The position numbers were made by a program, and so were the translations under genes. The notes under the pieces are model-generated. The model saw only the letters and a list, made by a program, of their open reading frames with translations, ran no database searches and was not told the DNA's origin. A stretch of 64,000 bases of DNA from Halobacteriovorax sp. JY17 (GTDB lineage Bacteria; Bdellovibrionota; Bacteriovoracia; Bacteriovoracales; Bacteriovoracaceae). This document shows positions 1 to 64,000 of this stretch, one piece after another. The stretch is taken from positions 1,114,910 through 1,178,909 of the forward strand of contig NZ_NJER01000001.1 of the NCBI RefSeq assembly GCF_002753895.1. The letters run 5' to 3'. How positions within the stretch are numbered: the first letter of the stretch is position 1; each line of letters opens with the position of its first letter.

Positions 1-2
1 AG

Positions 3-3000
3 TATGCAAGCGGAACTCTAAATACATACGGAAGTGAATATAGCTCAGGAGCAACAGTTGTTGGATATGCAACAAAACCTAAGAGTGGTGTAGGAGGCTT
101 TCTATCTTCATCCTCTACTGCAGGCCTAAATAGAGGCGCAATGATTCTAGATCATGAATTTGAATTTTTAAATGCATCAGCACAAACTGCAACAATAAAT
201 ACAGATATAGCTCTAACAAGTAGATTGAAAATTAGTCAAACTGGAAATGTAGGTATTGGTGTTGCTGACCCCGATGCAAAGTTAGAGATTAATGGACAAA
301 TAAAAATAACTGGCGGAGGAATTGGCGCTGGAAAAGTTTTAACTTCAGATGCCGATGGACTTGCCTCATGGACAACACCAACTTCAGGAACGGTTGCCTC
401 TGTTTCAGCAAATGCACCTCTATCAGTAACTAGCCCTACGACATCCCCTGATATTTCTATATCACAAGCAAATACAACTACCGACGGTTACTTAAGTTCA
501 ACTGATTGGAATACATTTAATAATAAGCAAGCTGCTCTTCCTACAGGTGGAACGACGGCGCAATATCTTCGTGGGGACTTAACTCTCTCAACTTTTTTAA
601 ATGATGTTCTAGCAAGTGTTCTCACTGGTTATACAGTTGGTGCTGACACTCCCCTCGCCGCAACTGATTCAATAGTTTCTGCCTTTGGAAAAGTTCAGGG
701 ACAAATTAATGCTAATAATACTTCTATCTCAGCAAACACTACGTCGATAGGAACGAACGCAACTGATATCGCAACGAATGCAGCGGCGATCACTGCTAAT
801 ACTACAAATATTTCTTCTAATGATACGGACATTGCCGCCAATACAGCGGCCATAAGCTCAAACGATACAGACATAGCTCAAAATGCAACCGATATTGCTG
901 CGATCAATGAATCTCAATGGACAACTACAGGTTCAGATATTTACTACAATACAGGAGATGTTGCTATTGGGACAACAACACCTGCTGCAAAGTTAGATGT
1001 AAGAGGTACACTCGGCTTAAATAATGGTACCTATATATGGAACAAGAAAGTGGGACTAGGTCACGCTGATGCGAGCTCTGGGAAAAGAGTTCTCCTAACC
1101 CTTCCAACATCAACACATACGGCAGAGGTTACGATTAGATCAGCAAGAACAACAAATGATATTACATCAAATATTCTTGCGAAATTTAACACTGTTCTTA
1201 CTCAAGAAAATACTGTTTTTAGAGTTCTGTCCGCTGAAGTCTCTGGAACGCTTGCCACTTACCAATGGTATTTTGATAGCTCTACAGGGACTCCCTATTT
1301 AAGAATTGGGCAAGGTGGAAATACATTTACATATACAATTACAGTTAAAACAAATATATCAAACGAACCTACTGCAGAACTAGATGATGGGACAGCCCCC
1401 GTATTTCCTACAGTTGAGCCTCAATATGCGTTTAGATCTACACAAGACTCTGATCTTAAAATACAGACAGCAGGTAGCGATAGAATGGCAATAGACAATA
1501 CTGGAAACGTTGGTATTGGAACAATTACACCTACTGCAAAATTAGATATTCATGATGGTTTTAATCAAATAACGAGAACGGAGAATGACTCCACTTCAAG
1601 AGGACACTTAGTTCTAAGAAGAGGCGATGGCACAGGAGCAACAGCTTCTATTAATTCTGAAAACTCAGGAGCTAATGATGTGAGCGCAATAAGCTTTCAC
1701 ATAAATTCCGCCGAAAGAATGAGAATTACAAATGCAGGAGCAGTTGTGGCCACTTCATTTCAAGGTGATGGTTCAAGTTTAACTGGCATTACTGCAGATA
1801 GCTCTAGCAACAATGTAAATGCAGTTATAAATGCCGATGCTGATTCAAATTCTTCCGGAGATATTCTCTTTCAAACAGGTGGAACAACTAGAGCGAGTAT
1901 TTCAAACTCAGGGGATATGTCTCTTGGAAGCTCTATTGATTCTGGTGCCGGAGCGAATGTTTTTAGTGTTGGATCAACGACGGAAGATAGTGTCGTAGCT
2001 CTTGGAGAAGACACAAATAATAAAGCGGATATGAAATGGAATAGTTTTACCAACTACCTATCTTTTGGAACAAAGAATGCTGGTACAAGCTACATCGATA
2101 CTCTTGTTGTTAAGGACGGAAATGTTGGAATTGGTACAGCGGCTCCAGAAACGACATTAGATGTGGCAGGAAATATTTTAATTGGGGAAAAGCCAAATTC
2201 GGGTACTCAAAAAACAAGTATAATAGCAGCTCAGCAATCAGACAATGGAGTATCAGAGGGGAATAGTGTTCCAGGTAATAACTTAGAGTTTAGGGCCGGA
2301 ATAGGTACTGGCTCTGCCGCTAATGGGGATATTAGTTTTACAACTGAACATGTAACAACTGTTTTTGGAAATGGTATAGCTCACGGTGCTGGAAGCAAGA
2401 AAATGATTATAAAGTCTTCAGGTAATGTTGGTATTGGAACAGAAAGCCCTTCACAAAAACTTCATGTGAATGGAAGCATTAAGAGTAATGGCGCCGTATA
2501 TAGTAATAAGTACTACGACAAGCCATTACAAATCCCCGATGGTTGGGTAATCGGTGACTACTGGGAAGTCGTCCAAGTAGCCCCCGAAGCATCAGGAGCT
2601 TCAGGTCAATGGAAAGTTCATCTATCAGGGACAAGAGGAAACTGGACAGAAGGTAGTACTTACAAAGTTTCCTCCACTCATGCTAGCTCATCAGTATGGA
2701 GAGAAGCTGCACAAGAATCAGAAACAACTTATACTAATATCACTAAATGTTTTACCGTCGATGTTAATCCAAATGCAAACAGTCCTAAGTTTAGAGTTAG
2801 AGCAATCAAAGCCAGTGCCAGCTGTGGTATCAGTGCAGTAATGCAGATGAAATTAAGCATTAATTCAGAGGGACATAATGCCTCATGGACAGAATTAACT
2901 GCAACAGGAAATGATACGACAGTATCCTCGTATCAATCAATGGGTAATGATTGGAATCTGTACACAGGTTCGCCTCGTAATGATAGTTACTTGGCAATTA

Positions 3001-3545
3001 GAGCAACCTCAAACGGAAGAGTCGGAATTGGAACTGCGGCGCCAAGTGAGCAACTAGAAGTTAACGGGAACGTTAAGGCAGCGGCTTACCTTTACACTTC
3101 TGATAGAAGATTTAAAAAGAATATTGCAACAGTTACAGATCCTCTTGAGAAAGTGCTCTCTCTTCGTGGTGTATTCTTTGACTGGAGAACAAATGAATTT
3201 GATCAATTTAATTTACCAGAAGGTAAAGAGTATGGATTTATCGCACAGGAAGTTGAAGAGGTCGCTCCAGAGTTAGTTAACACTGGAGAAAATGGATATA
3301 AGTCTGTTAAGTATGGAAATATCACTTCCCTACTTGTTGAGGCATTCAAGTCACTAGAGAAGAAAATATCTTCTTACTTTGAAAGTAATGATAAAGAAGT
3401 GAGAGAATTAAACAGAAAAATTGCTTCTCTAGAAGAAGAAAATAAAGAGCTTAAACAAAGCTCTGCTAATAATCAAAAACGCATTGAAAAAATGGAAGAA
3501 GACCTTCAAAATATTTTAAAACAAATGAATAAGAAGAAAGACTAA
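3..3545 (+). CDS. Trimeric phage-tail-like adhesive fibre with C-terminal Peptidase_S74 intramolecular chaperone (5'-truncated by window edge)
   Basis: Frame is open from base 3 (YASGTLNTYGSE...) into the 141..3545 ORF. It has repeated GNVGIGT motifs, an Asn-rich heptad coiled coil (IATNAAAITANTTNISSNDTDIAAN), the S74 signature YTSDRRFKKNI...LRGVFFDW...GFIAQEVEEVAPELV, and a terminal coiled coil. Confidence 0.85.
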   Translation, partial: YASGTLNTYGSEYSSGATVVGYATKPKSGVGGFLSSSSTAGLNRGAMILDHEFEFLNASAQTATINTDIALTSRLKISQTGNVGIGVADPDAKLEINGQIKITGGGIGAGKVLTSDADGLASWTTPTSGTVASVSANAPLSVTSPTTSPDISISQANTTTDGYLSSTDWNTFNNKQAALPTGGTTAQYLRGDLTLSTFLNDVLASVLTGYTVGADTPLAATDSIVSAFGKVQGQINANNTSISANTTSIGTNATDIATNAAAITANTTNISSNDTDIAANTAAISSNDTDIAQNATDIAAINESQWTTTGSDIYYNTGDVAIGTTTPAAKLDVRGTLGLNNGTYIWNKKVGLGHADASSGKRVLLTLPTSTHTAEVTIRSARTTNDITSNILAKFNTVLTQENTVFRVLSAEVSGTLATYQWYFDSSTGTPYLRIGQGGNTFTYTITVKTNISNEPTAELDDGTAPVFPTVEPQYAFRSTQDSDLKIQTAGSDRMAIDNTGNVGIGTITPTAKLDIHDGFNQITRTENDSTSRGHLVLRRGDGTGATASINSENSGANDVSAISFHINSAERMRITNAGAVVATSFQGDGSSLTGITADSSSNNVNAVINADADSNSSGDILFQTGGTTRASISNSGDMSLGSSIDSGAGANVFSVGSTTEDSVVALGEDTNNKADMKWNSFTNYLSFGTKNAGTSYIDTLVVKDGNVGIGTAAPETTLDVAGNILIGEKPNSGTQKTSIIAAQQSDNGVSEGNSVPGNNLEFRAGIGTGSAANGDISFTTEHVTTVFGNGIAHGAGSKKMIIKSSGNVGIGTESPSQKLHVNGSIKSNGAVYSNKYYDKPLQIPDGWVIGDYWEVVQVAPEASGASGQWKVHLSGTRGNWTEGSTYKVSSTHASSSVWREAAQESETTYTNITKCFTVDVNPNANSPKFRVRAIKASASCGISAVMQMKLSINSEGHNASWTELTATGNDTTVSSYQSMGNDWNLYTGSPRNDSYLAIRATSNGRVGIGTAAPSEQLEVNGNVKAAAYLYTSDRRFKKNIATVTDPLEKVLSLRGVFFDWRTNEFDQFNLPEGKEYGFIAQEVEEVAPELVNTGENGYKSVKYGNITSLLVEAFKSLEKKISSYFESNDKEVRELNRKIASLEEENKELKQSSANNQKRIEKMEEDLQNILKQMNKKKD

Positions 3546-3554
3546 GAAGGTCTA

Positions 3555-6500
3555 ATGAAAAACTATAACTTGATATTCACTCTCCTATTTACCTTCTCGC
3601 TAAACTCAAATGCAATCAATACTGTTGCAACAGGGTTTCAAGTTGCTCCTGACGAAATTAAAACTATTGTTGCTCATGGACTCTGTAAGAAAGTTTGGAA
3701 TACAAGCTCAACTGCTGAATTTATTGCAACGAAGACCTCCCCTGAATGGTTGAATTTCATCGCCAACCACCCAACAGAGTTAACAGTGAGATCTTGTCAG
3801 GCCAATTGTTCTAATCTTCAAAAAATGGGAATTACAACATCAGGAATTTATAATTTTGATTTTGATGATGCAGGCCCTATTGCCCCTTTAGATATTTACT
3901 GTGATATGACTAATGATGGTGGTGGTTGGACAAAAGTTTTTAAACACAATACAGCTGGCGGTTATTTTTCAAGTCTTACAGATGCTAAGAGCAAGAACGT
4001 TACTGCCCCCAATGGAAACCTCTACTCAATCCTAGATAAAATGGACGCTCTTAAAAGTGCCCATGGTCTAACCTTTAGATATAGAGATACAACAAATGGA
4101 AACCAAAATATTTGGTTTCAAAGAAGTAATCCAGTCTATGACACAAAAGTAATGGGCTATCGCCCGATTGAAATTGAGAATTCAAGTAATTACTGGGCGG
4201 GACTAGAGAATGGGAATAGGCTTTCAAATGGAAGAAATAATACCAACAAGTCCCTACTAGACGGATCTGTTGAGCATTCAAATTGGTGGTATAGTGTTGG
4301 AGCGACAGTTGCTCATAGTGGAAATATACCTGCCTTTAATTCAGTAAGTACTGATGAGGTTGAACTCTTTGTTCACACTGGCGGTTTAAAACCAATGAGC
4401 TGTTCTCATATTGTTGAACTTGGAGATCAAAAGGGAGATGGAATCTATACCATTTACCCTGATCAAGTGAATGCTTTAAATGTCTACTGTGATATGACGA
4501 CTCTAGACGGTGGCTGGACTCTCTTCTATGCCAATGCTGCTGATCCAGCAATGCCAGTAAAGAAATCATTTAAAGAATTTCGAGATGAAAATTACGGTCT
4601 GTCTGTTACGGCAGGAAACTATACTTCACCCAATACTGTCGGAATGTTAAACGCAAGAGACTTCCCTGCCACAACACAAGTAATGGCCAAAGATATTGGG
4701 AATTGGACTTCCGATATGTATGGAGTTCTCTCGTTTAATCATAATGGTATTTTTCAAGATTTCGTTCAAGAAAAGTTAGCAAACTCAGATGACTCTTGTA
4801 ACAACCTTCCGGGGGCGCAGAACTTCTTCTATGAAACAAGTAATGGAGCAGGCTTCTATTTTGATAAAGCTCACGACTATGGAGTAGGAAGCTTCGGCTG
4901 GTTTGACTGCTTTGCCTCTCCTCCTGCTCAAACTGCGTCTGCCACAGATGTCGAAGATTATACGAGGCACTTTATCTATAGCACAGGAGACTCTACTGAT
5001 ACGCAAAGAGTTCGTGGAGTTGCCGGATGGAACTCTGGTGATGCCAATGTAAAAGCTCGATACTTTATAAGAGATAAATTAGACAGGCCGCAAAGCTGTA
5101 TGGATATTCTCTTAAGTGGAGAATCTAAGGGCTCTGGGACTTATACTATTTATCCAAGAGGAAGTGCTATTACTGTCGAATGTGACATGACCACTCATGG
5201 AGGAGGATGGACTAAAGTCTGGCACGGTTACCCAACAGAGGCCTACGTAAATTCGACAGCAAATGAAAGCTATTCAAGATCAAATAAAATACCTTTCAAC
5301 GAAATGATGATGAAGGGGGAAAACACAGGTGAAACAGTTGTTGATCAAACTATGGAAACTGCTTATCTTGACGATACAATTGTCGGCTACTACCAGAGTG
5401 TTATCGCTCAAGCAGATGCAGCTTCTCCAACTGTGAGCTTCCATGACTTTGAGGGTAATCAAGATGTGAAACTTGTAGGCGGAAACTTCTTAAGAGGTTA
5501 CGGAAATATTTGGCGCTACTTTTGGACATGTATTAACGTAAGCTCATCATCAAATATCTATACAGGTGGAGGCTATGCACCCGGCTGTAAATCACGAGCT
5601 ACCTTCAACACCGCTTCTATTAGTACATGTGTGAGCACGAATAACGATTATTGCTCCAATGCCTTTGATAGCACTGAGATCGATAGTGGACTAGGTCTTA
5701 CTCTTAAACAATACCAAGAAACTTCAACATGGGTAAGATCTCTTCCTTCCATGACTTCATGCCGAGACATTCTCGATCAAAACTACTCTCACGGCAGTGA
5801 TGTCTACCTTATTGATCCAGATGGACCAGAAGGAAGTAATCCTCCATTTAAAACTTACTGCGATATGGAAACTGATGGCGGAGGCTGGACACTCACCTGG
5901 TCAAATACGCGGGAAGGAACAAACAAACCAGTCACAAACTTATCTTATTCTGACGCTGTCAACACACTTCCAAGGTGCTCTAGACCGGCCTCATCAAATG
6001 CATTAGACTCTTCGGGAAATTGCTCTTACATCTCTCTCTCAACTATGCCTTATAGTGATTCTAAGTATGTTAATTACTTCTTAGGACTCAAGCACTGGGA
6101 TAATATAGCTCAAGACGATGATTTTGAACTCATGTATCAATGGGAATACGCCTATAACGTGGGTATTACAAATTCTTATAAAGCAGACATTACAAACTTT
6201 AACCCTGCAGATAATTATCGACTCACAATGCATAATTATCAAACACTTCTTGGAGGAGTAATCTCTCCCCACAGCACTACTCACAATGGAGAGCAGCTTA
6301 CAACAATGGACGCCGACAATGATAATCATGCAAGCAACTGTGCGACGCTCTATTCAAATACTCCTTTTTGGTATGATGCTTGCTGGTCTGGAAATATTAA
6401 TGGAGGAGGAGAAGGTAGTGATAATAGTACTTTTCACTACAACGGAGCCTACTACACTGGCTCGGCAACACAATGGGGAACAACGAGTAATGGACAAGGA

Positions 6501-7136
6501 GCCGGAAACGGATGGTTCTTCATCAGAGAAAAGAAAAGTAAGAACTTTCCTAAAAATTGCCAAGATATTTTAGAAAGAAATCCTGACGCAACTTCAGGAG
6601 TCTACTCGATTGATATTTCACCTGGCTCACCTGATACTAGACAAATGGTTTACTGTGACATGGAAAATGACGGAGGGGGATGGACCCTACTCTTTAGCCA
6701 TAATATTAGTGGAGGGTACTGGACAGATGCAACCCAAGCGAATGCTCTTGGAAATCTAAACCCCAATCCTAATCTTGCAAAGTATTCCCTACTCAATCAC
6801 ATAAAGTACTTGCGCTCAGATGGTAAATTTACTTTTAAAATGGAGTGGCCAGGAAATGCGAATGTTAATATTTGGTCACAGACAACCGATCCTTCAATAG
6901 ATCAGCCCGTAGCTGGTTATCAAGCAATAAGTGTAGATTCGACAGGCTCCTATTGGGGAGGTCTTGAGAGAAATTGTACAGCAGGTTGTACTTCTTCCTT
7001 TGCAGATGGCTCAGTGGGCGCCTCATCAGGCTCCACTTGGTGGTATGCGATTGGTTCTTATGCTGATTATGGTGGAGGCTCAATGCCAGGGCCAAGTATG
7101 ACCCCAGTCCCTCACGTTCTACTTTGGATTAAGTAG
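3555..7136 (+). CDS. Secreted protein with five tandem fibrinogen-related (FReD-like) modules; putative lectin/adhesin
   Basis: Signal peptide. Five SC..I...SG.Y...(Y/E)CDM..(D/H)GGGW modules near 3897, 4485, 5178, 5856 and 6651. Module 4 carries the fibrinogen-C-like HNG...TMDADND...NCA...WYDACWSGNING motif. Confidence 0.8.
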   Translation: MKNYNLIFTLLFTFSLNSNAINTVATGFQVAPDEIKTIVAHGLCKKVWNTSSTAEFIATKTSPEWLNFIANHPTELTVRSCQANCSNLQKMGITTSGIYNFDFDDAGPIAPLDIYCDMTNDGGGWTKVFKHNTAGGYFSSLTDAKSKNVTAPNGNLYSILDKMDALKSAHGLTFRYRDTTNGNQNIWFQRSNPVYDTKVMGYRPIEIENSSNYWAGLENGNRLSNGRNNTNKSLLDGSVEHSNWWYSVGATVAHSGNIPAFNSVSTDEVELFVHTGGLKPMSCSHIVELGDQKGDGIYTIYPDQVNALNVYCDMTTLDGGWTLFYANAADPAMPVKKSFKEFRDENYGLSVTAGNYTSPNTVGMLNARDFPATTQVMAKDIGNWTSDMYGVLSFNHNGIFQDFVQEKLANSDDSCNNLPGAQNFFYETSNGAGFYFDKAHDYGVGSFGWFDCFASPPAQTASATDVEDYTRHFIYSTGDSTDTQRVRGVAGWNSGDANVKARYFIRDKLDRPQSCMDILLSGESKGSGTYTIYPRGSAITVECDMTTHGGGWTKVWHGYPTEAYVNSTANESYSRSNKIPFNEMMMKGENTGETVVDQTMETAYLDDTIVGYYQSVIAQADAASPTVSFHDFEGNQDVKLVGGNFLRGYGNIWRYFWTCINVSSSSNIYTGGGYAPGCKSRATFNTASISTCVSTNNDYCSNAFDSTEIDSGLGLTLKQYQETSTWVRSLPSMTSCRDILDQNYSHGSDVYLIDPDGPEGSNPPFKTYCDMETDGGGWTLTWSNTREGTNKPVTNLSYSDAVNTLPRCSRPASSNALDSSGNCSYISLSTMPYSDSKYVNYFLGLKHWDNIAQDDDFELMYQWEYAYNVGITNSYKADITNFNPADNYRLTMHNYQTLLGGVISPHSTTHNGEQLTTMDADNDNHASNCATLYSNTPFWYDACWSGNINGGGEGSDNSTFHYNGAYYTGSATQWGTTSNGQGAGNGWFFIREKKSKNFPKNCQDILERNPDATSGVYSIDISPGSPDTRQMVYCDMENDGGGWTLLFSHNISGGYWTDATQANALGNLNPNPNLAKYSLLNHIKYLRSDGKFTFKMEWPGNANVNIWSQTTDPSIDQPVAGYQAISVDSTGSYWGGLERNCTAGCTSSFADGSVGASSGSTWWYAIGSYADYGGGSMPGPSMTPVPHVLLWIK

Positions 7137-7149
7137 TAGCTACTATCTT

Positions 7150-8589
7150 TTAAGAGAAGAAGCCTCCACCCCATTTTCCACCTTTCTTACGAGGCTTCTT
7201 TTGTTTTTGACCAGGCATTCCAGGTAGTCCGGGCATTCCCCCGCCAGGCATTCCAGGCATCCCCGGCATTCCTCCACCTTTCATCATCTGCATCATTCCT
7301 CCCATCATCTTTTCCATTTGACGGAATTTTTGAAAGAAGTCTTTTACCTGAGCATCAGTTGTTCCCGACCCTCCAGCAATTCTCTTCATGCGAGACTCTT
7401 TAACGATCTTATAGTCTTGTCTTTCTTTCTTAGTCATTGAATTGATGATGACACGCATGCGTTTCATCTCATCTTCTGCCGGAGAGAGATCTCCAACTTG
7501 TCTAAGCATTCCTCCCATACCTGGAATCATTTTTAGGATTGATGACATAGAACCTAGGTTCTTCATCATATCCATTTGCTTCATGAAATCATCGACAGTG
7601 AATTTACCTTTTTCAAGGTTCTTCATCATATTCTCTGCGTCTTTCTCATCAATGGCATCTTGCGCTTTTTCAACAAGAGAAACCACATCTCCCATATCGA
7701 GAATTCTTCCAGCAAGCCTATCAGGATGAAAGAGTTCAAGATCTTTCATTTTTTCGCCAGTAGAGATATATTTAATTGGAACACCTGTTACGTGTCTAAT
7801 TGAAAGGGCTGCACCACCTCTGGCATCTGAATCCATCTTCGAGAGAACTACACCAGTGAGGTTCACTGCCTCATGGAAGACTTTTGCAACATTTACTGCT
7901 TCCTGCCCCGTCATCGCGTCTGCAACCATGAGAACTTCAGGTTTAAAAACCTCTAAGGACTCTCTCACCTCTTTAATTTGTCCCATCAACTCATCGTCAA
8001 CATGAAGACGGCCGGCGGTATCGACAATGACTACGTCGTAAGAATTTTCTTTTGCAAAGGCCATGGCCTTTTCAGCAATGATCTTAGGATGTGTTGAAAG
8101 ATCAGAGTCAAACCAGTCCATCTCCATGCTCTTAGCAAGAGTTATCAACTGATCCTTTGCTGCAGGTCTAAATGTATCCGCAGGGACAAGGAGAACTTTC
8201 TTATTCTTTTTCTTAGTTAAATGTAGGGATAACTTTCCAGAGAAAGTCGTCTTTCCTTGACCGTTAAGCCCAACGACTAGAATAGGAACAATTCCATCGC
8301 GCTCAAGATCTACTTCTTCATTAGCCGTTCCCATAATGAGAGCGAGTTCATCGTTTACAATTTTTATAAATTGCTCTTCTGGATTGACTCCAGAGATAAC
8401 TTTTTCGCCGAGAGACTTCTCTTTAACAGCGGCAATGAATTGCTTCACAACTTTGAAATTTACATCGGCTTCAAGAAGGGCCGTTCGCACTTGCTTAAGG
8501 GCATCTTCAATATTGCTTTCAGAAATTTTCCCCTTACCTTGAAGGTTCTTAAAAGCATCTGCAAATTTTTCACTTAAATTATCAAACAT
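7150..8589 (-). CDS. ffh: Signal recognition particle protein Ffh/SRP54
   Basis: MFDNLSEKF N-domain, ALLEADVN, GLNGQGKTT, DTAGR, SKMDSDARGGAALS, Met-rich M domain. ATG at 8589 follows an AGAGGA RBS. Confidence 0.97.
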   Translation of the reverse strand: MFDNLSEKFADAFKNLQGKGKISESNIEDALKQVRTALLEADVNFKVVKQFIAAVKEKSLGEKVISGVNPEEQFIKIVNDELALIMGTANEEVDLERDGIVPILVVGLNGQGKTTFSGKLSLHLTKKKNKKVLLVPADTFRPAAKDQLITLAKSMEMDWFDSDLSTHPKIIAEKAMAFAKENSYDVVIVDTAGRLHVDDELMGQIKEVRESLEVFKPEVLMVADAMTGQEAVNVAKVFHEAVNLTGVVLSKMDSDARGGAALSIRHVTGVPIKYISTGEKMKDLELFHPDRLAGRILDMGDVVSLVEKAQDAIDEKDAENMMKNLEKGKFTVDDFMKQMDMMKNLGSMSSILKMIPGMGGMLRQVGDLSPAEDEMKRMRVIINSMTKKERQDYKIVKESRMKRIAGGSGTTDAQVKDFFQKFRQMEKMMGGMMQMMKGGGMPGMPGMPGGGMPGLPGMPGQKQKKPRKKGGKWGGGFFS

Positions 8590-8598
8590 CACTATCCT

Positions 8599-9267
8599 CT
8601 ATATTATTTCTCTTTCAATTATTTCTAAACAATCAATTGGAGTCTTCGCCTTAAAACTTGGACCAACTTCATCCAAATACTCTTCATTCACATGAGTACA
8701 CCAAAGTGCTGCGATTGACTGACACCCAAAGGATTTCGCACCTTGGATATCAGTTATACTATCCCCAATCATAATGACTTTACTCTTATCTACATTCTCT
8801 AGCATTTCCTCTAGTCCTTTAGGATGAGGTTTAGGAATGGTGTCGTCTAGGCATCTAAATTCGTAAAAGAATTTAGCCACATCAAGAGATTTCAAGATGG
8901 CCATTGTACTCATTCTGTCACGGGCAGTCCAAACATAGAGCCTATAGCCTGACTCACCAAGCTTAATCAGAAGCTCTCTCATACTATCAAATAAGACATA
9001 TTTAAGCTGATCTTGATTTGAAATCTCAATCCATCTCTTAAATAAGGCATCTCTAATTGTTTCATCTGAGATATTTAGTCCAAAGCGTAGGGCCAAGTCA
9101 TACATATCAGCCGTATATTTTTCAACCACTTCAGATCTCGGCACTTCTCGCTTTAAAACTTCTGACATTAGCTGCTGAATGCCTTTGATTATCCCCTCTT
9201 GACTAGAAATAAGTGTGCCATCGCAGTCAAAAACTATATGACCCTTAAATTCCTCAATATTAGGCAT
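8599..9267 (-). CDS. HAD-superfamily hydrolase (phosphoglycolate phosphatase-like)
   Basis: FDCDGTL motif I, KPHP, MIGDSITDIQGA motif IV. Start taken at MPNIEE (9267). Confidence 0.9.
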   Translation of the reverse strand: MPNIEEFKGHIVFDCDGTLISSQEGIIKGIQQLMSEVLKREVPRSEVVEKYTADMYDLALRFGLNISDETIRDALFKRWIEISNQDQLKYVLFDSMRELLIKLGESGYRLYVWTARDRMSTMAILKSLDVAKFFYEFRCLDDTIPKPHPKGLEEMLENVDKSKVIMIGDSITDIQGAKSFGCQSIAALWCTHVNEEYLDEVGPSFKAKTPIDCLEIIEREII

Positions 9268-9321
9268 AAAAAAACTCCAATACAGCTTCCCGAATCTGTA
9301 AGATTTTGCTAAAAACTCGCC

Positions 9322-10413
9322 ATGAATATTACACAAGTTACACCATTTTCAAAAGGTCTGCAGGAAAAAATCGATCTTCTCTCTAAAAGACGTGAAGCAA
9401 TACAACTTGGCAGCGTGTCATTCGCTTCACCTTTACTCCTAGCTCCTATGTCAAATATCTGCGCCTTTCCATTTAGACTACTAATGGAAGAGCTAGGTTG
9501 TGGTGGAACTGTTAGTGAGCTCATTTCTTGTCACGGCATTAATTATGGTAATGAAAAAACCATCAGAATGCTGAGCATTCACCCAGAAGAAAAGCATGTC
9601 GGAATTCAACTCTTTGGTGAGGATGCCGAGAGTATGGCAAAGGCCGCGAAGGTTGCTCTTGAGAGCCGTCCAAAATTCATCGATATCAATATGGGTTGTC
9701 CTGTAAGAAAGGTTGTGACTAAAGGTAGTGGCTCTGCTCTTTTAAAAGACACAAGCAAGCTTGGAAACTTCTTTGGAACAATAAAAAAAGCGATAGATAT
9801 TCCTCTCACTATTAAAATTAGAACTGGCTGGGACGATGATATGATCAACGCCAAAGAGGTCATTCATATAGCGAGAGAAGAAGGTGTTGAGTTTGTGGCC
9901 ATTCATGGGCGAACCAGGACTCAACAATATAAAGGTCAGGCCAACTGGGAACTTCTAGAAGAGATTGCTTCCGAGAGCCCTCTTCCTATTATTGGAAACG
10001 GCGATCTTCATAGCGCAAGCCTTGTAAAAAAGAGAATGGCAAAATCTGAATGCGACGCCTTTATGCTAGCGAGAGGGCCACTGCGAGATCCATTTATTTT
10101 CTTAGAAAGCTACATCAAAGATAACGAAGAGATTACTTTTACCCCTAGTGATTACTGGGAAATCACAAAGAGACTCTTTGAATATAATCAAATGTATACT
10201 GATAGAGAAAGGACTCTTCTCGTTATTATGAGAAAGCATATGGTCTGGTTTGCTGCAGGTTTGAGTAATGCAGCCAATTTTAGAAATATGATTTTCAAAT
10301 GCCCTGAACTTGATGACTCTATGAAAATTGCAGAGGACTACTTTCTCTCACTAGAGACAGCGAGAAAGCAGATAAACCCCGACGAAGCATTTATGACATC
10401 GGGGCATGGATAA
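9322..10413 (+). CDS. dusB: tRNA-dihydrouridine synthase (DusB-like)
   Basis: LAPM, QLFG, IDINMGCP, GSGSALL, KIRTGWD, IHGRTR, GNGD motifs. Confidence 0.92.
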   Translation: MNITQVTPFSKGLQEKIDLLSKRREAIQLGSVSFASPLLLAPMSNICAFPFRLLMEELGCGGTVSELISCHGINYGNEKTIRMLSIHPEEKHVGIQLFGEDAESMAKAAKVALESRPKFIDINMGCPVRKVVTKGSGSALLKDTSKLGNFFGTIKKAIDIPLTIKIRTGWDDDMINAKEVIHIAREEGVEFVAIHGRTRTQQYKGQANWELLEEIASESPLPIIGNGDLHSASLVKKRMAKSECDAFMLARGPLRDPFIFLESYIKDNEEITFTPSDYWEITKRLFEYNQMYTDRERTLLVIMRKHMVWFAAGLSNAANFRNMIFKCPELDDSMKIAEDYFLSLETARKQINPDEAFMTSGHG

Positions 10414-10779
10414 TTATTTCTTTTGTAACATACCTACAAATCTAGTCTTAGATAGTGAGTGAACATAGGCTGCAATATCTTTAATTTCAGCTGGAGTTAA
10501 TTTCTTAACTTTTGCCATCATCATTGAAGTATTCTTAGTTTTTCTCTTCTTATTCTGAATAGCTGTTACCTGCTCGACAATATAAGCTTCATCTAGACCA
10601 GCAATCTGTGGTCCTTTAAGTAGAGCAACTTTTCCGTTCTTCGCTTTCCCCATCGCATCTGCATTATGGCAAAGAGCACAGTTTACTTTTTTAAACGCTT
10701 TCTTACCTTTAGCAATGTCACCTGCAAAAGAGCTCATTGAAAAAAGCACTACGCCAATCATTAAAAATGTCTTATTCAT
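10414..10779 (-). CDS. Periplasmic monoheme class I cytochrome c (c553-like)
   Basis: Signal peptide, CALCH heme motif, P.IAG...YI..Q, distal Met region, DIAAY. Confidence 0.9.
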   Translation of the reverse strand: MNKTFLMIGVVLFSMSSFAGDIAKGKKAFKKVNCALCHNADAMGKAKNGKVALLKGPQIAGLDEAYIVEQVTAIQNKKRKTKNTSMMMAKVKKLTPAEIKDIAAYVHSLSKTRFVGMLQKK

Positions 10780-10872
10780 AAAAATATCTCCTCAGTTTAA
10801 AATGAATTTAGCAAATTATTTCTATATTTTGAATCTATTTAAAGAAATTGCAACAATTTGCTGCATGCATTA

Positions 10873-11514
10873 CTACTGATATATGTCATATAAAGCGCTC
10901 TCAATTACTTGCCGTTGCTTTAAATGAGATTTATGTAACCAGACAAAGAGCTCTATATCAAAAACTTTTATCATTTTGTAATTTCTAGATATCCGGAAGC
11001 TCTTAAGGCCTCCTTGGGAAACTAAGAAACTAGATACTCTCTTTCTATCGTAAGATTGTACTAACTGATAAACACTCTTGGCCTTAAATAATTTCTCTAC
11101 TCTCATTTTATTTGCAATGTCCTCCATCCATTTCCATCCATGCAATAATCCAAGAGTTCCTTTATAATTTAAAAGGTCTTCTTTATTCTTTAAATGATCT
11201 GAAATAAGAACTCCGATAGAGCTTGATATTCTTGGACCAATTAGGACTCCGGATTCCCCCAGATAATCTGCGTAACTTCTAATTCTTCCGATCTCTCCTA
11301 CATATTGTCCTGATTCGAAATCTTTTGTCGCCCTCTTCCCTGGAAAGTAATCCACATTAATGCATATCCCCTTCTTGCTTAATTTATACTGAAGACTTTC
11401 TGCTAGATCTTTATTTACAATCGGAGAAACAAACTTATAGCAATTCGCTGCAAGAATAGGTTCTACACCAAAAAACATAGAGAAAACTAAAAGTAGAGTA
11501 GATCTTATTCTTAT
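10873..11514 (-). CDS. Exported protein, probable periplasmic substrate-binding-protein-like fold
   Basis: The ORF track gives 10873..11478. The in-frame upstream extension IRIRSTLLLVFS completes a signal peptide, and GGAGG lies 6 nt before the ATA at 11514. P.KRA...FESG...GEIGR and G..HGW segments resemble SBP family-3-like proteins (weak). Confidence 0.5.
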   Translation of the reverse strand: MRIRSTLLLVFSMFFGVEPILAANCYKFVSPIVNKDLAESLQYKLSKKGICINVDYFPGKRATKDFESGQYVGEIGRIRSYADYLGESGVLIGPRISSSIGVLISDHLKNKEDLLNYKGTLGLLHGWKWMEDIANKMRVEKLFKAKSVYQLVQSYDRKRVSSFLVSQGGLKSFRISRNYKMIKVFDIELFVWLHKSHLKQRQVIESALYDIYQ

Positions 11515-11722
11515 CGTTTTCCTCCAGTTAGCAAAAAGTAAATTATACCAAGAAAATCTGCTCCTCTTAAACTAAAGATTTCTTATTAAGAAAAAGGATA
11601 TAAACCATTTTCTATTATTACCTACATAAAAAACTTCTCTTGCCAATATTCTATGGCGACTCACTTTGCGGCTAATTTACCTAACATCCTGAAATAGCGC
11701 CCCACTTACCCGATCGTTTCAC

Positions 11723-11749
11723 TAAAGTTTTTAAATTTAAAACCGATAA
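11723..11749 (+). promoter_or_regulatory. sigma28 (FliA)-type promoter
   Basis: TAAAGTTT-N11-ACCGATAA, one mismatch to TAAAGTTT-N11-GCCGATAA, 40 nt upstream of the 11790 start. Confidence 0.8.
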
Positions 11750-11789
11750 GCCATAATAGGAATATAGGGTTTCTTGAGGAAAGAATTAT

Positions 11790-13946
11790 ATGAGTATTAA
11801 GAATTTATTCTATTCATTTATCGTACTTGCTACCTGTTCTCAGGGAATAAGCGCTCTTGCCAAAGAGGAAAGTCCTAGGTGTATAGAATCTAAGAAAGCT
11901 CTTAAAGTTCTAGAAAAAAGTGTTTTTGATGAAACGATCACTCTAAATAACGTACCTACTACACTTAGAAATCTTGAAATAAAGAAAGCTTCTCTTGAGG
12001 CCCAGAAATCTATTTTAGATACTTTTTCAAATATTCATAAGCAGAGGGAAGATTTTGAAAAGAGATTAAATCCGACAAATCCAAACTCATTCTACTCTAA
12101 GAATATGGATACAAAGACTGCCGTTCAAGAAACTCAAAAACAAATTATTAGTAATTATATTCTCACTTCGATCACTAGTAGTATCTCAGCCATTTTAGAA
12201 AAAGATGGTTTCTTAGATACAAGCGATGAAGGCTTAAAAGGAAGTGAAGAATGGATTAATGCAAAAGATAATGTTGAAAAATTTAGAGTATTATCAGATG
12301 GGAATGCCTACGGATTCATCAAAGAAAGATGTCAAGAATTAGGTTTAAAAGGAAACTCTGAGGATCCTTGTACTAACTTTACTGATGTTCAGGAGAAGGC
12401 CTTAATCACTCTCTTTACTCAAACCAATCAAGACATGGTTGGAGATGTTACAAATAACTTCTTTAAGGCCTACTATACATCAAAGACTAAAGATAATGGT
12501 ATAGGTGATGAAGCTTTAAAGAAGATACAACGAGAACAAATAACAAAACATGTTAGTATAGAGAACTTAAATTCTGAAAGAACAATTCTTCTCTCTTCCC
12601 TACTAGAAAAGAATGAGAAAGATGGTTTATTTGATACTGAAAATCTATCAAATTTCTTCAAAGTAAATACTATTAATCCTTCGATTAAAAATTTTTCAGA
12701 TAAACCTTTTCAAAAAAGAACCATGTCTTCTACTGATAAGTATAGTGTAGATAGCATTAAGAAAATGGAAGATGAATTTGAAAGTGCGAAGAAATGCTTT
12801 ACCAAGAAGCAATTTGGAATTCAAGTTGATTGCAGTGGAGAGAAATCTATTGCAAACTTCTTTAACAAAATAAATGATCTTGATTATAAGAAGACAAGTG
12901 GAAGCGGAGAAGAAGTTGAAGAAAGTCTTAGAAAGAATGCCGAAGTAAGTAAGTTCAATGCTAAAAATATAGTAAAGAATATAGCGCAGAAAGAATTGAA
13001 AACACTAGACCTACTTGGGAGCAGTCCCATTTCAGATGAAGAGAAGTTCAAGCAGATGAAAGCGATCTGCAGCAGTTTAAAACCTCTCTCTCACTCGGGC
13101 TTTGCAGAATCTCTTTGGAACTGTGTTGATAAACTAAATGCGAACAGTGGAACAGAAGAAGGTCTTGCTTCCAAGAAGAGCAAGTTAGATAGCGAGATCA
13201 CACAGGTAGATGCGGATTTACAAAAGGCAAGGGCCTCTTCAAATAATAAGTACGGCAATCTTGTTAAGTATGCCGCTGCTACCGCTAAAGAGTACTGTGC
13301 CGACACTCTTGGAGAATATAAGGGAAGTTGTATTGGCAGTGATGCTAAAGTAACAAACCTTGTGTTTGGAGATAATGAAAATTTTCTTACAAACTTAGAT
13401 AATATTGAATGGAACCTCTCTGGTAAGAAAGAAACGGAAGAAATCCTTAGTGGCGTAAATCAGCAGTGTAGTCCAATATTAACAAAGGCTAGACAAGCGG
13501 CAGCCGCGACGGCTCAAACTTCCGCAAAAAATACTGATAGCTCTATACCAAACCTTCAAAGTTTATGTACATTTGCCAAGAACGATCTAAGAAATCTAAT
13601 CGTTAGAACTCCTTCTGAAGAACAAAAAGAGTTCAGAAGAACTTATACCACTAAGTATAATCGTTTATCTGGCGAGATGGAGTATAAGAAAAAGACGGGA
13701 ATTGGGACAATGGTTTTAAAGTCAGCAGGAACATCACTGCTTAACAATGGTCTCCCACTCTACTTACAAAATTCTGCTTTTAAGAATAACCTTCCTTATC
13801 AAACACAGATGGCGATTCAACAGAAGAACTATATGTATATGATGAATAATCCACAATACTGGAGCACCAGTATGTTCAACGGCTACGGGGTATCTAATCC
13901 TTTAAACGGCTACGCTTCATCTGGTTACTATAATTTTGGAAACTAG
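11790..13946 (+). CDS. Exported hypothetical protein (718 aa, helical/coiled-coil, scattered Cys, aromatic/Asn/Gly-rich tail)
   Basis: Long ORF with GAGGA RBS and signal peptide; no recognisable family. Confidence 0.75.
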   Translation: MSIKNLFYSFIVLATCSQGISALAKEESPRCIESKKALKVLEKSVFDETITLNNVPTTLRNLEIKKASLEAQKSILDTFSNIHKQREDFEKRLNPTNPNSFYSKNMDTKTAVQETQKQIISNYILTSITSSISAILEKDGFLDTSDEGLKGSEEWINAKDNVEKFRVLSDGNAYGFIKERCQELGLKGNSEDPCTNFTDVQEKALITLFTQTNQDMVGDVTNNFFKAYYTSKTKDNGIGDEALKKIQREQITKHVSIENLNSERTILLSSLLEKNEKDGLFDTENLSNFFKVNTINPSIKNFSDKPFQKRTMSSTDKYSVDSIKKMEDEFESAKKCFTKKQFGIQVDCSGEKSIANFFNKINDLDYKKTSGSGEEVEESLRKNAEVSKFNAKNIVKNIAQKELKTLDLLGSSPISDEEKFKQMKAICSSLKPLSHSGFAESLWNCVDKLNANSGTEEGLASKKSKLDSEITQVDADLQKARASSNNKYGNLVKYAAATAKEYCADTLGEYKGSCIGSDAKVTNLVFGDNENFLTNLDNIEWNLSGKKETEEILSGVNQQCSPILTKARQAAAATAQTSAKNTDSSIPNLQSLCTFAKNDLRNLIVRTPSEEQKEFRRTYTTKYNRLSGEMEYKKKTGIGTMVLKSAGTSLLNNGLPLYLQNSAFKNNLPYQTQMAIQQKNYMYMMNNPQYWSTSMFNGYGVSNPLNGYASSGYYNFGN

Positions 13947-13962
13947 ACGGCCATAGACAAGT

Positions 13963-13990
13963 AAAATTGGCGACTATTATGGCCAATTTT
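13963..13990 (+). terminator. Possible intrinsic terminator
   Basis: Inverted repeat AAAATTGGC...GCCAATTTT just after the 13946 stop; the loop is long. Confidence 0.4.
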
Positions 13991-14153
13991 ATCTAGCAGA
14001 AACAATATCTCTTATTCACCCCATTTTAACCTTTAATTACAAAGAGTTAGATAGGTCATTTTCTTTCCTTCTTAATCTACCTTTTCACTCTGTTACTGTC
14101 GTAAAATAGAGAAAAGACTATTTTTCCTAGCCCTAAGAAATTAAGTCTTTTTT

Positions 14154-14180
14154 TAAACAAAGCTCATAAATACCCGAATA
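14154..14180 (+). promoter_or_regulatory. sigma28-type promoter
   Basis: TAAA-N15-CCCGAATA; same CCGAATA -10 variant as upstream of the flagellin gene. Confidence 0.65.
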
Positions 14181-14204
14181 GATACTGAGGAGTAGAGCTT
14201 CAAT

Positions 14205-17200
14205 ATGAACTTTAAAAGAATTTTCAACATTCTCATTTTACTATTCGCCTTCACACTTGTGTCTTGTGTTGATGCGGGAAGTGGTGGAAAGAGAAAGACT
14301 GCGACAGCAAATCAAGGGGCAACCACTGATGACGTTGATGATTCTAATAGTGGTGAAACATTAAATGCTTATTGGTTCTTCAATGGTCAAAAAATTGAAG
14401 GAACAATTACCGTTAATCAAAATGTTCAAACAGTCGCCTACCTACGCGGTAAAACTATTCATAATTTTTTAAATACAGAGAGCAATGCTGCGAAGAAATA
14501 TTGTCTAGTAGGAAGTTACCAAGATAATACTGTGACTAAGAATACACTCAACGTAAGAGCGGTTCCTATCGTCATTACAAACTTTACGACTAAGAGTATT
14601 GAAAGACTTCTTAGAATAGACTTGATTGACGAGTCAGTTAACTCCACTCAATGTGCAGGCCCTGTTAGTGTATTAGATGTAAACGGAGAAGTTGACATCA
14701 CGAGAGCACCAAACCCAGGTTTTTCGCCCACAACGATTTGTCCAAATTGTACGAGTGCATTCACCACAAGTAATATTAGTTTATATGAATACTCTTCTCT
14801 TTCAATTAATGATGGAACAAAAGTAGATCCTTCTCTAACAGGACTTGCTACAACTAATCTTAGAATTAATCCTACTAATACGGCAACAGATCCTGTGAGT
14901 AGTTGTAGCAATAGCGAATGTATTGCCAAAGGGTTTAACTGTTGCCTAGAAGGACAATGTGTTAATGATGCTTCTGTGAAGCCAAATGTAGATCCTTTAA
15001 GTACAGAGTTTCTTCAGGCAAAAGCTGAAGTTGAAACTGATCCTCTGAATTTTTTAAAGTGGCCAAATGTTTACTTTATTTGTCCAAATATAGTTAGACC
15101 TGAGCCACAAGATCCAGTAATCACCGATCCAAATCCAGGAGCAGATGAAAGATTCCAGGCCCTCCTTAAGCAATATAATTGCCTTACGGGTGCAGAAAAT
15201 ACGGAAGGAGCGGACTACTCTGCCTGCGAACCTACATTTGATGATGCCGCTTATGACACAATAAAGAATGATGTTTGGGATCAGTGTGGTTGTGAAGCTG
15301 TTGGTGCAGAAAGAGAAGTGAAATGTCCGGACTTTGGTTTAAAGCCTGTTTTAAATACAAACGATGAAATTGTAGAAATTATTTGTAAAATTCCACCTCC
15401 GCCAAGTGACCCTACTCCAGTTCAATACACTAATGAGCCCGTTCCTGTAAGAAGTGTTCCTCATAGATTCTTTGATACAACAGGAAAACTTTGGGATGAC
15501 TTAACTAAAATTGACAGTGCTTCTATAGTTCAAGAAGGACAAAGTTTTTCCTACACTGATACGTCAGGAAAAACCGATCCTACACCGACTCAATTTAGTA
15601 TGAACGCAATTCTAGGGCCAATGAATGTTCAATTAACAGGAGCAGTACCTGCCAAGAAATTAGATATTGAATTTGATCAAGTCTATGTCATTTCAGTAAA
15701 TAGTGGTTACTACACTCCTTGTCCGCAATGTGCTGACGATGCGTGGTTCTCAACTTTTAAATCACGTCCGCCTTCATATAATGGAACAGGACTCCAGGCC
15801 GTAGGACACTCTACTTCAAGAGATGCTTACGACAATAATACGAATGCAGGAAACTATGAAGATACGATCTTTGGTAGAGCGTGCTGGCTTCCTCCAACAA
15901 TGATTCCATTCTCTCATAATCCAAATAATAATTTAAAGACTCAGAGAATGAATAGGCTTATCACTCAATCAGCTCTCTACGTTAACGGATACCAAAGAGA
16001 TTGGTATGGTTTTAACCAAGGTGCACTCATTGGTTCTTTCAATGGAGTCAATTGGTTTGCCATTGGAAAAGGAAGAAGAGTCACTTCTACTTCTAATAAA
16101 CTCTATCTTGCTATTAATGGAGCCTACGCAGATCTTGCAGATAAAACTGATCTTCTTGTGAATGTTGTAACAGATCAAGGTGGCGGAACGGCTGCGGATT
16201 ACGATTACGACCCTAACCTAGAATTAAATGATTCAAGACAAAACCAAGGTGCCTCTTGCCAAGAGGCCCACCAATGCCAAGTTGATAGTGACTGCGTCAC
16301 CAAATTAGGTTGGGAATATGTTTGTGCGGATGTAAATCAGCATAAATCAAAGTGGCCAAAATTTAACTTAAATGCTGACGAACAAGCGGGACAAGAAAAC
16401 GAATCCCTCTCTTTTAATCAAATTATTTTTGGTGTTCAAGCCGCTTCGGCATCTTCAAAGCGATGTGTTTACAGAGGTTCAGGTTCTGTGTGCTCAAGCT
16501 CTAGAACAGATCTGGGAGCTGCTTCAAAATTATTTCAATGTGCTCCTAACTTCTACTGTGCCAAAATGGATGAATCTGAATTTAATTCAGAAGTAGTTAG
16601 AACTCCTAACCTCATTTCAAATATCCTCTTTGGACAAGAAGCCGATGTCCTAGGTAGACCGATGTATTACTTAGGTGGCAATGGAACTCAGTCGCTTGAG
16701 TCTAACCTCTCTGTAAACCCTGATGGAACATTAAAGTTTAATATTAGCACTCCACCAGAGAGTATTGTTTTAAATCAAATAAAGCATAATATGGCAGCCT
16801 ATTTTTCTAACAATGAAGCCGATGTTCGTCTAAATGATATTGGCGTTTGTAGACCTGGAAAAGATATTACACAGGCAACACAAGAACAGATGCAACAAAG
16901 TAAAGATAGCCTAGGAAGAACTGACTATATTAGCCAGATATCTTCTTGTGATTCTACCGCAACGAATGGAACTCTAAGAGCTAGGGCATGTCCAGTATTT
17001 GATACTGATGGAGATTATGTAAACTCTCCACAAATAGAAGATGTGAATGAGCAAAATATGTGTGGTGGTGAGTCTGTCTCAACAATCAACGGGACACCTC
17101 AATCTGTCTTCTTTGAAATTGAAGCACTAGATCTGGGAGCTCTTCCTTCTTTAGTAGATCCAAGAGTTGTGCAAAATGCTTGTCTAAGAAAAGCAGGCGC

Positions 17201-19304
17201 AATTTGCCAAACTAATTTAGATTGTGGACCAGGAAAACTTCACGCAGAGACGGCGCTCTTCTATGATCAGTCTCACTTTGGTGATACAGAAGCAGAACAT
17301 AAATTCTGGCAAGAAGGACTTATTTGTGGTCAGGCTCAAAAGAAGCCAAGCTTTAATAGTGACAATTTTAACTCTTACGATATGTCTCAGAATAGATGTT
17401 GCCGCGAAACGGGCGCAACGCTTACAATGTTTACCGAAGGTCCGACTTCTCTTGTTCCAAGTAATGTTTCAAGCAATAACGTAGGATCAGAACTGACAGT
17501 TACGAGATATCCACAAAATGGTCCATCTGCCAACGGAAGATACTCACGCTACTCTATTGTCACCGCTCAAGATAATCTTACGGCAGCTATTACAAGTGCA
17601 ATAATTACAGATACTGCGATTGATCAAGCTCCTATCGTTGCTACTGCTGCTGCCCCAAAGGCTTTCCAGTGGAAGACAATTAACGATACAGCTCAAAGAA
17701 CTTGCTGTGGTCGTGGATGGGTTAGAAAGTTTGCTGACGGTACAAATGATTGGGGAAATTCAAGTAGACTGAATATTAATCCAAATGACTTTAGCTGTTT
17801 AAATACACAATCGAAGCTTCAATTTACGAATAACCCTGAAGCTGATTTATCCATTAACAGTGAAAACTATTATGGTGACTTCTCAAAACTTTGCCAATCA
17901 CCTGCTGACAACGGTGGTTGTATTCAAAGACCTATCTTTAAATCAAATGAATTTGAAGTACTCACTCCATCAGCAGCAGGAGCGGCGGGAAGCCTCACCT
18001 TAACAACTCTACCTGATGAAAACCCTAGTAGTGGTACTCTTCTACAAGTTAATGGACTGAGTTCAAATATTCCATATATGCCTACTCCACTTAGACATGC
18101 AGAGAACCTTTCAAGTGAAGGTCCTTATAACTACTTTCATAATAGTGATTTTCATTTAGCAATTAGAATGATTATTCCCGCATACATCTCAGTTCTAGAC
18201 GATTCATCGTTGGGTCTTATTCAAAACATTGCCGCAGTTAGAGTTAAAGATGGTTCTTCAACAACTGTAAACCTATTGTCTCCAAAGGTGCCTATTACTT
18301 GTGATGGTGGCCTGCAACTCGAAAACTCATATTGCTTACGAGAAGTTAATGGAAAAATAGCTCTAGACGTAAGAATTTCTCCTGAACAATCAGGAGCTGC
18401 AGACGACGCTGATGACAGTAACAACTTTGATTACGCTGGACTTAATATAACGTTCTTAAATCAGAACTTCCAAAATCCTGGAGAAGAACCAATGAGTCCA
18501 GGAAATGATCTCTACTACCTTACAAAGCTTGGGCGTCTTGAACTTCTTGGAATACCTCAAATTGTGTATGAGCCACTCTACTGTAATTCAGATAAGAGTA
18601 AACTTGTTGGTGGGATTTATAATCAAAAAACAAGAGCTGGGTTCGATGCAAATTCTTTTGATTACAATAATGTACAAAATGCCAATGGGAGAACAATATC
18701 TCAAGCATACGATATGTCTGCACTAGACACCGAAGCGAACCCTGGAGACCGTGTTGTCAACGCAGATGGAATTATTCAAACTCAAGTATGGTCAGACAAC
18801 GAATTCATGTGTTGTCTTAACTTAGGTGAAGAGACTGATGCCCCGGGGCTCTGCTGTAGTGGCTTCGCTCCAGACCCAGGAAGCGACTCGACAAGTACAG
18901 ACACAAAGAGAACGTGTAAACTACCTTCTGGAACAGATTTAAATGTTTACTTCAATAAATTCGTTTCAGGAGACGGAATGGGAGAAGATCAGCCAGGTGG
19001 CGGTCTAGAAGATTCTGACTTTATTCCTGAGACTGGTGAAATAAAGCTAAACTCTACTGCCTACTCTAAAGTGAGAGCTCTAGGTTCTGCTTATTGTGGT
19101 TCTGGCGAAATTAGAGGTGGAGCAGCATTTGGCTACTTCTACGCAGAACCTAATACTGGGAATTACTTTCAAAATGGCTCTCTAGAAGACAGTAAGATGT
19201 GGTCTATTACTGACTCTAACCTCGATTACGATGATGCCAATGATAATGGATTTGTAAGATTCTTAGAAGGTTACAGATGGAATCATCATACATATTGTAA
19301 ATAA
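14205..19304 (+). CDS. Very large Cys-rich lipoprotein (1699 aa), putative surface adhesin
   Basis: Lipobox TLVS-C at residue 21, dozens of Cys with CC pairs and C..D.DC motifs, GAGGAG RBS. Confidence 0.8.
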   Translation: MNFKRIFNILILLFAFTLVSCVDAGSGGKRKTATANQGATTDDVDDSNSGETLNAYWFFNGQKIEGTITVNQNVQTVAYLRGKTIHNFLNTESNAAKKYCLVGSYQDNTVTKNTLNVRAVPIVITNFTTKSIERLLRIDLIDESVNSTQCAGPVSVLDVNGEVDITRAPNPGFSPTTICPNCTSAFTTSNISLYEYSSLSINDGTKVDPSLTGLATTNLRINPTNTATDPVSSCSNSECIAKGFNCCLEGQCVNDASVKPNVDPLSTEFLQAKAEVETDPLNFLKWPNVYFICPNIVRPEPQDPVITDPNPGADERFQALLKQYNCLTGAENTEGADYSACEPTFDDAAYDTIKNDVWDQCGCEAVGAEREVKCPDFGLKPVLNTNDEIVEIICKIPPPPSDPTPVQYTNEPVPVRSVPHRFFDTTGKLWDDLTKIDSASIVQEGQSFSYTDTSGKTDPTPTQFSMNAILGPMNVQLTGAVPAKKLDIEFDQVYVISVNSGYYTPCPQCADDAWFSTFKSRPPSYNGTGLQAVGHSTSRDAYDNNTNAGNYEDTIFGRACWLPPTMIPFSHNPNNNLKTQRMNRLITQSALYVNGYQRDWYGFNQGALIGSFNGVNWFAIGKGRRVTSTSNKLYLAINGAYADLADKTDLLVNVVTDQGGGTAADYDYDPNLELNDSRQNQGASCQEAHQCQVDSDCVTKLGWEYVCADVNQHKSKWPKFNLNADEQAGQENESLSFNQIIFGVQAASASSKRCVYRGSGSVCSSSRTDLGAASKLFQCAPNFYCAKMDESEFNSEVVRTPNLISNILFGQEADVLGRPMYYLGGNGTQSLESNLSVNPDGTLKFNISTPPESIVLNQIKHNMAAYFSNNEADVRLNDIGVCRPGKDITQATQEQMQQSKDSLGRTDYISQISSCDSTATNGTLRARACPVFDTDGDYVNSPQIEDVNEQNMCGGESVSTINGTPQSVFFEIEALDLGALPSLVDPRVVQNACLRKAGAICQTNLDCGPGKLHAETALFYDQSHFGDTEAEHKFWQEGLICGQAQKKPSFNSDNFNSYDMSQNRCCRETGATLTMFTEGPTSLVPSNVSSNNVGSELTVTRYPQNGPSANGRYSRYSIVTAQDNLTAAITSAIITDTAIDQAPIVATAAAPKAFQWKTINDTAQRTCCGRGWVRKFADGTNDWGNSSRLNINPNDFSCLNTQSKLQFTNNPEADLSINSENYYGDFSKLCQSPADNGGCIQRPIFKSNEFEVLTPSAAGAAGSLTLTTLPDENPSSGTLLQVNGLSSNIPYMPTPLRHAENLSSEGPYNYFHNSDFHLAIRMIIPAYISVLDDSSLGLIQNIAAVRVKDGSSTTVNLLSPKVPITCDGGLQLENSYCLREVNGKIALDVRISPEQSGAADDADDSNNFDYAGLNITFLNQNFQNPGEEPMSPGNDLYYLTKLGRLELLGIPQIVYEPLYCNSDKSKLVGGIYNQKTRAGFDANSFDYNNVQNANGRTISQAYDMSALDTEANPGDRVVNADGIIQTQVWSDNEFMCCLNLGEETDAPGLCCSGFAPDPGSDSTSTDTKRTCKLPSGTDLNVYFNKFVSGDGMGEDQPGGGLEDSDFIPETGEIKLNSTAYSKVRALGSAYCGSGEIRGGAAFGYFYAEPNTGNYFQNGSLEDSKMWSITDSNLDYDDANDNGFVRFLEGYRWNHHTYCK

Positions 19305-19353
19305 TCACTTTTTTAATGTAGACGCTCTCCGCAAGCGCCGTTAAAATTATTCT

Positions 19354-20073
19354 ATGCTCAAGCTTTTAACTCTTATCATATTAAGTACCTACGCCACAGA
19401 GGTTAAGTTCCTTCCCTATATGGCGGAACATGAGAACTTAGGCTGTCCGTCGAACTCTCAGTGTTCAAAGAAAATTGGAATTATAAGACATCAGCTACTG
19501 GGAATTGCCAAGTCAGCTGATAAGAATAAGATCAGCAAAATGCGCTCCTTTACGGCCTCATACGGGGCACTTCTTCCCGTTTGGGGACGCCAGATTGCAG
19601 AAAAGAATCAAGACCTCATTCTCTGGGACTCATCCTGTAAAGCTCATAATAAAGAGAAGATTGAATCGATGAAGTTGATTGAAGTTTTCTCTAAAAATTT
19701 AAATACTCTGAAAAAAGAAAAAGATCTCTTTGTTCCAAACGCTCTTATGATAGATAGAAAATCAAAGAGAGTGAGAAGCGTGATCAGAGGGGATGCTCCT
19801 ATTCTCATCGATGGTGATGATCTCATTTATATACGAGAGAATGAAGGCTTTTACTACGGTCTCAGAATTCTCGCCAGTGGTGAAATTCGCATTGAAGACA
19901 CTCCTAAAGTTCAAAACTACCCAAGTGAAATTGGCTGCTCAGAAGAAGTGACAAGAGAGCTTCTCGCCCTCTCACCAGTAAAACACTTATACCAAGGAAG
20001 TTACTGTAAAATTATTTGGAATAAGAAATCTAGAAAGTATGAAACTCTAGCGTTTGGTTGGAGCTGCGATTGA
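19354..20073 (+). CDS. Exported hypothetical protein with Cys pairs
   Basis: 239-aa ORF, hydrophobic N-terminus; stop overlaps the next start. Confidence 0.65.
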   Translation: MLKLLTLIILSTYATEVKFLPYMAEHENLGCPSNSQCSKKIGIIRHQLLGIAKSADKNKISKMRSFTASYGALLPVWGRQIAEKNQDLILWDSSCKAHNKEKIESMKLIEVFSKNLNTLKKEKDLFVPNALMIDRKSKRVRSVIRGDAPILIDGDDLIYIRENEGFYYGLRILASGEIRIEDTPKVQNYPSEIGCSEEVTRELLALSPVKHLYQGSYCKIIWNKKSRKYETLAFGWSCD

Positions 20074-21053
20074 AGAAGAAAGAATTTTCCATATGTTCAT
20101 TTAACGTAGAAAACCTCTTCCTTCCTCCTTATAGTAAAGAAGAGTCTTACGCTCTCTACAAGTATGAAAAATCAAAAGATAAAGTTGAAAGGCTTGCCAA
20201 GGCGATTAGAGATATCGATAGTGATATTATTTTTCTCTGCGAAGTTGGTGGAGAGGACTCACTTCAGAACTTTGTTGAAGTTCATCTAGAAAATGAATAC
20301 CTCTACTCACTCATGCCAGGCAATTCAGAGCGTGGAATTGAGCTTGCGTACTTAATAAAGAAAGGTACGGATTATACTTTTAAACATCTCACTCATAAGA
20401 GACGACCTTTAAACTTTAACTACCCTCATGAAGAAAAAGAAAACTACTATCAAATGAGTATGGGAAAAAAGAGAGTCTACCCTTCACATCTCCCTTCAAG
20501 AGATATTGCCGAGCTTCGAATTTTTAAAGGTGACAGTGAAAAGCCATCTCTCATTCTTCTCGGTGTTCACTTAAAGAGTCAGCTCGATAAAGAGGGAATT
20601 GACTTTGGAGGAAGACTTAGAAGAAAGGCAGAGTTCAAACAATTAATTGAAACTTATAAAGTTTTAAATAAGCGCTACCATCAAAAAGTTCCAATCATTC
20701 TTCTGGGAGACTTTAATGGGAAGGCCTGTAGAGATGAGACTGATTCTGAATTTACAAACCTCTATGAGACAACAGATTTAGAAGATGTTCTAGAAGTCAT
20801 CAATGAGCCTAAAGAAGCGAGAGTCAGCATCCACATTTTCGATAAGCAGGGAAATGACCTTGGTCACCAACTCGATTATATTTTTCTTCCAAAGATGCTC
20901 CACTCTAAGGTAGACCCAAAACGCAGTGGCCTCTATAATTATAAGAACGAGGAGGGTGCCCCTTTTCCTCGCCCAACATCTCTGTACGAGAGATACCAAC
21001 TCCCTTCCGATCACTTCCCTATTGTCTGTACTTTAAAAGATTTCTTAACGTAG
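20070..21053 (+). CDS. Endonuclease/exonuclease/phosphatase (EEP) family protein
   Basis: SFNVENLF, LCEV, VHLKS, LGDFN, LDYI, SDHFPI motifs. TTG at 20070 overlaps the upstream TGA, with GGAG 6 nt before it. Confidence 0.9.
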   Translation: MKKKEFSICSFNVENLFLPPYSKEESYALYKYEKSKDKVERLAKAIRDIDSDIIFLCEVGGEDSLQNFVEVHLENEYLYSLMPGNSERGIELAYLIKKGTDYTFKHLTHKRRPLNFNYPHEEKENYYQMSMGKKRVYPSHLPSRDIAELRIFKGDSEKPSLILLGVHLKSQLDKEGIDFGGRLRRKAEFKQLIETYKVLNKRYHQKVPIILLGDFNGKACRDETDSEFTNLYETTDLEDVLEVINEPKEARVSIHIFDKQGNDLGHQLDYIFLPKMLHSKVDPKRSGLYNYKNEEGAPFPRPTSLYERYQLPSDHFPIVCTLKDFLT

Positions 21054-21113
21054 AATCAATTCCTTACGGCAACGCACAATGACTTAATCTAGCGAGCTTG
21101 CCATATTTCTTCC

Positions 21114-22478
21114 ATGAAAATTTTACTGCTAATACCTCTCTATTTATTCTCAATGAATTCGTACAGCGCAACTGCCGCAATTTTAGACAACGGAGTTGAT
21201 CACACTCATAGTGAGCTTGAGGAAAATATCTATAGAAATTTAGATGAGAGACTTAACGGTTACGACGACGATCAAAATGGCTACATAGACGATATTCTAG
21301 GTTGGAACTTTGTCACTATGACAAATTCTACTTTTGATTTCTCTAGAGAGATCTACTTAACAACTGATATCGAAAGATACTATCACCTAAGAGCGAAGAA
21401 CTCCCTTGGAACAATTACAGAAGAAGAAACAAGAGAATATAATAAATTAAAGAAAGACTCTGATCTCTCGGATAGAAGAAAGGATTTTGTTTCTTGGATG
21501 CACGGAACCCATGTGGCAGGAATAGCCGCCAATAGCGAAGATCTTCCACAGGAAATTAACTCTAGTGATATAAAAATCTTCTCTGTCACCTATCTAGGTG
21601 ACGCGAAGTCTGGTCCAGCGAAAGCTCCAGAGTTTGAGGCCTTAAATACTAATAGTACATTTGCTGGGCAAAGACATCTTGAAAATTATTGGAAGAGTTT
21701 TCTTAAGTGGCAACTTAATAAATTTCAGCTTGGAGTAGATTACGCAGCATCAAAGGCCTCTGTCGTAAATGGATCATTTGGTCAAAGCTTTGAAGGTATT
21801 CAAGAGCGTATGGAAAATTATTATAAAGATCAATTTGGAAAAGAGATGAACTCTAAGGAGTCATTTGCAAGAACCACTACCTTTATGAAAGAGCTCATAG
21901 AGAAGTCTACACGAATTTTAAGTAAGCACCCTAATACACTCTTCGTTTTCTCCGCCGGCAATAAGAAGAATAACTCCGATGAGTATATTCACTTTCCAAG
22001 CGCTATTAGACTAGAGAACTCACTCTCAATTGGAGCCTCATTTGATTTTAAAGAAATGGCCTATTTTTCAAACTTTGGAAAGAAGACTGTAGACCTCTTC
22101 GCCCCAGGAATGGCCATTAGAAGCACTATTCCAAGACAAGGATACCTTGCAACAAATGGAACCAGTCAGGCTTCGCCATATGTTGTAAATATTGCGATCA
22201 AAGCACTAGCTCAAGCAGAGAGACTTGGTATTAAATTAAAAATTTATCAATTAAAAAATATTCTTCTTCAAACAGTCATAAAAAAGAGTGAACTTACTGA
22301 CCTATCAGTTTCAGGTGGAATTATTTTTCCAGAGAGAGTTTATCAGACAGTAAGAAACCTCAGACGATTTAACCTGACCAATTCCATCCAGTACGCAATC
22401 AGAAAGTATCCGACAAAATCAGTAACAGTAGAAAAACTCAATGACAATGGGCTATTTCTAGAGCTTCCTGAAAATTAA
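21114..22478 (+). CDS. Secreted S8 (subtilisin-like) serine protease
   Basis: Catalytic triad motifs AILDNGVD, HGTHVAGI and NGTSQASP; FSAGN oxyanion; DDDQNGYIDD insertion; signal peptide. Confidence 0.92.
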   Translation: MKILLLIPLYLFSMNSYSATAAILDNGVDHTHSELEENIYRNLDERLNGYDDDQNGYIDDILGWNFVTMTNSTFDFSREIYLTTDIERYYHLRAKNSLGTITEEETREYNKLKKDSDLSDRRKDFVSWMHGTHVAGIAANSEDLPQEINSSDIKIFSVTYLGDAKSGPAKAPEFEALNTNSTFAGQRHLENYWKSFLKWQLNKFQLGVDYAASKASVVNGSFGQSFEGIQERMENYYKDQFGKEMNSKESFARTTTFMKELIEKSTRILSKHPNTLFVFSAGNKKNNSDEYIHFPSAIRLENSLSIGASFDFKEMAYFSNFGKKTVDLFAPGMAIRSTIPRQGYLATNGTSQASPYVVNIAIKALAQAERLGIKLKIYQLKNILLQTVIKKSELTDLSVSGGIIFPERVYQTVRNLRRFNLTNSIQYAIRKYPTKSVTVEKLNDNGLFLELPEN

Positions 22479-22531
22479 TTCGGAAATTTATTCGCTTATT
22501 TTTGTGGATATAATTTAGATCTCTAAATTAT

Positions 22532-22558
22532 TCAAATTCCCTGAAAAACTCCCGATAA
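22532..22558 (+). promoter_or_regulatory. sigma28-type promoter
   Basis: TCAA-N15-CCCGATAA, 37 nt upstream of the 22596 start. Confidence 0.6.
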
Positions 22559-22595
22559 GTGGTATAGGAATATCTTGATTAAGGAGTGATCTTCC

Positions 22596-23510
22596 ATGTT
22601 TAGTAAAACAAATTTAACTACTGCACTTACACTTGGCTCTCTCTCACTATTTTTAGCCTCATGTTCATCAGGCTATTCATATAAGAAGCCAGAGTCTTTT
22701 GATGAAAAGATTAGTCGCTACCAGTCTCGTAGCATGAATACAAATCTTGTTCCAGAAGTCCAAGTAAATGAGAAATTCTCTTATAAATCTAAGCGAAGCA
22801 GAGGTCCAGCTTCTGTTCAAACTGAACAAGAAAGAGATGATGGTCTAAATCAATATAACAATAAGAGATTATACTTTCTTACTCTCTACTCTCAATATCA
22901 ATCTCTAAGACCTTTTGCTTCTAATGAAACAGTGGGACTAGAGATTAATCACTGTCCTAGTTTTCATTCAAGCTATCTAACCTACAATGAGAATTCATCT
23001 ACTCCTTCAAGTAAGAGAGAATATAAGCTCCCTTTTACGGATATGGCGATGATGGAAAATACAAGTTTCATGGCAAGTTATCCAGAGTTCTACCTACCTG
23101 TCTCTAAAAGTAGTGTTAGACCACGAGTTATTGATGTGGCAATTAAAGAAAAACTTAGTGCAACAGAGACGAGAAAATCAATTTCAAATGCTATTAATAT
23201 TCACCTAGCAAAGACCTATAGTGAACTAAGTGAATTATGTGAAACTGGTTCAAGTTCAAACTACTATGTTTATGAGAACTTAATGACTCACATTAAAACT
23301 AGGGATAAGATTTCAGCTAATGGTACTGGACTAAAGACTCTATTTAAGACAACACTATTCTCTAATATGGCACTAACAAGCTCGATCAAAAAGAATCAAA
23401 GAGTTAAGTCTAGAGGAATCGCTTCCTACGCTCAAAAGCAAAGCTTTGATAAGGAAGTAATCAAAAGACTTGAAGTTCCTTGGGTCGAGAGCTACTTACA
23501 AAGTAAATAA
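22596..23510 (+). CDS. Hypothetical lipoprotein
   Basis: Lipobox FLAS-C, AAGGAG RBS; contains RGPAS and RGIAS motifs. Confidence 0.75.
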   Translation: MFSKTNLTTALTLGSLSLFLASCSSGYSYKKPESFDEKISRYQSRSMNTNLVPEVQVNEKFSYKSKRSRGPASVQTEQERDDGLNQYNNKRLYFLTLYSQYQSLRPFASNETVGLEINHCPSFHSSYLTYNENSSTPSSKREYKLPFTDMAMMENTSFMASYPEFYLPVSKSSVRPRVIDVAIKEKLSATETRKSISNAINIHLAKTYSELSELCETGSSSNYYVYENLMTHIKTRDKISANGTGLKTLFKTTLFSNMALTSSIKKNQRVKSRGIASYAQKQSFDKEVIKRLEVPWVESYLQSK

Positions 23511-23519
23511 TTCAAACCT

Positions 23520-23542
23520 AGGCCCTAATCAGGGCCTTTTTT
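23520..23542 (+). terminator. Intrinsic terminator
   Basis: AGGCCCT-AATC-AGGGCCT followed by a T-run. Confidence 0.8.
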
Positions 23543-23564
23543 CATCTCTATGCTATAATGATTT

Positions 23565-23981
23565 ATGACTAAAAAAGTAATCGTAAGCGCCTGTCTCGCC
23601 GGACTAAATTGTAGATACGACGGAGATAATAAGAGGCGTGAAGACATTGTTGAAATGGTTAAACGCGGAGAAGCTATCCCTGTGTGCCCTGAGCAACTTG
23701 GAGGCCTTAGTACCCCCAGAGAGCCTGCTGAAGCTGTAGAAGAGAAGGTACTCACAATCAATGGTAGAGATGTCACTTTTGAGTATAGTAGAGGTGCAGA
23801 TGAGGCCTTTCTAATTACACAAATGTCAGGAGCAACTGAAGCCCTATTAAAGAGCAAGTCTCCCATGTGTGGTGTGGGCTCCGTCTATGATGGGAGTTTC
23901 ACAGGTACTATGAAGAATGATGATGGTATTTTTACCAAACTCTTAAAAAAGGCCGGTATAAAAGTCACTCCAGTAGACTAG
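23565..23981 (+). CDS. DUF523 family protein (2-thiouracil desulfidase TudS-like)
   Basis: VSACL.G..CRYDG, PVCPEQLGGL.TPR and LKSKSP.CG motifs. Confidence 0.88.
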   Translation: MTKKVIVSACLAGLNCRYDGDNKRREDIVEMVKRGEAIPVCPEQLGGLSTPREPAEAVEEKVLTINGRDVTFEYSRGADEAFLITQMSGATEALLKSKSPMCGVGSVYDGSFTGTMKNDDGIFTKLLKKAGIKVTPVD

Positions 23982-25438
23982 AGATTTGTTGGAAACTCAA
24001 GAGTGATTGTTGTATTTTCTTTTGAGTTATCTATAAAAAGTCTTCCATTATGTTCTTTAGCTGTTGAAGAAGAAATACTTAATCCAAGTCCTGTTCCCTC
24101 ACCAATATCCTTCGTCGTAAAAAAAGGTTCGAACATTTTCTCTTGAATTTCTCCAGGAATCCCTCCCCCACAGTCTACGACAGAAAAGCTTATTAAATCA
24201 TCACCTTTCACTACAATTAACTTAATCCAAGGCTTGTCCATTCCCTTTATTTCGTCGCGAGCATTATTTAAAAGATTTATTATAACCTGAGTGATCTTAA
24301 CTTCCTGACATTGAATCTCAGTCGAAAAATCAAAACCTATAAACTCTGTAGTAATATCTATTCCCTTTTCATTGAGAGACATTTGACAAAGATCAAGTAG
24401 TCTTTCAATTAAATCATAAATTACAACAGTCTCAAACTTCTCTCCAGCAGTATCTCTTGATAACCTCTTCAAAGAAGTAATCGTCTTAGTCATTCTCTCA
24501 ACAGTCCTATTTATCATACTCCCAAAGTGCTTCAATCGATCTCGGTCTAATTCATCATCACGTAAGAGGTGAAGGATTTTCTTTCCACTAAATGATAGAA
24601 CTGTAAGTGGATTATTAATTTCATGAGCAATATTTGCGGCCATCTCCCCTAGACTGGCAAGTCTAGCAGAATTTATTGAAGCGGATTTTTGAAGCTGAAT
24701 CTCACGTTCTTGTCTTTGAATTTTCTCATTTGTTTCAAAGTTTGCTCTCTCAACTCTCTCTAACATATTATTAATTGAGTCTTTCACATAATCTAATTCA
24801 TCAATATCTGGACTTCCCTTCTTTAAGGAAAGCCTCTCAATATTTAGTGAGTTAAGATCTGCCTTCTTTAAGAAATTAACAATATAATCGAGATGCTTTG
24901 TCACCAAAATTCTAAAGAGATAGAGCATCGCTAAAATCACCATTAGAGTCTTAACAAATTGGGCCAGAAAGAAGTTAATTAGCTTCGAGATTAAATTTTC
25001 ATTAATATGAGCTTTTGTCGCCCAAATAACAAGCTCTCCAAGTTGATGAGAATATTTATTCTCTTTTAAAAAGAGAGGGAACTTTGCAGAGAATTTATCA
25101 AGCATTTTATATTCTGCTTCAGTATTTTGATAATAGATCTGTCCATCTTCATCATAAATAGCAACTCCTACAATATCTCGAAGTTTTAAAATGGAGTCCA
25201 GCTGTACTTGAATCTGTAAATCATCTAAGTTCCATAAAGATCTCGACAAGGACGTAGAATTTGAACCTCCAATATGAGTCAAGGTTTGATTCAAGTAAGC
25301 TAAATCTCTCTTATATTCAATGTAATACTGAAGTGCTGTTGTAAATAACGTAATGACAGAAGAAGCAAGTAGAATGGCAACCATAAGCTTTCGCCTAAGA
25401 GAGATAAATTTTTTAAATTTTAGATTATCTACTGCCAT
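23978..25438 (-). CDS. Membrane-bound sensor histidine kinase (orphan in this window)
   Basis: Two TM segments around a periplasmic domain, H-box AHEINNPL, N-box NLLNNA, D/F/G boxes DCGGGI, FEPFFTTK and GTGLGL. Confidence 0.93.
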   Translation of the reverse strand: MAVDNLKFKKFISLRRKLMVAILLASSVITLFTTALQYYIEYKRDLAYLNQTLTHIGGSNSTSLSRSLWNLDDLQIQVQLDSILKLRDIVGVAIYDEDGQIYYQNTEAEYKMLDKFSAKFPLFLKENKYSHQLGELVIWATKAHINENLISKLINFFLAQFVKTLMVILAMLYLFRILVTKHLDYIVNFLKKADLNSLNIERLSLKKGSPDIDELDYVKDSINNMLERVERANFETNEKIQRQEREIQLQKSASINSARLASLGEMAANIAHEINNPLTVLSFSGKKILHLLRDDELDRDRLKHFGSMINRTVERMTKTITSLKRLSRDTAGEKFETVVIYDLIERLLDLCQMSLNEKGIDITTEFIGFDFSTEIQCQEVKITQVIINLLNNARDEIKGMDKPWIKLIVVKGDDLISFSVVDCGGGIPGEIQEKMFEPFFTTKDIGEGTGLGLSISSSTAKEHNGRLFIDNSKENTTITLEFPTNL

Positions 25439-25500
25439 AACTATAAGAACTTTTGTTAATTGATATAAATATTTTACATGAAAATTAGCAATAGCATAAT

Positions 25501-25526
25501 AAAAAAGGCCTCACATTCGTGAGGCC
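25501..25526 (-). terminator. Intrinsic terminator of flagellin gene
   Basis: GGCCTCAC-4nt-GTGAGGCC hairpin with a U-run on the minus strand. Confidence 0.85.
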
Positions 25527-25558
25527 GGTATGCAGGTATTTAAATTTTAAAAATCTAA

Positions 25559-26392
25559 TTAACCGATAAGCTTAAGAGCTGCTTGTCCTTGAGAGTTAGA
25601 CTGTGCAAGAACCGAAGTACCAGCATTTGTAAGAATATTAAGTTTAGTATTCTTAGCAGTCTCTGCAGCAAAGTCAGTGTCTCTAATTCGAGAGTTTGCA
25701 GCATTTAAGTTCTCAGAACTAATTTGTAGGTTATTGATAGTAGAACTTAGTCTGTTCTGCTTCGCACCTAGCTCCGCTCTTTGTCCAGAAACCATTTGAA
25801 TCGCTGTATCTAATGACTCAAGCCCTGTCTGAGCATCATCTTTAGAAGATACTGATAACCCGTCTACTCCCATATTTGAGATTGAAGAGTTCAGTACTTG
25901 TGTATCAAATGAAATTCTATCCTGGAATTCATCGTTGTTAATACCGATTTGGAAGTCATACTTATCTCCAGCACCATTTAATAGCTTCTTACCGTTAAAT
26001 TCAGTTACTTGAGAAATACGTTCCATTTCTTGCTTTAAATTTTGATATTCTAAATCAGTAAACTTTCTCTCCGCATCACCAACTGTGTCCGATGCTGATT
26101 GAACTGAAAGTTCTCTCATTCTTACTAGGATGTTACCAATCTCTGATAAACCGCCTTCTGCAGTTTGGATCATTGAGATACCATCGTTAGCGTTTCTTTC
26201 TGCTTGATTTGTAGACTTGATTTGAGCTTTCATCTTTTCAGAGATCGCTAAACCTGCAGCATCATCAGCTGATCTTACAATTCTTGTTCCAGAAGATAAT
26301 TTGTTTAAAGTCTTGGCCTGTTCACCATTGTTAACACCCAAAGTTCTTTGAGCTGATAGTGAAGTTGTGTTAGTTGCAATACGCAAACCCAT
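25559..26392 (-). CDS. fliC: Flagellin (short, 277 aa)
   Basis: [50 protein letters not shown] end. Confidence 0.97.
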
Positions 26393-26514
26393 ATGATTCC
26401 TCCTTGTTAGTCCGTCCTTTCTAAGACTTGATCACCGTACCGTGAGGATCAATAAGCATACTGCTATAGATGAATTTTAATGAAACAGTCGTTGTGACCT
26501 TTGTTTCATAAAAC

Positions 26515-26541
26515 TATTCGGAGACGATCAGATATACTTAA
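26515..26541 (-). promoter_or_regulatory. sigma28-type promoter of fliC
   Basis: TTAAGTAT-N11-TCCGAATA on the minus strand, about 120 nt upstream of the flagellin ATG. Confidence 0.65.
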
Positions 26542-26628
26542 GACTTTTTTTAACATTTCTTAAAAATAATACCTGACAAAAGTGCTACCAACCCATTAAA
26601 AATATTCACTATAAAGGTAAGTTCCTAG

Positions 26629-26655
26629 TAAACTTTGAGCTTAAAATGACGATAA
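26629..26655 (+). promoter_or_regulatory. sigma28-type promoter of the CheY/CheX operon (possibly leaderless)
   Basis: TAAA-N15-GACGATAA ending 6 nt before the ATG at 26662; no RBS in between. Confidence 0.6.
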
Positions 26656-26661
26656 AATAGC

Positions 26662-29361
26662 ATGAGTACAAAGCCACTTATATTTATATATCCCCTTTCA
26701 GAAACAATGAAGAAACTCAAAGAAGCAATTGAGGAAATTTCAGAATCTGAAGGTGTTGAGATCTATGAAGTCGATGACTTAACGGAAGTGGCCCAGCTTG
26801 TTCCTACAATTGGACAGTCTCTATCTATCTACGGCGCCCCTAAGAAATGTGCCATGGCCCTAAAGCAATTAAAGAAAATTAATTCCAAACTTAACTCAAA
26901 AGTTCTTCTCTTAAATGAAAAATCTATTCCAAGAAAGACGTTAGATAAGTTTTCTAAAATAGGTCTTACTGAATTTATTCAAGAACCTGTTCCAGCGAAA
27001 ACACTACTCTATAAAGTAAAGCTCCAGCTAAAATCGATAGTGAATGACGAATTTGACGAAGAAGAGGAAGAAGTTGGAGTTAAATCTTCTAATGAGTCTA
27101 CTGAAGAAGCTGATGAATCTGTCTACAAATCTTCGAAGAACAATAATCAAGGCGATGAAGAAGATGACGGTCTTGATTATTTAACAAAGAAGAAGAAAAA
27201 GGCAGCTTTTGAAATAGAACAAGCGGAAAAAAAGAAAAAGAAAAGTAATTACCATGAAGAAGAAATAGATTCTCACTGGCAAGGGAAGTTAACAAAAGAA
27301 GAACTCTCTCTAGAAGACGTAGATCTCCCAGAAAAAGAAAAAGCTAACGAAAACCTCATTGATAATTATCTTAGAGGAAAACAAGATACTCACGAAAATA
27401 TTGGTGATGAAGAAGAGCAAAGAAGAAAGAATAACTATAGAGATGAGATATTAGACGAGAACTTAAGCTCTAATGCAAAGAGAGATAGTCTCGAGGCAGA
27501 CTACGCTACCCACAAGAACAAAGCTCATACAGAACTAGACCTTGATGACATAAAGAAAGATCTCCAAAGAGAGCTACAATCAGACCTCACCCACTACAAA
27601 GGCTCAGTTAGCACTCATGAAGAAGAGAGTGAAGACGAGGAAAAGAAAAAGAAGAAAGGATCAACTATTTTAAATGTTGAGCAAGAAAAAGACTTCACCG
27701 ACTATGATGAAGATGATGAGCACCTTTCCAAGAAAAAGAAAAAACCTCTCACTATTTTGAATATGGAAGAAAAGGAGCTCACACAAGAGCACTACGAAGA
27801 AGAAAGTGAAGAAAAGAAGAAAAAGAGTCATCAAGAGACTCTAGAGGTAGAAAAACCAGCTTCTGAAAGTCTAGTAGAGCATCTTAATAGTGAAGAAACT
27901 AGCGGAAAAGGATCCACAGATAAACTCGACAAGTACCTTAGAGGTGGTTCGGCCAAGAAAGGTCAAGAGGAAGAAAATAAAGAAGATGAGAAAGACTTAA
28001 AAACGTCGGCAGAGATTAGCTTAGAAGAGAATGATTTAGACCTAGATGATCAAGAAGAGAATGAAGATAAGAACTCTAAAGACTATAATAAAGATGCGGA
28101 ACTTAAAATTGATCGAGCAAAGAAAGATTTAGAAAAAGAAGAACACTCTTATGAAGAAGAGAGTGAGGATTATCTGAAAAAGAAGAAAAGTGTCGATTTA
28201 CAATTTGATCCTTCTTCAAAAGAAAAGTCCGAATTAGAAGAGGAAGAAGAAAGAAACTATCAGCACAAAAAAGAAAAGTCCGCAGAGCTTGAAGAGAGAG
28301 AGAAGCAGGCTAGAACGAAGCAAGAGATAGAAGAAGAAAAGAAGAATAAAACTCATGAGTCTAAGACTGATAACTTGACCAAAGAGAAAATGAAATCCGA
28401 TAGTAAAGTTGACAAGATTCAGACTCATTATAGCAGTGAAGCAAGCGTTAGCCACGTAGACGATGATTGGAATTTTTCGAAATCTGAAAAGAAAGTCGAA
28501 AAAGAAGAGTCACTTAGAAAAGACCTTAGCGAAAGTATGAGCTATGGAGAAAAAGTGGATCTAGGTGAGCAAACTATTGATTATAGAAAACTAAAGGATG
28601 AGTTTGGCGGAATCACCATTGATAGATCAGGAAACTCTCTTAAGAAAACTGGTCCCAAATACTACGGCGGAGGTCCAGGTCGAAAAGCTAAAACACCAAG
28701 CTATTATAGAGATGATGAAGAACAAAGCGAAGAACTACTAAATGAAGAGAGTACTGAAGAGCAAATGACTTCTGAAGATCAAATATTTGAGCCTATCTCA
28801 AAGGGTCTAGAAAATATAATTAAGGTCTTAAATTTCTATAACCTTAACAAAGATGCTGATGAGCAGGCCTATAAGTATGTCTCTAAGATTATTCAAAGTA
28901 ACTTCAATGGTGAAATGGCCTTATTCTACTATGATGAAAAAAAATCTAGAGTTAATGAAGCTACTAACTCTCTAAACCTTTTAGGAGATATGGAACTCGA
29001 AGCCAAGAAACCTATATGGGATAAATTATTTTCAAGAAGCTATAGGTCATGGAAGGATATTAAACTTCCAACATGGAGTGATGAAACATTTCAAGATGAT
29101 AATATTCAATTTATCTACCCCTATTTTGAGGGAGCAAGCCTCATGGGATTTGCTGTGACATGGTTTACAAATAAGTTTGATGAAAAAAGATGTCGAGAAC
29201 TAGAGGTCACACTTGAAACTCTTAGAGGGTTTCTCATCGCAAATTTTAGGAAAGGAATGCACACTGGTGAATATAATGGGCAAGAGAAGAAAGAAGAGAA
29301 AGTAAAATCAAATCCTATAAAATCCTTATTTGGAAGTCTATTTAAAAGGAAGGCATCTTAA
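26662..29361 (+). CDS. Pseudo-receiver + about 580-aa charged low-complexity region + C-terminal GAF-like domain
   Basis: N-terminus ends GLTEFIQEPV..KTLLYKVK, like a receiver beta5-alpha5 without the conserved Lys. Residues about 127-705 are E/K/D/S-rich. C-terminal YPYFEGASLMGF...FDEKRCRELE resembles a GAF end. Confidence 0.6.
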   Translation: MSTKPLIFIYPLSETMKKLKEAIEEISESEGVEIYEVDDLTEVAQLVPTIGQSLSIYGAPKKCAMALKQLKKINSKLNSKVLLLNEKSIPRKTLDKFSKIGLTEFIQEPVPAKTLLYKVKLQLKSIVNDEFDEEEEEVGVKSSNESTEEADESVYKSSKNNNQGDEEDDGLDYLTKKKKKAAFEIEQAEKKKKKSNYHEEEIDSHWQGKLTKEELSLEDVDLPEKEKANENLIDNYLRGKQDTHENIGDEEEQRRKNNYRDEILDENLSSNAKRDSLEADYATHKNKAHTELDLDDIKKDLQRELQSDLTHYKGSVSTHEEESEDEEKKKKKGSTILNVEQEKDFTDYDEDDEHLSKKKKKPLTILNMEEKELTQEHYEEESEEKKKKSHQETLEVEKPASESLVEHLNSEETSGKGSTDKLDKYLRGGSAKKGQEEENKEDEKDLKTSAEISLEENDLDLDDQEENEDKNSKDYNKDAELKIDRAKKDLEKEEHSYEEESEDYLKKKKSVDLQFDPSSKEKSELEEEEERNYQHKKEKSAELEEREKQARTKQEIEEEKKNKTHESKTDNLTKEKMKSDSKVDKIQTHYSSEASVSHVDDDWNFSKSEKKVEKEESLRKDLSESMSYGEKVDLGEQTIDYRKLKDEFGGITIDRSGNSLKKTGPKYYGGGPGRKAKTPSYYRDDEEQSEELLNEESTEEQMTSEDQIFEPISKGLENIIKVLNFYNLNKDADEQAYKYVSKIIQSNFNGEMALFYYDEKKSRVNEATNSLNLLGDMELEAKKPIWDKLFSRSYRSWKDIKLPTWSDETFQDDNIQFIYPYFEGASLMGFAVTWFTNKFDEKRCRELEVTLETLRGFLIANFRKGMHTGEYNGQEKKEEKVKSNPIKSLFGSLFKRKAS

Positions 29362-30392
29362 TGGCCATTACAGATAATTACTTCTTTATCGAATTAGAAG
29401 ATCTTTCTGAAAAGAAGATTTTTCCTTATCACCTCTTTGTCTTTAATCCTGCCAATGAATCTGTCAGTCCTTTCTTAAAAGCAAATTCTCCTCTCGTTGG
29501 TGATAAGCTTGATTTTCTTGAGTTTATATTAAGTAAAGGTGGTCGCTTAGCAGTCGATAGGAAGCAAAAGAAAACTTTTTTAAGTACTCATTCTTTAATT
29601 GAAGAAGAATTTAAGGGCCTTCAAGAAACTATTCATTACTTGGATGAAAAGAGGGCTGAAAAAATTCAAGAACTAGAGAAACAGACTAGTATTCTGGGAG
29701 AGATGAAGTTTAAAGAAGAGCTTCTAAGCTCAATCACTGATGATGACTATATGTCTATGATTGAAAGAGTAAGGCTAGAGACTGATACTTTTAGTGCACG
29801 AGTCTCCCACACAGTAAGCTTAGCCAGCTACTTATGTGAAAAACTCTTAGTTGAAGATAATTTTGTGAATAGAGTTGTTGCAGTCTCTTACTACTTAGCA
29901 AAGAACTGCGATATGAAAGACGAGCAGACGCTAGGAGATTTAATTTGTGCTGCATTCTTTAGTCATATTGGAATGACTCAACTAGATTATAACCTAGGTC
30001 ATAAAGCACATTTAGAATATAATAAGAGTGAGTTAAAAGAATATAAGAAACACCCTAATCTCTCTCACCACTTACTAAATAAGAGCGAAGTTGAGCTTAG
30101 TAATAGATGCATGAATATTATATTCCAGCATCATGAAAGAAATGATGGTTCTGGCTTTCCAATGTATAAGAAAGGGGAACATATTGATCAACTTTCATTA
30201 ATACTTGGTGCAGTATCTCATATATTTGAATACTCAGAAGGAAAAGTGACTGGAACAAAGACGAATATGACAACAGTTATAAGAAATTTAAAAAATAAAT
30301 CTTTCACTGCTGGACTAGAGTTCGAGTTTGGAGATAAAATATACGAAAGCTTAGTAAATATAATTAACACAGAGACAGAAGAAGCTGCTTAG
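29361..30392 (+). CDS. Degenerate HD-GYP-domain protein
   Basis: QHHERNDGSGFP...KGEHI and KKHP..S motifs are present. The HD dyad position reads AAFFSHIG and GYP reads GFP. Start overlaps the upstream stop. Confidence 0.8.
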   Translation: MAITDNYFFIELEDLSEKKIFPYHLFVFNPANESVSPFLKANSPLVGDKLDFLEFILSKGGRLAVDRKQKKTFLSTHSLIEEEFKGLQETIHYLDEKRAEKIQELEKQTSILGEMKFKEELLSSITDDDYMSMIERVRLETDTFSARVSHTVSLASYLCEKLLVEDNFVNRVVAVSYYLAKNCDMKDEQTLGDLICAAFFSHIGMTQLDYNLGHKAHLEYNKSELKEYKKHPNLSHHLLNKSEVELSNRCMNIIFQHHERNDGSGFPMYKKGEHIDQLSLILGAVSHIFEYSEGKVTGTKTNMTTVIRNLKNKSFTAGLEFEFGDKIYESLVNIINTETEEAA

Positions 30393-30400
30393 GAGAAAAG

Positions 30401-30793
30401 ATGGCCCTTAAAAGTGATATGAAAATTCTTGTCATTGACGACATGGCAACGATGAGAAAAATTATCAAGAACATGCTAAAACAAATTGGTTTTACCAATA
30501 TAACTGAAGCAGATGATGGTGCTACAGCATGGCCAATGATTCAAGAGGCGCTTAATAGTACTGCTCCTTATGAATTTATCGTCTCAGATTGGAATATGCC
30601 TCAAATGAGTGGTCTCGACCTTCTAAAGAAAGTAAGAGAAACAGAAGAGCTTAAGAAGCTACCATTTCTTATGATTACAGCAGAAGCTGAGCAAGGGAAT
30701 GTTGTTATCGCAGTAAAGGCCGGAGTTAGTAACTTCATTGTTAAGCCCTTCTCTGCTGCAGTCTTAAAAGAGAAAATAGAAAAGATTTTTTAA
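30401..30793 (+). CDS. cheY: Chemotaxis response regulator CheY
   Basis: ILVIDD..TMRKII, DWNMP.MSGLDLL, MITAE, KPF; single-domain enteric-like CheY. Confidence 0.9.
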   Translation: MALKSDMKILVIDDMATMRKIIKNMLKQIGFTNITEADDGATAWPMIQEALNSTAPYEFIVSDWNMPQMSGLDLLKKVRETEELKKLPFLMITAEAEQGNVVIAVKAGVSNFIVKPFSAAVLKEKIEKIF

Positions 30794-30805
30794 AAGGGCC
30801 TAAAA

Positions 30806-31309
30806 ATGAGCTTATTAAATGATCCATCAATGAAAGAAGTTGTAGATGAATTCTGTAATGAATCAATGGAACTCTTTAATGAATTAGAAGAAATTCTTGA
30901 AGAGTTTGAAGATGATCCTACACAGACAGATAAGCTTGAAAAGTTTGGACAAATAATTGATAGAGTCATGGGATCTGCTAAAACGATTGGAGCCGATGAA
31001 ATTGCGACTTTCTGCGAACTAGGAAAGGTCATTGGTTATAAATCAAGCCAAGTTAAGGATACTGCCCTACTTGAAGTTGTTTGCGCCATTATGTTTGACT
31101 CGTTAGAGCTTTTAAAGAAAATGATTAAACAAATTGAAGAAGGTAACTCTTCTTCTTTTGAACAAGTAAGTTCCGTCACATTTGTAACTAGACTAAAATG
31201 GCTTAAAGAAAAATTTAACGATATTGAACGTTCCTCTTGTGCTGCTGATCCAGAGGGCAATCTCACTCAGACATCTATTGATGATCTAATGAGTAGTCTC
31301 GGATTATAA
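30806..31309 (+). CDS. HPt/CheA-P1-like protein lacking the phospho-His, with CheZ-like C-terminal peptide
   Basis: EF.NES.EL..ELE..L.E.EDDP and IIDRVMGSAKTIG align with FRAAHTLKGSA. The protein has no His at all and ends QTSIDDLMSSLGL. Confidence 0.7.
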   Translation: MSLLNDPSMKEVVDEFCNESMELFNELEEILEEFEDDPTQTDKLEKFGQIIDRVMGSAKTIGADEIATFCELGKVIGYKSSQVKDTALLEVVCAIMFDSLELLKKMIKQIEEGNSSSFEQVSSVTFVTRLKWLKEKFNDIERSSCAADPEGNLTQTSIDDLMSSLGL

Positions 31310-31321
31310 TTTGGAGAAATA

Positions 31322-31831
31322 ATGACAAAGCAAAGTAATTTTTTAACATTCTCAAAACCTTTCATAGATGCTGCTAAGAATGTTTTTGAAACAATGGTTT
31401 TTACAAAATTAGATCCACAAAAGCCTACTATTAAGACAGACTCTCTTTCTAAAGGTGATATCTCTGCAGTACTAGGTCTAAATGGCGAAGTTGAAATAGA
31501 TGGCGAAACAAAGCCTTACCGAGCGATGTTAGTTATCTCATGGCCCTATGATACCTACTTCAAAGTAGCGAGTGCCATGCTTATGGATACTTTTATTGAA
31601 TATAATGATGAAATCGCTGATGTTGGTGGAGAAATCTGTAATATGATAATGGGAAATGCTAAGAGAGACTTAGCGACTCAAGGTTATACTTCTAATATGG
31701 CCATTCCTTCGATGATCGAAGGAGCAAACCATAAGATTAAGTATCCTGCAGGAACTACAGTTATACTCATTCCAATAAAATCAGCTCACGGCGATATGTT
31801 TATTGAGCTATGCTACTCTCAAGCGGATTAA
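31322..31831 (+). CDS. cheX: CheX-family CheY-P phosphatase
   Basis: PFI.A...VF.TM, DISAVLGL.G, catalytic GEICNMIMG (ExxN), P..I.G. Confidence 0.9.
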   Translation: MTKQSNFLTFSKPFIDAAKNVFETMVFTKLDPQKPTIKTDSLSKGDISAVLGLNGEVEIDGETKPYRAMLVISWPYDTYFKVASAMLMDTFIEYNDEIADVGGEICNMIMGNAKRDLATQGYTSNMAIPSMIEGANHKIKYPAGTTVILIPIKSAHGDMFIELCYSQAD

Positions 31832-32976
31832 GAGAATTCTTCAAAGGGGAGATTCGTTCTCCCCTTCCATATATTTAAATTTATTTCATACTCTTCTTTC
31901 TTAGCATCAAGAATGTCCACCTGAGCAAAAGACAATTGTTCACCAGAAGGATTTTTTCCAAAATCAAGATTATACATTCTTGTCCACGTACCTGTATTAA
32001 TGAATATTCCCCCATCAGAAAAAGATCTAAAACTAGGGTCATGAGTATGTCCTACAATTAGGCACTGAACTTCTGGTCTCTCTCTAAAGAAATCCATTGT
32101 CATTGTCTCGTAGTCTTTAAAGAGCTCTAGCTCGTTCATACAATGTTTGTACATCTTCTTTAAACTTCTCTCTTGCTTAAAGAGATAAATAGAGCGAACC
32201 ATTATAAAGTAGTAACTAGTTGCAAAGAGAAACCTTAGTGTGAAGAAAGTGTCATAAATAAGTCCGTTAATTATAAATTTCCTAATTGGACGAACGGCAT
32301 TAACATGATCTCTTTCCTCTTTAAACTTATTGATAACTCTTGTTACATAGTAAGATCCCCAAGGAGGAAGAAAATATTTCTCTCCGTCTTCAGACTCTAC
32401 AATAGACTTAACAGGGTGAAAGTGATGAGCGAGCTCATACTCGTGTCCATGCTTTAGAACAACACCAGGAGTTGGTATATATTCCCCATTATTATTAAGC
32501 TGAATATTCACACGTTCCCTATTCTTCTCTTCAAATAAGTCATAGAAGCGATCTCTTAAAGATTCAAAGACAAACTCAGCATCATGATTACCAATAATAT
32601 AAACTAGCTTTTTATTCTTATGTGAAACAAAGCGGTCAAGGGCCTCTAGAACTTCAGAGTGCGCCTTAATGATCATTTCGAGTTTACTTAGAGCTGCCTT
32701 CTCACTCCAGAACTCATCATCGAAGTAATTAACAAATGGCACAGCAAGAAGATCAAAGAGATCTCCATTAATAATTAACTCAACCTCCCTAGAAAGATAA
32801 TCATGTGAGGAATAGTAATCAAGAAAATCTACCAGCTCTTTATCAAAGTGAAAGTCTTCAAGATAATTTCTCTTTCCATTTACCATTACTCCTGCACCTA
32901 AGTGAATATCAGAAATAACGAGAATGCATTTATCAATTTTATTCTTTCGAAGGAATCTCATAGGCCTTTTTTCCAA
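31828..32976 (-). CDS. Calcineurin-like metallophosphoesterase
   Basis: SDIHLG, NGDLFD, GNHD, HGH and GHTH motifs. Confidence 0.9.
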   Translation of the reverse strand: MEKRPMRFLRKNKIDKCILVISDIHLGAGVMVNGKRNYLEDFHFDKELVDFLDYYSSHDYLSREVELIINGDLFDLLAVPFVNYFDDEFWSEKAALSKLEMIIKAHSEVLEALDRFVSHKNKKLVYIIGNHDAEFVFESLRDRFYDLFEEKNRERVNIQLNNNGEYIPTPGVVLKHGHEYELAHHFHPVKSIVESEDGEKYFLPPWGSYYVTRVINKFKEERDHVNAVRPIRKFIINGLIYDTFFTLRFLFATSYYFIMVRSIYLFKQERSLKKMYKHCMNELELFKDYETMTMDFFRERPEVQCLIVGHTHDPSFRSFSDGGIFINTGTWTRMYNLDFGKNPSGEQLSFAQVDILDAKKEEYEINLNIWKGRTNLPFEEFS

Positions 32977-33298
32977 AGTCTAAAATCACTTTCTGAAATG
33001 AAGGTGAAAGTGGAATGAAGTAGTATTTAGTATTCTTATAAAATTTGAGTTCTACAGATTTATACTTACCTGGTTTAATAGTAACCATCTCTCGTAGAAC
33101 TCCCTTATCTGTAACGATCTCACCTATTAGTTTTACGAGAGTTTTATTTTCAATAATAACACTTACTTTATTAGTTCTTTTCACAGGTGATAGAACCTTA
33201 AACTTATTTGTATAGGCAGTAACTATAAAAGCCTCAGACTTTTCAACTGAAAGGGTTGGAAGGCTAATGAAGAATAAAAAGAGTAATAGATATTTCAT
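32939..33298 (-). CDS. Small exported hypothetical beta-rich protein
   Basis: Signal peptide, 119 aa; overlaps the phosphoesterase start, so likely co-transcribed. Confidence 0.65.
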   Translation of the reverse strand: MKYLLLFLFFISLPTLSVEKSEAFIVTAYTNKFKVLSPVKRTNKVSVIIENKTLVKLIGEIVTDKGVLREMVTIKPGKYKSVELKFYKNTKYYFIPLSPSFQKVILDFGKKAYEIPSKE

Positions 33299-33398
33299 TT
33301 AATCATTCTATCAAGTTATTGAAATTATTTGGAACGGCAGATTTTTCCAAATGAAAGTCCTTATTCATCTCTCCACCCTAAGTAACCGAAAAGTAAGT

Positions 33399-33914
33399 AT
33401 GAGTAGACTACTATCCATATTCAAACAGTCAAAGAAATCTTTAAATTTTCTAAATAGAAGTGAGCACGCGTGGTTCTTTGAGTCTCAACAAGTAGCAGAG
33501 GTTTTTAGTACGCTTTACCTTGTGACTGAAAAGCATAAGAATGTAAGACAGTTTTTAAACCAGACAATCTTCACTCCAAGTAATGGGCAGTATGCTAGCG
33601 CAGTAAAAGCAAATGTAAATCTTATTATCATTTACCCTGAACTCACCTACTTAATGAAGTCAGGAAAAGCGAATCAAGCAATTGGAATTCTCTTCCATGA
33701 AATAGGTCATCTTATTCTCGATCATCAGGGAAGGGGTACTTCTAATGAACTCGCGCAAATTGAAGCTGATCTCTTTTCTCTTGAATTGGGCTACGGAGAA
33801 TTCCTACTATCTTTTCTAAATGAACAAAGAAGGTCCGAGCAAATAGAAAAGAGGATTTTAGCTCTAGAGAAAGTTCTTAGAATAAAGTATTCTTCTGATT
33901 CTCTTCAAAATTAA
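33399..33914 (+). CDS. Putative HExxH zinc metallopeptidase
   Basis: LFHEIGHLILDH followed by EADLF...LGYG (M48-like). Start chosen at the second Met. Confidence 0.6.
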   Translation: MSRLLSIFKQSKKSLNFLNRSEHAWFFESQQVAEVFSTLYLVTEKHKNVRQFLNQTIFTPSNGQYASAVKANVNLIIIYPELTYLMKSGKANQAIGILFHEIGHLILDHQGRGTSNELAQIEADLFSLELGYGEFLLSFLNEQRRSEQIEKRILALEKVLRIKYSSDSLQN

Positions 33915-34437
33915 GAATTAGATCATTAGAGAAATTCATCTCATAAATTCCATCATTACAAAAAACAAATCTAACATCTGAGACTTTTTGAGTTCTCTTA
34001 GATTTATTAAAAATAACTATTGGATAACGAGTCCCATCTGAGCAGAGCTTTTTAAAGTTCTGTCTTAGCGTCATTGAATTAAAAGAATCAACATGGTTGT
34101 AAATACTTCGAGAAGAGAAAGTGACAAAGTCTCCTGACTTAAGAAGCTCTAGAACATCTCCTGATAGGGCTGAAACACCAGTATTTGTATAGGCCTTACT
34201 CATATAGTTAAAAATATATGTAAGTGTAATCGAGGTCCCAATACAGTTATGGCAAGTCTCTTCGGGAACTTTACACATTGTAGCTTCACCACAGAGATCA
34301 GAACAAAGCGTATCATTTTCACCACAATAGAAGCTTATTTCTTTCTGATACTGGTCATTCCAAGAAGATTCAACAACTGCTGAAAAAGAAGAAAGAGTAA
34401 AAAGAAGAGAGAATATAAAAAGAGAATAAATTTTCAT
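33877..34437 (-). CDS. Exported Cys-rich hypothetical protein (186 aa)
   Basis: Signal peptide, eight Cys; start overlaps the stop of the 920-aa gene (TAATG). Confidence 0.75.
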   Translation of the reverse strand: MKIYSLFIFSLLFTLSSFSAVVESSWNDQYQKEISFYCGENDTLCSDLCGEATMCKVPEETCHNCIGTSITLTYIFNYMSKAYTNTGVSALSGDVLELLKSGDFVTFSSRSIYNHVDSFNSMTLRQNFKKLCSDGTRYPIVIFNKSKRTQKVSDVRFVFCNDGIYEMNFSNDLILNFEENQKNTLF

Positions 34438-37199
34438 TAGTTAACCCTTCTCATCGAGCTACATGAGCTTGGAACAGTATACTTCCCTACTCTGCACGAA
34501 TTTGTATCAGAATTACTATATGTTCTAATCGTAATTGGTTTATCGCAGCTAGACATTTTAACCTGAGCGCGAGAACCATTGAGAGTTTTTATACTAACAA
34601 TACTTCCGTATAACTCTTCTGTCAGTTTCTCAGCAATAGACTCTTCACAAGAGTCCTTCAAACAACGATCACCCTTTATAAGTGATCTGACACAAGACTT
34701 AGGAATTTCACCAAAACGTCTATAAGTTTCCGAAACATAATTAGGATTAGCGTCCCACGATCTTGGAATATTATGAGGATCTTTAAGTCCCTTATAAAGT
34801 CTAAAGACGGCTCTAAATAAGAAGAACGTTGGCCCCACTTCGCTAGATAAATGAGTCAAAGAGCTAGCAACACTTTCAAAGTTTAGACGACAACTAATAC
34901 ACTCAGAGTGTCCTCTTGTCGCATTATCATCCATATCAGAAGCTGTTCGAACATTTAGATTATTATCTTCATTCTCGTTACAAGCTCCAACACTTACACC
35001 ACCAAATCTATAATTATCATATGGACTATTGGCGCGTCCTGAAATTGAGACCATGCAAGGAACACCTAGAAGTGGTCCAAAGTCAGCAGCTAAAGATGTC
35101 GTAATACTCGTTCTATCATAACGAGTATCATATGAAATTCTTCCGTCCTTCACTAACTGATTAAATGAAGTAACTTGCCCTGGTTTTAAATCTAGTCGCC
35201 CGTAAATTACTCCAGGGGTAGCGACAGAAAGTGCTGCTTGAGACATATCAGTAAATAAGTTAAAGAGAATAGACTTTGTCTTAAACCATGGATCGTAAAC
35301 TTTACAAGCCGTTCTCTCAGCGTATGGATTAAAGAGAGCTGGAGTCTTAATTTCTTGTTCTAAGTTCCAAAATGTCGATGCATACTGAGCGACAGAATAG
35401 AGGTCGATAACTGACTTCAAAATTCGTCTTGAGCAATCACTTGAGTTTGCGCAAATAACATCTTCAATTGATTTTGATGTTGCAAATGTTTTCCATGCAA
35501 TAAGAGGCTTATTGGTTTTTAAGTAGTCTTCTATTTTTTCATTATAAGTAGATTTAAACTTATTTTCATAAACTTTTTGAACATACCACGGAGAAAACCC
35601 GGTTTTATCAAGAGTGAAACTATCATTCCAAATTCCCTTCTCATTCAACTTAGCACAACCGGCCATAACTTTATCGGCAATCTCTGAATAGAAGTCAAAG
35701 AGCTCTTTTGTCTTATTATCTGATATTTCAGATGCAAGTCCATCAATAAGCGTTGTCTCTCTTAAGACTTTCAATTTACCTTTTAAAAAACTAAATTCAT
35801 CATGATCGGCAAAATTAAACTCTGCACAGAGATAGTAAAGATCATTCTTAAGTTCAGTATTATTTGTTTCAGGATTAGAAATAAGAGTTGAAAATCTCTT
35901 CTCTAAGAGCTCTGATACTTTCTGAGAGCTAATGTTAGCCTTGGCTATATTTAGAGTTGAAATTGCATGAATTAATTTCTTCTTCATTAGAGCACGCGTT
36001 CCAGAGAAATTTTCTTTGAAGTTTACAAGCCAAGACTCTGCGTTAGCAAAACCACCAAGGTCTAATTCATCAACATTTACAGAAGTAAATGGGTCTGAAA
36101 GTAAATCATCTTGTGGACCTTCAGGAACATTGGATAGCACATCTAAATTAAGGGCCGTTTCTCTAAAGTCTTCTTTTGCAAACTCTCTCATTGCCTGAGT
36201 AGCAAGGAAGTCCCCATCGCATTTTGGAATAGTAATTGACTTACAACCATTTGGAACAATTAAAACAGAATCTTCAATTGCAACACCTTTAAAGACGCTC
36301 GCAAATGGAGAAGCTATTTGCTTCATCTCTGGTGCATTTCTAAATGCCCATGAGAAGTATAATTTAAGAGAATTCCAATAATCAAATCCCTTATCTTCCC
36401 ATCTCTTTTCTTTTATATTAGGTATTTCAAGTTGATAAGCAGCAACTTGTAAATTTGTTTGCGCTTTAAAATCATCACATGCAGCGAGGTACTTACTTGA
36501 GTCGAGAGCTGCTTTAGCAATTGATTCAAGAGCTGCTTTGTCAGGCTTTGTTCCATAAAGGTGGGCCTGTAGAGGAGAGAATTTCTTTAAGTAGTTACAC
36601 TTTAACTCAGTAACTCTCTCTTTATCTTCAAAATTCTTTTCAAGAATATAGCTATCTTTTGAGTGAAAATTATCAACTGTATAAAACGCTACAACTTTTG
36701 CGGCTGCAGATGTTTTCTTCGAAGTAATTTTCCAAATTTTTTCAATGTAGGAATCAAGACCCGTGCAGTATTCATCGTTACGACAATTTGCCATAACGTT
36801 CTTATAATTTCCCGGAAGATGTAAATCATCACGCGAGATATCTGCAGGTAGCAGAGGTAACTCTCTATTCATAATTTTCTCATGAATAAGTTGAATCATC
36901 TGAACAACAGAGTATCTAAAAACTTCTATTCCGTACTTAGTTAGAGCATCAGAGTCTTCACCTCTAAGTTTTGCTAGTCTATAAACAGCTTTAGCAACGT
37001 CAGTATTAGTGATAAGAAGAAAAGATGAATCAGTTGGGACTTTCGAGTCTAGAGCGCATCTCGCTCTATTGGAGAATCTCATATTATTTAGATCAAATTT
37101 CAAAGAATCCTTATCAACCGACATCCACTCAGTCCCCTGAGCGAATATAGGTAAAGAAAATGTCATACAGAGCATTGCTGCTAAAACTATTCTTCTCAT
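34437..37199 (-). CDS. Large exported Cys-containing hypothetical protein (920 aa)
   Basis: Signal peptide ending IFA-Q, GGAG RBS; no recognised family. Confidence 0.8.
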   Translation of the reverse strand: MRRIVLAAMLCMTFSLPIFAQGTEWMSVDKDSLKFDLNNMRFSNRARCALDSKVPTDSSFLLITNTDVAKAVYRLAKLRGEDSDALTKYGIEVFRYSVVQMIQLIHEKIMNRELPLLPADISRDDLHLPGNYKNVMANCRNDEYCTGLDSYIEKIWKITSKKTSAAAKVVAFYTVDNFHSKDSYILEKNFEDKERVTELKCNYLKKFSPLQAHLYGTKPDKAALESIAKAALDSSKYLAACDDFKAQTNLQVAAYQLEIPNIKEKRWEDKGFDYWNSLKLYFSWAFRNAPEMKQIASPFASVFKGVAIEDSVLIVPNGCKSITIPKCDGDFLATQAMREFAKEDFRETALNLDVLSNVPEGPQDDLLSDPFTSVNVDELDLGGFANAESWLVNFKENFSGTRALMKKKLIHAISTLNIAKANISSQKVSELLEKRFSTLISNPETNNTELKNDLYYLCAEFNFADHDEFSFLKGKLKVLRETTLIDGLASEISDNKTKELFDFYSEIADKVMAGCAKLNEKGIWNDSFTLDKTGFSPWYVQKVYENKFKSTYNEKIEDYLKTNKPLIAWKTFATSKSIEDVICANSSDCSRRILKSVIDLYSVAQYASTFWNLEQEIKTPALFNPYAERTACKVYDPWFKTKSILFNLFTDMSQAALSVATPGVIYGRLDLKPGQVTSFNQLVKDGRISYDTRYDRTSITTSLAADFGPLLGVPCMVSISGRANSPYDNYRFGGVSVGACNENEDNNLNVRTASDMDDNATRGHSECISCRLNFESVASSLTHLSSEVGPTFFLFRAVFRLYKGLKDPHNIPRSWDANPNYVSETYRRFGEIPKSCVRSLIKGDRCLKDSCEESIAEKLTEELYGSIVSIKTLNGSRAQVKMSSCDKPITIRTYSNSDTNSCRVGKYTVPSSCSSMRRVN

Positions 37200-37343
37200 T
37201 TAATCTCCAAATTCATTGCCTGTTTTAGCAGAATTTGAGTTCTCGTTAGTCTTTATTGAATTTTTTTCTCTATGAATATTCAATAAAAACAGTAAATTAA
37301 GGTACCCTTAAGGTTGCCCTTAAGAAGTACCAAGTTTTGCAAA

Positions 37344-37865
37344 TTATTGCATTGTACAACCATTCGCTTTGTTCATGATTGTCGTATAGAACATGATCAT
37401 TGCTTCATCAGCAGGAGTGAAACCTCTTCTAGTTCCACCCTCTTCTGTCATTAGTCCGTACATATATCTGTTGATTGCATAGTAAACAGATCTTGGTGTT
37501 CTAATTCTCTGAGTACATTGTCCTCTAGAATACTTAACAGTAAATCCCCAAAACTCAGAGTCTCCACCAGTTTGGTAACCTGATCCACCAGTATAAATAG
37601 TAGTTCCAGAGTTATTATTTTGATCCCCTTCACCAACGTTGAAAGATACTTCAAATCCACCATAATTATTAGTCACTGCATGAAGAGTACAAATTCCAGC
37701 ATCACAAGCAAGTTCAGCATCTTGATCAATTGCTAGAAGAATACTGTCATCAGCAAATCTTTCAAATTCAAATTCTCTCTCTCCACCAGCAAATAGGTCA
37801 TCAACATTCGTTGCGAATGTGAGAGATGATATAAGTAAGCTCATTGTTAATATTATTCTTTTCAT
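37344..37865 (-). CDS. Exported hypothetical protein (173 aa)
   Basis: Signal peptide, GGAGG RBS, four Cys, beta-hairpin-like FEVSFNV / WGFTVKY segments. Confidence 0.75.
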   Translation of the reverse strand: MKRIILTMSLLISSLTFATNVDDLFAGGEREFEFERFADDSILLAIDQDAELACDAGICTLHAVTNNYGGFEVSFNVGEGDQNNNSGTTIYTGGSGYQTGGDSEFWGFTVKYSRGQCTQRIRTPRSVYYAINRYMYGLMTEEGGTRRGFTPADEAMIMFYTTIMNKANGCTMQ

Positions 37866-37890
37866 AATTACCTCCGAAGTAATTGTCCTA

Positions 37891-39282
37891 TTAATTTTCT
37901 AATATTATTAAAGTTCCGCCATTAGGAATAAATACGTGGTTACTGTGGTACCCATCTGCAGTAAATTTCTCGATACACGCTAAAGGGCTTGCCACAGGTA
38001 GTCCCGTTGTTTCCCCACAGTTCAAAGAATCAGTAAATCTAGAGTCATCGTTATGGTTAACACTGTATGAAGAATTAGAGTTACCATTTGAAGAATCTTC
38101 ATGGTCTAAAACGAATTGTTCGTACGCAAGAGATGTGACGAATTGAACTTGGCACACCTGCAGAGATGGATCGTTGTTTCCATTTCCATTTCCGTTCGTA
38201 CTTCCGTTCGTATTTCCAGGAATGGCAGATATTGGGTGACATAACTTAACTCCCTCATCAACTGGAGTAACCTGATCTTCAGTCAGCTTCACCTCTAAAG
38301 AAGTTATGACCTCAATCGCATTCAAGTTCCATGGTCTAAATGTCTTACTATCTTCTTTAAAGTAATGTCTCACTCGACAAAAGCTTACGCCATCAACAGA
38401 ACCAACTTGAGGAAATAACTCGCTCATCTGGCTTGGAAAAATAGAAAGGGCCTCATCAAATAAATTAAAAATGTAATCATCTTCATCAGTACATTCAATA
38501 TCTGTTCGAGTTAAGATTTCAGCTGAGTCTACATAGGTTTGGCCAAAGAGTTGCTTATTTTTAAAACTATACTTTGGAGTAAATTCAAACTTACCCGCAA
38601 AATCTTTATTAATATTCTTCCAACATAGATCTACAAAATACTCCGTTCCATGTAATTCAGAACCGAGTTCAAAAGAGAGACTATTATTTCTAAGTACATA
38701 GTTTTCAGGAGTATGTGTTGCAACGACAAACCCTTCTCCATCAATAGAACCAGAATTATGAATTGCGATTGAAGTCTTAGCTTGACTAGTCCCTGCCCAG
38801 AAATTCTCATCTCCAATATTCTCTAGCTCTTCATTGTCAGCAAAGATTCTTCCACTATACTTCATGAAGTCTACATTATTTGGACCATCGCTAGTTCCTG
38901 AACAAATACAATCACAGCTTGAAGTCTCTGGCGAACAAGAGATAGAAGGGTTACAGGAAACAGCAGGGTTTGTTCTTAAGTAACAAACTCTCGAGTTTGG
39001 CTTCTCATGCTTAATTCCAGCGTTACAAGCATAGACAATTCCGTCACTTAAGCTTTCAGCACTAGATCCACACTCCCCCACAGAGTCGTGAGAATGATTC
39101 TTTAAGTGTCCATGAACAGCTGAGAAATCTACACATATATTAACGAAGTGAGGATTATTCTCACTTCCAGCGTGACAAATAGTAATCTTGTTTAACTTAT
39201 TATCACCGCAAATATTTCCCGCACGAACTGGTGCCGAAAAAATTGCAAAAATAAATAGAAGCGCTAGAGTTACCTTATTCAC
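37891..39282 (-). CDS. Exported Cys-rich protein, paralogue of 40921..41853 with extra KxxCH modules
   Basis: GTG start 2 nt after the upstream stop. Shares CNAGIKH, CY.RTNP..SCNPS, SCDC.CSGT, LGSEL.G.EY..D.C and FCRVR...FRPW with the 310-aa protein. Confidence 0.8.
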   Translation of the reverse strand: MNKVTLALLFIFAIFSAPVRAGNICGDNKLNKITICHAGSENNPHFVNICVDFSAVHGHLKNHSHDSVGECGSSAESLSDGIVYACNAGIKHEKPNSRVCYLRTNPAVSCNPSISCSPETSSCDCICSGTSDGPNNVDFMKYSGRIFADNEELENIGDENFWAGTSQAKTSIAIHNSGSIDGEGFVVATHTPENYVLRNNSLSFELGSELHGTEYFVDLCWKNINKDFAGKFEFTPKYSFKNKQLFGQTYVDSAEILTRTDIECTDEDDYIFNLFDEALSIFPSQMSELFPQVGSVDGVSFCRVRHYFKEDSKTFRPWNLNAIEVITSLEVKLTEDQVTPVDEGVKLCHPISAIPGNTNGSTNGNGNGNNDPSLQVCQVQFVTSLAYEQFVLDHEDSSNGNSNSSYSVNHNDDSRFTDSLNCGETTGLPVASPLACIEKFTADGYHSNHVFIPNGGTLIILEN

Positions 39283-39284
39283 AA

Positions 39285-40841
39285 TTACCTACTACACTTA
39301 ATTGACGGAAAAGCTTCAATGGTTCTTGCTGTATAGTCGTCTCCATAAAAAGACTTCTTAGAAAATTTAAGATTTTCTAGACTATACTTTCGGTCCTCTT
39401 CTTTAAGTTTGAAGTTAACAGTGAACTCTAAGAATTTATTACCATTCTCAATACAACTCCCTTTATCACTACAAATTTTTTCATATAGAGGTGGCCAGTA
39501 CTTATTATTTAAATAAGACTGTAGAGTTCTTAAAGATCTATCTACTCCATCAAGAGAGCCGTCAAAATCAAGTTGCCCTATAATATCAATTAATGGAATA
39601 GTTTGACCGTTAACAATAGTGTGAATAAGAGGAATGAAGCCAATACGACCTCTTGATGAAAGTCCTCCTATATTATTATTATTTAAAAATAACCTTCTTG
39701 TAATATCACCATCAAAGTATTTAAAATCAAAGTTTGGCTCTCTATACTCTATTCTCACTCTGTAATTAGAGTTTGCCTCTAGAACACCTTTTTCGATTTG
39801 TCTTCCTGCTCCGTATAGGATTCCTTGCCACTGTCCAGGGGCAACTGCTCCATCATACCAACTAGTAAGATACTCCCACTGACCTTCTGTAAATACTTCT
39901 AAAGTATGTTCTGCAATAATAGGTTGAGCATAGTCGCATGGAGAAGAGCATAGTCCACCAGAACACTTTCTCTCGCAACGAGTATCTACTACTGTAGGAA
40001 ATTTAAACTCTAATAATCTTCCTCTAGAGCGAACTTCTGGCTCAGCAAGATGAATTTCACTTACATTGAACTCTGATGGAAACACTGGTCTTAATACTCC
40101 GAAGTCATCAGCAGGCTTTACAAGTTCAGCAATTGGATTCACCGAGATTCTAAGCTCTGATCCACCGATAGCAACAAGGTCAGAGTTTTTTCCTGTAGCT
40201 GAATCGGAAGTATATATATTTAGGATTCCATTAAAGTCTTTTGCCGTAACACCTAACTCTTTTAGACCCTCAACAGTTTTACACTTTTGAGTCACGCCTA
40301 ATTCAACAGAGATATTGCTATTAAAGCCCGGTTTGAAATAACAGAAACGACCTGTAAAGTCCGCAGCGTGCTGAGAAATTCTCGTTATATCACAACCCGC
40401 TTGGTTTTCAGGGATTTGTAATCCTCCAGGCCCAAGTTCAGTAACCTTTACAACTAAGCACTTATTTAGAAATTCTCTCTTTAGAGCAATTTCTTCACCT
40501 TGATCAGCTGCTGAAATAGGATTCTTTAAATCTGAATTAATGATTGAACACTGACGTCTAATTCCATCCTCAGATAATGAATAGGTCTTATTCTTATTAT
40601 TTAAAACCAAGTCCTCTACACCGAGCGCCAGCATTATATATCTTCTCTTGGCCGCAGTAAGTTTACAGTTACTAATTGACGAATAAGCAGCCGAGCTTAG
40701 GATTTTTTCTGCTGTATAAAAAATTTCTTGCTCATATTCAGAAGAGATTGCAATATTCATTTGCTCAGGAGCTATAGCTTCACAAGCAAGTACGTAGCTT
40801 GAAGAGCATAGCATGAATAATGTAATTAATAGCTTCTTCAT
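39285..40841 (-). CDS. Exported Cys-containing hypothetical protein (possible lipoprotein)
   Basis: Start MKKLLITLF with GGAG RBS; signal peptide ends VLA-C. Confidence 0.75.
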   Translation of the reverse strand: MKKLLITLFMLCSSSYVLACEAIAPEQMNIAISSEYEQEIFYTAEKILSSAAYSSISNCKLTAAKRRYIMLALGVEDLVLNNKNKTYSLSEDGIRRQCSIINSDLKNPISAADQGEEIALKREFLNKCLVVKVTELGPGGLQIPENQAGCDITRISQHAADFTGRFCYFKPGFNSNISVELGVTQKCKTVEGLKELGVTAKDFNGILNIYTSDSATGKNSDLVAIGGSELRISVNPIAELVKPADDFGVLRPVFPSEFNVSEIHLAEPEVRSRGRLLEFKFPTVVDTRCERKCSGGLCSSPCDYAQPIIAEHTLEVFTEGQWEYLTSWYDGAVAPGQWQGILYGAGRQIEKGVLEANSNYRVRIEYREPNFDFKYFDGDITRRLFLNNNNIGGLSSRGRIGFIPLIHTIVNGQTIPLIDIIGQLDFDGSLDGVDRSLRTLQSYLNNKYWPPLYEKICSDKGSCIENGNKFLEFTVNFKLKEEDRKYSLENLKFSKKSFYGDDYTARTIEAFPSIKCSR

Positions 40842-40880
40842 TTCTTCTCCAAAAATCAGCATGAAATATTTTAAACATAG

Positions 40881-40905
40881 AAAAGTGCTGGGTTATCCCA
40901 GCACT
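40881..40905 (-). terminator. Intrinsic terminator between first and second gene of the cluster
   Basis: AGTGCTGGG-4nt-CCCAGCACT perfect 9-bp stem followed by TTTT on the minus strand. Confidence 0.8.
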
Positions 40906-40920
40906 CATATAAACTATTTA

Positions 40921-41853
40921 TTAAAGAGTAGGCTCTTCAATTGAAGTTTTAGTACAAACTTTAGCAGCTTGAGTTTTCCATGGTCTAAATTGATCTTTTC
41001 CACCTAGATCAGTCGCTTCAGAGAATGTGTATCTAACACGACAGAAAGTTGGAGCTGATTTACCTGGACCTGTGATGTTCTGACCACCAGTAGCGATTGC
41101 AGTACTGTAACCAAGACTTGCGTTAGTGATTAGAGAATCAGAATCATTACCAGCAAATACTGTTGAACCTGGAACAAAGTTAAGTGCGTTTGGTTGACCA
41201 GAAACTTGGTAGTCACAAACGATTTCTGAATTAACTTTAAGACCTGCAACAGCTGCGTAGCTAGCATATCCACCAGTTAAATCTTGAATTGTCGCTTCAG
41301 CTTTAGCTTCCCAATTAGTTTTGATTCCAGCAGTTGCGTAATCAATTTGTGGTCCTCTAAAACATACGTCTAAGTAGTACTCAGCACCAAAAAGCTCTGA
41401 ACCTAAATTGAAGTTTAAAGTTGTAAGTTGCTTATCAAAGTAGTTACCTGAAACTTTTCCGTTTGCATCAACGTTATTTGAAAATAAGAAGTTCTTATTT
41501 TGGTCAGCAGCAAAAGTAGCTTTTGTAGAAGATGGGTAAGTTTCGTTGTGGTCAGTCCAGTTAGCATAAGTTGCTTCTGCAAAGTCCATTAAGTAACTAC
41601 CGTCAGTTCCTGAACATACACAATCACATGATTGACCTTCTTCACAAGCACTTGGGTTACAAGAGTTTTCTGGGTTTGTTCTTTCGTAACAAACTACGGC
41701 AGCAGCTTTCTTGTGCTTAATACCAGCGTTACATGGGTAAATAGATGCCCCTGAAGAAAAAACAGAGAAATCAAAACTTACTTCAATAGCTGAAGCAGAG
41801 TTAGCTGCAACTAGTAAAGCGATTGCTAAAAAGGCTTTTTTTAATACATTCAT
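40921..41853 (-). CDS. Exported Cys-rich protein, putative abundant structural subunit (310 aa)
   Basis: Classic signal peptide (ANSASA-I), AAGGAG RBS, 11 Cys. Codon choice resembles flagellin/sucCD by eye (GCT/GCA, TAC, AAC). Confidence 0.85.
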   Translation of the reverse strand: MNVLKKAFLAIALLVAANSASAIEVSFDFSVFSSGASIYPCNAGIKHKKAAAVVCYERTNPENSCNPSACEEGQSCDCVCSGTDGSYLMDFAEATYANWTDHNETYPSSTKATFAADQNKNFLFSNNVDANGKVSGNYFDKQLTTLNFNLGSELFGAEYYLDVCFRGPQIDYATAGIKTNWEAKAEATIQDLTGGYASYAAVAGLKVNSEIVCDYQVSGQPNALNFVPGSTVFAGNDSDSLITNASLGYSTAIATGGQNITGPGKSAPTFCRVRYTFSEATDLGGKDQFRPWKTQAAKVCTKTSIEEPTL

Positions 41854-42328
41854 TTGTACTCCTTAAGTAAAAAAGCGGTTATTAAATAAACAAATTATAA
41901 AATTTGATTCATTCGTTTCTTTATTTAACTTAGATAAAATCAAACTGCTTCCATCTAAAATTAAATTACTTTTATTAACTTCTCTTTAATATCAATATGA
42001 TGCATAAAATCATCAAGTTTTCTAGACATTAAGTGAGAATAAAGTTCTGTAATTAAAGGGGGTTCTACACCTTTTTTTTAATCTTGAATCTAAATTTATT
42101 CTTAAGAGCATAGAAGTTGATTTTGGTAATTTTATTTACCAAAGATAAGCAGTTAATTTTACTGATAAGTTAAGACTACCTATAGACAATAAAAGCTATT
42201 TTCATAATATATAATTACAATAACTTATAACTTAAAGCAAAAGCGAACATAAAGAACAACTTTAGATAAGCATAATTTTTCAGGGCAAAAAAGGTCTTCT
42301 AAAAAAGTCTAAATATTTTACAGGAACT

Positions 42329-44347
42329 TCATAGTAATAAACGAATTTCCCTTAATGATTTTATCTCATCGCGGATTTTTGCAGCAAATTCAAAGTCTAA
42401 TTCTTTAGAGGCAAGCTTCATTTTCTTATTTAATTCTTCTATTTGTTTATCAAGAGACTTTGCATCTAACTCTCCTGAGAGCTTTGACTTAGGCCCTTTG
42501 GAAGTTTTATTTCCTTTTGCTCCACGAAGAGTCTCTATAACTCCCCCTGAGACTTTCTTTGAAATCGTAATTGGAGTTATTCCATTTTCTTTATTGTACT
42601 GCTCTTGAATAACTCTTCTTCTCTTTGTTTCTCCAATGGCCTTCTCCATACTCTTAGTGTTCTTATAGGCGTAGAGAATTGCTCTTCCTTCGGAGTTTCG
42701 TGCAGCACGCCCAATAGTTTGAATAAGCGATCTCTCTGATCGCAGGAAGCCTTCTTTGTCAGCATCTAAAATAGCAACAAGAGAAACTTCAGGAATGTCT
42801 AATCCTTCTCTTAAAAGGTTAATTCCTACGAGAACATCAAATTCACCGAGTCGAAGATCTCTGATAATTTCCATTCTTTCTAAAGTATCTATATCAGAGT
42901 GAAGATACTTAACTTTTATTCCAGCTCCTTGATAGTAACTAGTAAGTTCTTCTGATAATTTCTTTGTAAGAGTAGTAATAAGAACTCTCTCTCCTTTTTT
43001 AATAACTTTTTTAACTTCTATTAGTAAGTCATCAACTTGAGTTGTAGCGTCTCGAACTTCAATGATTGGATCAAGTAATCCGGTCGGTCTAATCACTTGT
43101 TCTACATACTCTCCCTCAGTTCTTTCTAGTTCATAATTTCCTGGAGTCGCAGAGACATAGAGAACTTGATCAAGTTTCTTTTCAAACTCTGGAAAATTTA
43201 ATGGCCGATTATCAAGAGCAGATGGAAGCCTAAAACCAAAGTCCACAAGGTTTTGCTTTCTCGCTCTATCCCCTCTATACATTCCACCAACCTGAGAAAC
43301 TGTAATGTGAGACTCATCAATTATCATGAGAAAGTCATTTTTAAAAAAGTCTATTAAAGTTGGCGGTGGATCACCTTCACTACTGCCTGTGAGATGTCTG
43401 GAATAATTTTCGATACCAGAACAAAATCCCATCTCTTCCATCATTTCTAAATCGAGAAGAGTTCTCTGCTCTAACCTTTGTTTTTCCACTAATTTCTCTT
43501 GCGACTGTAACTCTTGCAACCTAGACCTAAGTTCTGTTTTAATTGTTCCAATTGCCGTCTCAAGCTTCTTCTCACTTACAACGTAGTGGGACTTCGGATA
43601 AATAACTATCTTATTTAAACTCTGTAAGACCTTACCTCTAAGAGGATCAACAATTGAAATAGATTCAACAACATCATCAAAGAACTCAATTCTTATAACA
43701 TCAGAATCCTCAGATGCTGGAAAAACTTCAACCAGATCCCCTCGTACTCGAAAGCACCCTCTAGAGAAATCAATATCATTTCTTTGAAATTGTATGGAAA
43801 CTAGGTCCTTTAAAAATTGGTCACGATCAATTTCATCATCAATAAATAAACTCAACTTTTGAGATTCATATTCATCGGGAGAACCAATACCGTAAATACA
43901 GCTCACACTCGCAACGACAATAACATCATCTCTCTCTAATAGACTCCTAGTGGCACTATGGCGAAGTTTATCAATTTCATCATTAACACTAGCGTCTTTT
44001 TCAATGAAAGTATCAGTTCCAGGAACGTAGGCTTCAGGCTGATAGTAGTCATAGTAAGAGACAAAGTATTCTACAGCACTTTCGGGAAAGAATTCTCTAA
44101 ACTCCGCGTAGAGCTGGGCCGCCAAAGTTTTATTGTGAGCAAGAATAAGAGTTTTCTTACCTAGATTTTGAATAAGGTGGGCCATGGTAAAAGTCTTTCC
44201 AGAACCCGTAACTCCTAACAAGGTTTGCTCTCTTTCCCCTGCCTCAAATTTTCTAGTTAATTGTTCAATCGCGGCTGGTTGATCACCACATGGACTAAAC
44301 TCTGAATGTATTTTAAAAACGTTTTTTTTATCTTTCATGTTATTCAA
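42329..44347 (-). CDS. uvrB: Excinuclease ABC subunit B
   Basis: [52 protein letters not shown]-terminus. Confidence 0.98.
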
Positions 44348-44366
44348 TTTCAGTTAAAATAAATTT

Positions 44367-45602
44367 ATGAATATTAAAAGCCACCTATCATTAAGCTATA
44401 AGAAAAATAAATTATTTATAGATGATCACTGTATTAATTCTATAACTAAAGATCTTAAAACACCATTTTATCTCTATAGTGTTAAGGCCCTTGAAAGCAA
44501 TTATTTGAATTTCTATTTAGCAGCTTCTAATAATGGACTTAGTAACCCACTAGTTTGCTATGCTTTAAAGGCGAATCCAAATCTAAGTCTACTAAAGTCC
44601 CTTAAAGTGTTAGGAGCAGGAGCAGATATCGTTTCCGGTGGAGAGCTTAAACAAGCACTAAAGGCAAAGATACCTGCCAGTAAAATTGTTTTCTCTGGAG
44701 TTGGAAAGACAGAAGATGAGATTAGGCTTGCTCTTAAGTGTCATAGAGATGGTATTTACTCATTCAATGTCGAAAGTATTGAAGAGTTAGAAATGATTGG
44801 AACTGTCGCTCAGTCATTAAATAAAAAAGCAAGAGTCGCCCTAAGACTAAACCCCCAAGTAAATGTTAAAACGCACAAGCATATTTCAACAGGTGGAAAG
44901 AGTCACAAATTTGGAATATTAAAAGTTGATATTGAAAAGTCTCTTAAAAAGAAAAGTCTCTGGAAGAATATAGATCTAGTAGGACTATCCATGCATATTG
45001 GATCGCAGCTAACATGTCTAAAGGCCACAGAGAAGGCCCTTAAAGAAATTGTAAAATTAGCAAGCGCTCTCCCCTCTCCCTTAGAGTTTATTGACGTTGG
45101 AGGAGGTCTAGGAGTTCCTTATAACGAAGATCATCCTCTAAGCTCCTTAGAAGAGTATATGAGCCTAGTTGCTAAGACTCTCAAGTCAAATATGAAAGTT
45201 ATTCCGAGAGTAGTCTTTGAGCCGGGAAGGTTTATTGTCGCCAATTGTGGAGTTCTTGTGACAGAAGTCATAAGGATAAAAAAATCAGAAGAAAATAAAT
45301 TTATTATTGTTGACGGTGGAATGAATGACTTCGTGAGATCCTCTCTCTATGGAGCCTATCACCACGTTCTTCCTCTGTCTAAGAGGTCTGGCAACCCTAG
45401 TCCTTGTCATGTGGTTGGTCCAATTTGCGAGACAGCAGATTCCTTTGCTAGCAATCGATCACTGCCACCAATTAAATCAAGGGATAGAATTTGTATAGGA
45501 GACGTGGGCGCTTATGGCCATAGCATGAGCTCCACTTATAATATGAGAGAGAGAACAAAAGAATATATACTTGATGTTGATGGTAACTTAAAAACTAACT
45601 GA
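44367..45602 (+). CDS. lysA: Diaminopimelate decarboxylase
   Basis: YALKANPN, VSGGEL, HIGSQ, DVGGGLG, EPGRF, GPICETAD, GAYG..MSS.YN.R motifs. Confidence 0.95.
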   Translation: MNIKSHLSLSYKKNKLFIDDHCINSITKDLKTPFYLYSVKALESNYLNFYLAASNNGLSNPLVCYALKANPNLSLLKSLKVLGAGADIVSGGELKQALKAKIPASKIVFSGVGKTEDEIRLALKCHRDGIYSFNVESIEELEMIGTVAQSLNKKARVALRLNPQVNVKTHKHISTGGKSHKFGILKVDIEKSLKKKSLWKNIDLVGLSMHIGSQLTCLKATEKALKEIVKLASALPSPLEFIDVGGGLGVPYNEDHPLSSLEEYMSLVAKTLKSNMKVIPRVVFEPGRFIVANCGVLVTEVIRIKKSEENKFIIVDGGMNDFVRSSLYGAYHHVLPLSKRSGNPSPCHVVGPICETADSFASNRSLPPIKSRDRICIGDVGAYGHSMSSTYNMRERTKEYILDVDGNLKTN

Positions 45603-45622
45603 TCAGGATCTCCCTGATCAGA

Positions 45623-46096
45623 TTAATTAAAATACTCGTCAATAGCTGTACTTACTTTCTTAGAGTCATCTCCATTAGAAAGAGAAATCTCTTGAGCAAG
45701 TAAATCTCTACACTGCTCTAACATTTTCTTTTCACCAAAACTTAAATTCTTCTTATCTTTAAGAAGAAATAATGCGCGCAGAACTTCTGCAATTTCTAGT
45801 AAAGAGCCTGTTTTAATCTTGGTCATGTACTCGCGGTATCTTCTATTCCAAGTTGAATTATCAATTTGAATATTATGATCTTGTAAAAGTTCATAAACCT
45901 CATTGATTTCATTCATACCAACAAGTTCTCTAATTCCATTTTCAGAATTTGTAGGAACCATCACAGTCATACCATTGGCAATAATTTTGAGGATGTAAAA
46001 AGATAACTTCTCAGCACCAACCTCGCGTTCTTCGATATCGCATACCTGTCCTACTCCGTGTCCGGGACATACTGCATAATCGCCAATATTAAACAT
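45623..46096 (-). CDS. carD: CarD family transcriptional regulator
   Basis: F.IGD.AV.PGHGVG, MVP, WNRRYR, G...EIAEVLR. ATG at 46096 follows a GGAGG RBS. Confidence 0.93.
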   Translation of the reverse strand: MFNIGDYAVCPGHGVGQVCDIEEREVGAEKLSFYILKIIANGMTVMVPTNSENGIRELVGMNEINEVYELLQDHNIQIDNSTWNRRYREYMTKIKTGSLLEIAEVLRALFLLKDKKNLSFGEKKMLEQCRDLLAQEISLSNGDDSKKVSTAIDEYFN

Positions 46097-46244
46097 AGTA
46101 ACCTCCGTAAATATACTCTCTTCATTTATATCTTGATGCGGTGCTTTTAACAATTGCCCCTGAAATAAATACAGGTGGTGTGGACTTTGTAGACAGAAAA
46201 TTATAAATGCCAGGTCCTTAAAAATCAAGTACTTAAACAAGAAA

Positions 46245-46264
46245 GCCCTGACTTACGCCAGGGC
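46245..46264 (-). terminator. Intrinsic terminator after ndk
   Basis: GCCCTG...CAGGGC hairpin followed by TTTCTTGTTT on the minus strand. Confidence 0.6.
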
Positions 46265-46307
46265 CCTACTATGAATTAAATAAAATCTTATTAGACTATT
46301 TTAGAGA

Positions 46308-46730
46308 CTAGAATCTTCCTAGAACTTCATTTTTGTCAAAAAAGTAGTTAATCTCTCTATCAGCAGATGCTTGAGAATCAGATCCGTGAACAGCGTTCTC
46401 ACCGATTGATTTCGCATATAGCTTTCTAAGAGTACCTTCCGCAGCTTCGGCTGGGTTAGTTGCTCCCATAATTTCTCTGTTCTTATCAACAGCACCTTCA
46501 CCTTCAAGGGCCATAATCATTACTGGCGCTGAAGTCATGAAAGATACTAATTCACCAAAGAATGGTCTGTCTTTGTGCTCAATATAGAAACCTTCTGCTT
46601 TTTCTTTTGAAAGTTGAACAAGTTTTGCAGCAGCAATTCTTAGTCCTTCACCTTCAAACTTAGCGATGATATTTCCGATATTATTATCTAATACAGCATT
46701 TGGCTTAACGATACTTAGTGTTCTTTCCAT
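46308..46730 (-). CDS. ndk: Nucleoside diphosphate kinase
   Basis: [37 protein letters not shown]. Confidence 0.98.
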
Positions 46731-46753
46731 TATATTTCTCCTTATAAAATATT

Positions 46754-47629
46754 TTATTTCTTACCTAAAACTTCTTCCATTTTGTGACCAAGTTCAGCAG
46801 GTGATCTAGCAATAGTTACACCACATTCTTCTAGAATTCTGAACTTTGCCTCTGCTGTATCATCTCCACCAGAGATAATAGCACCAGCGTGACCCATTCT
46901 CTTTCCTGCAGGAGCAGAAGCACCAGCGATGAAAGAAACAACAGGCTTAGTCATATTTTTTTGAATCCATCTACCTGCATCAGTTTCAGCATTACCACCG
47001 ATTTCTCCGATCATAATAACTGCGTCAGTATCTGGATCTTTTTCAAATAGTTCTAGTACGTCGATGAAGTCTGTTCCATTAACTGGATCTCCACCAATAC
47101 CAACACAAGTTGATTGACCAATGTCTCTTTGAGTTAATTGGAAAACCGCTTCGTAAGTAAGAGTTCCCGAACGAGAAACAACACCAACTCTTCCTGGCAT
47201 ATGAATATGTCCTGGCATAATTCCAATCTTACACTCACCCGGAGTGATAAGGCCTGGACAGTTAGGACCGATTAAACGAGTACTTGATCCTTGAAGAGCC
47301 GCTTTAACTTTTACCATATCAAGAATAGGAATTCCTTCAGTAATAGCAATAACAAGAGGCATTCCAGCGTCAATACATTCAAGAATTGAATCAGCTGCAA
47401 ACGGAGGTGGAACCATAATCATGGCCGCATTCGCTTCTGTTTTATCTACAGCTTCTCTAACAGTGTTAAAAACTGGAAAACCTTCGTGAACAGTACCACC
47501 CTTACCAGGAGTTACTCCACCAACAAAGTTTGTTCCATAATCTCTTGATTGAAGAGAGTGAAAAGTTCCCTGCTTACCAGTGAAACCTACAGTAATTAAT
47601 TTCGTGTCTCTATTAATTAGAATGGCCAT
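46754..47629 (-). CDS. sucD: Succinyl-CoA synthetase alpha subunit
   Basis: [37 protein letters not shown]. Confidence 0.98.
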
Positions 47630-48801
47630 TACGCCTCCCCTTTTGTTGCTTCAACAACTTTTACAGCAGCATCTGCAAGGTCGTCGGCAGCAATAATAGT
47701 TAAATCAGACTCGTTAAGAATTTTCTTCCCTAGAGCTACGTTTGTACCTTCAAGTCTAACAACAAGAGGAACAGTAACACCAAGTGATTTAGCTGCAGCA
47801 ACAACACCTTCGGCGATGATGTCACATTTCATAATCCCACCAAAGATATTTACTAAGATGGCCTTAACGTTCTTATCTGAAAGAATAATTGAAAAAGCTT
47901 TTTCAACAGTTTCTTTAGTCGCTCCTCCCCCTACATCTAGGAAGTTTGCCGGCTCACCACCGTGAAGCTTGATAATATCCATTGTACCCATCGCAAGACC
48001 GGCACCATTTACTAGACAACCAATATTTCCATCAAGAGAAATATAAGAAAGACCAAACTTAGCAGCATCAAGCTCTTCAGCAGATTCCTCAGTTGGATCT
48101 CTCATCTCTTCAATTTCAGGATGTCTAAAAAGAGCATTGTCATCAAAATTTAACTTCGCATCAAGAGCAATCATCTCACCACTCTTAGTTTTCACTAAAG
48201 GATTGATTTCTGCAATTGTACAATCTGTTGCGATATAAAGGTCGTATAAACCTTTAAAGAATTTAGTCGCTTCTTTAACAAGCTCCTTATCTTTAATACC
48301 GATTCCGTAAGCGAGCTTTCTTCCAATAAATGGAGTAAAACCAGCAGCTGGGTCAACAGCAACTTTTATAATTTTCTCAGGAGTTTCTTCTGCAACTTTT
48401 TCAATCTCTACACCACCTTCAATAGATGCCATAAATGTTGCTTTACCAGTTGCACGATCAAGTACGATACCTGCGTAATATTCGTGTTCAATTTCACAAC
48501 CCTCTTCGATTAAAAGTGTTAACACTTTCTTTCCTTCCGGTCCTGTTTGATGAGTCACTAGAGTCTTACCTAGAATGTCGTCAGCATGTGCCTTAACTTC
48601 ATCCATATTTTTAGCAAGTTTAACTCCACCAGCTTTTCCTCTACCACCAGCATGGATCTGAGCCTTTACAACCCAAATATTTCCACCAAGCTTCTTGGCT
48701 CCTTCAACGGCTTCGTCGACGGACTTAGCTACCTGACCACCAAGAACTTTTATTCCAAACTTCTTCATCAGTTCTTTGGCCTGGTACTCATGTACGTTCA
48801 T
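47629..48801 (-). CDS. sucC: Succinyl-CoA synthetase beta subunit
   Basis: [47 protein letters not shown]. Confidence 0.98.
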
Positions 48802-48957
48802 GAATCTCTCCTAAGTTTTGTATTAAAAATTTGTTCCCATAATAGTGGCAAGTCGTGCATCATACTAGGTGCTATGCTTCATAACAGATTGATTTTTGAT
48901 GCTTTTGTGGCGACAATCTCTATATACTAAGAGATTACTATAAAAAAGGTTGAATAC

Positions 48958-49842
48958 ATGCAACGCAACACAGAGTATTTTTGTCTAGAACCTGCTAAAT
49001 TTCGTTTAGACGGTGGAGCCATGTTTGGAATCATTCCCAAACCTCTTTGGAATAAAGTTCATCCAAGTGACGAGCAAAATAGAATTGACCTAGCTCTTAG
49101 ACTTATCCTTATAAAGGATGAAAATAAGAATATCTTAATAGATACAGGGATCGGTGATCACAACTCCGAGAGCTTCAACGAGAGATTCGACGTCAGAACA
49201 GAGATGAAACCTCTTGAAAAAGCTCTCAAAAAAGCTGACCTAACACCTGGCGATATCACAGACCTTATTCTAAGCCATCTTCACTTTGATCATATTGGAG
49301 GAATTGGTGAGCTTATCGATGGAGTGATGACCCCCATTTTTAAAAATGCAAACTGCCATATCCATAAAGAGCATTATAATTATGCTCACTCTCCAACGAT
49401 GCGAGATGCGGGATCATTTCACTGCAAGAACTTTGAGCCCATTATTAAATGGTATGAAGAAAACTCTAAACTCATCTGGCATAAAGGTGAAGAAGGGAAA
49501 ATTCTAGACTTAGACAGTGGACCACTAAACTTTAAATGTTCTCACGGCCACACACCTTATCTGATGCACCCCTACGATGACAGAATGATTTATCTGGCCG
49601 ACCTCATTCCAACTTCTAATCATATCCATATACCTTGGGTCATGGGCTATGACATTAGTCCTGGAGTCACAACAAAAGATAAGGAAGAATTTCTACAATT
49701 TATTTACGATAGAAATTTAACTATGATCTATGAGCATGATCCTATCTACTGGGGCGGAAAACTCACTCCGAGTAAACATGGTTTCAGTGCAGGTGAAAAT
49801 TTTAAGAAATTTGATCAGCTCGCGTATAAAATAGAATTATAA
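48958..49842 (+). CDS. MBL-fold metallo-hydrolase
   Basis: LDGGAMFG..PK.LW, DTGIG, SHLHFDHIGG, HGHT, AD and YEHD motifs. Confidence 0.92.
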   Translation: MQRNTEYFCLEPAKFRLDGGAMFGIIPKPLWNKVHPSDEQNRIDLALRLILIKDENKNILIDTGIGDHNSESFNERFDVRTEMKPLEKALKKADLTPGDITDLILSHLHFDHIGGIGELIDGVMTPIFKNANCHIHKEHYNYAHSPTMRDAGSFHCKNFEPIIKWYEENSKLIWHKGEEGKILDLDSGPLNFKCSHGHTPYLMHPYDDRMIYLADLIPTSNHIHIPWVMGYDISPGVTTKDKEEFLQFIYDRNLTMIYEHDPIYWGGKLTPSKHGFSAGENFKKFDQLAYKIEL

Positions 49843-51444
49843 CTTTAGATTCTTAAGTTCGAGTCCAGTTTCATGGGCCTTTGCTTTAGAAGTTTCTTGA
49901 AGAAATAATGAGCGTTTTATAAATAACTTCATAAGACGTTCTCTATTCTTCTTTCTAAGTCTGTTCACTTTCTTCGTCATCGTAACCATATCAGATGACA
50001 TTTCTCCAATCCTCTTTCCTTGCTCTAATAATTCTTCAAACTTTCTAGCAATGATAGGATCTGAAACTTCAAACTCTTTATATTGTTTATGAGTCTCTAA
50101 GATCAGTCCCTGCAAGACTGGGCCAATATTCTTACTGTAAAGAATTTCAAAAGACTCAATTTCCTTTCCTCTACGAATTGAAGTTAAAACATCTTCATAC
50201 GTTTTATAAATTTTAGTAGAAAGCATTGAAAATGTTTTATATCCCTCTAAAATGTGAGTATAAGGCTTTTTCTTTTCAATTAGGTTTTTCTTTTTAAATT
50301 GAGAGAGATTCTTATCGAAATCCTCTCTCGTCCCAGGAAAGATCAGACTCTTTCCTCTAAAGCGAAGTTGCTCAGCTGGTTTAAGCAGGCCAAGAGAGAG
50401 CTTTGAATAGAGGTATTTAAATGCTCTCTGCTCTACTCCTGTAGGAATGGCCAGTAGCTGAACATAGTACTCACCCGAAGCGAAGTGATCCCCTTTTACA
50501 ATCTTAACTTCTGGAAATTTTGCAACTCCATTAATCAACATTCCCATCGCAGTTGCCACAACTTTCTCTTCGGCAAGAACCTTATCTTGCACCGAAGTAA
50601 GAGTTAAGTAGACTTTAGATTTATGCTTAATATTCGCAGCAAGAATTAACTCTTTAGAGTCTTTTGACATAAAGATCTCGGCCTGAACATTATTCACAAA
50701 GGGAGCTTTTCTAACCTCTCCAATACGATCAATTGTAATGGCAGAAAAATCCTCTAAATTCACATAGGACTGTGTACTTTGATATATTAAATAACCTGAC
50801 AAGATCAAAATAATAAAACAAGAAGCAACAGCAGTTATCAACTTATAGTTAAAAGGCTTCTTCTCTACCTCAGCTTCAATCTCTAGCCAGATGTCTTCTT
50901 CAGCCTCTTCCTCATCAATAGAGTCTGGTTTGGGAATAAAAAGAGGCGCGGGTTCAGCTTCGATTACAGGTTCAATTGCAGAAATAGTCTCCGCGACTTC
51001 CACAATCTCCACCACCTCAACAATTTCTGGAAATTCTGGAAGAGCTTCTTCTTCCTCTTGAATTTCAAATGGAATCTCAGGGAAGTCTGGTAACTCTTCT
51101 TCAATACTCTCCTCAGCAACAACTTCTAATAGAACTTCTTCACTTGGAATTGAAGGTAGCTCCGGAACTGCAGGAAGTTCAATTATTTCTTCTAAAGCAA
51201 AATCTTCAACAATAGGAAGATCCGGTAACTGAGGAAGATCGGGAAGATCACTTGGAGGATCAATTAAAGTTTCTACTGGCTTAAATTCCTGAAACTCTTT
51301 CAAAGGGTACCAGTCATCTACCCCTTCTTTCCAGAGAGGAACTTCATCATCGACCTTGCCATTTTGCAACATTTCTCTAACTTCTTCTGTTGAAAATGGT
51401 CCTAAGTGATGATCAGATTGAAAAATAAACCACGTTTTTTCCAT
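49837..51444 (-). CDS. GYF_2 (DUF4339)-domain bitopic membrane protein with Pro/Glu-rich linker
   Basis: N-terminal W......GPFS..EV..M...G.......W.EG..DW motif, PDLP/PELP/PEIP repeats, one TM segment, large C-terminal domain. Confidence 0.8.
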   Translation of the reverse strand: MEKTWFIFQSDHHLGPFSTEEVREMLQNGKVDDEVPLWKEGVDDWYPLKEFQEFKPVETLIDPPSDLPDLPQLPDLPIVEDFALEEIIELPAVPELPSIPSEEVLLEVVAEESIEEELPDFPEIPFEIQEEEEALPEFPEIVEVVEIVEVAETISAIEPVIEAEPAPLFIPKPDSIDEEEAEEDIWLEIEAEVEKKPFNYKLITAVASCFIILILSGYLIYQSTQSYVNLEDFSAITIDRIGEVRKAPFVNNVQAEIFMSKDSKELILAANIKHKSKVYLTLTSVQDKVLAEEKVVATAMGMLINGVAKFPEVKIVKGDHFASGEYYVQLLAIPTGVEQRAFKYLYSKLSLGLLKPAEQLRFRGKSLIFPGTREDFDKNLSQFKKKNLIEKKKPYTHILEGYKTFSMLSTKIYKTYEDVLTSIRRGKEIESFEILYSKNIGPVLQGLILETHKQYKEFEVSDPIIARKFEELLEQGKRIGEMSSDMVTMTKKVNRLRKKNRERLMKLFIKRSLFLQETSKAKAHETGLELKNLKL

Positions 51445-51547
51445 ATCTTAGTATGTTAACTTGCTATATGGAATTGCTCAAGCTTATAGATTTATAAAAT
51501 TGCTCTATCACTTTGCTTAATTTCATTTCTTGCTCTAATATGCCGCC

Positions 51548-52468
51548 ATGAAAGAAGACATCAAAGATATTCAAACACAACTCGATAAGAGAGCGGCCTC
51601 TAAACTAAGAATTGAACCCCTTAACGATTTCAAAAATAGCAATCTTAAGAATATATTTATTCTAAGTGAATCCGACTTAGGGGTTGTTAGAAATGGAGGA
51701 AGAAGAGGAGCGGCCTTTGGGCCAAAGGCCATCGTCAACACTCTTTTAAAAATGACTACCCATAAGCAAAAAGAGAATGGGTTAAAATCTATTAGAAGTC
51801 TCCAGCCTTATACTCCTTTTACTCAGCAACAAAGTGAAGATATTTCTTCAATTACCGAAATCTTGAAAAGTTATACTTATTCTCATATTTGTCACCTAGG
51901 AGGAGGACACGATCACATCTACCCTCTCTTAAAAGCGTTAAATACGAGAACAAATAAAATCGCAGTAATAAATATTGATGCCCATCTAGACACAAGGACA
52001 GACCTAGAGACTCACTCTGGAACTCCTTTTAGACAATTTGCCAACGAAGTCGAAGGAGACTTTAAATTAATTCAGCTAGGTATTCACGACTTTGCAAATG
52101 AAATAAGTAACTATACTCCACTTAATAAGAGCGAGATGGAAATCTATTCTGTTTCTCAACTAAGAAAAGAGACCTCGAACTTTACAGCGGTTCAGGCCTT
52201 TATGGATAAAGTCACTCAAGATCTTTGTGAGTTTACAATAATTCTAAGTTTAGACTGTGATGCCATTTCCTCCCAAAGTATGGAGGCCGTAAGTGCTGTT
52301 AACCATAACGGACTTGAGCTCAGCTTTGTGAGAGATATTTTCTCTTGGTACTACTCGTTAGACCAGAAGCAGAAATTTTGTGGAATTTATGAGTACAATC
52401 CAATTTTTGATAATTTGTCCAATAAAGGGGCAAGAGCATTGGCCTCATTAATTGAGCCATTTCTATAA
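51548..52468 (+). CDS. hutG: Formimidoylglutamase (arginase family)
   Basis: GV.RNGGR.GA..GP, LGGGHD, INIDAHLD, DCD and E.NP motifs. Confidence 0.75.
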   Translation: MKEDIKDIQTQLDKRAASKLRIEPLNDFKNSNLKNIFILSESDLGVVRNGGRRGAAFGPKAIVNTLLKMTTHKQKENGLKSIRSLQPYTPFTQQQSEDISSITEILKSYTYSHICHLGGGHDHIYPLLKALNTRTNKIAVINIDAHLDTRTDLETHSGTPFRQFANEVEGDFKLIQLGIHDFANEISNYTPLNKSEMEIYSVSQLRKETSNFTAVQAFMDKVTQDLCEFTIILSLDCDAISSQSMEAVSAVNHNGLELSFVRDIFSWYYSLDQKQKFCGIYEYNPIFDNLSNKGARALASLIEPFL

Positions 52469-52475
52469 AAAAGAC

Positions 52476-52514
52476 GAAAAAAAACCCATGAAGAAATTCA
52501 TGGGTCTTTTTTTT
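52476..52514. terminator. Bidirectional intrinsic terminator
   Basis: ACCCATGAA-GAAA-TTCATGGGT (52484-52505), flanked by an A-run and a T-run. Confidence 0.85.
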
Positions 52515-52572
52515 GAGAGACATTTTTTGGAGATATGAAAAAATCCTTTCTTCGTAACTCCTACACACACAC
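52476..52572 (-). ncRNA. Putative sigma54-dependent small RNA (about 95 nt)
   Basis: Lies between a consensus -24/-12 promoter and a terminator; no credible ORF; AAGGA sits in a predicted hairpin loop. Confidence 0.45.
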
Positions 52573-52581
52573 TTAATATAT

Positions 52582-52597
52582 AGCAAGACGTGTGCCA
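52582..52597 (-). promoter_or_regulatory. sigma54 (-24/-12) promoter
   Basis: Minus strand reads TGGCAC-ACGTC-TTGCT, an exact consensus with correct spacing, in intergenic DNA. Confidence 0.75.
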
Positions 52598-52694
52598 ACT
52601 TTTCGATTGTCCCTAATAAATATAACTATCTGTATTTACTGGATTAAGAATGCGACGCTTCCGCCATTTTTATGACAAGGACCGATTTCAAGAG

Positions 52695-52943
52695 TCAACT
52701 TACTGACTCACCTCTTAGAAATTTTCCGAGATAGTAACTCGCATCTTCCAATGCGTCATGAGCCGATTCTCTTCCAAAAATAGATTTAACATGCTTCCAA
52801 ATTTTTCGTGTCTCGATCTGAACAATATCAATCTCGGCCATAAAACCGTCTTCAATTTGATTAACAGATATTCTTCCCTCACGGAAGTCATCTGTTTCAA
52901 TTTCAACAAAGAATTCTTTTGGAAAGTCTTTATTCAATTTCAT
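52695..52943 (-). CDS. Small hypothetical protein (82 aa)
   Basis: ORF with AGAGAG RBS-like sequence and a protein-like composition. Confidence 0.65.
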   Translation of the reverse strand: MKLNKDFPKEFFVEIETDDFREGRISVNQIEDGFMAEIDIVQIETRKIWKHVKSIFGRESAHDALEDASYYLGKFLRGESVS

Positions 52944-52971
52944 CTCTCTTTAATAATTAGTGCCTAGTCTT

Positions 52972-55900
52972 CTACTCTTTCTTTACACCATTATCAATAA
53001 TTTCATTAAAATCTTGTAGAGAAAATCTCTTTCTTGCTTTCTTCTCTTCTACAGGTTCTTTCTTAACCGATGCAGGCGCCCTTTTGGAGAGAACTTTTTC
53101 GATAACTGCTGCGGAAGTCTTATCTTTTTCAATAACTTTAATTTCACCAGTTCTTTCATCTTTTTCTAGGATAATTTCTGTTCCACCTTGAGTGATGACT
53201 TCAGTACCATACTCAGAATAGAGTTTTGCAAGCTCGCTCTGGTCAGCTGATCGTACTTCGTTAATATTTTGATATGATACAACACTTACATTACTAGAAT
53301 TTTGAAGCTGTGAATCTTCAATCTGAGTTGCGCTCAGTAATGCTCCTGAAGAACTTCTAGGAGCTATGGAACTAGAGCCTCTCGAAGCTTCACTATCGAG
53401 AGAGCCTCCTGCGGAAGACGTGCTCGATGAGTACTGAGAAGGAGCTGAGTTTGGAGTGCTTGATTGTGATTCAGTTGAACTCTGAGAAGAACGACTTGCA
53501 CTTCTCTGTGGAGTTGAACTCGCCTCAGCAGCTCTCTTACTTCTAGTTGACGAGAAAACACTTTTAGAGTTCTCTCTCTCTAAAGAATTAGAGTCTAATT
53601 TTGAAACACTTTCTCTCGTTGATGCCGGAACTCTTTCCTTCTTCTTTTTCTTCTCAGCCTTTTTCAATTCAAGTTCAGATTTTGCAAGCTCTAACTTCAT
53701 TTTTTCTAAATCAACTTTTAACTTATTAAGCTCTAACTGGTCTTTCGTTGTTGTGTTTTCTTTACTAAAACTATTCTCTGTCGGATTAACTTCTCGCGAC
53801 TTACTATTATCAATTTTTGTTATTTGTTGAGTTGCTGAATTTTGCAATCTCTCCTCAAGATCTTGAATCCTCTTTTCCATTAATTCTTCTTTACTAAGCT
53901 CTCTTTCTTCTTGTTGACGATTATTAAACTTGGTGTTTCCAAGCATGAAGTCACTAGTATTAGAATTAGAATTAAAATTCATTACAGGTTTAGTATCTAG
54001 CGGTACAGATGAGTCGAAACTCGACTTAGACTCGACGACAGAAGGAACTTCGCTCCTCTCCAAGTTCGTACTTTCAAAGTCAGAAATTTCTTCACCACTC
54101 TCTACCGGAGTATCAACAGTACTGGCTACTTCTTTTACTGACTCTGTAGCGTCGCTTATTGCATCTTCAACGGGAATATTTGCAAGTTGTGGCTCTTCCA
54201 CCACGATTGCTTTAGGTATATTCTCACTCGCTCCCTCAGGATTAGGATTGGATAGAGCTCTATCAATAATATCTCGAACGGCATTATCCACTGGGCTTGA
54301 GTTGTAGAACTTTGAGACATCTATCACAAAACTTCCGCCTCCCCAATTGATAACGTTTCCTCCACCATAACTATTAGTCGGATTTAAAAGAGCCCCAGTC
54401 CCTTTACCAGTGTAATTTCGCCAATCAAATGATAAAGAAAGGTTTTCCTTATCACTTTCATCTGAGCCTGCAACATATAAGTCAACAATTTGATTACGTT
54501 TACCTGTCGCTAAAGTTTCTGACATTTCCATAGAAACGCCTGTAGAAAAGTCTACATTATTTAATTTCTCATCTTCAAAATTAAGTATGGCATAAGCGTT
54601 TAAAGGCTTACTTTCATCCACTAACTTCTTAGAGCTATTTGAAAAGAAACTTCCGTATCTTTTAAAAATAGAATCAAAGACTCTTGACTCTGATTTATTT
54701 TTAGCTACACAGTAGAGTTGATCAAATTTAAATTTATCGTTTTTATACCTATTCTCTCTTACTTTCTTTGCTGTTTCTTCGTTTAAAGAAAAGCTCAGTC
54801 TTGGCTTAGGATCAGATATAGCAGCACAAGAGTCTTTCATAGTTTTAACTAATTTCTCACACTTATTATTTAATTTCTCATTTTGCTTATCTTCCATAAA
54901 ATTCTCAAGAGATGCGATAATTTGAGGTAACTCAACTTTAGATCTTTGAAAAATTTTATTTGGATACTGCTCACTAAAGTAATCAATATACTCACCTACA
55001 GATTTTTTTAGACTGACGTCGTTAGTATAGAAGTAAGGCTTATTAGGAAAGTTATCTATTCCCTTAAACAGGTAGAAGTTTTTCATACTTACTAGAAAAG
55101 CTGTATCCATTCTTCTTTGGTAATCAGCTAACCCCACTGCTGCATAGAGATTCGCGTCAGTTCCCCTCCACTTAGCCTGAAGTCTTCTAGCAATATTTTC
55201 TACTAGCTCCTTATGTTGAAAATTTCCAAGCGACTTATATTTAGAGTCATTATTTGGGTATCTCTTATTAATCTCATTTAATTTAAAAGCATCTGCATCT
55301 GTTTGTTTTAAAAAACTTTCATTTACCCAGTGAGTTGGAAAGTAGATAAAGTCCTCACCTGAAGTTCTCTTTTTTCTTAGTTCAGGAGCTTGCGGCATAG
55401 AATCTATGTCCATTCCAACACAATTCTTGCAGTCTTTTAATGAATCAGAGAAGCTCTCTTTTAATGCAAGGAGATCTGACTCCTTACAAAAAGGCTTTAT
55501 TTCTTCCATAAGTGTCTTTGAGTCATCACAGGTTTGTCTAGAGTAAGAATCTAAATACTTCATACCATTATTACTTGATGGCATATTGGCAATTTCTCTA
55601 TTCTTTTCTTCTCTATATTCTTTAAGCGCTTTAAAACTATTTAAAGCGATATTCTTCTTACTTTCTTTTATAAGATTTTCATCAAACTTTTTAAGATCTT
55701 CATCTGTAACTTTTTGCTCGTAAGTTGATTCACCAACGCATCCGCAAAATCTATCTTCGTCAGTATATTGGTCGCAGTAATTATAAAGACCAACTTTCAT
55801 CAACTCACTCAATTGTTCGTCAACAATACCTTCTCTATTTCCTTCACAAATAGCTTCAGCCATTTCTCTTTGGGCCTTAGCGGCTTCCTTAACTTTCTCA

Positions 55901-56028
55901 ATAGAGATTTCTGCTCCTCCCTGCTCAACTCCCTCAACTTTTTGTGCTCCTTCCCCAGGAAGTGCCTGCACTGACCAAGTGGTAAACAAGAAGAATGTAA
56001 ATATAATTGCTGTCTTTACTTTATCCAT
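52972..56028 (-). CDS. Large exported hypothetical protein with coiled coil and Ser-rich C-terminal region
   Basis: Start MDKVK after AGGA, signal peptide, N-terminal Cys cluster, acidic linker, coiled coil, Ser-rich tract, RVPAS/RAPAS motifs. Confidence 0.8.
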   Translation of the reverse strand: MDKVKTAIIFTFFLFTTWSVQALPGEGAQKVEGVEQGGAEISIEKVKEAAKAQREMAEAICEGNREGIVDEQLSELMKVGLYNYCDQYTDEDRFCGCVGESTYEQKVTDEDLKKFDENLIKESKKNIALNSFKALKEYREEKNREIANMPSSNNGMKYLDSYSRQTCDDSKTLMEEIKPFCKESDLLALKESFSDSLKDCKNCVGMDIDSMPQAPELRKKRTSGEDFIYFPTHWVNESFLKQTDADAFKLNEINKRYPNNDSKYKSLGNFQHKELVENIARRLQAKWRGTDANLYAAVGLADYQRRMDTAFLVSMKNFYLFKGIDNFPNKPYFYTNDVSLKKSVGEYIDYFSEQYPNKIFQRSKVELPQIIASLENFMEDKQNEKLNNKCEKLVKTMKDSCAAISDPKPRLSFSLNEETAKKVRENRYKNDKFKFDQLYCVAKNKSESRVFDSIFKRYGSFFSNSSKKLVDESKPLNAYAILNFEDEKLNNVDFSTGVSMEMSETLATGKRNQIVDLYVAGSDESDKENLSLSFDWRNYTGKGTGALLNPTNSYGGGNVINWGGGSFVIDVSKFYNSSPVDNAVRDIIDRALSNPNPEGASENIPKAIVVEEPQLANIPVEDAISDATESVKEVASTVDTPVESGEEISDFESTNLERSEVPSVVESKSSFDSSVPLDTKPVMNFNSNSNTSDFMLGNTKFNNRQQEERELSKEELMEKRIQDLEERLQNSATQQITKIDNSKSREVNPTENSFSKENTTTKDQLELNKLKVDLEKMKLELAKSELELKKAEKKKKKERVPASTRESVSKLDSNSLERENSKSVFSSTRSKRAAEASSTPQRSASRSSQSSTESQSSTPNSAPSQYSSSTSSAGGSLDSEASRGSSSIAPRSSSGALLSATQIEDSQLQNSSNVSVVSYQNINEVRSADQSELAKLYSEYGTEVITQGGTEIILEKDERTGEIKVIEKDKTSAAVIEKVLSKRAPASVKKEPVEEKKARKRFSLQDFNEIIDNGVKKE

Positions 56029-56369
56029 ACCTGTCCTGATCGGTCGGTTACTCAAAAATACTTAGTTACTCAAGAAATATTATATCGCGTTAGATAAGAT
56101 TAAAGCTCTTTATTAATGCCTAGTTAGTACCCCCTCAAAAAATCCAAATACTTACGCCCCTCCACAGATAATATTTACATATAGATTCGAGCCATTAAAT
56201 TTGGGCGAATTCTCAACAAATTACAAATATTGCTCCAGAAGAAAATTGCCTCATGGCCATTAGCAACATAAGAAATCACTTAATTTATCGTAATTACAGG
56301 AGTACAATCTGATCAATTCAACAAAACTGAAAGAAAACCATTCACTTATTTTAAAGGGGTAAATATCCT

Positions 56370-57044
56370 ATGGCTTCATCAATGCTAAAGTATGCGACTT
56401 CTTCGGTCGTAAAAAAACAAGTTATGGGCATTACGGGCCTACTGCTTTGTGGCTTCTTACTGTCACACTTAGCCGGTAATTGCTTAATGTACTTCGGACC
56501 AGAAGCGTTTAACACTTACGCTCACACACTTGTCACAAATCCATTTATCTATGTGGCAGAAGCGATTCTCGCGGCAATTTTCTTAACCCATATTGGATTG
56601 GCGGCAAAGCTAACAATTGAAAATAATCGAGCAAGACCACAGAAGTATTATATTAAGCAAAAGACGGGAAGAGGGGCAACGTTCGCTTCATCGACTATGC
56701 CTTACACAGGGCTTTTAATTCTTATCTTCATGATTCTTCACCTTATTCAATTTAAGTTTGGTCCTGTCTACACAATCACTCATGGTGGTGTAGAGATGAG
56801 AGATATTTATAAAACGGTTGTAGATTACTTTCAAAGTCCTCTCGCAGTTCTTTGGTATATCTTCTGTATGATTGGACTAGGAATACACGTGAGTCACGGT
56901 TTCTGGTCAGCATTTCAATCAATTGGTTTTTGGCACCCTAAGTACACTTGTCTTCTAAAGTGTTTAGCAAAAATTTTTGCTGTCGTAGTAACAATTGGTT
57001 ACTCTGCCCTACCAATTTTCTGTTACCTTCAGGGAGGAAATTAA
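56370..57044 (+). CDS. sdhC: Succinate dehydrogenase/fumarate reductase cytochrome b subunit
   Basis: Five TM helices with conserved His (SHLAGN, THI, LHL, IHVSHG..SAFQS.G). Confidence 0.92.
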
Positions 57045-57045
57045 G

Positions 57046-58977
57046 ATGACTGAAATAAAGAAACTAGATGGAAAAGTTCCTGCGGGAAAACTTCAAGAAA
57101 AATGGGATCAACACCGTTTCAATATGAAACTTGTGAACCCTGCAAATAAGAGAAAGTATAAAGTTATCGTTGTGGGAACAGGACTCGCTGGAGCCTCTGC
57201 TGCTGCAACACTTTCAGAGCTAGGATACGAAGTAAGTACATTCTGTATTCAAGATTCTCCAAGAAGAGCACACTCTATTGCCGCTCAAGGTGGAGTAAAC
57301 GCAGCCAAGAATTATCCAAACGATGGTGATTCAATTTGGCGTCTATTCTATGACACTATTAAAGGTGGAGATTATAGAGCGAGAGAGGCCAATGTTTATA
57401 GACTGGCCCAAGTTTCAAATAATATTATCGATCAATGCGCGGCTCAAGGTGTTCCTTTTGCTCGTGAGTACGGTGGTACCCTTTCAAATAGATCATTTGG
57501 TGGAGCACAAGTTTCAAGAACATTCTATGCTAGAGGTCAAACTGGTCAACAACTTCTCTTAGGGGCTTACTCTGCTCTTATGAAAGAAGTTGGAAAAGGA
57601 AAAGTAACTTCTTATACAAGAAGAGAGATGGTTGAACTTGTTGTTGTAAATGGTAAGGCCAGAGGGATTATCACAAGAAATGTTGTAACTGGTGAGTACG
57701 AGAAATTCTCTGCTGACGCTGTTCTTCTTTGTACTGGTGGTTACGGAAACGCTTACTTCCTCTCTTCCAATGCTATGGCCTCTAATGGTTCTGCGGCATG
57801 GAAGGCCTATAAAAAGGGTGCGATGTTTGCAAACCCTTGCTACACACAAATTCACCCAACTTGTATTCCTCAACACGGAGACTTCCAATCTAAGCTAACG
57901 CTCATGTCAGAGTCACTTAGAAATGATGGACGAGTTTGGGTTCCAAAAAATAAAGATGAAACAAGAAAAGCAAATGAAATACCTGAAGAAGATAGAGACT
58001 ACTACTTAGAAGAAAAGTACCCTTCTTTTGGTAACCTTGTTCCAAGAGATGTTGCTGCAAGAAATGCAAAACAACAAGCGGATATGGGAAAAGGAGTTGG
58101 TTCAACAAAAGTTGCCGTCTACCTTGATTTTGCAGATGCAATTAAAAGAGAAGGAATCGAAACAATTAAAGCTCGTTACGGAAATCTCTTTGATATGTAC
58201 GAAAGAATTACTGATGAGAACCCATACGAAGTTCCAATGAGGATCTTCCCTGCTGTTCACTATACAATGGGAGGCCTTTGGGTTGACTATAATTTAATGA
58301 CAACAGTTCCAGGTTGTTTTGCCCTAGGTGAAGCAAACTTCTCGGATCACGGTGCAAATAGACTTGGAGCTTCAGCTCTTATGCAAGGTTTAGCAGATGG
58401 ATACTTCGTTATTCCTTATACATTAGGACACTACCTAGCAAGTGAAGGACTAATTAATGAAAACATTGATGATAGCGCTCCTGAATTTGATGAAGCTCTT
58501 AAATCATCACAAGCAAGATTTGATAAACTTCTAGCAATCAATGGTTCTAAGTCTGTAGACACTTTCCACAGAGAACTTGGTGTTGTGATGTGGGACTATG
58601 TTGGGATGGCGAGAACTGCAGAAGGACTAAAAACTGCAATCTCAAAAATTCAAGCGATTAGAGCAGACTTCTGGAAGAACGTAAAAGTAACAGGAAGTGC
58701 AGACGGAATTAACATTGAGCTTGAGAAGGCCAATAGAGTTGCAGACTTCTTAGAACTTGGTGAACTCATGGCGAGAGACGCTCTTACTAGAGAAGAGTCT
58801 TGTGGTGGACACTTTAGAGATGAGTACCAAACTGAAGAGAATGAAGCTCGAAGAGAAGATGATAAGTTCTGTCATGTTGCAGCTTGGGAATATACTGGTG
58901 ACGAGAAAGAGCCAATTAGAAATATTGAAGAGCTTGAGTTTGAAAACGTTGCTCTAACACAAAGATCATACAAGTAG
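57046..58977 (+). CDS. sdhA: Succinate dehydrogenase/fumarate reductase flavoprotein subunit
   Basis: [50 protein letters not shown]. True start at MTEIK (57046). Confidence 0.96.
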
Positions 58978-58997
58978 GCCAAAGGTAGGAGATTAAT

Positions 58998-59765
58998 ATG
59001 AGTTCTGATAATTTATTGACTTTAAATCTAAAAATTTGGCGTCAAAAAAACAACAAAGAAAAAGGTGAAATCGTTGATTACACAATTGATGGAGTTTCAC
59101 CAGATGCATCTTTCTTAGAGATGCTTGATATTCTAAATGAAAAGTTAATTGCAGAAGGCAATGACCCTGTTGCCTTTGATCACGACTGTAGAGAAGGTAT
59201 CTGCGGAATGTGTTCACTGATGATTAATGGACAGGCCCACGGCCCTGAAGCAGAGACAACGACTTGTCAGCTCCACATGAGAAAATTCAAAAATGGTGAA
59301 ACTATTGTAGTAGAACCATTTAGAGCGAGAGCATTTCCAGTTCTAAAAGATCTTATGATTGATAGATCAGCCTTCGATGACATTATCGCTTCAGGTGGTT
59401 TTGTTAATGTAAATACTGGAAACGCGCAAGATGCTAATGCGATTCTAGTGCCAAAAGAAAATGCTGAACTTGCAATGGACGCGGCTTCTTGTATTGGTTG
59501 TGGAGCCTGTGTAGCTTCATGTAAGAACGCTTCTGCAATGTTATTTGTTTCTGCAAAAGTTTCTCAACTAGCACTTCTTCCTCAAGGAAAACTTGAAGCT
59601 GAAGAGAGAGTAAAGAATATGGTTTCTAAAATGGATGAACTCGGTTTTGGAAATTGTACAAACGAAGCTGAATGTGAAGCCTCATGTCCGAAAGGAATTT
59701 CAATTAGCAATATTGCTAGAATGAATAGAGACTTTCTTTCTGCGGCTGTAAAATCTAAAAGTTAA
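58998..59765 (+). CDS. sdhB: Succinate dehydrogenase/fumarate reductase iron-sulfur subunit
   Basis: [27 protein letters not shown] and CTN...C...CPKGI clusters. Confidence 0.96.
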
Positions 59766-59771
59766 AGAGTT

Positions 59772-59794
59772 GGCCCTCGAAAGAGGGCCTTTTT
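59772..59794 (+). terminator. Intrinsic terminator of sdhCAB
   Basis: GGCCCTC-GAAA-GAGGGCC-TTTTT. Confidence 0.9.
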
Positions 59795-59800
59795 CATTCT

Positions 59801-60892
59801 ATGCAAGTTTACTCTAAAGCGACTCAGAAATTTCTAAAAATTTGTAAGGCCAAGGCCAAAGAAATTCTTATTCAAGAAATGAAAATTGACTTTAATAGAT
59901 CAAGAGTCAAATGGAAGAACTACTCTGTCCCCCTAAGTTTTGTTGTCTTTGAACACCAAACAAATCTTGGATTCTTCAATCATCATCTCTATCAAATTGG
60001 TCTAAATAAGAGATTATTACTTTTAAATGACTTCAAAGTTTTGGCGGATGTTATTCGCCATGAGCTCGCGCATTTTGAGGCCTACTTAAGATATGGAAGT
60101 TCTATTAACGATCATGGAACCGAATACAGAGATATCTGTAAATCCCATGGTTGGAATGAAGATATTTATGGGGCCAAACTTAAACTTAGTGAAACTCTCC
60201 CCCATTTTAAAGCAGATAATACTAAGAATGAGAAATTGATTTCAAGAGTTCAAAAGCTTTTAAGTTTAGCTAACTCCGATAATTTAAATGAGTCACGTTT
60301 AGCAACTGCAAAGGCAAATGAGCTTCTTCTAAAGTTTAATTTAACAGAAGAAGACTTAAGCGAAGAAGAAGATGAAACATTTCTTTTAAGAGTCCTTGAA
60401 GGAACAAAAGTAAACGCTAAGGCCAAGGCCATTTACGAAATCCTCACAACCTTTAATGTTCAACCTGTTTTTAGTCACGCTAAAGGACATTATTATCTTG
60501 AGGTCGTAGGCTCTAGAGTCAACGTAGAGCTCGCCCACTACGTCTGCGACTACCTTGTCCATGAACTCGACTACCTATGGAAGGAAACACAGAAGGAGAA
60601 TTTGGGTCTAAAAGGACTTGGTGCTAAGAACTCCTTCTTTCGAGGAGTGGCCACTGGCTACAAAGAACAAATTCAAGAAATACAAAGCTCATCTTTTTCA
60701 AATAAAGATCTTATGATTTTAAAAGAAGATCTAGAAGTGCGAGTTAAGAATGTCTACTCTCGTCTCTCCTACTCAAGTAGTCAGAGAATAAAGAATAACT
60801 CTAGGAGTGCAGATCTTGGAAAGTCGGCTGGAAAGAATTTGAAGATAAAGAAATCAATTTCAAACTCATCAATTATAAAACTCTTGAGGTAA
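59801..60892 (+). CDS. SprT-like zinc metalloprotease fused to DUF2786-like domain
   Basis: RHELAH...HG.EYR.IC (SprT-like), then KL.SRVQKLL.LA.S.N.NE...A..KA.ELL.K.NL (DUF2786-like). Confidence 0.8.
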   Translation: MQVYSKATQKFLKICKAKAKEILIQEMKIDFNRSRVKWKNYSVPLSFVVFEHQTNLGFFNHHLYQIGLNKRLLLLNDFKVLADVIRHELAHFEAYLRYGSSINDHGTEYRDICKSHGWNEDIYGAKLKLSETLPHFKADNTKNEKLISRVQKLLSLANSDNLNESRLATAKANELLLKFNLTEEDLSEEEDETFLLRVLEGTKVNAKAKAIYEILTTFNVQPVFSHAKGHYYLEVVGSRVNVELAHYVCDYLVHELDYLWKETQKENLGLKGLGAKNSFFRGVATGYKEQIQEIQSSSFSNKDLMILKEDLEVRVKNVYSRLSYSSSQRIKNNSRSADLGKSAGKNLKIKKSISNSSIIKLLR

Positions 60893-60895
60893 TTT

Positions 60896-61336
60896 ATGAC
60901 TCCCAAAGAACTAGAGACACTCTTTAGAAAAATTTCAAATTTTGACAAGCACCTAGGTCTAGAGTTTGAATTAAAGGGTCCTGGAAAAATAGAATACACT
61001 CTTCCAATAACAGAAAATCACTTAAGTAGTCCAAAGACCTGCCATGGGGGGGTTATTTCAGCAATGATGGATTGTGTTCTAGGTTTAACAGTCCTTTCCT
61101 ATTCTGTAACAATTGATAAATTGTGCTCAACGGTTGAATTTAAAACGAATTTTATTACACCTGCAAGTCTTGGTGATACAATTAAAGGAACTGCAGAACT
61201 TGATTACGTTGGAAATTCCTTAGTAGTCTGCAACGGCTCTATCACATGTCTAGAGACGGGAAAAATTGTAGCAAAGGGAATGGGAACTTTTAATCTCTAC
61301 CCACTTTCAAAAAAGGATTTAGAAAAATGGAGCTAA
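60896..61336 (+). CDS. PaaI-family thioesterase
   Basis: H......HGG.ISA.MD...G and TVEFKTNFI.PA..G hotdog motifs. Confidence 0.9.
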   Translation: MTPKELETLFRKISNFDKHLGLEFELKGPGKIEYTLPITENHLSSPKTCHGGVISAMMDCVLGLTVLSYSVTIDKLCSTVEFKTNFITPASLGDTIKGTAELDYVGNSLVVCNGSITCLETGKIVAKGMGTFNLYPLSKKDLEKWS

Positions 61337-61728
61337 AGAGAACAAATCATAAAATCATTGCGGGAGCATTACTTATGGCCCTCGCCGTTGCTCTAGGGGC
61401 AATGGGTGCACACGCTCTCGAGAAAACTCTTACAGTGAAAAACCTCGCGACTTTTAAGACGGGAGTTCAATACCAAATGCTCCACGCTTTTGGTCTAATA
61501 TTTCTAGGAATATTAGATAGAGTTTTCAATGACCGCTTTAAGATTGAAACAGCATTATTCACTCTAGGTATTATACTCTTTTCATTTAATTGCTATATCT
61601 ATGCTTTAACTAGCATCAAGATCTTCGCGCTACTCATTCCTGTTGGAGGGGTTACATTTATCTTTGGATGGTTGTCTCTAGGCCTTAGGTTCTTCAAGAT
61701 TTCTCATAAAAACAGCAGCTTACCTTAG
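61327..61728 (+). CDS. DUF423 family membrane protein
   Basis: ALGA.GAH.L, F.TG..YQ..HA, G..LFS...Y, PVGG..FI.GW. Confidence 0.9.
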   Translation: MELKRTNHKIIAGALLMALAVALGAMGAHALEKTLTVKNLATFKTGVQYQMLHAFGLIFLGILDRVFNDRFKIETALFTLGIILFSFNCYIYALTSIKIFALLIPVGGVTFIFGWLSLGLRFFKISHKNSSLP

Positions 61729-61800
61729 ATGGTTTTCCTTTAGAAATCCTCAAGCTATACCGAATAGAATAAAGTAAGTAATTTAGCTTCGAGGATTTCT

Positions 61801-62163
61801 GTGTCGACAAAGAAACAAATTGATAAATATATTACGACATGTACGACGACATTTAAAATGTTTGATCATGAAGTGATTGTTTCTAAGAATAAAGCAAATC
61901 TCTGGCACTTTACAGCGAAGAGAAATGAGAAGAAGTATCTTGTCTACTGCGCGCCGAACCTATCTAAAGTTAAATCCATTATAAAAATTGCTCTAAAGAA
62001 AGTTCCTGCTGATTCAAAGCTTGTGGTTATTTGCAATGCTTTCACTGCCGATGAAAAGGCCCTCGCAGATGATTCAAATTATGCTCTCGTTGATATGATT
62101 ACTCTAAAGAAGTATGGAATGGAAATGTTAGAAGCCAAGAGTGATTTACCTATGGCCGCTTAA
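61801..62163 (+). CDS. Hypothetical protein, possible restriction-endonuclease-like (Mrr_cat-like) fold
   Basis: GTG start with GAGG RBS. C-terminal LVVICNAFTADEKALA....ALVD...L resembles the Mrr_cat tail (weak). Confidence 0.5.
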   Translation: MSTKKQIDKYITTCTTTFKMFDHEVIVSKNKANLWHFTAKRNEKKYLVYCAPNLSKVKSIIKIALKKVPADSKLVVICNAFTADEKALADDSNYALVDMITLKKYGMEMLEAKSDLPMAA

Positions 62164-62861
62164 ACCTGTTTTTCGTCTGGGCCAAAGAGCCACTTATGCT
62201 GCTGGCCTATAACTCTAAATAAACTTCCCCCTTCTTCATTCCACTTAATAACATTTCTAAAACGCTCAAGAGGAAATTCCTCATTTAAATTATAAGACGG
62301 TGTTAGACACCACGGAAAGTTAAGAGAGCTATTCATCGACAAGAGCTCATTATACATATCTACAGTCGCTCTATAGTCTTCTTCTGTTTCAACAACCGCT
62401 TTTATCTGAAATTTTCCAGGGTAATTTTGGATAAGTTTATTTAAGGCCTGAACACGAGTTTTCACTCCCGTAGAAGGAGTTTTAAAATCAAAACTTATGA
62501 AATCTAATTTATTAAATATTTCATCAACGACTCTTGTTCCGGCTGCTTCGATATTAACAAAGTATCCTCTCTCTTTAAGAGTTTCAACAAGACTTAAAAC
62601 CTGATCAGTGTGACTTGGGTGTAGAGGATCGCCGCCAGTAATTGAAACGCGCTTCATTCTCTCGCCACCAGCATCTTCAATCCCCGTTAGAACTTCTTCT
62701 AATGTCCAATTGCGTCCAGTAAAATCCCAAGTATCTTTAGAGTCACAGTTAAGACATCCGATTGCACATCCCTGAAAACGTACAAAGACCTGAGGTGTTC
62801 CAATATGAACTCCTTCGCCTTCTGTCGCGGGATAAATAGAATTTATTAAAAACGATTTCAA
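62160..62861 (-). CDS. queE: 7-carboxy-7-deazaguanine synthase (radical SAM)
   Basis: IY...EGEG...G.P.VFVRF.GC...C..CDS.DTW, ITGGDP, Q.HK end. Confidence 0.9.
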   Translation of the reverse strand: MKSFLINSIYPATEGEGVHIGTPQVFVRFQGCAIGCLNCDSKDTWDFTGRNWTLEEVLTGIEDAGGERMKRVSITGGDPLHPSHTDQVLSLVETLKERGYFVNIEAAGTRVVDEIFNKLDFISFDFKTPSTGVKTRVQALNKLIQNYPGKFQIKAVVETEEDYRATVDMYNELLSMNSSLNFPWCLTPSYNLNEEFPLERFRNVIKWNEEGGSLFRVIGQQHKWLFGPDEKQV

Positions 62862-63002
62862 ATGCTTAACCTTCCTCTAGCCCTCACTTATATCATAGAA
62901 TCAGCGCTTAAAAGGCCAGAGTCTGTAGTCTTTACACAGCTTTTTTAACACTAGCAAGGCTCTTGCTGATAAAAGTCTAAACTTTTGCTATATTTAGAAG
63001 CT

Positions 63003-63470
63003 ATGAAGGATAGAAAAGATAAATTAGGTAGAGAAATTGATATTAATTCTATTGATAGAAATAGACTTAAACTCAACGCAAGTGATCTCCCAGGTCTAGT
63101 CGCCTACGCAACAAACGCCAGTAGCGCTCTTATAAATCCAGAAGATGAAGGTAAGATAAAGAGTAAGGCCCTAAGGGCCATGCATCAGCAAACAGCAAAA
63201 CAAATGGACCAATTGTTGGAGCAAATGCAGCCCCTAATTGAACAGGCCGCAAAGTTAAAGAAGAGAGTTGAAGTTAGTGAACTTATCTATGGTGCCCATA
63301 TCTCTTTTGAGCCCATGATCGGAGAAATTTATCACTTATACCAAAAAGAAAATGAAGAACACCTACTCTCAATTATTGCCCCTAACGAGTGGGGAGAAAG
63401 TATGCCTTATAAGTCGTGGATTGCAACAGTAGAGCTATTAGCCGACCACACTTGGCAAATCATAGATTAA
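63003..63470 (+). CDS. DUF2452 family protein
   Basis: FEP.IG.IYHLY......LSIIAPNEWG and V.LL.D.TW motifs; ATG at 63003 preferred over the TTG at 62985. Confidence 0.75.
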   Translation: MKDRKDKLGREIDINSIDRNRLKLNASDLPGLVAYATNASSALINPEDEGKIKSKALRAMHQQTAKQMDQLLEQMQPLIEQAAKLKKRVEVSELIYGAHISFEPMIGEIYHLYQKENEEHLLSIIAPNEWGESMPYKSWIATVELLADHTWQIID

Positions 63471-63883
63471 TTTAAAATATAGTCCTTCCACATTTCAAGA
63501 AGAATAGAATTTGATACGAATGTTTTCTCATCAACAATACATCTCGCATCATCATCCCAAAACTTTTGGTCATTAAATTTATATTTAATAATTTGTGGAG
63601 AACCTTTTAATTCACGACAAACTTTAAACCCAGGAGAGCCCATAGTTGAAGCATACTTGCGTAGATCGACAGGTCTTTTAAAAGGCTCTTTTAAAAAGTG
63701 ACACTTTCTTTCGGAACAATTTTGAGAGTAAATACTTCCTCCCTCGCTCTCTTTACAAAACTTCAGATTCTGTACGATCTCTTTTTGATTTTTGATATAC
63801 TTAATTTGCCCAACGCCGCAGACTTCTTTTGCATATACTGGCTTACCCAAGAATAGGGAAAGTAAGATCACCTTATTTAACAT
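63467..63883 (-). CDS. Small exported Cys-containing hypothetical protein
   Basis: Signal peptide, six Cys, GGAG RBS; overlaps the upstream stop. Confidence 0.7.
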   Translation of the reverse strand: MLNKVILLSLFLGKPVYAKEVCGVGQIKYIKNQKEIVQNLKFCKESEGGSIYSQNCSERKCHFLKEPFKRPVDLRKYASTMGSPGFKVCRELKGSPQIIKYKFNDQKFWDDDARCIVDEKTFVSNSILLEMWKDYILN

Positions 63884-63998
63884 AACTCACTCCATGCATC
63901 GACTCTCGTAAATACTCTTCAGGCATCCAGTGGTTTCCTCCACCAGAATTTGTTCTAGAATCATAGGAAGATCCCTTTGTTCTTCCCCAGCTATTTCT
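63873..63998 (-). CDS. 3' end of a papain-like (C1) cysteine protease, truncated by window edge
   Basis: Minus frame reads RNSWGRTKG...GNHWMPEEYL...YVK*; RNSWG is the catalytic-Asn motif of C1 peptidases. Not in the ORF track. Confidence 0.65.
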   Translation of the reverse strand, partial: RNSWGRTKGSSYDSRTNSGGGNHWMPEEYLRESMHGVSYVK

Positions 63999-64000
63999 TA

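Follow-up and report, generated by a model that had tools for sequence, protein, structure and literature searches.

A very probable sigma54-switched regulatory RNA gene of about 95 nucleotides, previously undescribed and single-copy in Bacteriovoracaceae

Introduction

What is the role of a consensus sigma54 promoter that fires into an intrinsic terminator after only about 95 nt, with no plausible reading frame in between? This question is raised by a stretch of 64,000 nucleotides from Halobacteriovorax sp. JY17 (the window in the following; the host genome comprises 3.47 Mb with 36% GC), where the minus-strand sequence TGGCAC-N5-TTGCT is separated by ~95 nt from a terminator hairpin (9 bp plus U8, 52505-52477). 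An initial annotation, made from the letters alone, took this arrangement for an unannotated small RNA that is gated by a sigma54 activator and perhaps works through CsrA/RsmA.

Here, we present a comparative analysis of this locus. That it is a real RNA gene appears highly likely, and very probably it is a previously undescribed regulatory RNA gene of ~95 nt, switched by sigma54 and occurring in single copy in Bacteriovoracaceae. As an explanation of the whole we lean slightly towards a sigma54-driven, trans-acting RNA that would pair with its targets without Hfq.

Architecture of the locus

The promoter (52582-52597, minus strand) consists of the -24 element TGGCAC (52597-52592), the spacer ACGTC and the -12 element TTGCT (52586-52582). 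It corresponds exactly to the consensus, and the complete 16-mer has no other zero-mismatch match in the window. The geometry of the promoter places the first transcribed nucleotide at 52571 ± 2, and a (GU)5 run (52572-52563), invariant and a candidate seed, begins just at this predicted +1. The predicted small RNA covers 52572-52477 on the minus strand; its 5' end is set by the promoter geometry and its 3' end, located in the U-run, by the terminator.

Downstream of the GU run follows stem-loop 1 (52561-52529) with an outer GGAG/CUCC stem, an inner stem of 6-7 bp and an invariant AGGA loop. The inner hairpin reads GAAGAA-AGGA-UUUUUUC, and the GGA of its loop is found at 52546-52544. Next comes a predicted single-stranded segment, UGUCUCUC (52522-52515), with the invariant core GUCUCU, which is directly adjacent to an A-run. 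This A-run and the terminator together occupy 52514-52477; the terminator stem ACCCAUGAA/UUCAUGGGU (52505-52484) is closed by a UUUC loop and followed by U8 that ends at 52477. The same terminator was detected by a consensus scan. It works on both strands and is common to the RNA gene and a convergent gene for an arginase-fold protein (51548-52468, plus strand; HutG-like, below the cut-off), which ends 8 nt before the terminator region. Folding of a 98-nt RNA gave -28.4 kcal/mol, with z = -4.3 relative to shuffled sequences.

All that the initial annotation described is present: the promoter, a start near 52571, the 9-bp hairpin with a U-run ending near 52476 and the A-rich tract. The two GGA motifs of the initial annotation are both present, but only the one in the hairpin loop is exposed; the other, located 15 nt upstream (UAGGAG), is buried in the GGAG/CUCC stem. 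Two invariant blocks, namely the 5' GU run and GUCUCU(C), had escaped that reading.

Conservation in Bacteriovoracaceae

When the intergenic region was compared with relatives by blastn, only the promoter and the RNA body gave matches, and these were distributed over 12 genera. A pattern scan of named genomes detected the element in Halobacteriovorax, Bacteriovorax stolpii, Peredibacter and many metagenome-assembled genomes of Bacteriovoracaceae, and the few pattern matches outside the family lacked a promoter and were taken as chance occurrences. A covariance model (R1) was built from 65 positions between the GU run and the A-run, with promoter and terminator left out on purpose. Of 151 genomes of the family, 114 contain exactly one match to it, which covers 49 of 69 genera, and 127 genomes sampled across 24 other families of Bdellovibrionota contain none. 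In all 29 R1 loci that were inspected the GU run is preceded at a distance of 9-12 nt by a -24/-12 promoter and followed by a hairpin and T-run, and both features are likewise present in 19 of the 20 lowest-scoring matches. The terminator hairpins, which lie outside the search model, are GC-rich and are found at the same position in every homolog while their sequence differs by species. Since the RNA element is conserved across the family, it goes far beyond what chance would produce.

The conserved body has its own pattern of change. In 84 distinct sequences 93% of the cells of stem-loop 1 are paired and six of its eleven pairs exhibit double (compensatory) changes; the covariation score exceeds those of all 500 shuffles and of all slid controls, in an alignment that is fitted to the model. 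Three blocks are nearly invariant among matches that were not selected by pattern, namely GUGUGUG..., the AGGA loop and GUCUCU(C), whereas in the pattern-derived loci their invariance is given by construction.

The gene neighbourhood is informative as well. In 83 of 114 loci the gene that directly follows the RNA is a convergent member of the arginase-fold gene family, and because of this orientation the RNA is unlikely to be an mRNA leader. In three RNA-less genomes another gene fills the region downstream of the arginase-fold homolog and no remnant of the RNA is found there; the orthology of these homologs is uncertain (40-47% identity).

Two small open reading frames of 35 and 92 aa in the interval were considered as genes and rejected, since their stops differ in place and they are not conserved. 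The same holds for a frame (M-S-L...) that starts at the AUG before GUCUCUC, as relatives have ACG, UCG, AAG or UUG in place of this AUG and the stops vary. With the AUG not kept and variable downstream stops the RNA is regarded as non-coding, in agreement with the early view that no sensible reading frame lies between promoter and terminator. The promoter, the terminator, the lack of a conserved reading frame and the convergent neighbour would all suit a discrete transcript of its own. A search of the window against Rfam gave no match at the gathering threshold; with permissive E-values only terminator-like noise appeared, the best at 25 bits with a gathering score of 55. Full-text literature searches turned up neither a publication on small RNAs from Halobacteriovorax or Bacteriovorax nor earlier work on riboregulation in Bacteriovoracaceae.

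Promoter usage and the upstream control region

The whole genome contains ten exact matches to TGGCAC-N5-TTGCW, with ~1.6 expected. Eight of them are followed by a ribosome-binding site and a start codon, and the two matches without a subsequent open reading frame are the RNA locus and another site ~90 kb away. Judged from the N-termini alone, that is without Pfam assignment, the products encoded behind those eight promoters are mostly exported or lipoprotein-like, and one resembles a flagellar rod protein.

Among the homologs the GG at -24 and the GC at -12 are retained in 19 of the 20 low-scoring matches, which were inspected independently of the pattern; the twentieth (G050) keeps TGGCAC but has TTGT for TTGC at -12. 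In a set of 113 unique loci both dinucleotides had been required by the search pattern, so that their invariance there is by construction. The N5 spacer varies freely among homologs, and AAAGT is conserved just upstream of the promoter. The distance from TTGCW to the GU run amounts to 9-12 nt in 111 of the 113 unique loci and to 13-14 nt in the remaining two.

Further upstream a dyad, GTCA-N6-TGAC, was found that occurs with a spacing of 6 only. An exact copy is present in 74 of the 113 unique loci (0.35 by shuffles), two exact copies in 32 of them, and at least two sites with at most one mismatch in 57. The dyads fall in two positional clusters ~115 and ~85 bp upstream of TGGCAC. At the Halobacteriovorax locus the distal dyad is exact (52694-52707) and overlaps the stop codon of an 82-aa open reading frame; the proximal one, GTCA-N6-TGGC (52663-52676), has one mismatch and belongs to the ~85-bp cluster. 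The whole genome has only 13 exact GTCA-N6-TGAC sites, and a single further promoter is a candidate for carrying the same dyad (C2:715486, before a lipoprotein-like reading frame of 72 aa). Such a layout is that expected of tandem sites for an enhancer-binding protein, and the dyads are likely to be activator sites. Between dyads and promoter the full IHF consensus, WATCARNNNNTTR (PMC3045617), was found in 14 of the 113 loci with 1.2 expected, and a relaxed core occupies a fixed position in 24 of the 113. The own locus matches the relaxed core only (CAG-N4-TTA, 52623-52632, minus strand, tentative), and together these matches hint weakly at an IHF site.

Transcription by sigma54 needs an activator ATPase. 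The sigma54 promoter therefore implies that an enhancer-binding ATPase is needed at this gene. The genome encodes RpoN (Sigma54_DBD match at C1:1593842) and nine proteins with a Sigma54_activat domain, five of which possess the DNA-binding HTH_8 domain and are candidate regulators of the RNA gene. No activator gene is found among the conserved neighbours, which include the genes for the arginase-fold protein, a GYF_2 protein, an OmpA-family protein, a TPR protein, TsaD, a metallo-beta-lactamase-fold protein and others. We consider it very likely that the RNA gene depends on sigma54 and an activator.

The original proposal of an unannotated, activator-gated sigma54 small RNA has thereby gained strong comparative support from its distribution over 49 genera, the variation of the spacer, the covariation, the dyads and the presence of rpoN with nine activators. 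Of the checks it had called for, the comparative ones agree with it: the -24/-12 elements are retained in 29 of 29 inspected loci and six of the eleven pairs of stem-loop 1 show double changes. Rfam returned no known family at the gathering threshold.

The GU run and AC-rich leaders

On which molecules could such an RNA act? The complements of the invariant unpaired blocks were sought in the translation-initiation regions of a rough gene set of the own genome (3,405 genes, 91.5% coding). The complement of the GU run, ACACACAC, is present between -48 and -20 in the leaders of nine genes with 0.45 expected, which corresponds to a 20-fold enrichment (P 1.5e-9). Its fold enrichment is the highest among the 30 most significant 8-mers listed, and by P value it ranks 18th of ~60,000, after AT-rich promoter words and the sigma28 -10 box. 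GTGTGTGT is found in none of the same -48 to -20 leader intervals. The strand asymmetry is strict: the mRNA leaders carry AC (9 versus 0 for GT) and the RNA carries GU.

The calculated duplex energy with the 12-nt 5' end of the RNA ranges from -15 to -19 kcal/mol for the TolC-like gene, dksA, thyA, dnaE, smc and nrdB, the mean over all genes being -5.5 ± 2.4. According to Pfam the candidate targets comprise DnaE, SMC, NrdB, ThyA, Tdk, ParA, a ParB_N protein, DksA and LpxC, and further a class-V aminotransferase, a fatty-acid desaturase and the TolC-like protein. Most of this set serves the synthesis of DNA and the segregation of chromosomes. Judged by eye, the AC runs are located a few nucleotides downstream of AT-rich, -10-like stretches, which would put them near the 5' ends of the mRNAs.

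The occurrence of AC runs was compared between 15 RNA-bearing and 15 RNA-less genomes from 30 genera, where a run had to be 6 nt or longer and to lie no more than 130 nt before the start codon. Upstream of dnaE such a run is present in 9 of 15 genomes with the RNA and in 0 of 15 without it; for thyA the counts are again 9 of 15 and 0 of 15, and for nrdB 7 of 11 and 0 of 7. The three genes pooled have an AC run in 25 of 41 cases with the RNA versus 0 of 37 without, and other open reading frame starts in the same loci, used as a control, in 6 of 153 and 3 of 126, respectively. In RNA-bearing genomes the run is missing from dnaE in six of 15 and from thyA in six of 15, with both missing in five. 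The flanking leader sequences cannot be aligned among the orthologs, so that the AC run itself is what is conserved. In another genus (G017) the orthologs of dksA, of the ParB_N protein and of a secreted protein of 135 aa have ACACACAC in their leaders as well.

On the DnaE tree the presence of the RNA needs at least 4-5 changes, and one RNA-less genome (G016) that is nested among carriers also lacks all three AC runs. There are 4-5 independent phylogenetic contrasts; the AC state is concordant in ~2.4 of them and never opposite (p >= 0.25). After correction for phylogeny the co-occurrence of RNA and AC run is suggestive and not significant, because with only 4-5 independent contrasts no significance is attainable. 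Whole-genome counts of ACACACAC have medians, worked out by hand, of ~8 per Mb with the RNA versus ~3 per Mb without it, in ranges that overlap and are confounded by composition. Pairing of the RNA with a second sigma54-driven RNA candidate via AAAUCCU/AGGAUUU was also considered and rejected, as the motif is not kept within the genus.

Because of the strand asymmetry, the invariant 5' GU run and the conservation of AC runs at the level of orthologs, GU:AC pairing is the best-supported mechanism for the predicted RNA and a better-supported lead than CsrA; whether it is the main mechanism we regard as evenly balanced.

Alternative explanations

The second invariant block offers another candidate seed. 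GUCUCU(C) would then act in the manner of an anti-Shine-Dalgarno sequence that occludes ribosome-binding sites of the type GGAGA(C), the GU run would serve stability or transcription initiation and the match to the AC leaders would be coincidental. The block equals the GU run in invariance, remains unpaired in the predicted fold and lies beside the A-run and terminator. Moreover, GAGACA or GAGAGAC occurs at the ribosome-binding site of some leaders, including those of tdk and the TolC-like gene in the own genome (G000), thyA in G013, G015 and G048, dnaE in G013 and nrdB in G023. Against such a role, no enrichment near start codons was found for the complement of GUCUCUC, GAGAGACA, or for its 7-mers, and the best duplex scores obtained with the block do not stand out and fall on genes without functional coherence. 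A two-site model that combines the AC run with GAGAC at the ribosome-binding site was tried and rejected, the own genome giving P values of 0.05-0.24, which are not significant. All in all we consider GUCUCU(C) unlikely to be the real seed.

Proteins are the other conceivable partners. Hfq (PF17209) was found neither in the own genome (100% complete) nor in 30 genomes of the family, with control genomes being positive, and a role of Hfq for this RNA is unlikely since none of these 31 genomes has it. CsrA is encoded in the own genome, where csrA adjoins fliW and is thus of the FliW type, and in all 30 family genomes tested, 15 of which are without the RNA. GGA motifs in hairpin loops bind CsrA/RsmA, and Csr/Rsm decoys carry many such GGA loops. 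FliW-partnered CsrA belongs to the partner-switch type that is normally antagonised by a protein.

As a CsrA decoy the RNA would bind the protein with its AGGA loop and UAGGAG and relieve repression, for instance of flagellin, whenever the sigma54 activator fires. It fits this idea that the AGGA loop remains invariant while its stem changes by compensatory substitutions, that a second GGA is found 15 nt upstream, that CsrA is encoded throughout the genomes tested and that the fliC leader in the window has GGA motifs at positions typical of CsrA sites. Yet a single GGA is exposed with the other one buried in the GGAG/CUCC stem, csrA lies beside fliW, CsrA is equally present in the 15 RNA-less genomes, and the invariant GU run and GUCUCU(C) are left unexplained. 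The decoy is thus rather improbable, somewhat more so than GUCUCU(C) as the seed. Of the mechanism that had originally been suggested, the invariant AGGA loop and the presence of CsrA stand, but the solitary loop GGA, the FliW-type CsrA and the occurrence of CsrA in RNA-less genomes speak against its centre. One exposed GGA is too few for a decoy of the Csr type and the distribution of CsrA does not track that of the RNA, so CsrA binding is treated as a possible accessory feature and not as the core mechanism. The AGGA loop probably serves as a handle for a protein, for which CsrA, as helper or second target, is a candidate.

It could be argued further that the (AC)n/(GT)n runs are elements of the DNA at transcription starts, such as a growth-phase operator, and that the RNA gene is a mere member of this regulon which acts elsewhere or as a cis-antisense RNA to the 3' end of the arginase-fold mRNA. 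Indeed, the repeat starts at the predicted +1 of the RNA and, by eye, just downstream of the -10-like stretches in the mRNA genes, and synteny with the arginase-fold gene is tight, including the common terminator. However, a strict strand bias is predicted by RNA-RNA pairing and not by an operator in duplex DNA, and the part of the RNA that overlaps the 3' end of its neighbour contains none of the conserved blocks, which makes this explanation very improbable. The AC run might also be a strand-specific element, of DNA or RNA, that serves another function. Finally, that there is no functional gene at all and that a chance promoter-like motif happens to lie beside the terminator of a neighbour is hardly credible and effectively refuted by the conservation pattern, as promoter, body and terminator form a single-copy unit family-wide, the stems covary and the activator dyads are conserved.

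Proposed mechanism and its significance

Taken together, we propose that the locus is a single-copy gene for a non-coding RNA of ~95 nt that is specific for Bacteriovoracaceae, i.e., Halobacteriovorax, Bacteriovorax, Peredibacter and relatives. Transcription would start from the consensus sigma54 promoter, most likely driven by an enhancer-binding ATPase on the two dyads ~85 and ~115 bp upstream, and would end at the intrinsic terminator. The RNA would most likely act in trans by base pairing and without Hfq, with its 5' (GU)5 run contacting (AC)n runs at or near the 5' ends of target mRNAs. The presumed targets encode DnaE, NrdB, ThyA, Tdk, SMC, ParA/ParB-like proteins, DksA, LpxC and the TolC-like protein, so that a signal would be coupled to the programme by which the predator replicates and grows. 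A protein probably grips the RNA by its invariant AGGA loop, CsrA being the obvious candidate. Conservation, promoter, dyads, structure, terminator, the lack of a conserved reading frame, motif enrichment and co-occurrence are seen in the genome sequences themselves, and from these we infer the making of the RNA, the pairing itself, the direction of regulation, the binding of CsrA and the identity of activator and signal.

The scheme can be extended to a riboregulator with a (GU)n seed that operates Hfq-independently in the whole family, places a regulon for replication, dNTP supply and segregation (dnaE, nrdB, thyA, tdk, smc, parA/parB-like, dksA) under one sigma54 activator and, with CsrA as matchmaker, constitutes an attack/growth switch. 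In this far-reaching form we consider it doubtful. If true, it would describe how obligate predators alternate between an attack phase without replication and a growth phase with it; how replication is shut down and restarted between these phases in Bdellovibrio-like predators is a long-standing question. The locus offers a defined RNA gene throughout the family, an activator dyad by which its regulator could be found and a short list of candidate targets, and it would illustrate that a small RNA can be conserved where Hfq is lacking. Even if the conservative part alone holds, a new and well-delimited RNA family is at hand that is suitable for Rfam.

Comparison with known regulatory RNAs

With the decoys CsrB and RsmZ the RNA shares a GGA in a hairpin loop and a genome that encodes CsrA. 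It differs in having one loop GGA instead of the many that define these decoys, in the partnership of its CsrA with FliW and in the lack of any Rfam match.

GcvB of enterobacteria pairs through its GU-rich R1 seed with C/A-rich elements upstream of the ribosome-binding sites of many mRNAs. The RNA described here has a GU-rich single-stranded seed as well, with predicted pairing to C/A-rich mRNA elements, but this seed occupies the extreme 5' end as a strict dinucleotide repeat, and the gene is predicted to be sigma54-dependent and Hfq-independent and has no homology with GcvB. Moreover, the candidate regulon consists of genes for DNA replication and dNTP synthesis, whereas that of GcvB comprises amino-acid transporters.

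The RNAs Qrr1-5 of Vibrio are ~100 nt long, depend on LuxO and sigma54, require Hfq and represent the output of a signal-gated AAA+ activator. Common features are the length of ~100 nt, the sigma54 promoter with upstream dyads, the intrinsic terminator and an invariant single-stranded seed. In contrast with Qrr1-5 there is no similarity in sequence or in Rfam, no Hfq among the family genomes tested, a dyad (GTCA-N6-TGAC) that is not a LuxO site and only a single copy of the gene.

In Enterobacteriaceae GlmY sequesters a protein and GlmZ pairs with glmS. These RNAs, which are controlled by GlrR, sigma54 and IHF, resemble the present system as sigma54-driven small RNAs with repeated dyads and IHF-type sites between them. 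The GlrR consensus at glmY is TGTC-N10-GACA (PMC3045617). The half-sites GTC/GAC of the present dyad resemble those of GlrR, but they stand two bp closer together (GTC-N8-GAC), homology is lacking and the evidence for IHF is weak here.

Among predators of the former "deltaproteobacterial" group, Pxr of Myxococcus has a sigma54 promoter. For Bdellovibrio attack-phase small RNAs have been reported that are without homologs elsewhere and have FliA-type promoters (PMC3627812). The present RNA differs from Pxr and from these attack-phase RNAs in that R1 gives matches in Bacteriovoracaceae only and none elsewhere, with 127 genomes sampled from other families of Bdellovibrionota. What it would have in common with both is the proposed gating of the life cycle in such predators.

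Sigma54-like promoters and a second candidate RNA

A second sigma54 promoter, TGGCAC-ACGCC-TTGCT, is found about 38 kb beyond the window on the minus strand (extracted locus L019:1320-1545, corresponding to G000:C1:1076404-1076629 of the genome of Halobacteriovorax sp. JY17) and has the same AAAAGT context as the promoter of the RNA. No ORF follows it; downstream lies a candidate RNA of about 185 nt that is closed by a long helix (GGCCUUGAUCAG/CUGAUCAAGGCC) and carries two UCCYAYCUUA motifs as well as a terminator-like hairpin. This candidate is conserved in each of the five remaining genomes of the genus, among which the promoter spacer varies; blastn of other genera did not find it, and a comparison with Rfam gave no match. 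The GTCA-N6-TGAC dyads, candidate activator sites of the RNA, are absent from this locus.

Only one other sigma54-like promoter in the JY17 genome is accompanied by an exact GTCA-N6-TGAC dyad, namely TGGCAT-CTCAC-TTGCT at C2:715486 (segment C2:715401-715776, outside the window), with the dyad located 85 bp upstream. The downstream ORF encodes a lipoprotein-like product of 72 amino acids, and this promoter with its ORF may be co-regulated with the RNA. Within the window TGGCAC-N5-TTGCW with at most one mismatch occurs four times (1.1 expected by chance), so that the three one-mismatch sites (2805-2820, 9205-9220 and 59438-59453, all minus strand) are by themselves not significant.

Upstream of the RNA two ORFs of 1027 (52972-56055) and 82 amino acids (52695-52943) are located on the minus strand, neither of which has a match in Pfam or NCBIfam. 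The stop codon of the shorter one is contained in the distal candidate activator dyad.

Among 8-mers located 20-48 nt upstream of start codons in the whole JY17 genome the sigma28-type -10 box CCGATAAG ranks first by enrichment significance, being present at 17 genes compared with 1.1 expected.

Hfq and CsrA

Hfq (PF17209) was undetectable in 31 of 31 near-complete genomes of Bacteriovoracaceae (JY17 and 30 others), whereas it was found in the control genomes. Helpers other than Hfq must serve riboregulation in this family. The genes csrA and fliW are neighbours in JY17 (C3:485969-486693). The fliC leader (window 26393-26500, minus strand) shows two GGA-type sites. One, AAAGGAC, precedes the start codon by about 30 nt; the other, AAGGAGGA, is located at the ribosome-binding site. 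Flagellin mRNAs that are repressed by CsrA typically have this arrangement of two sites.
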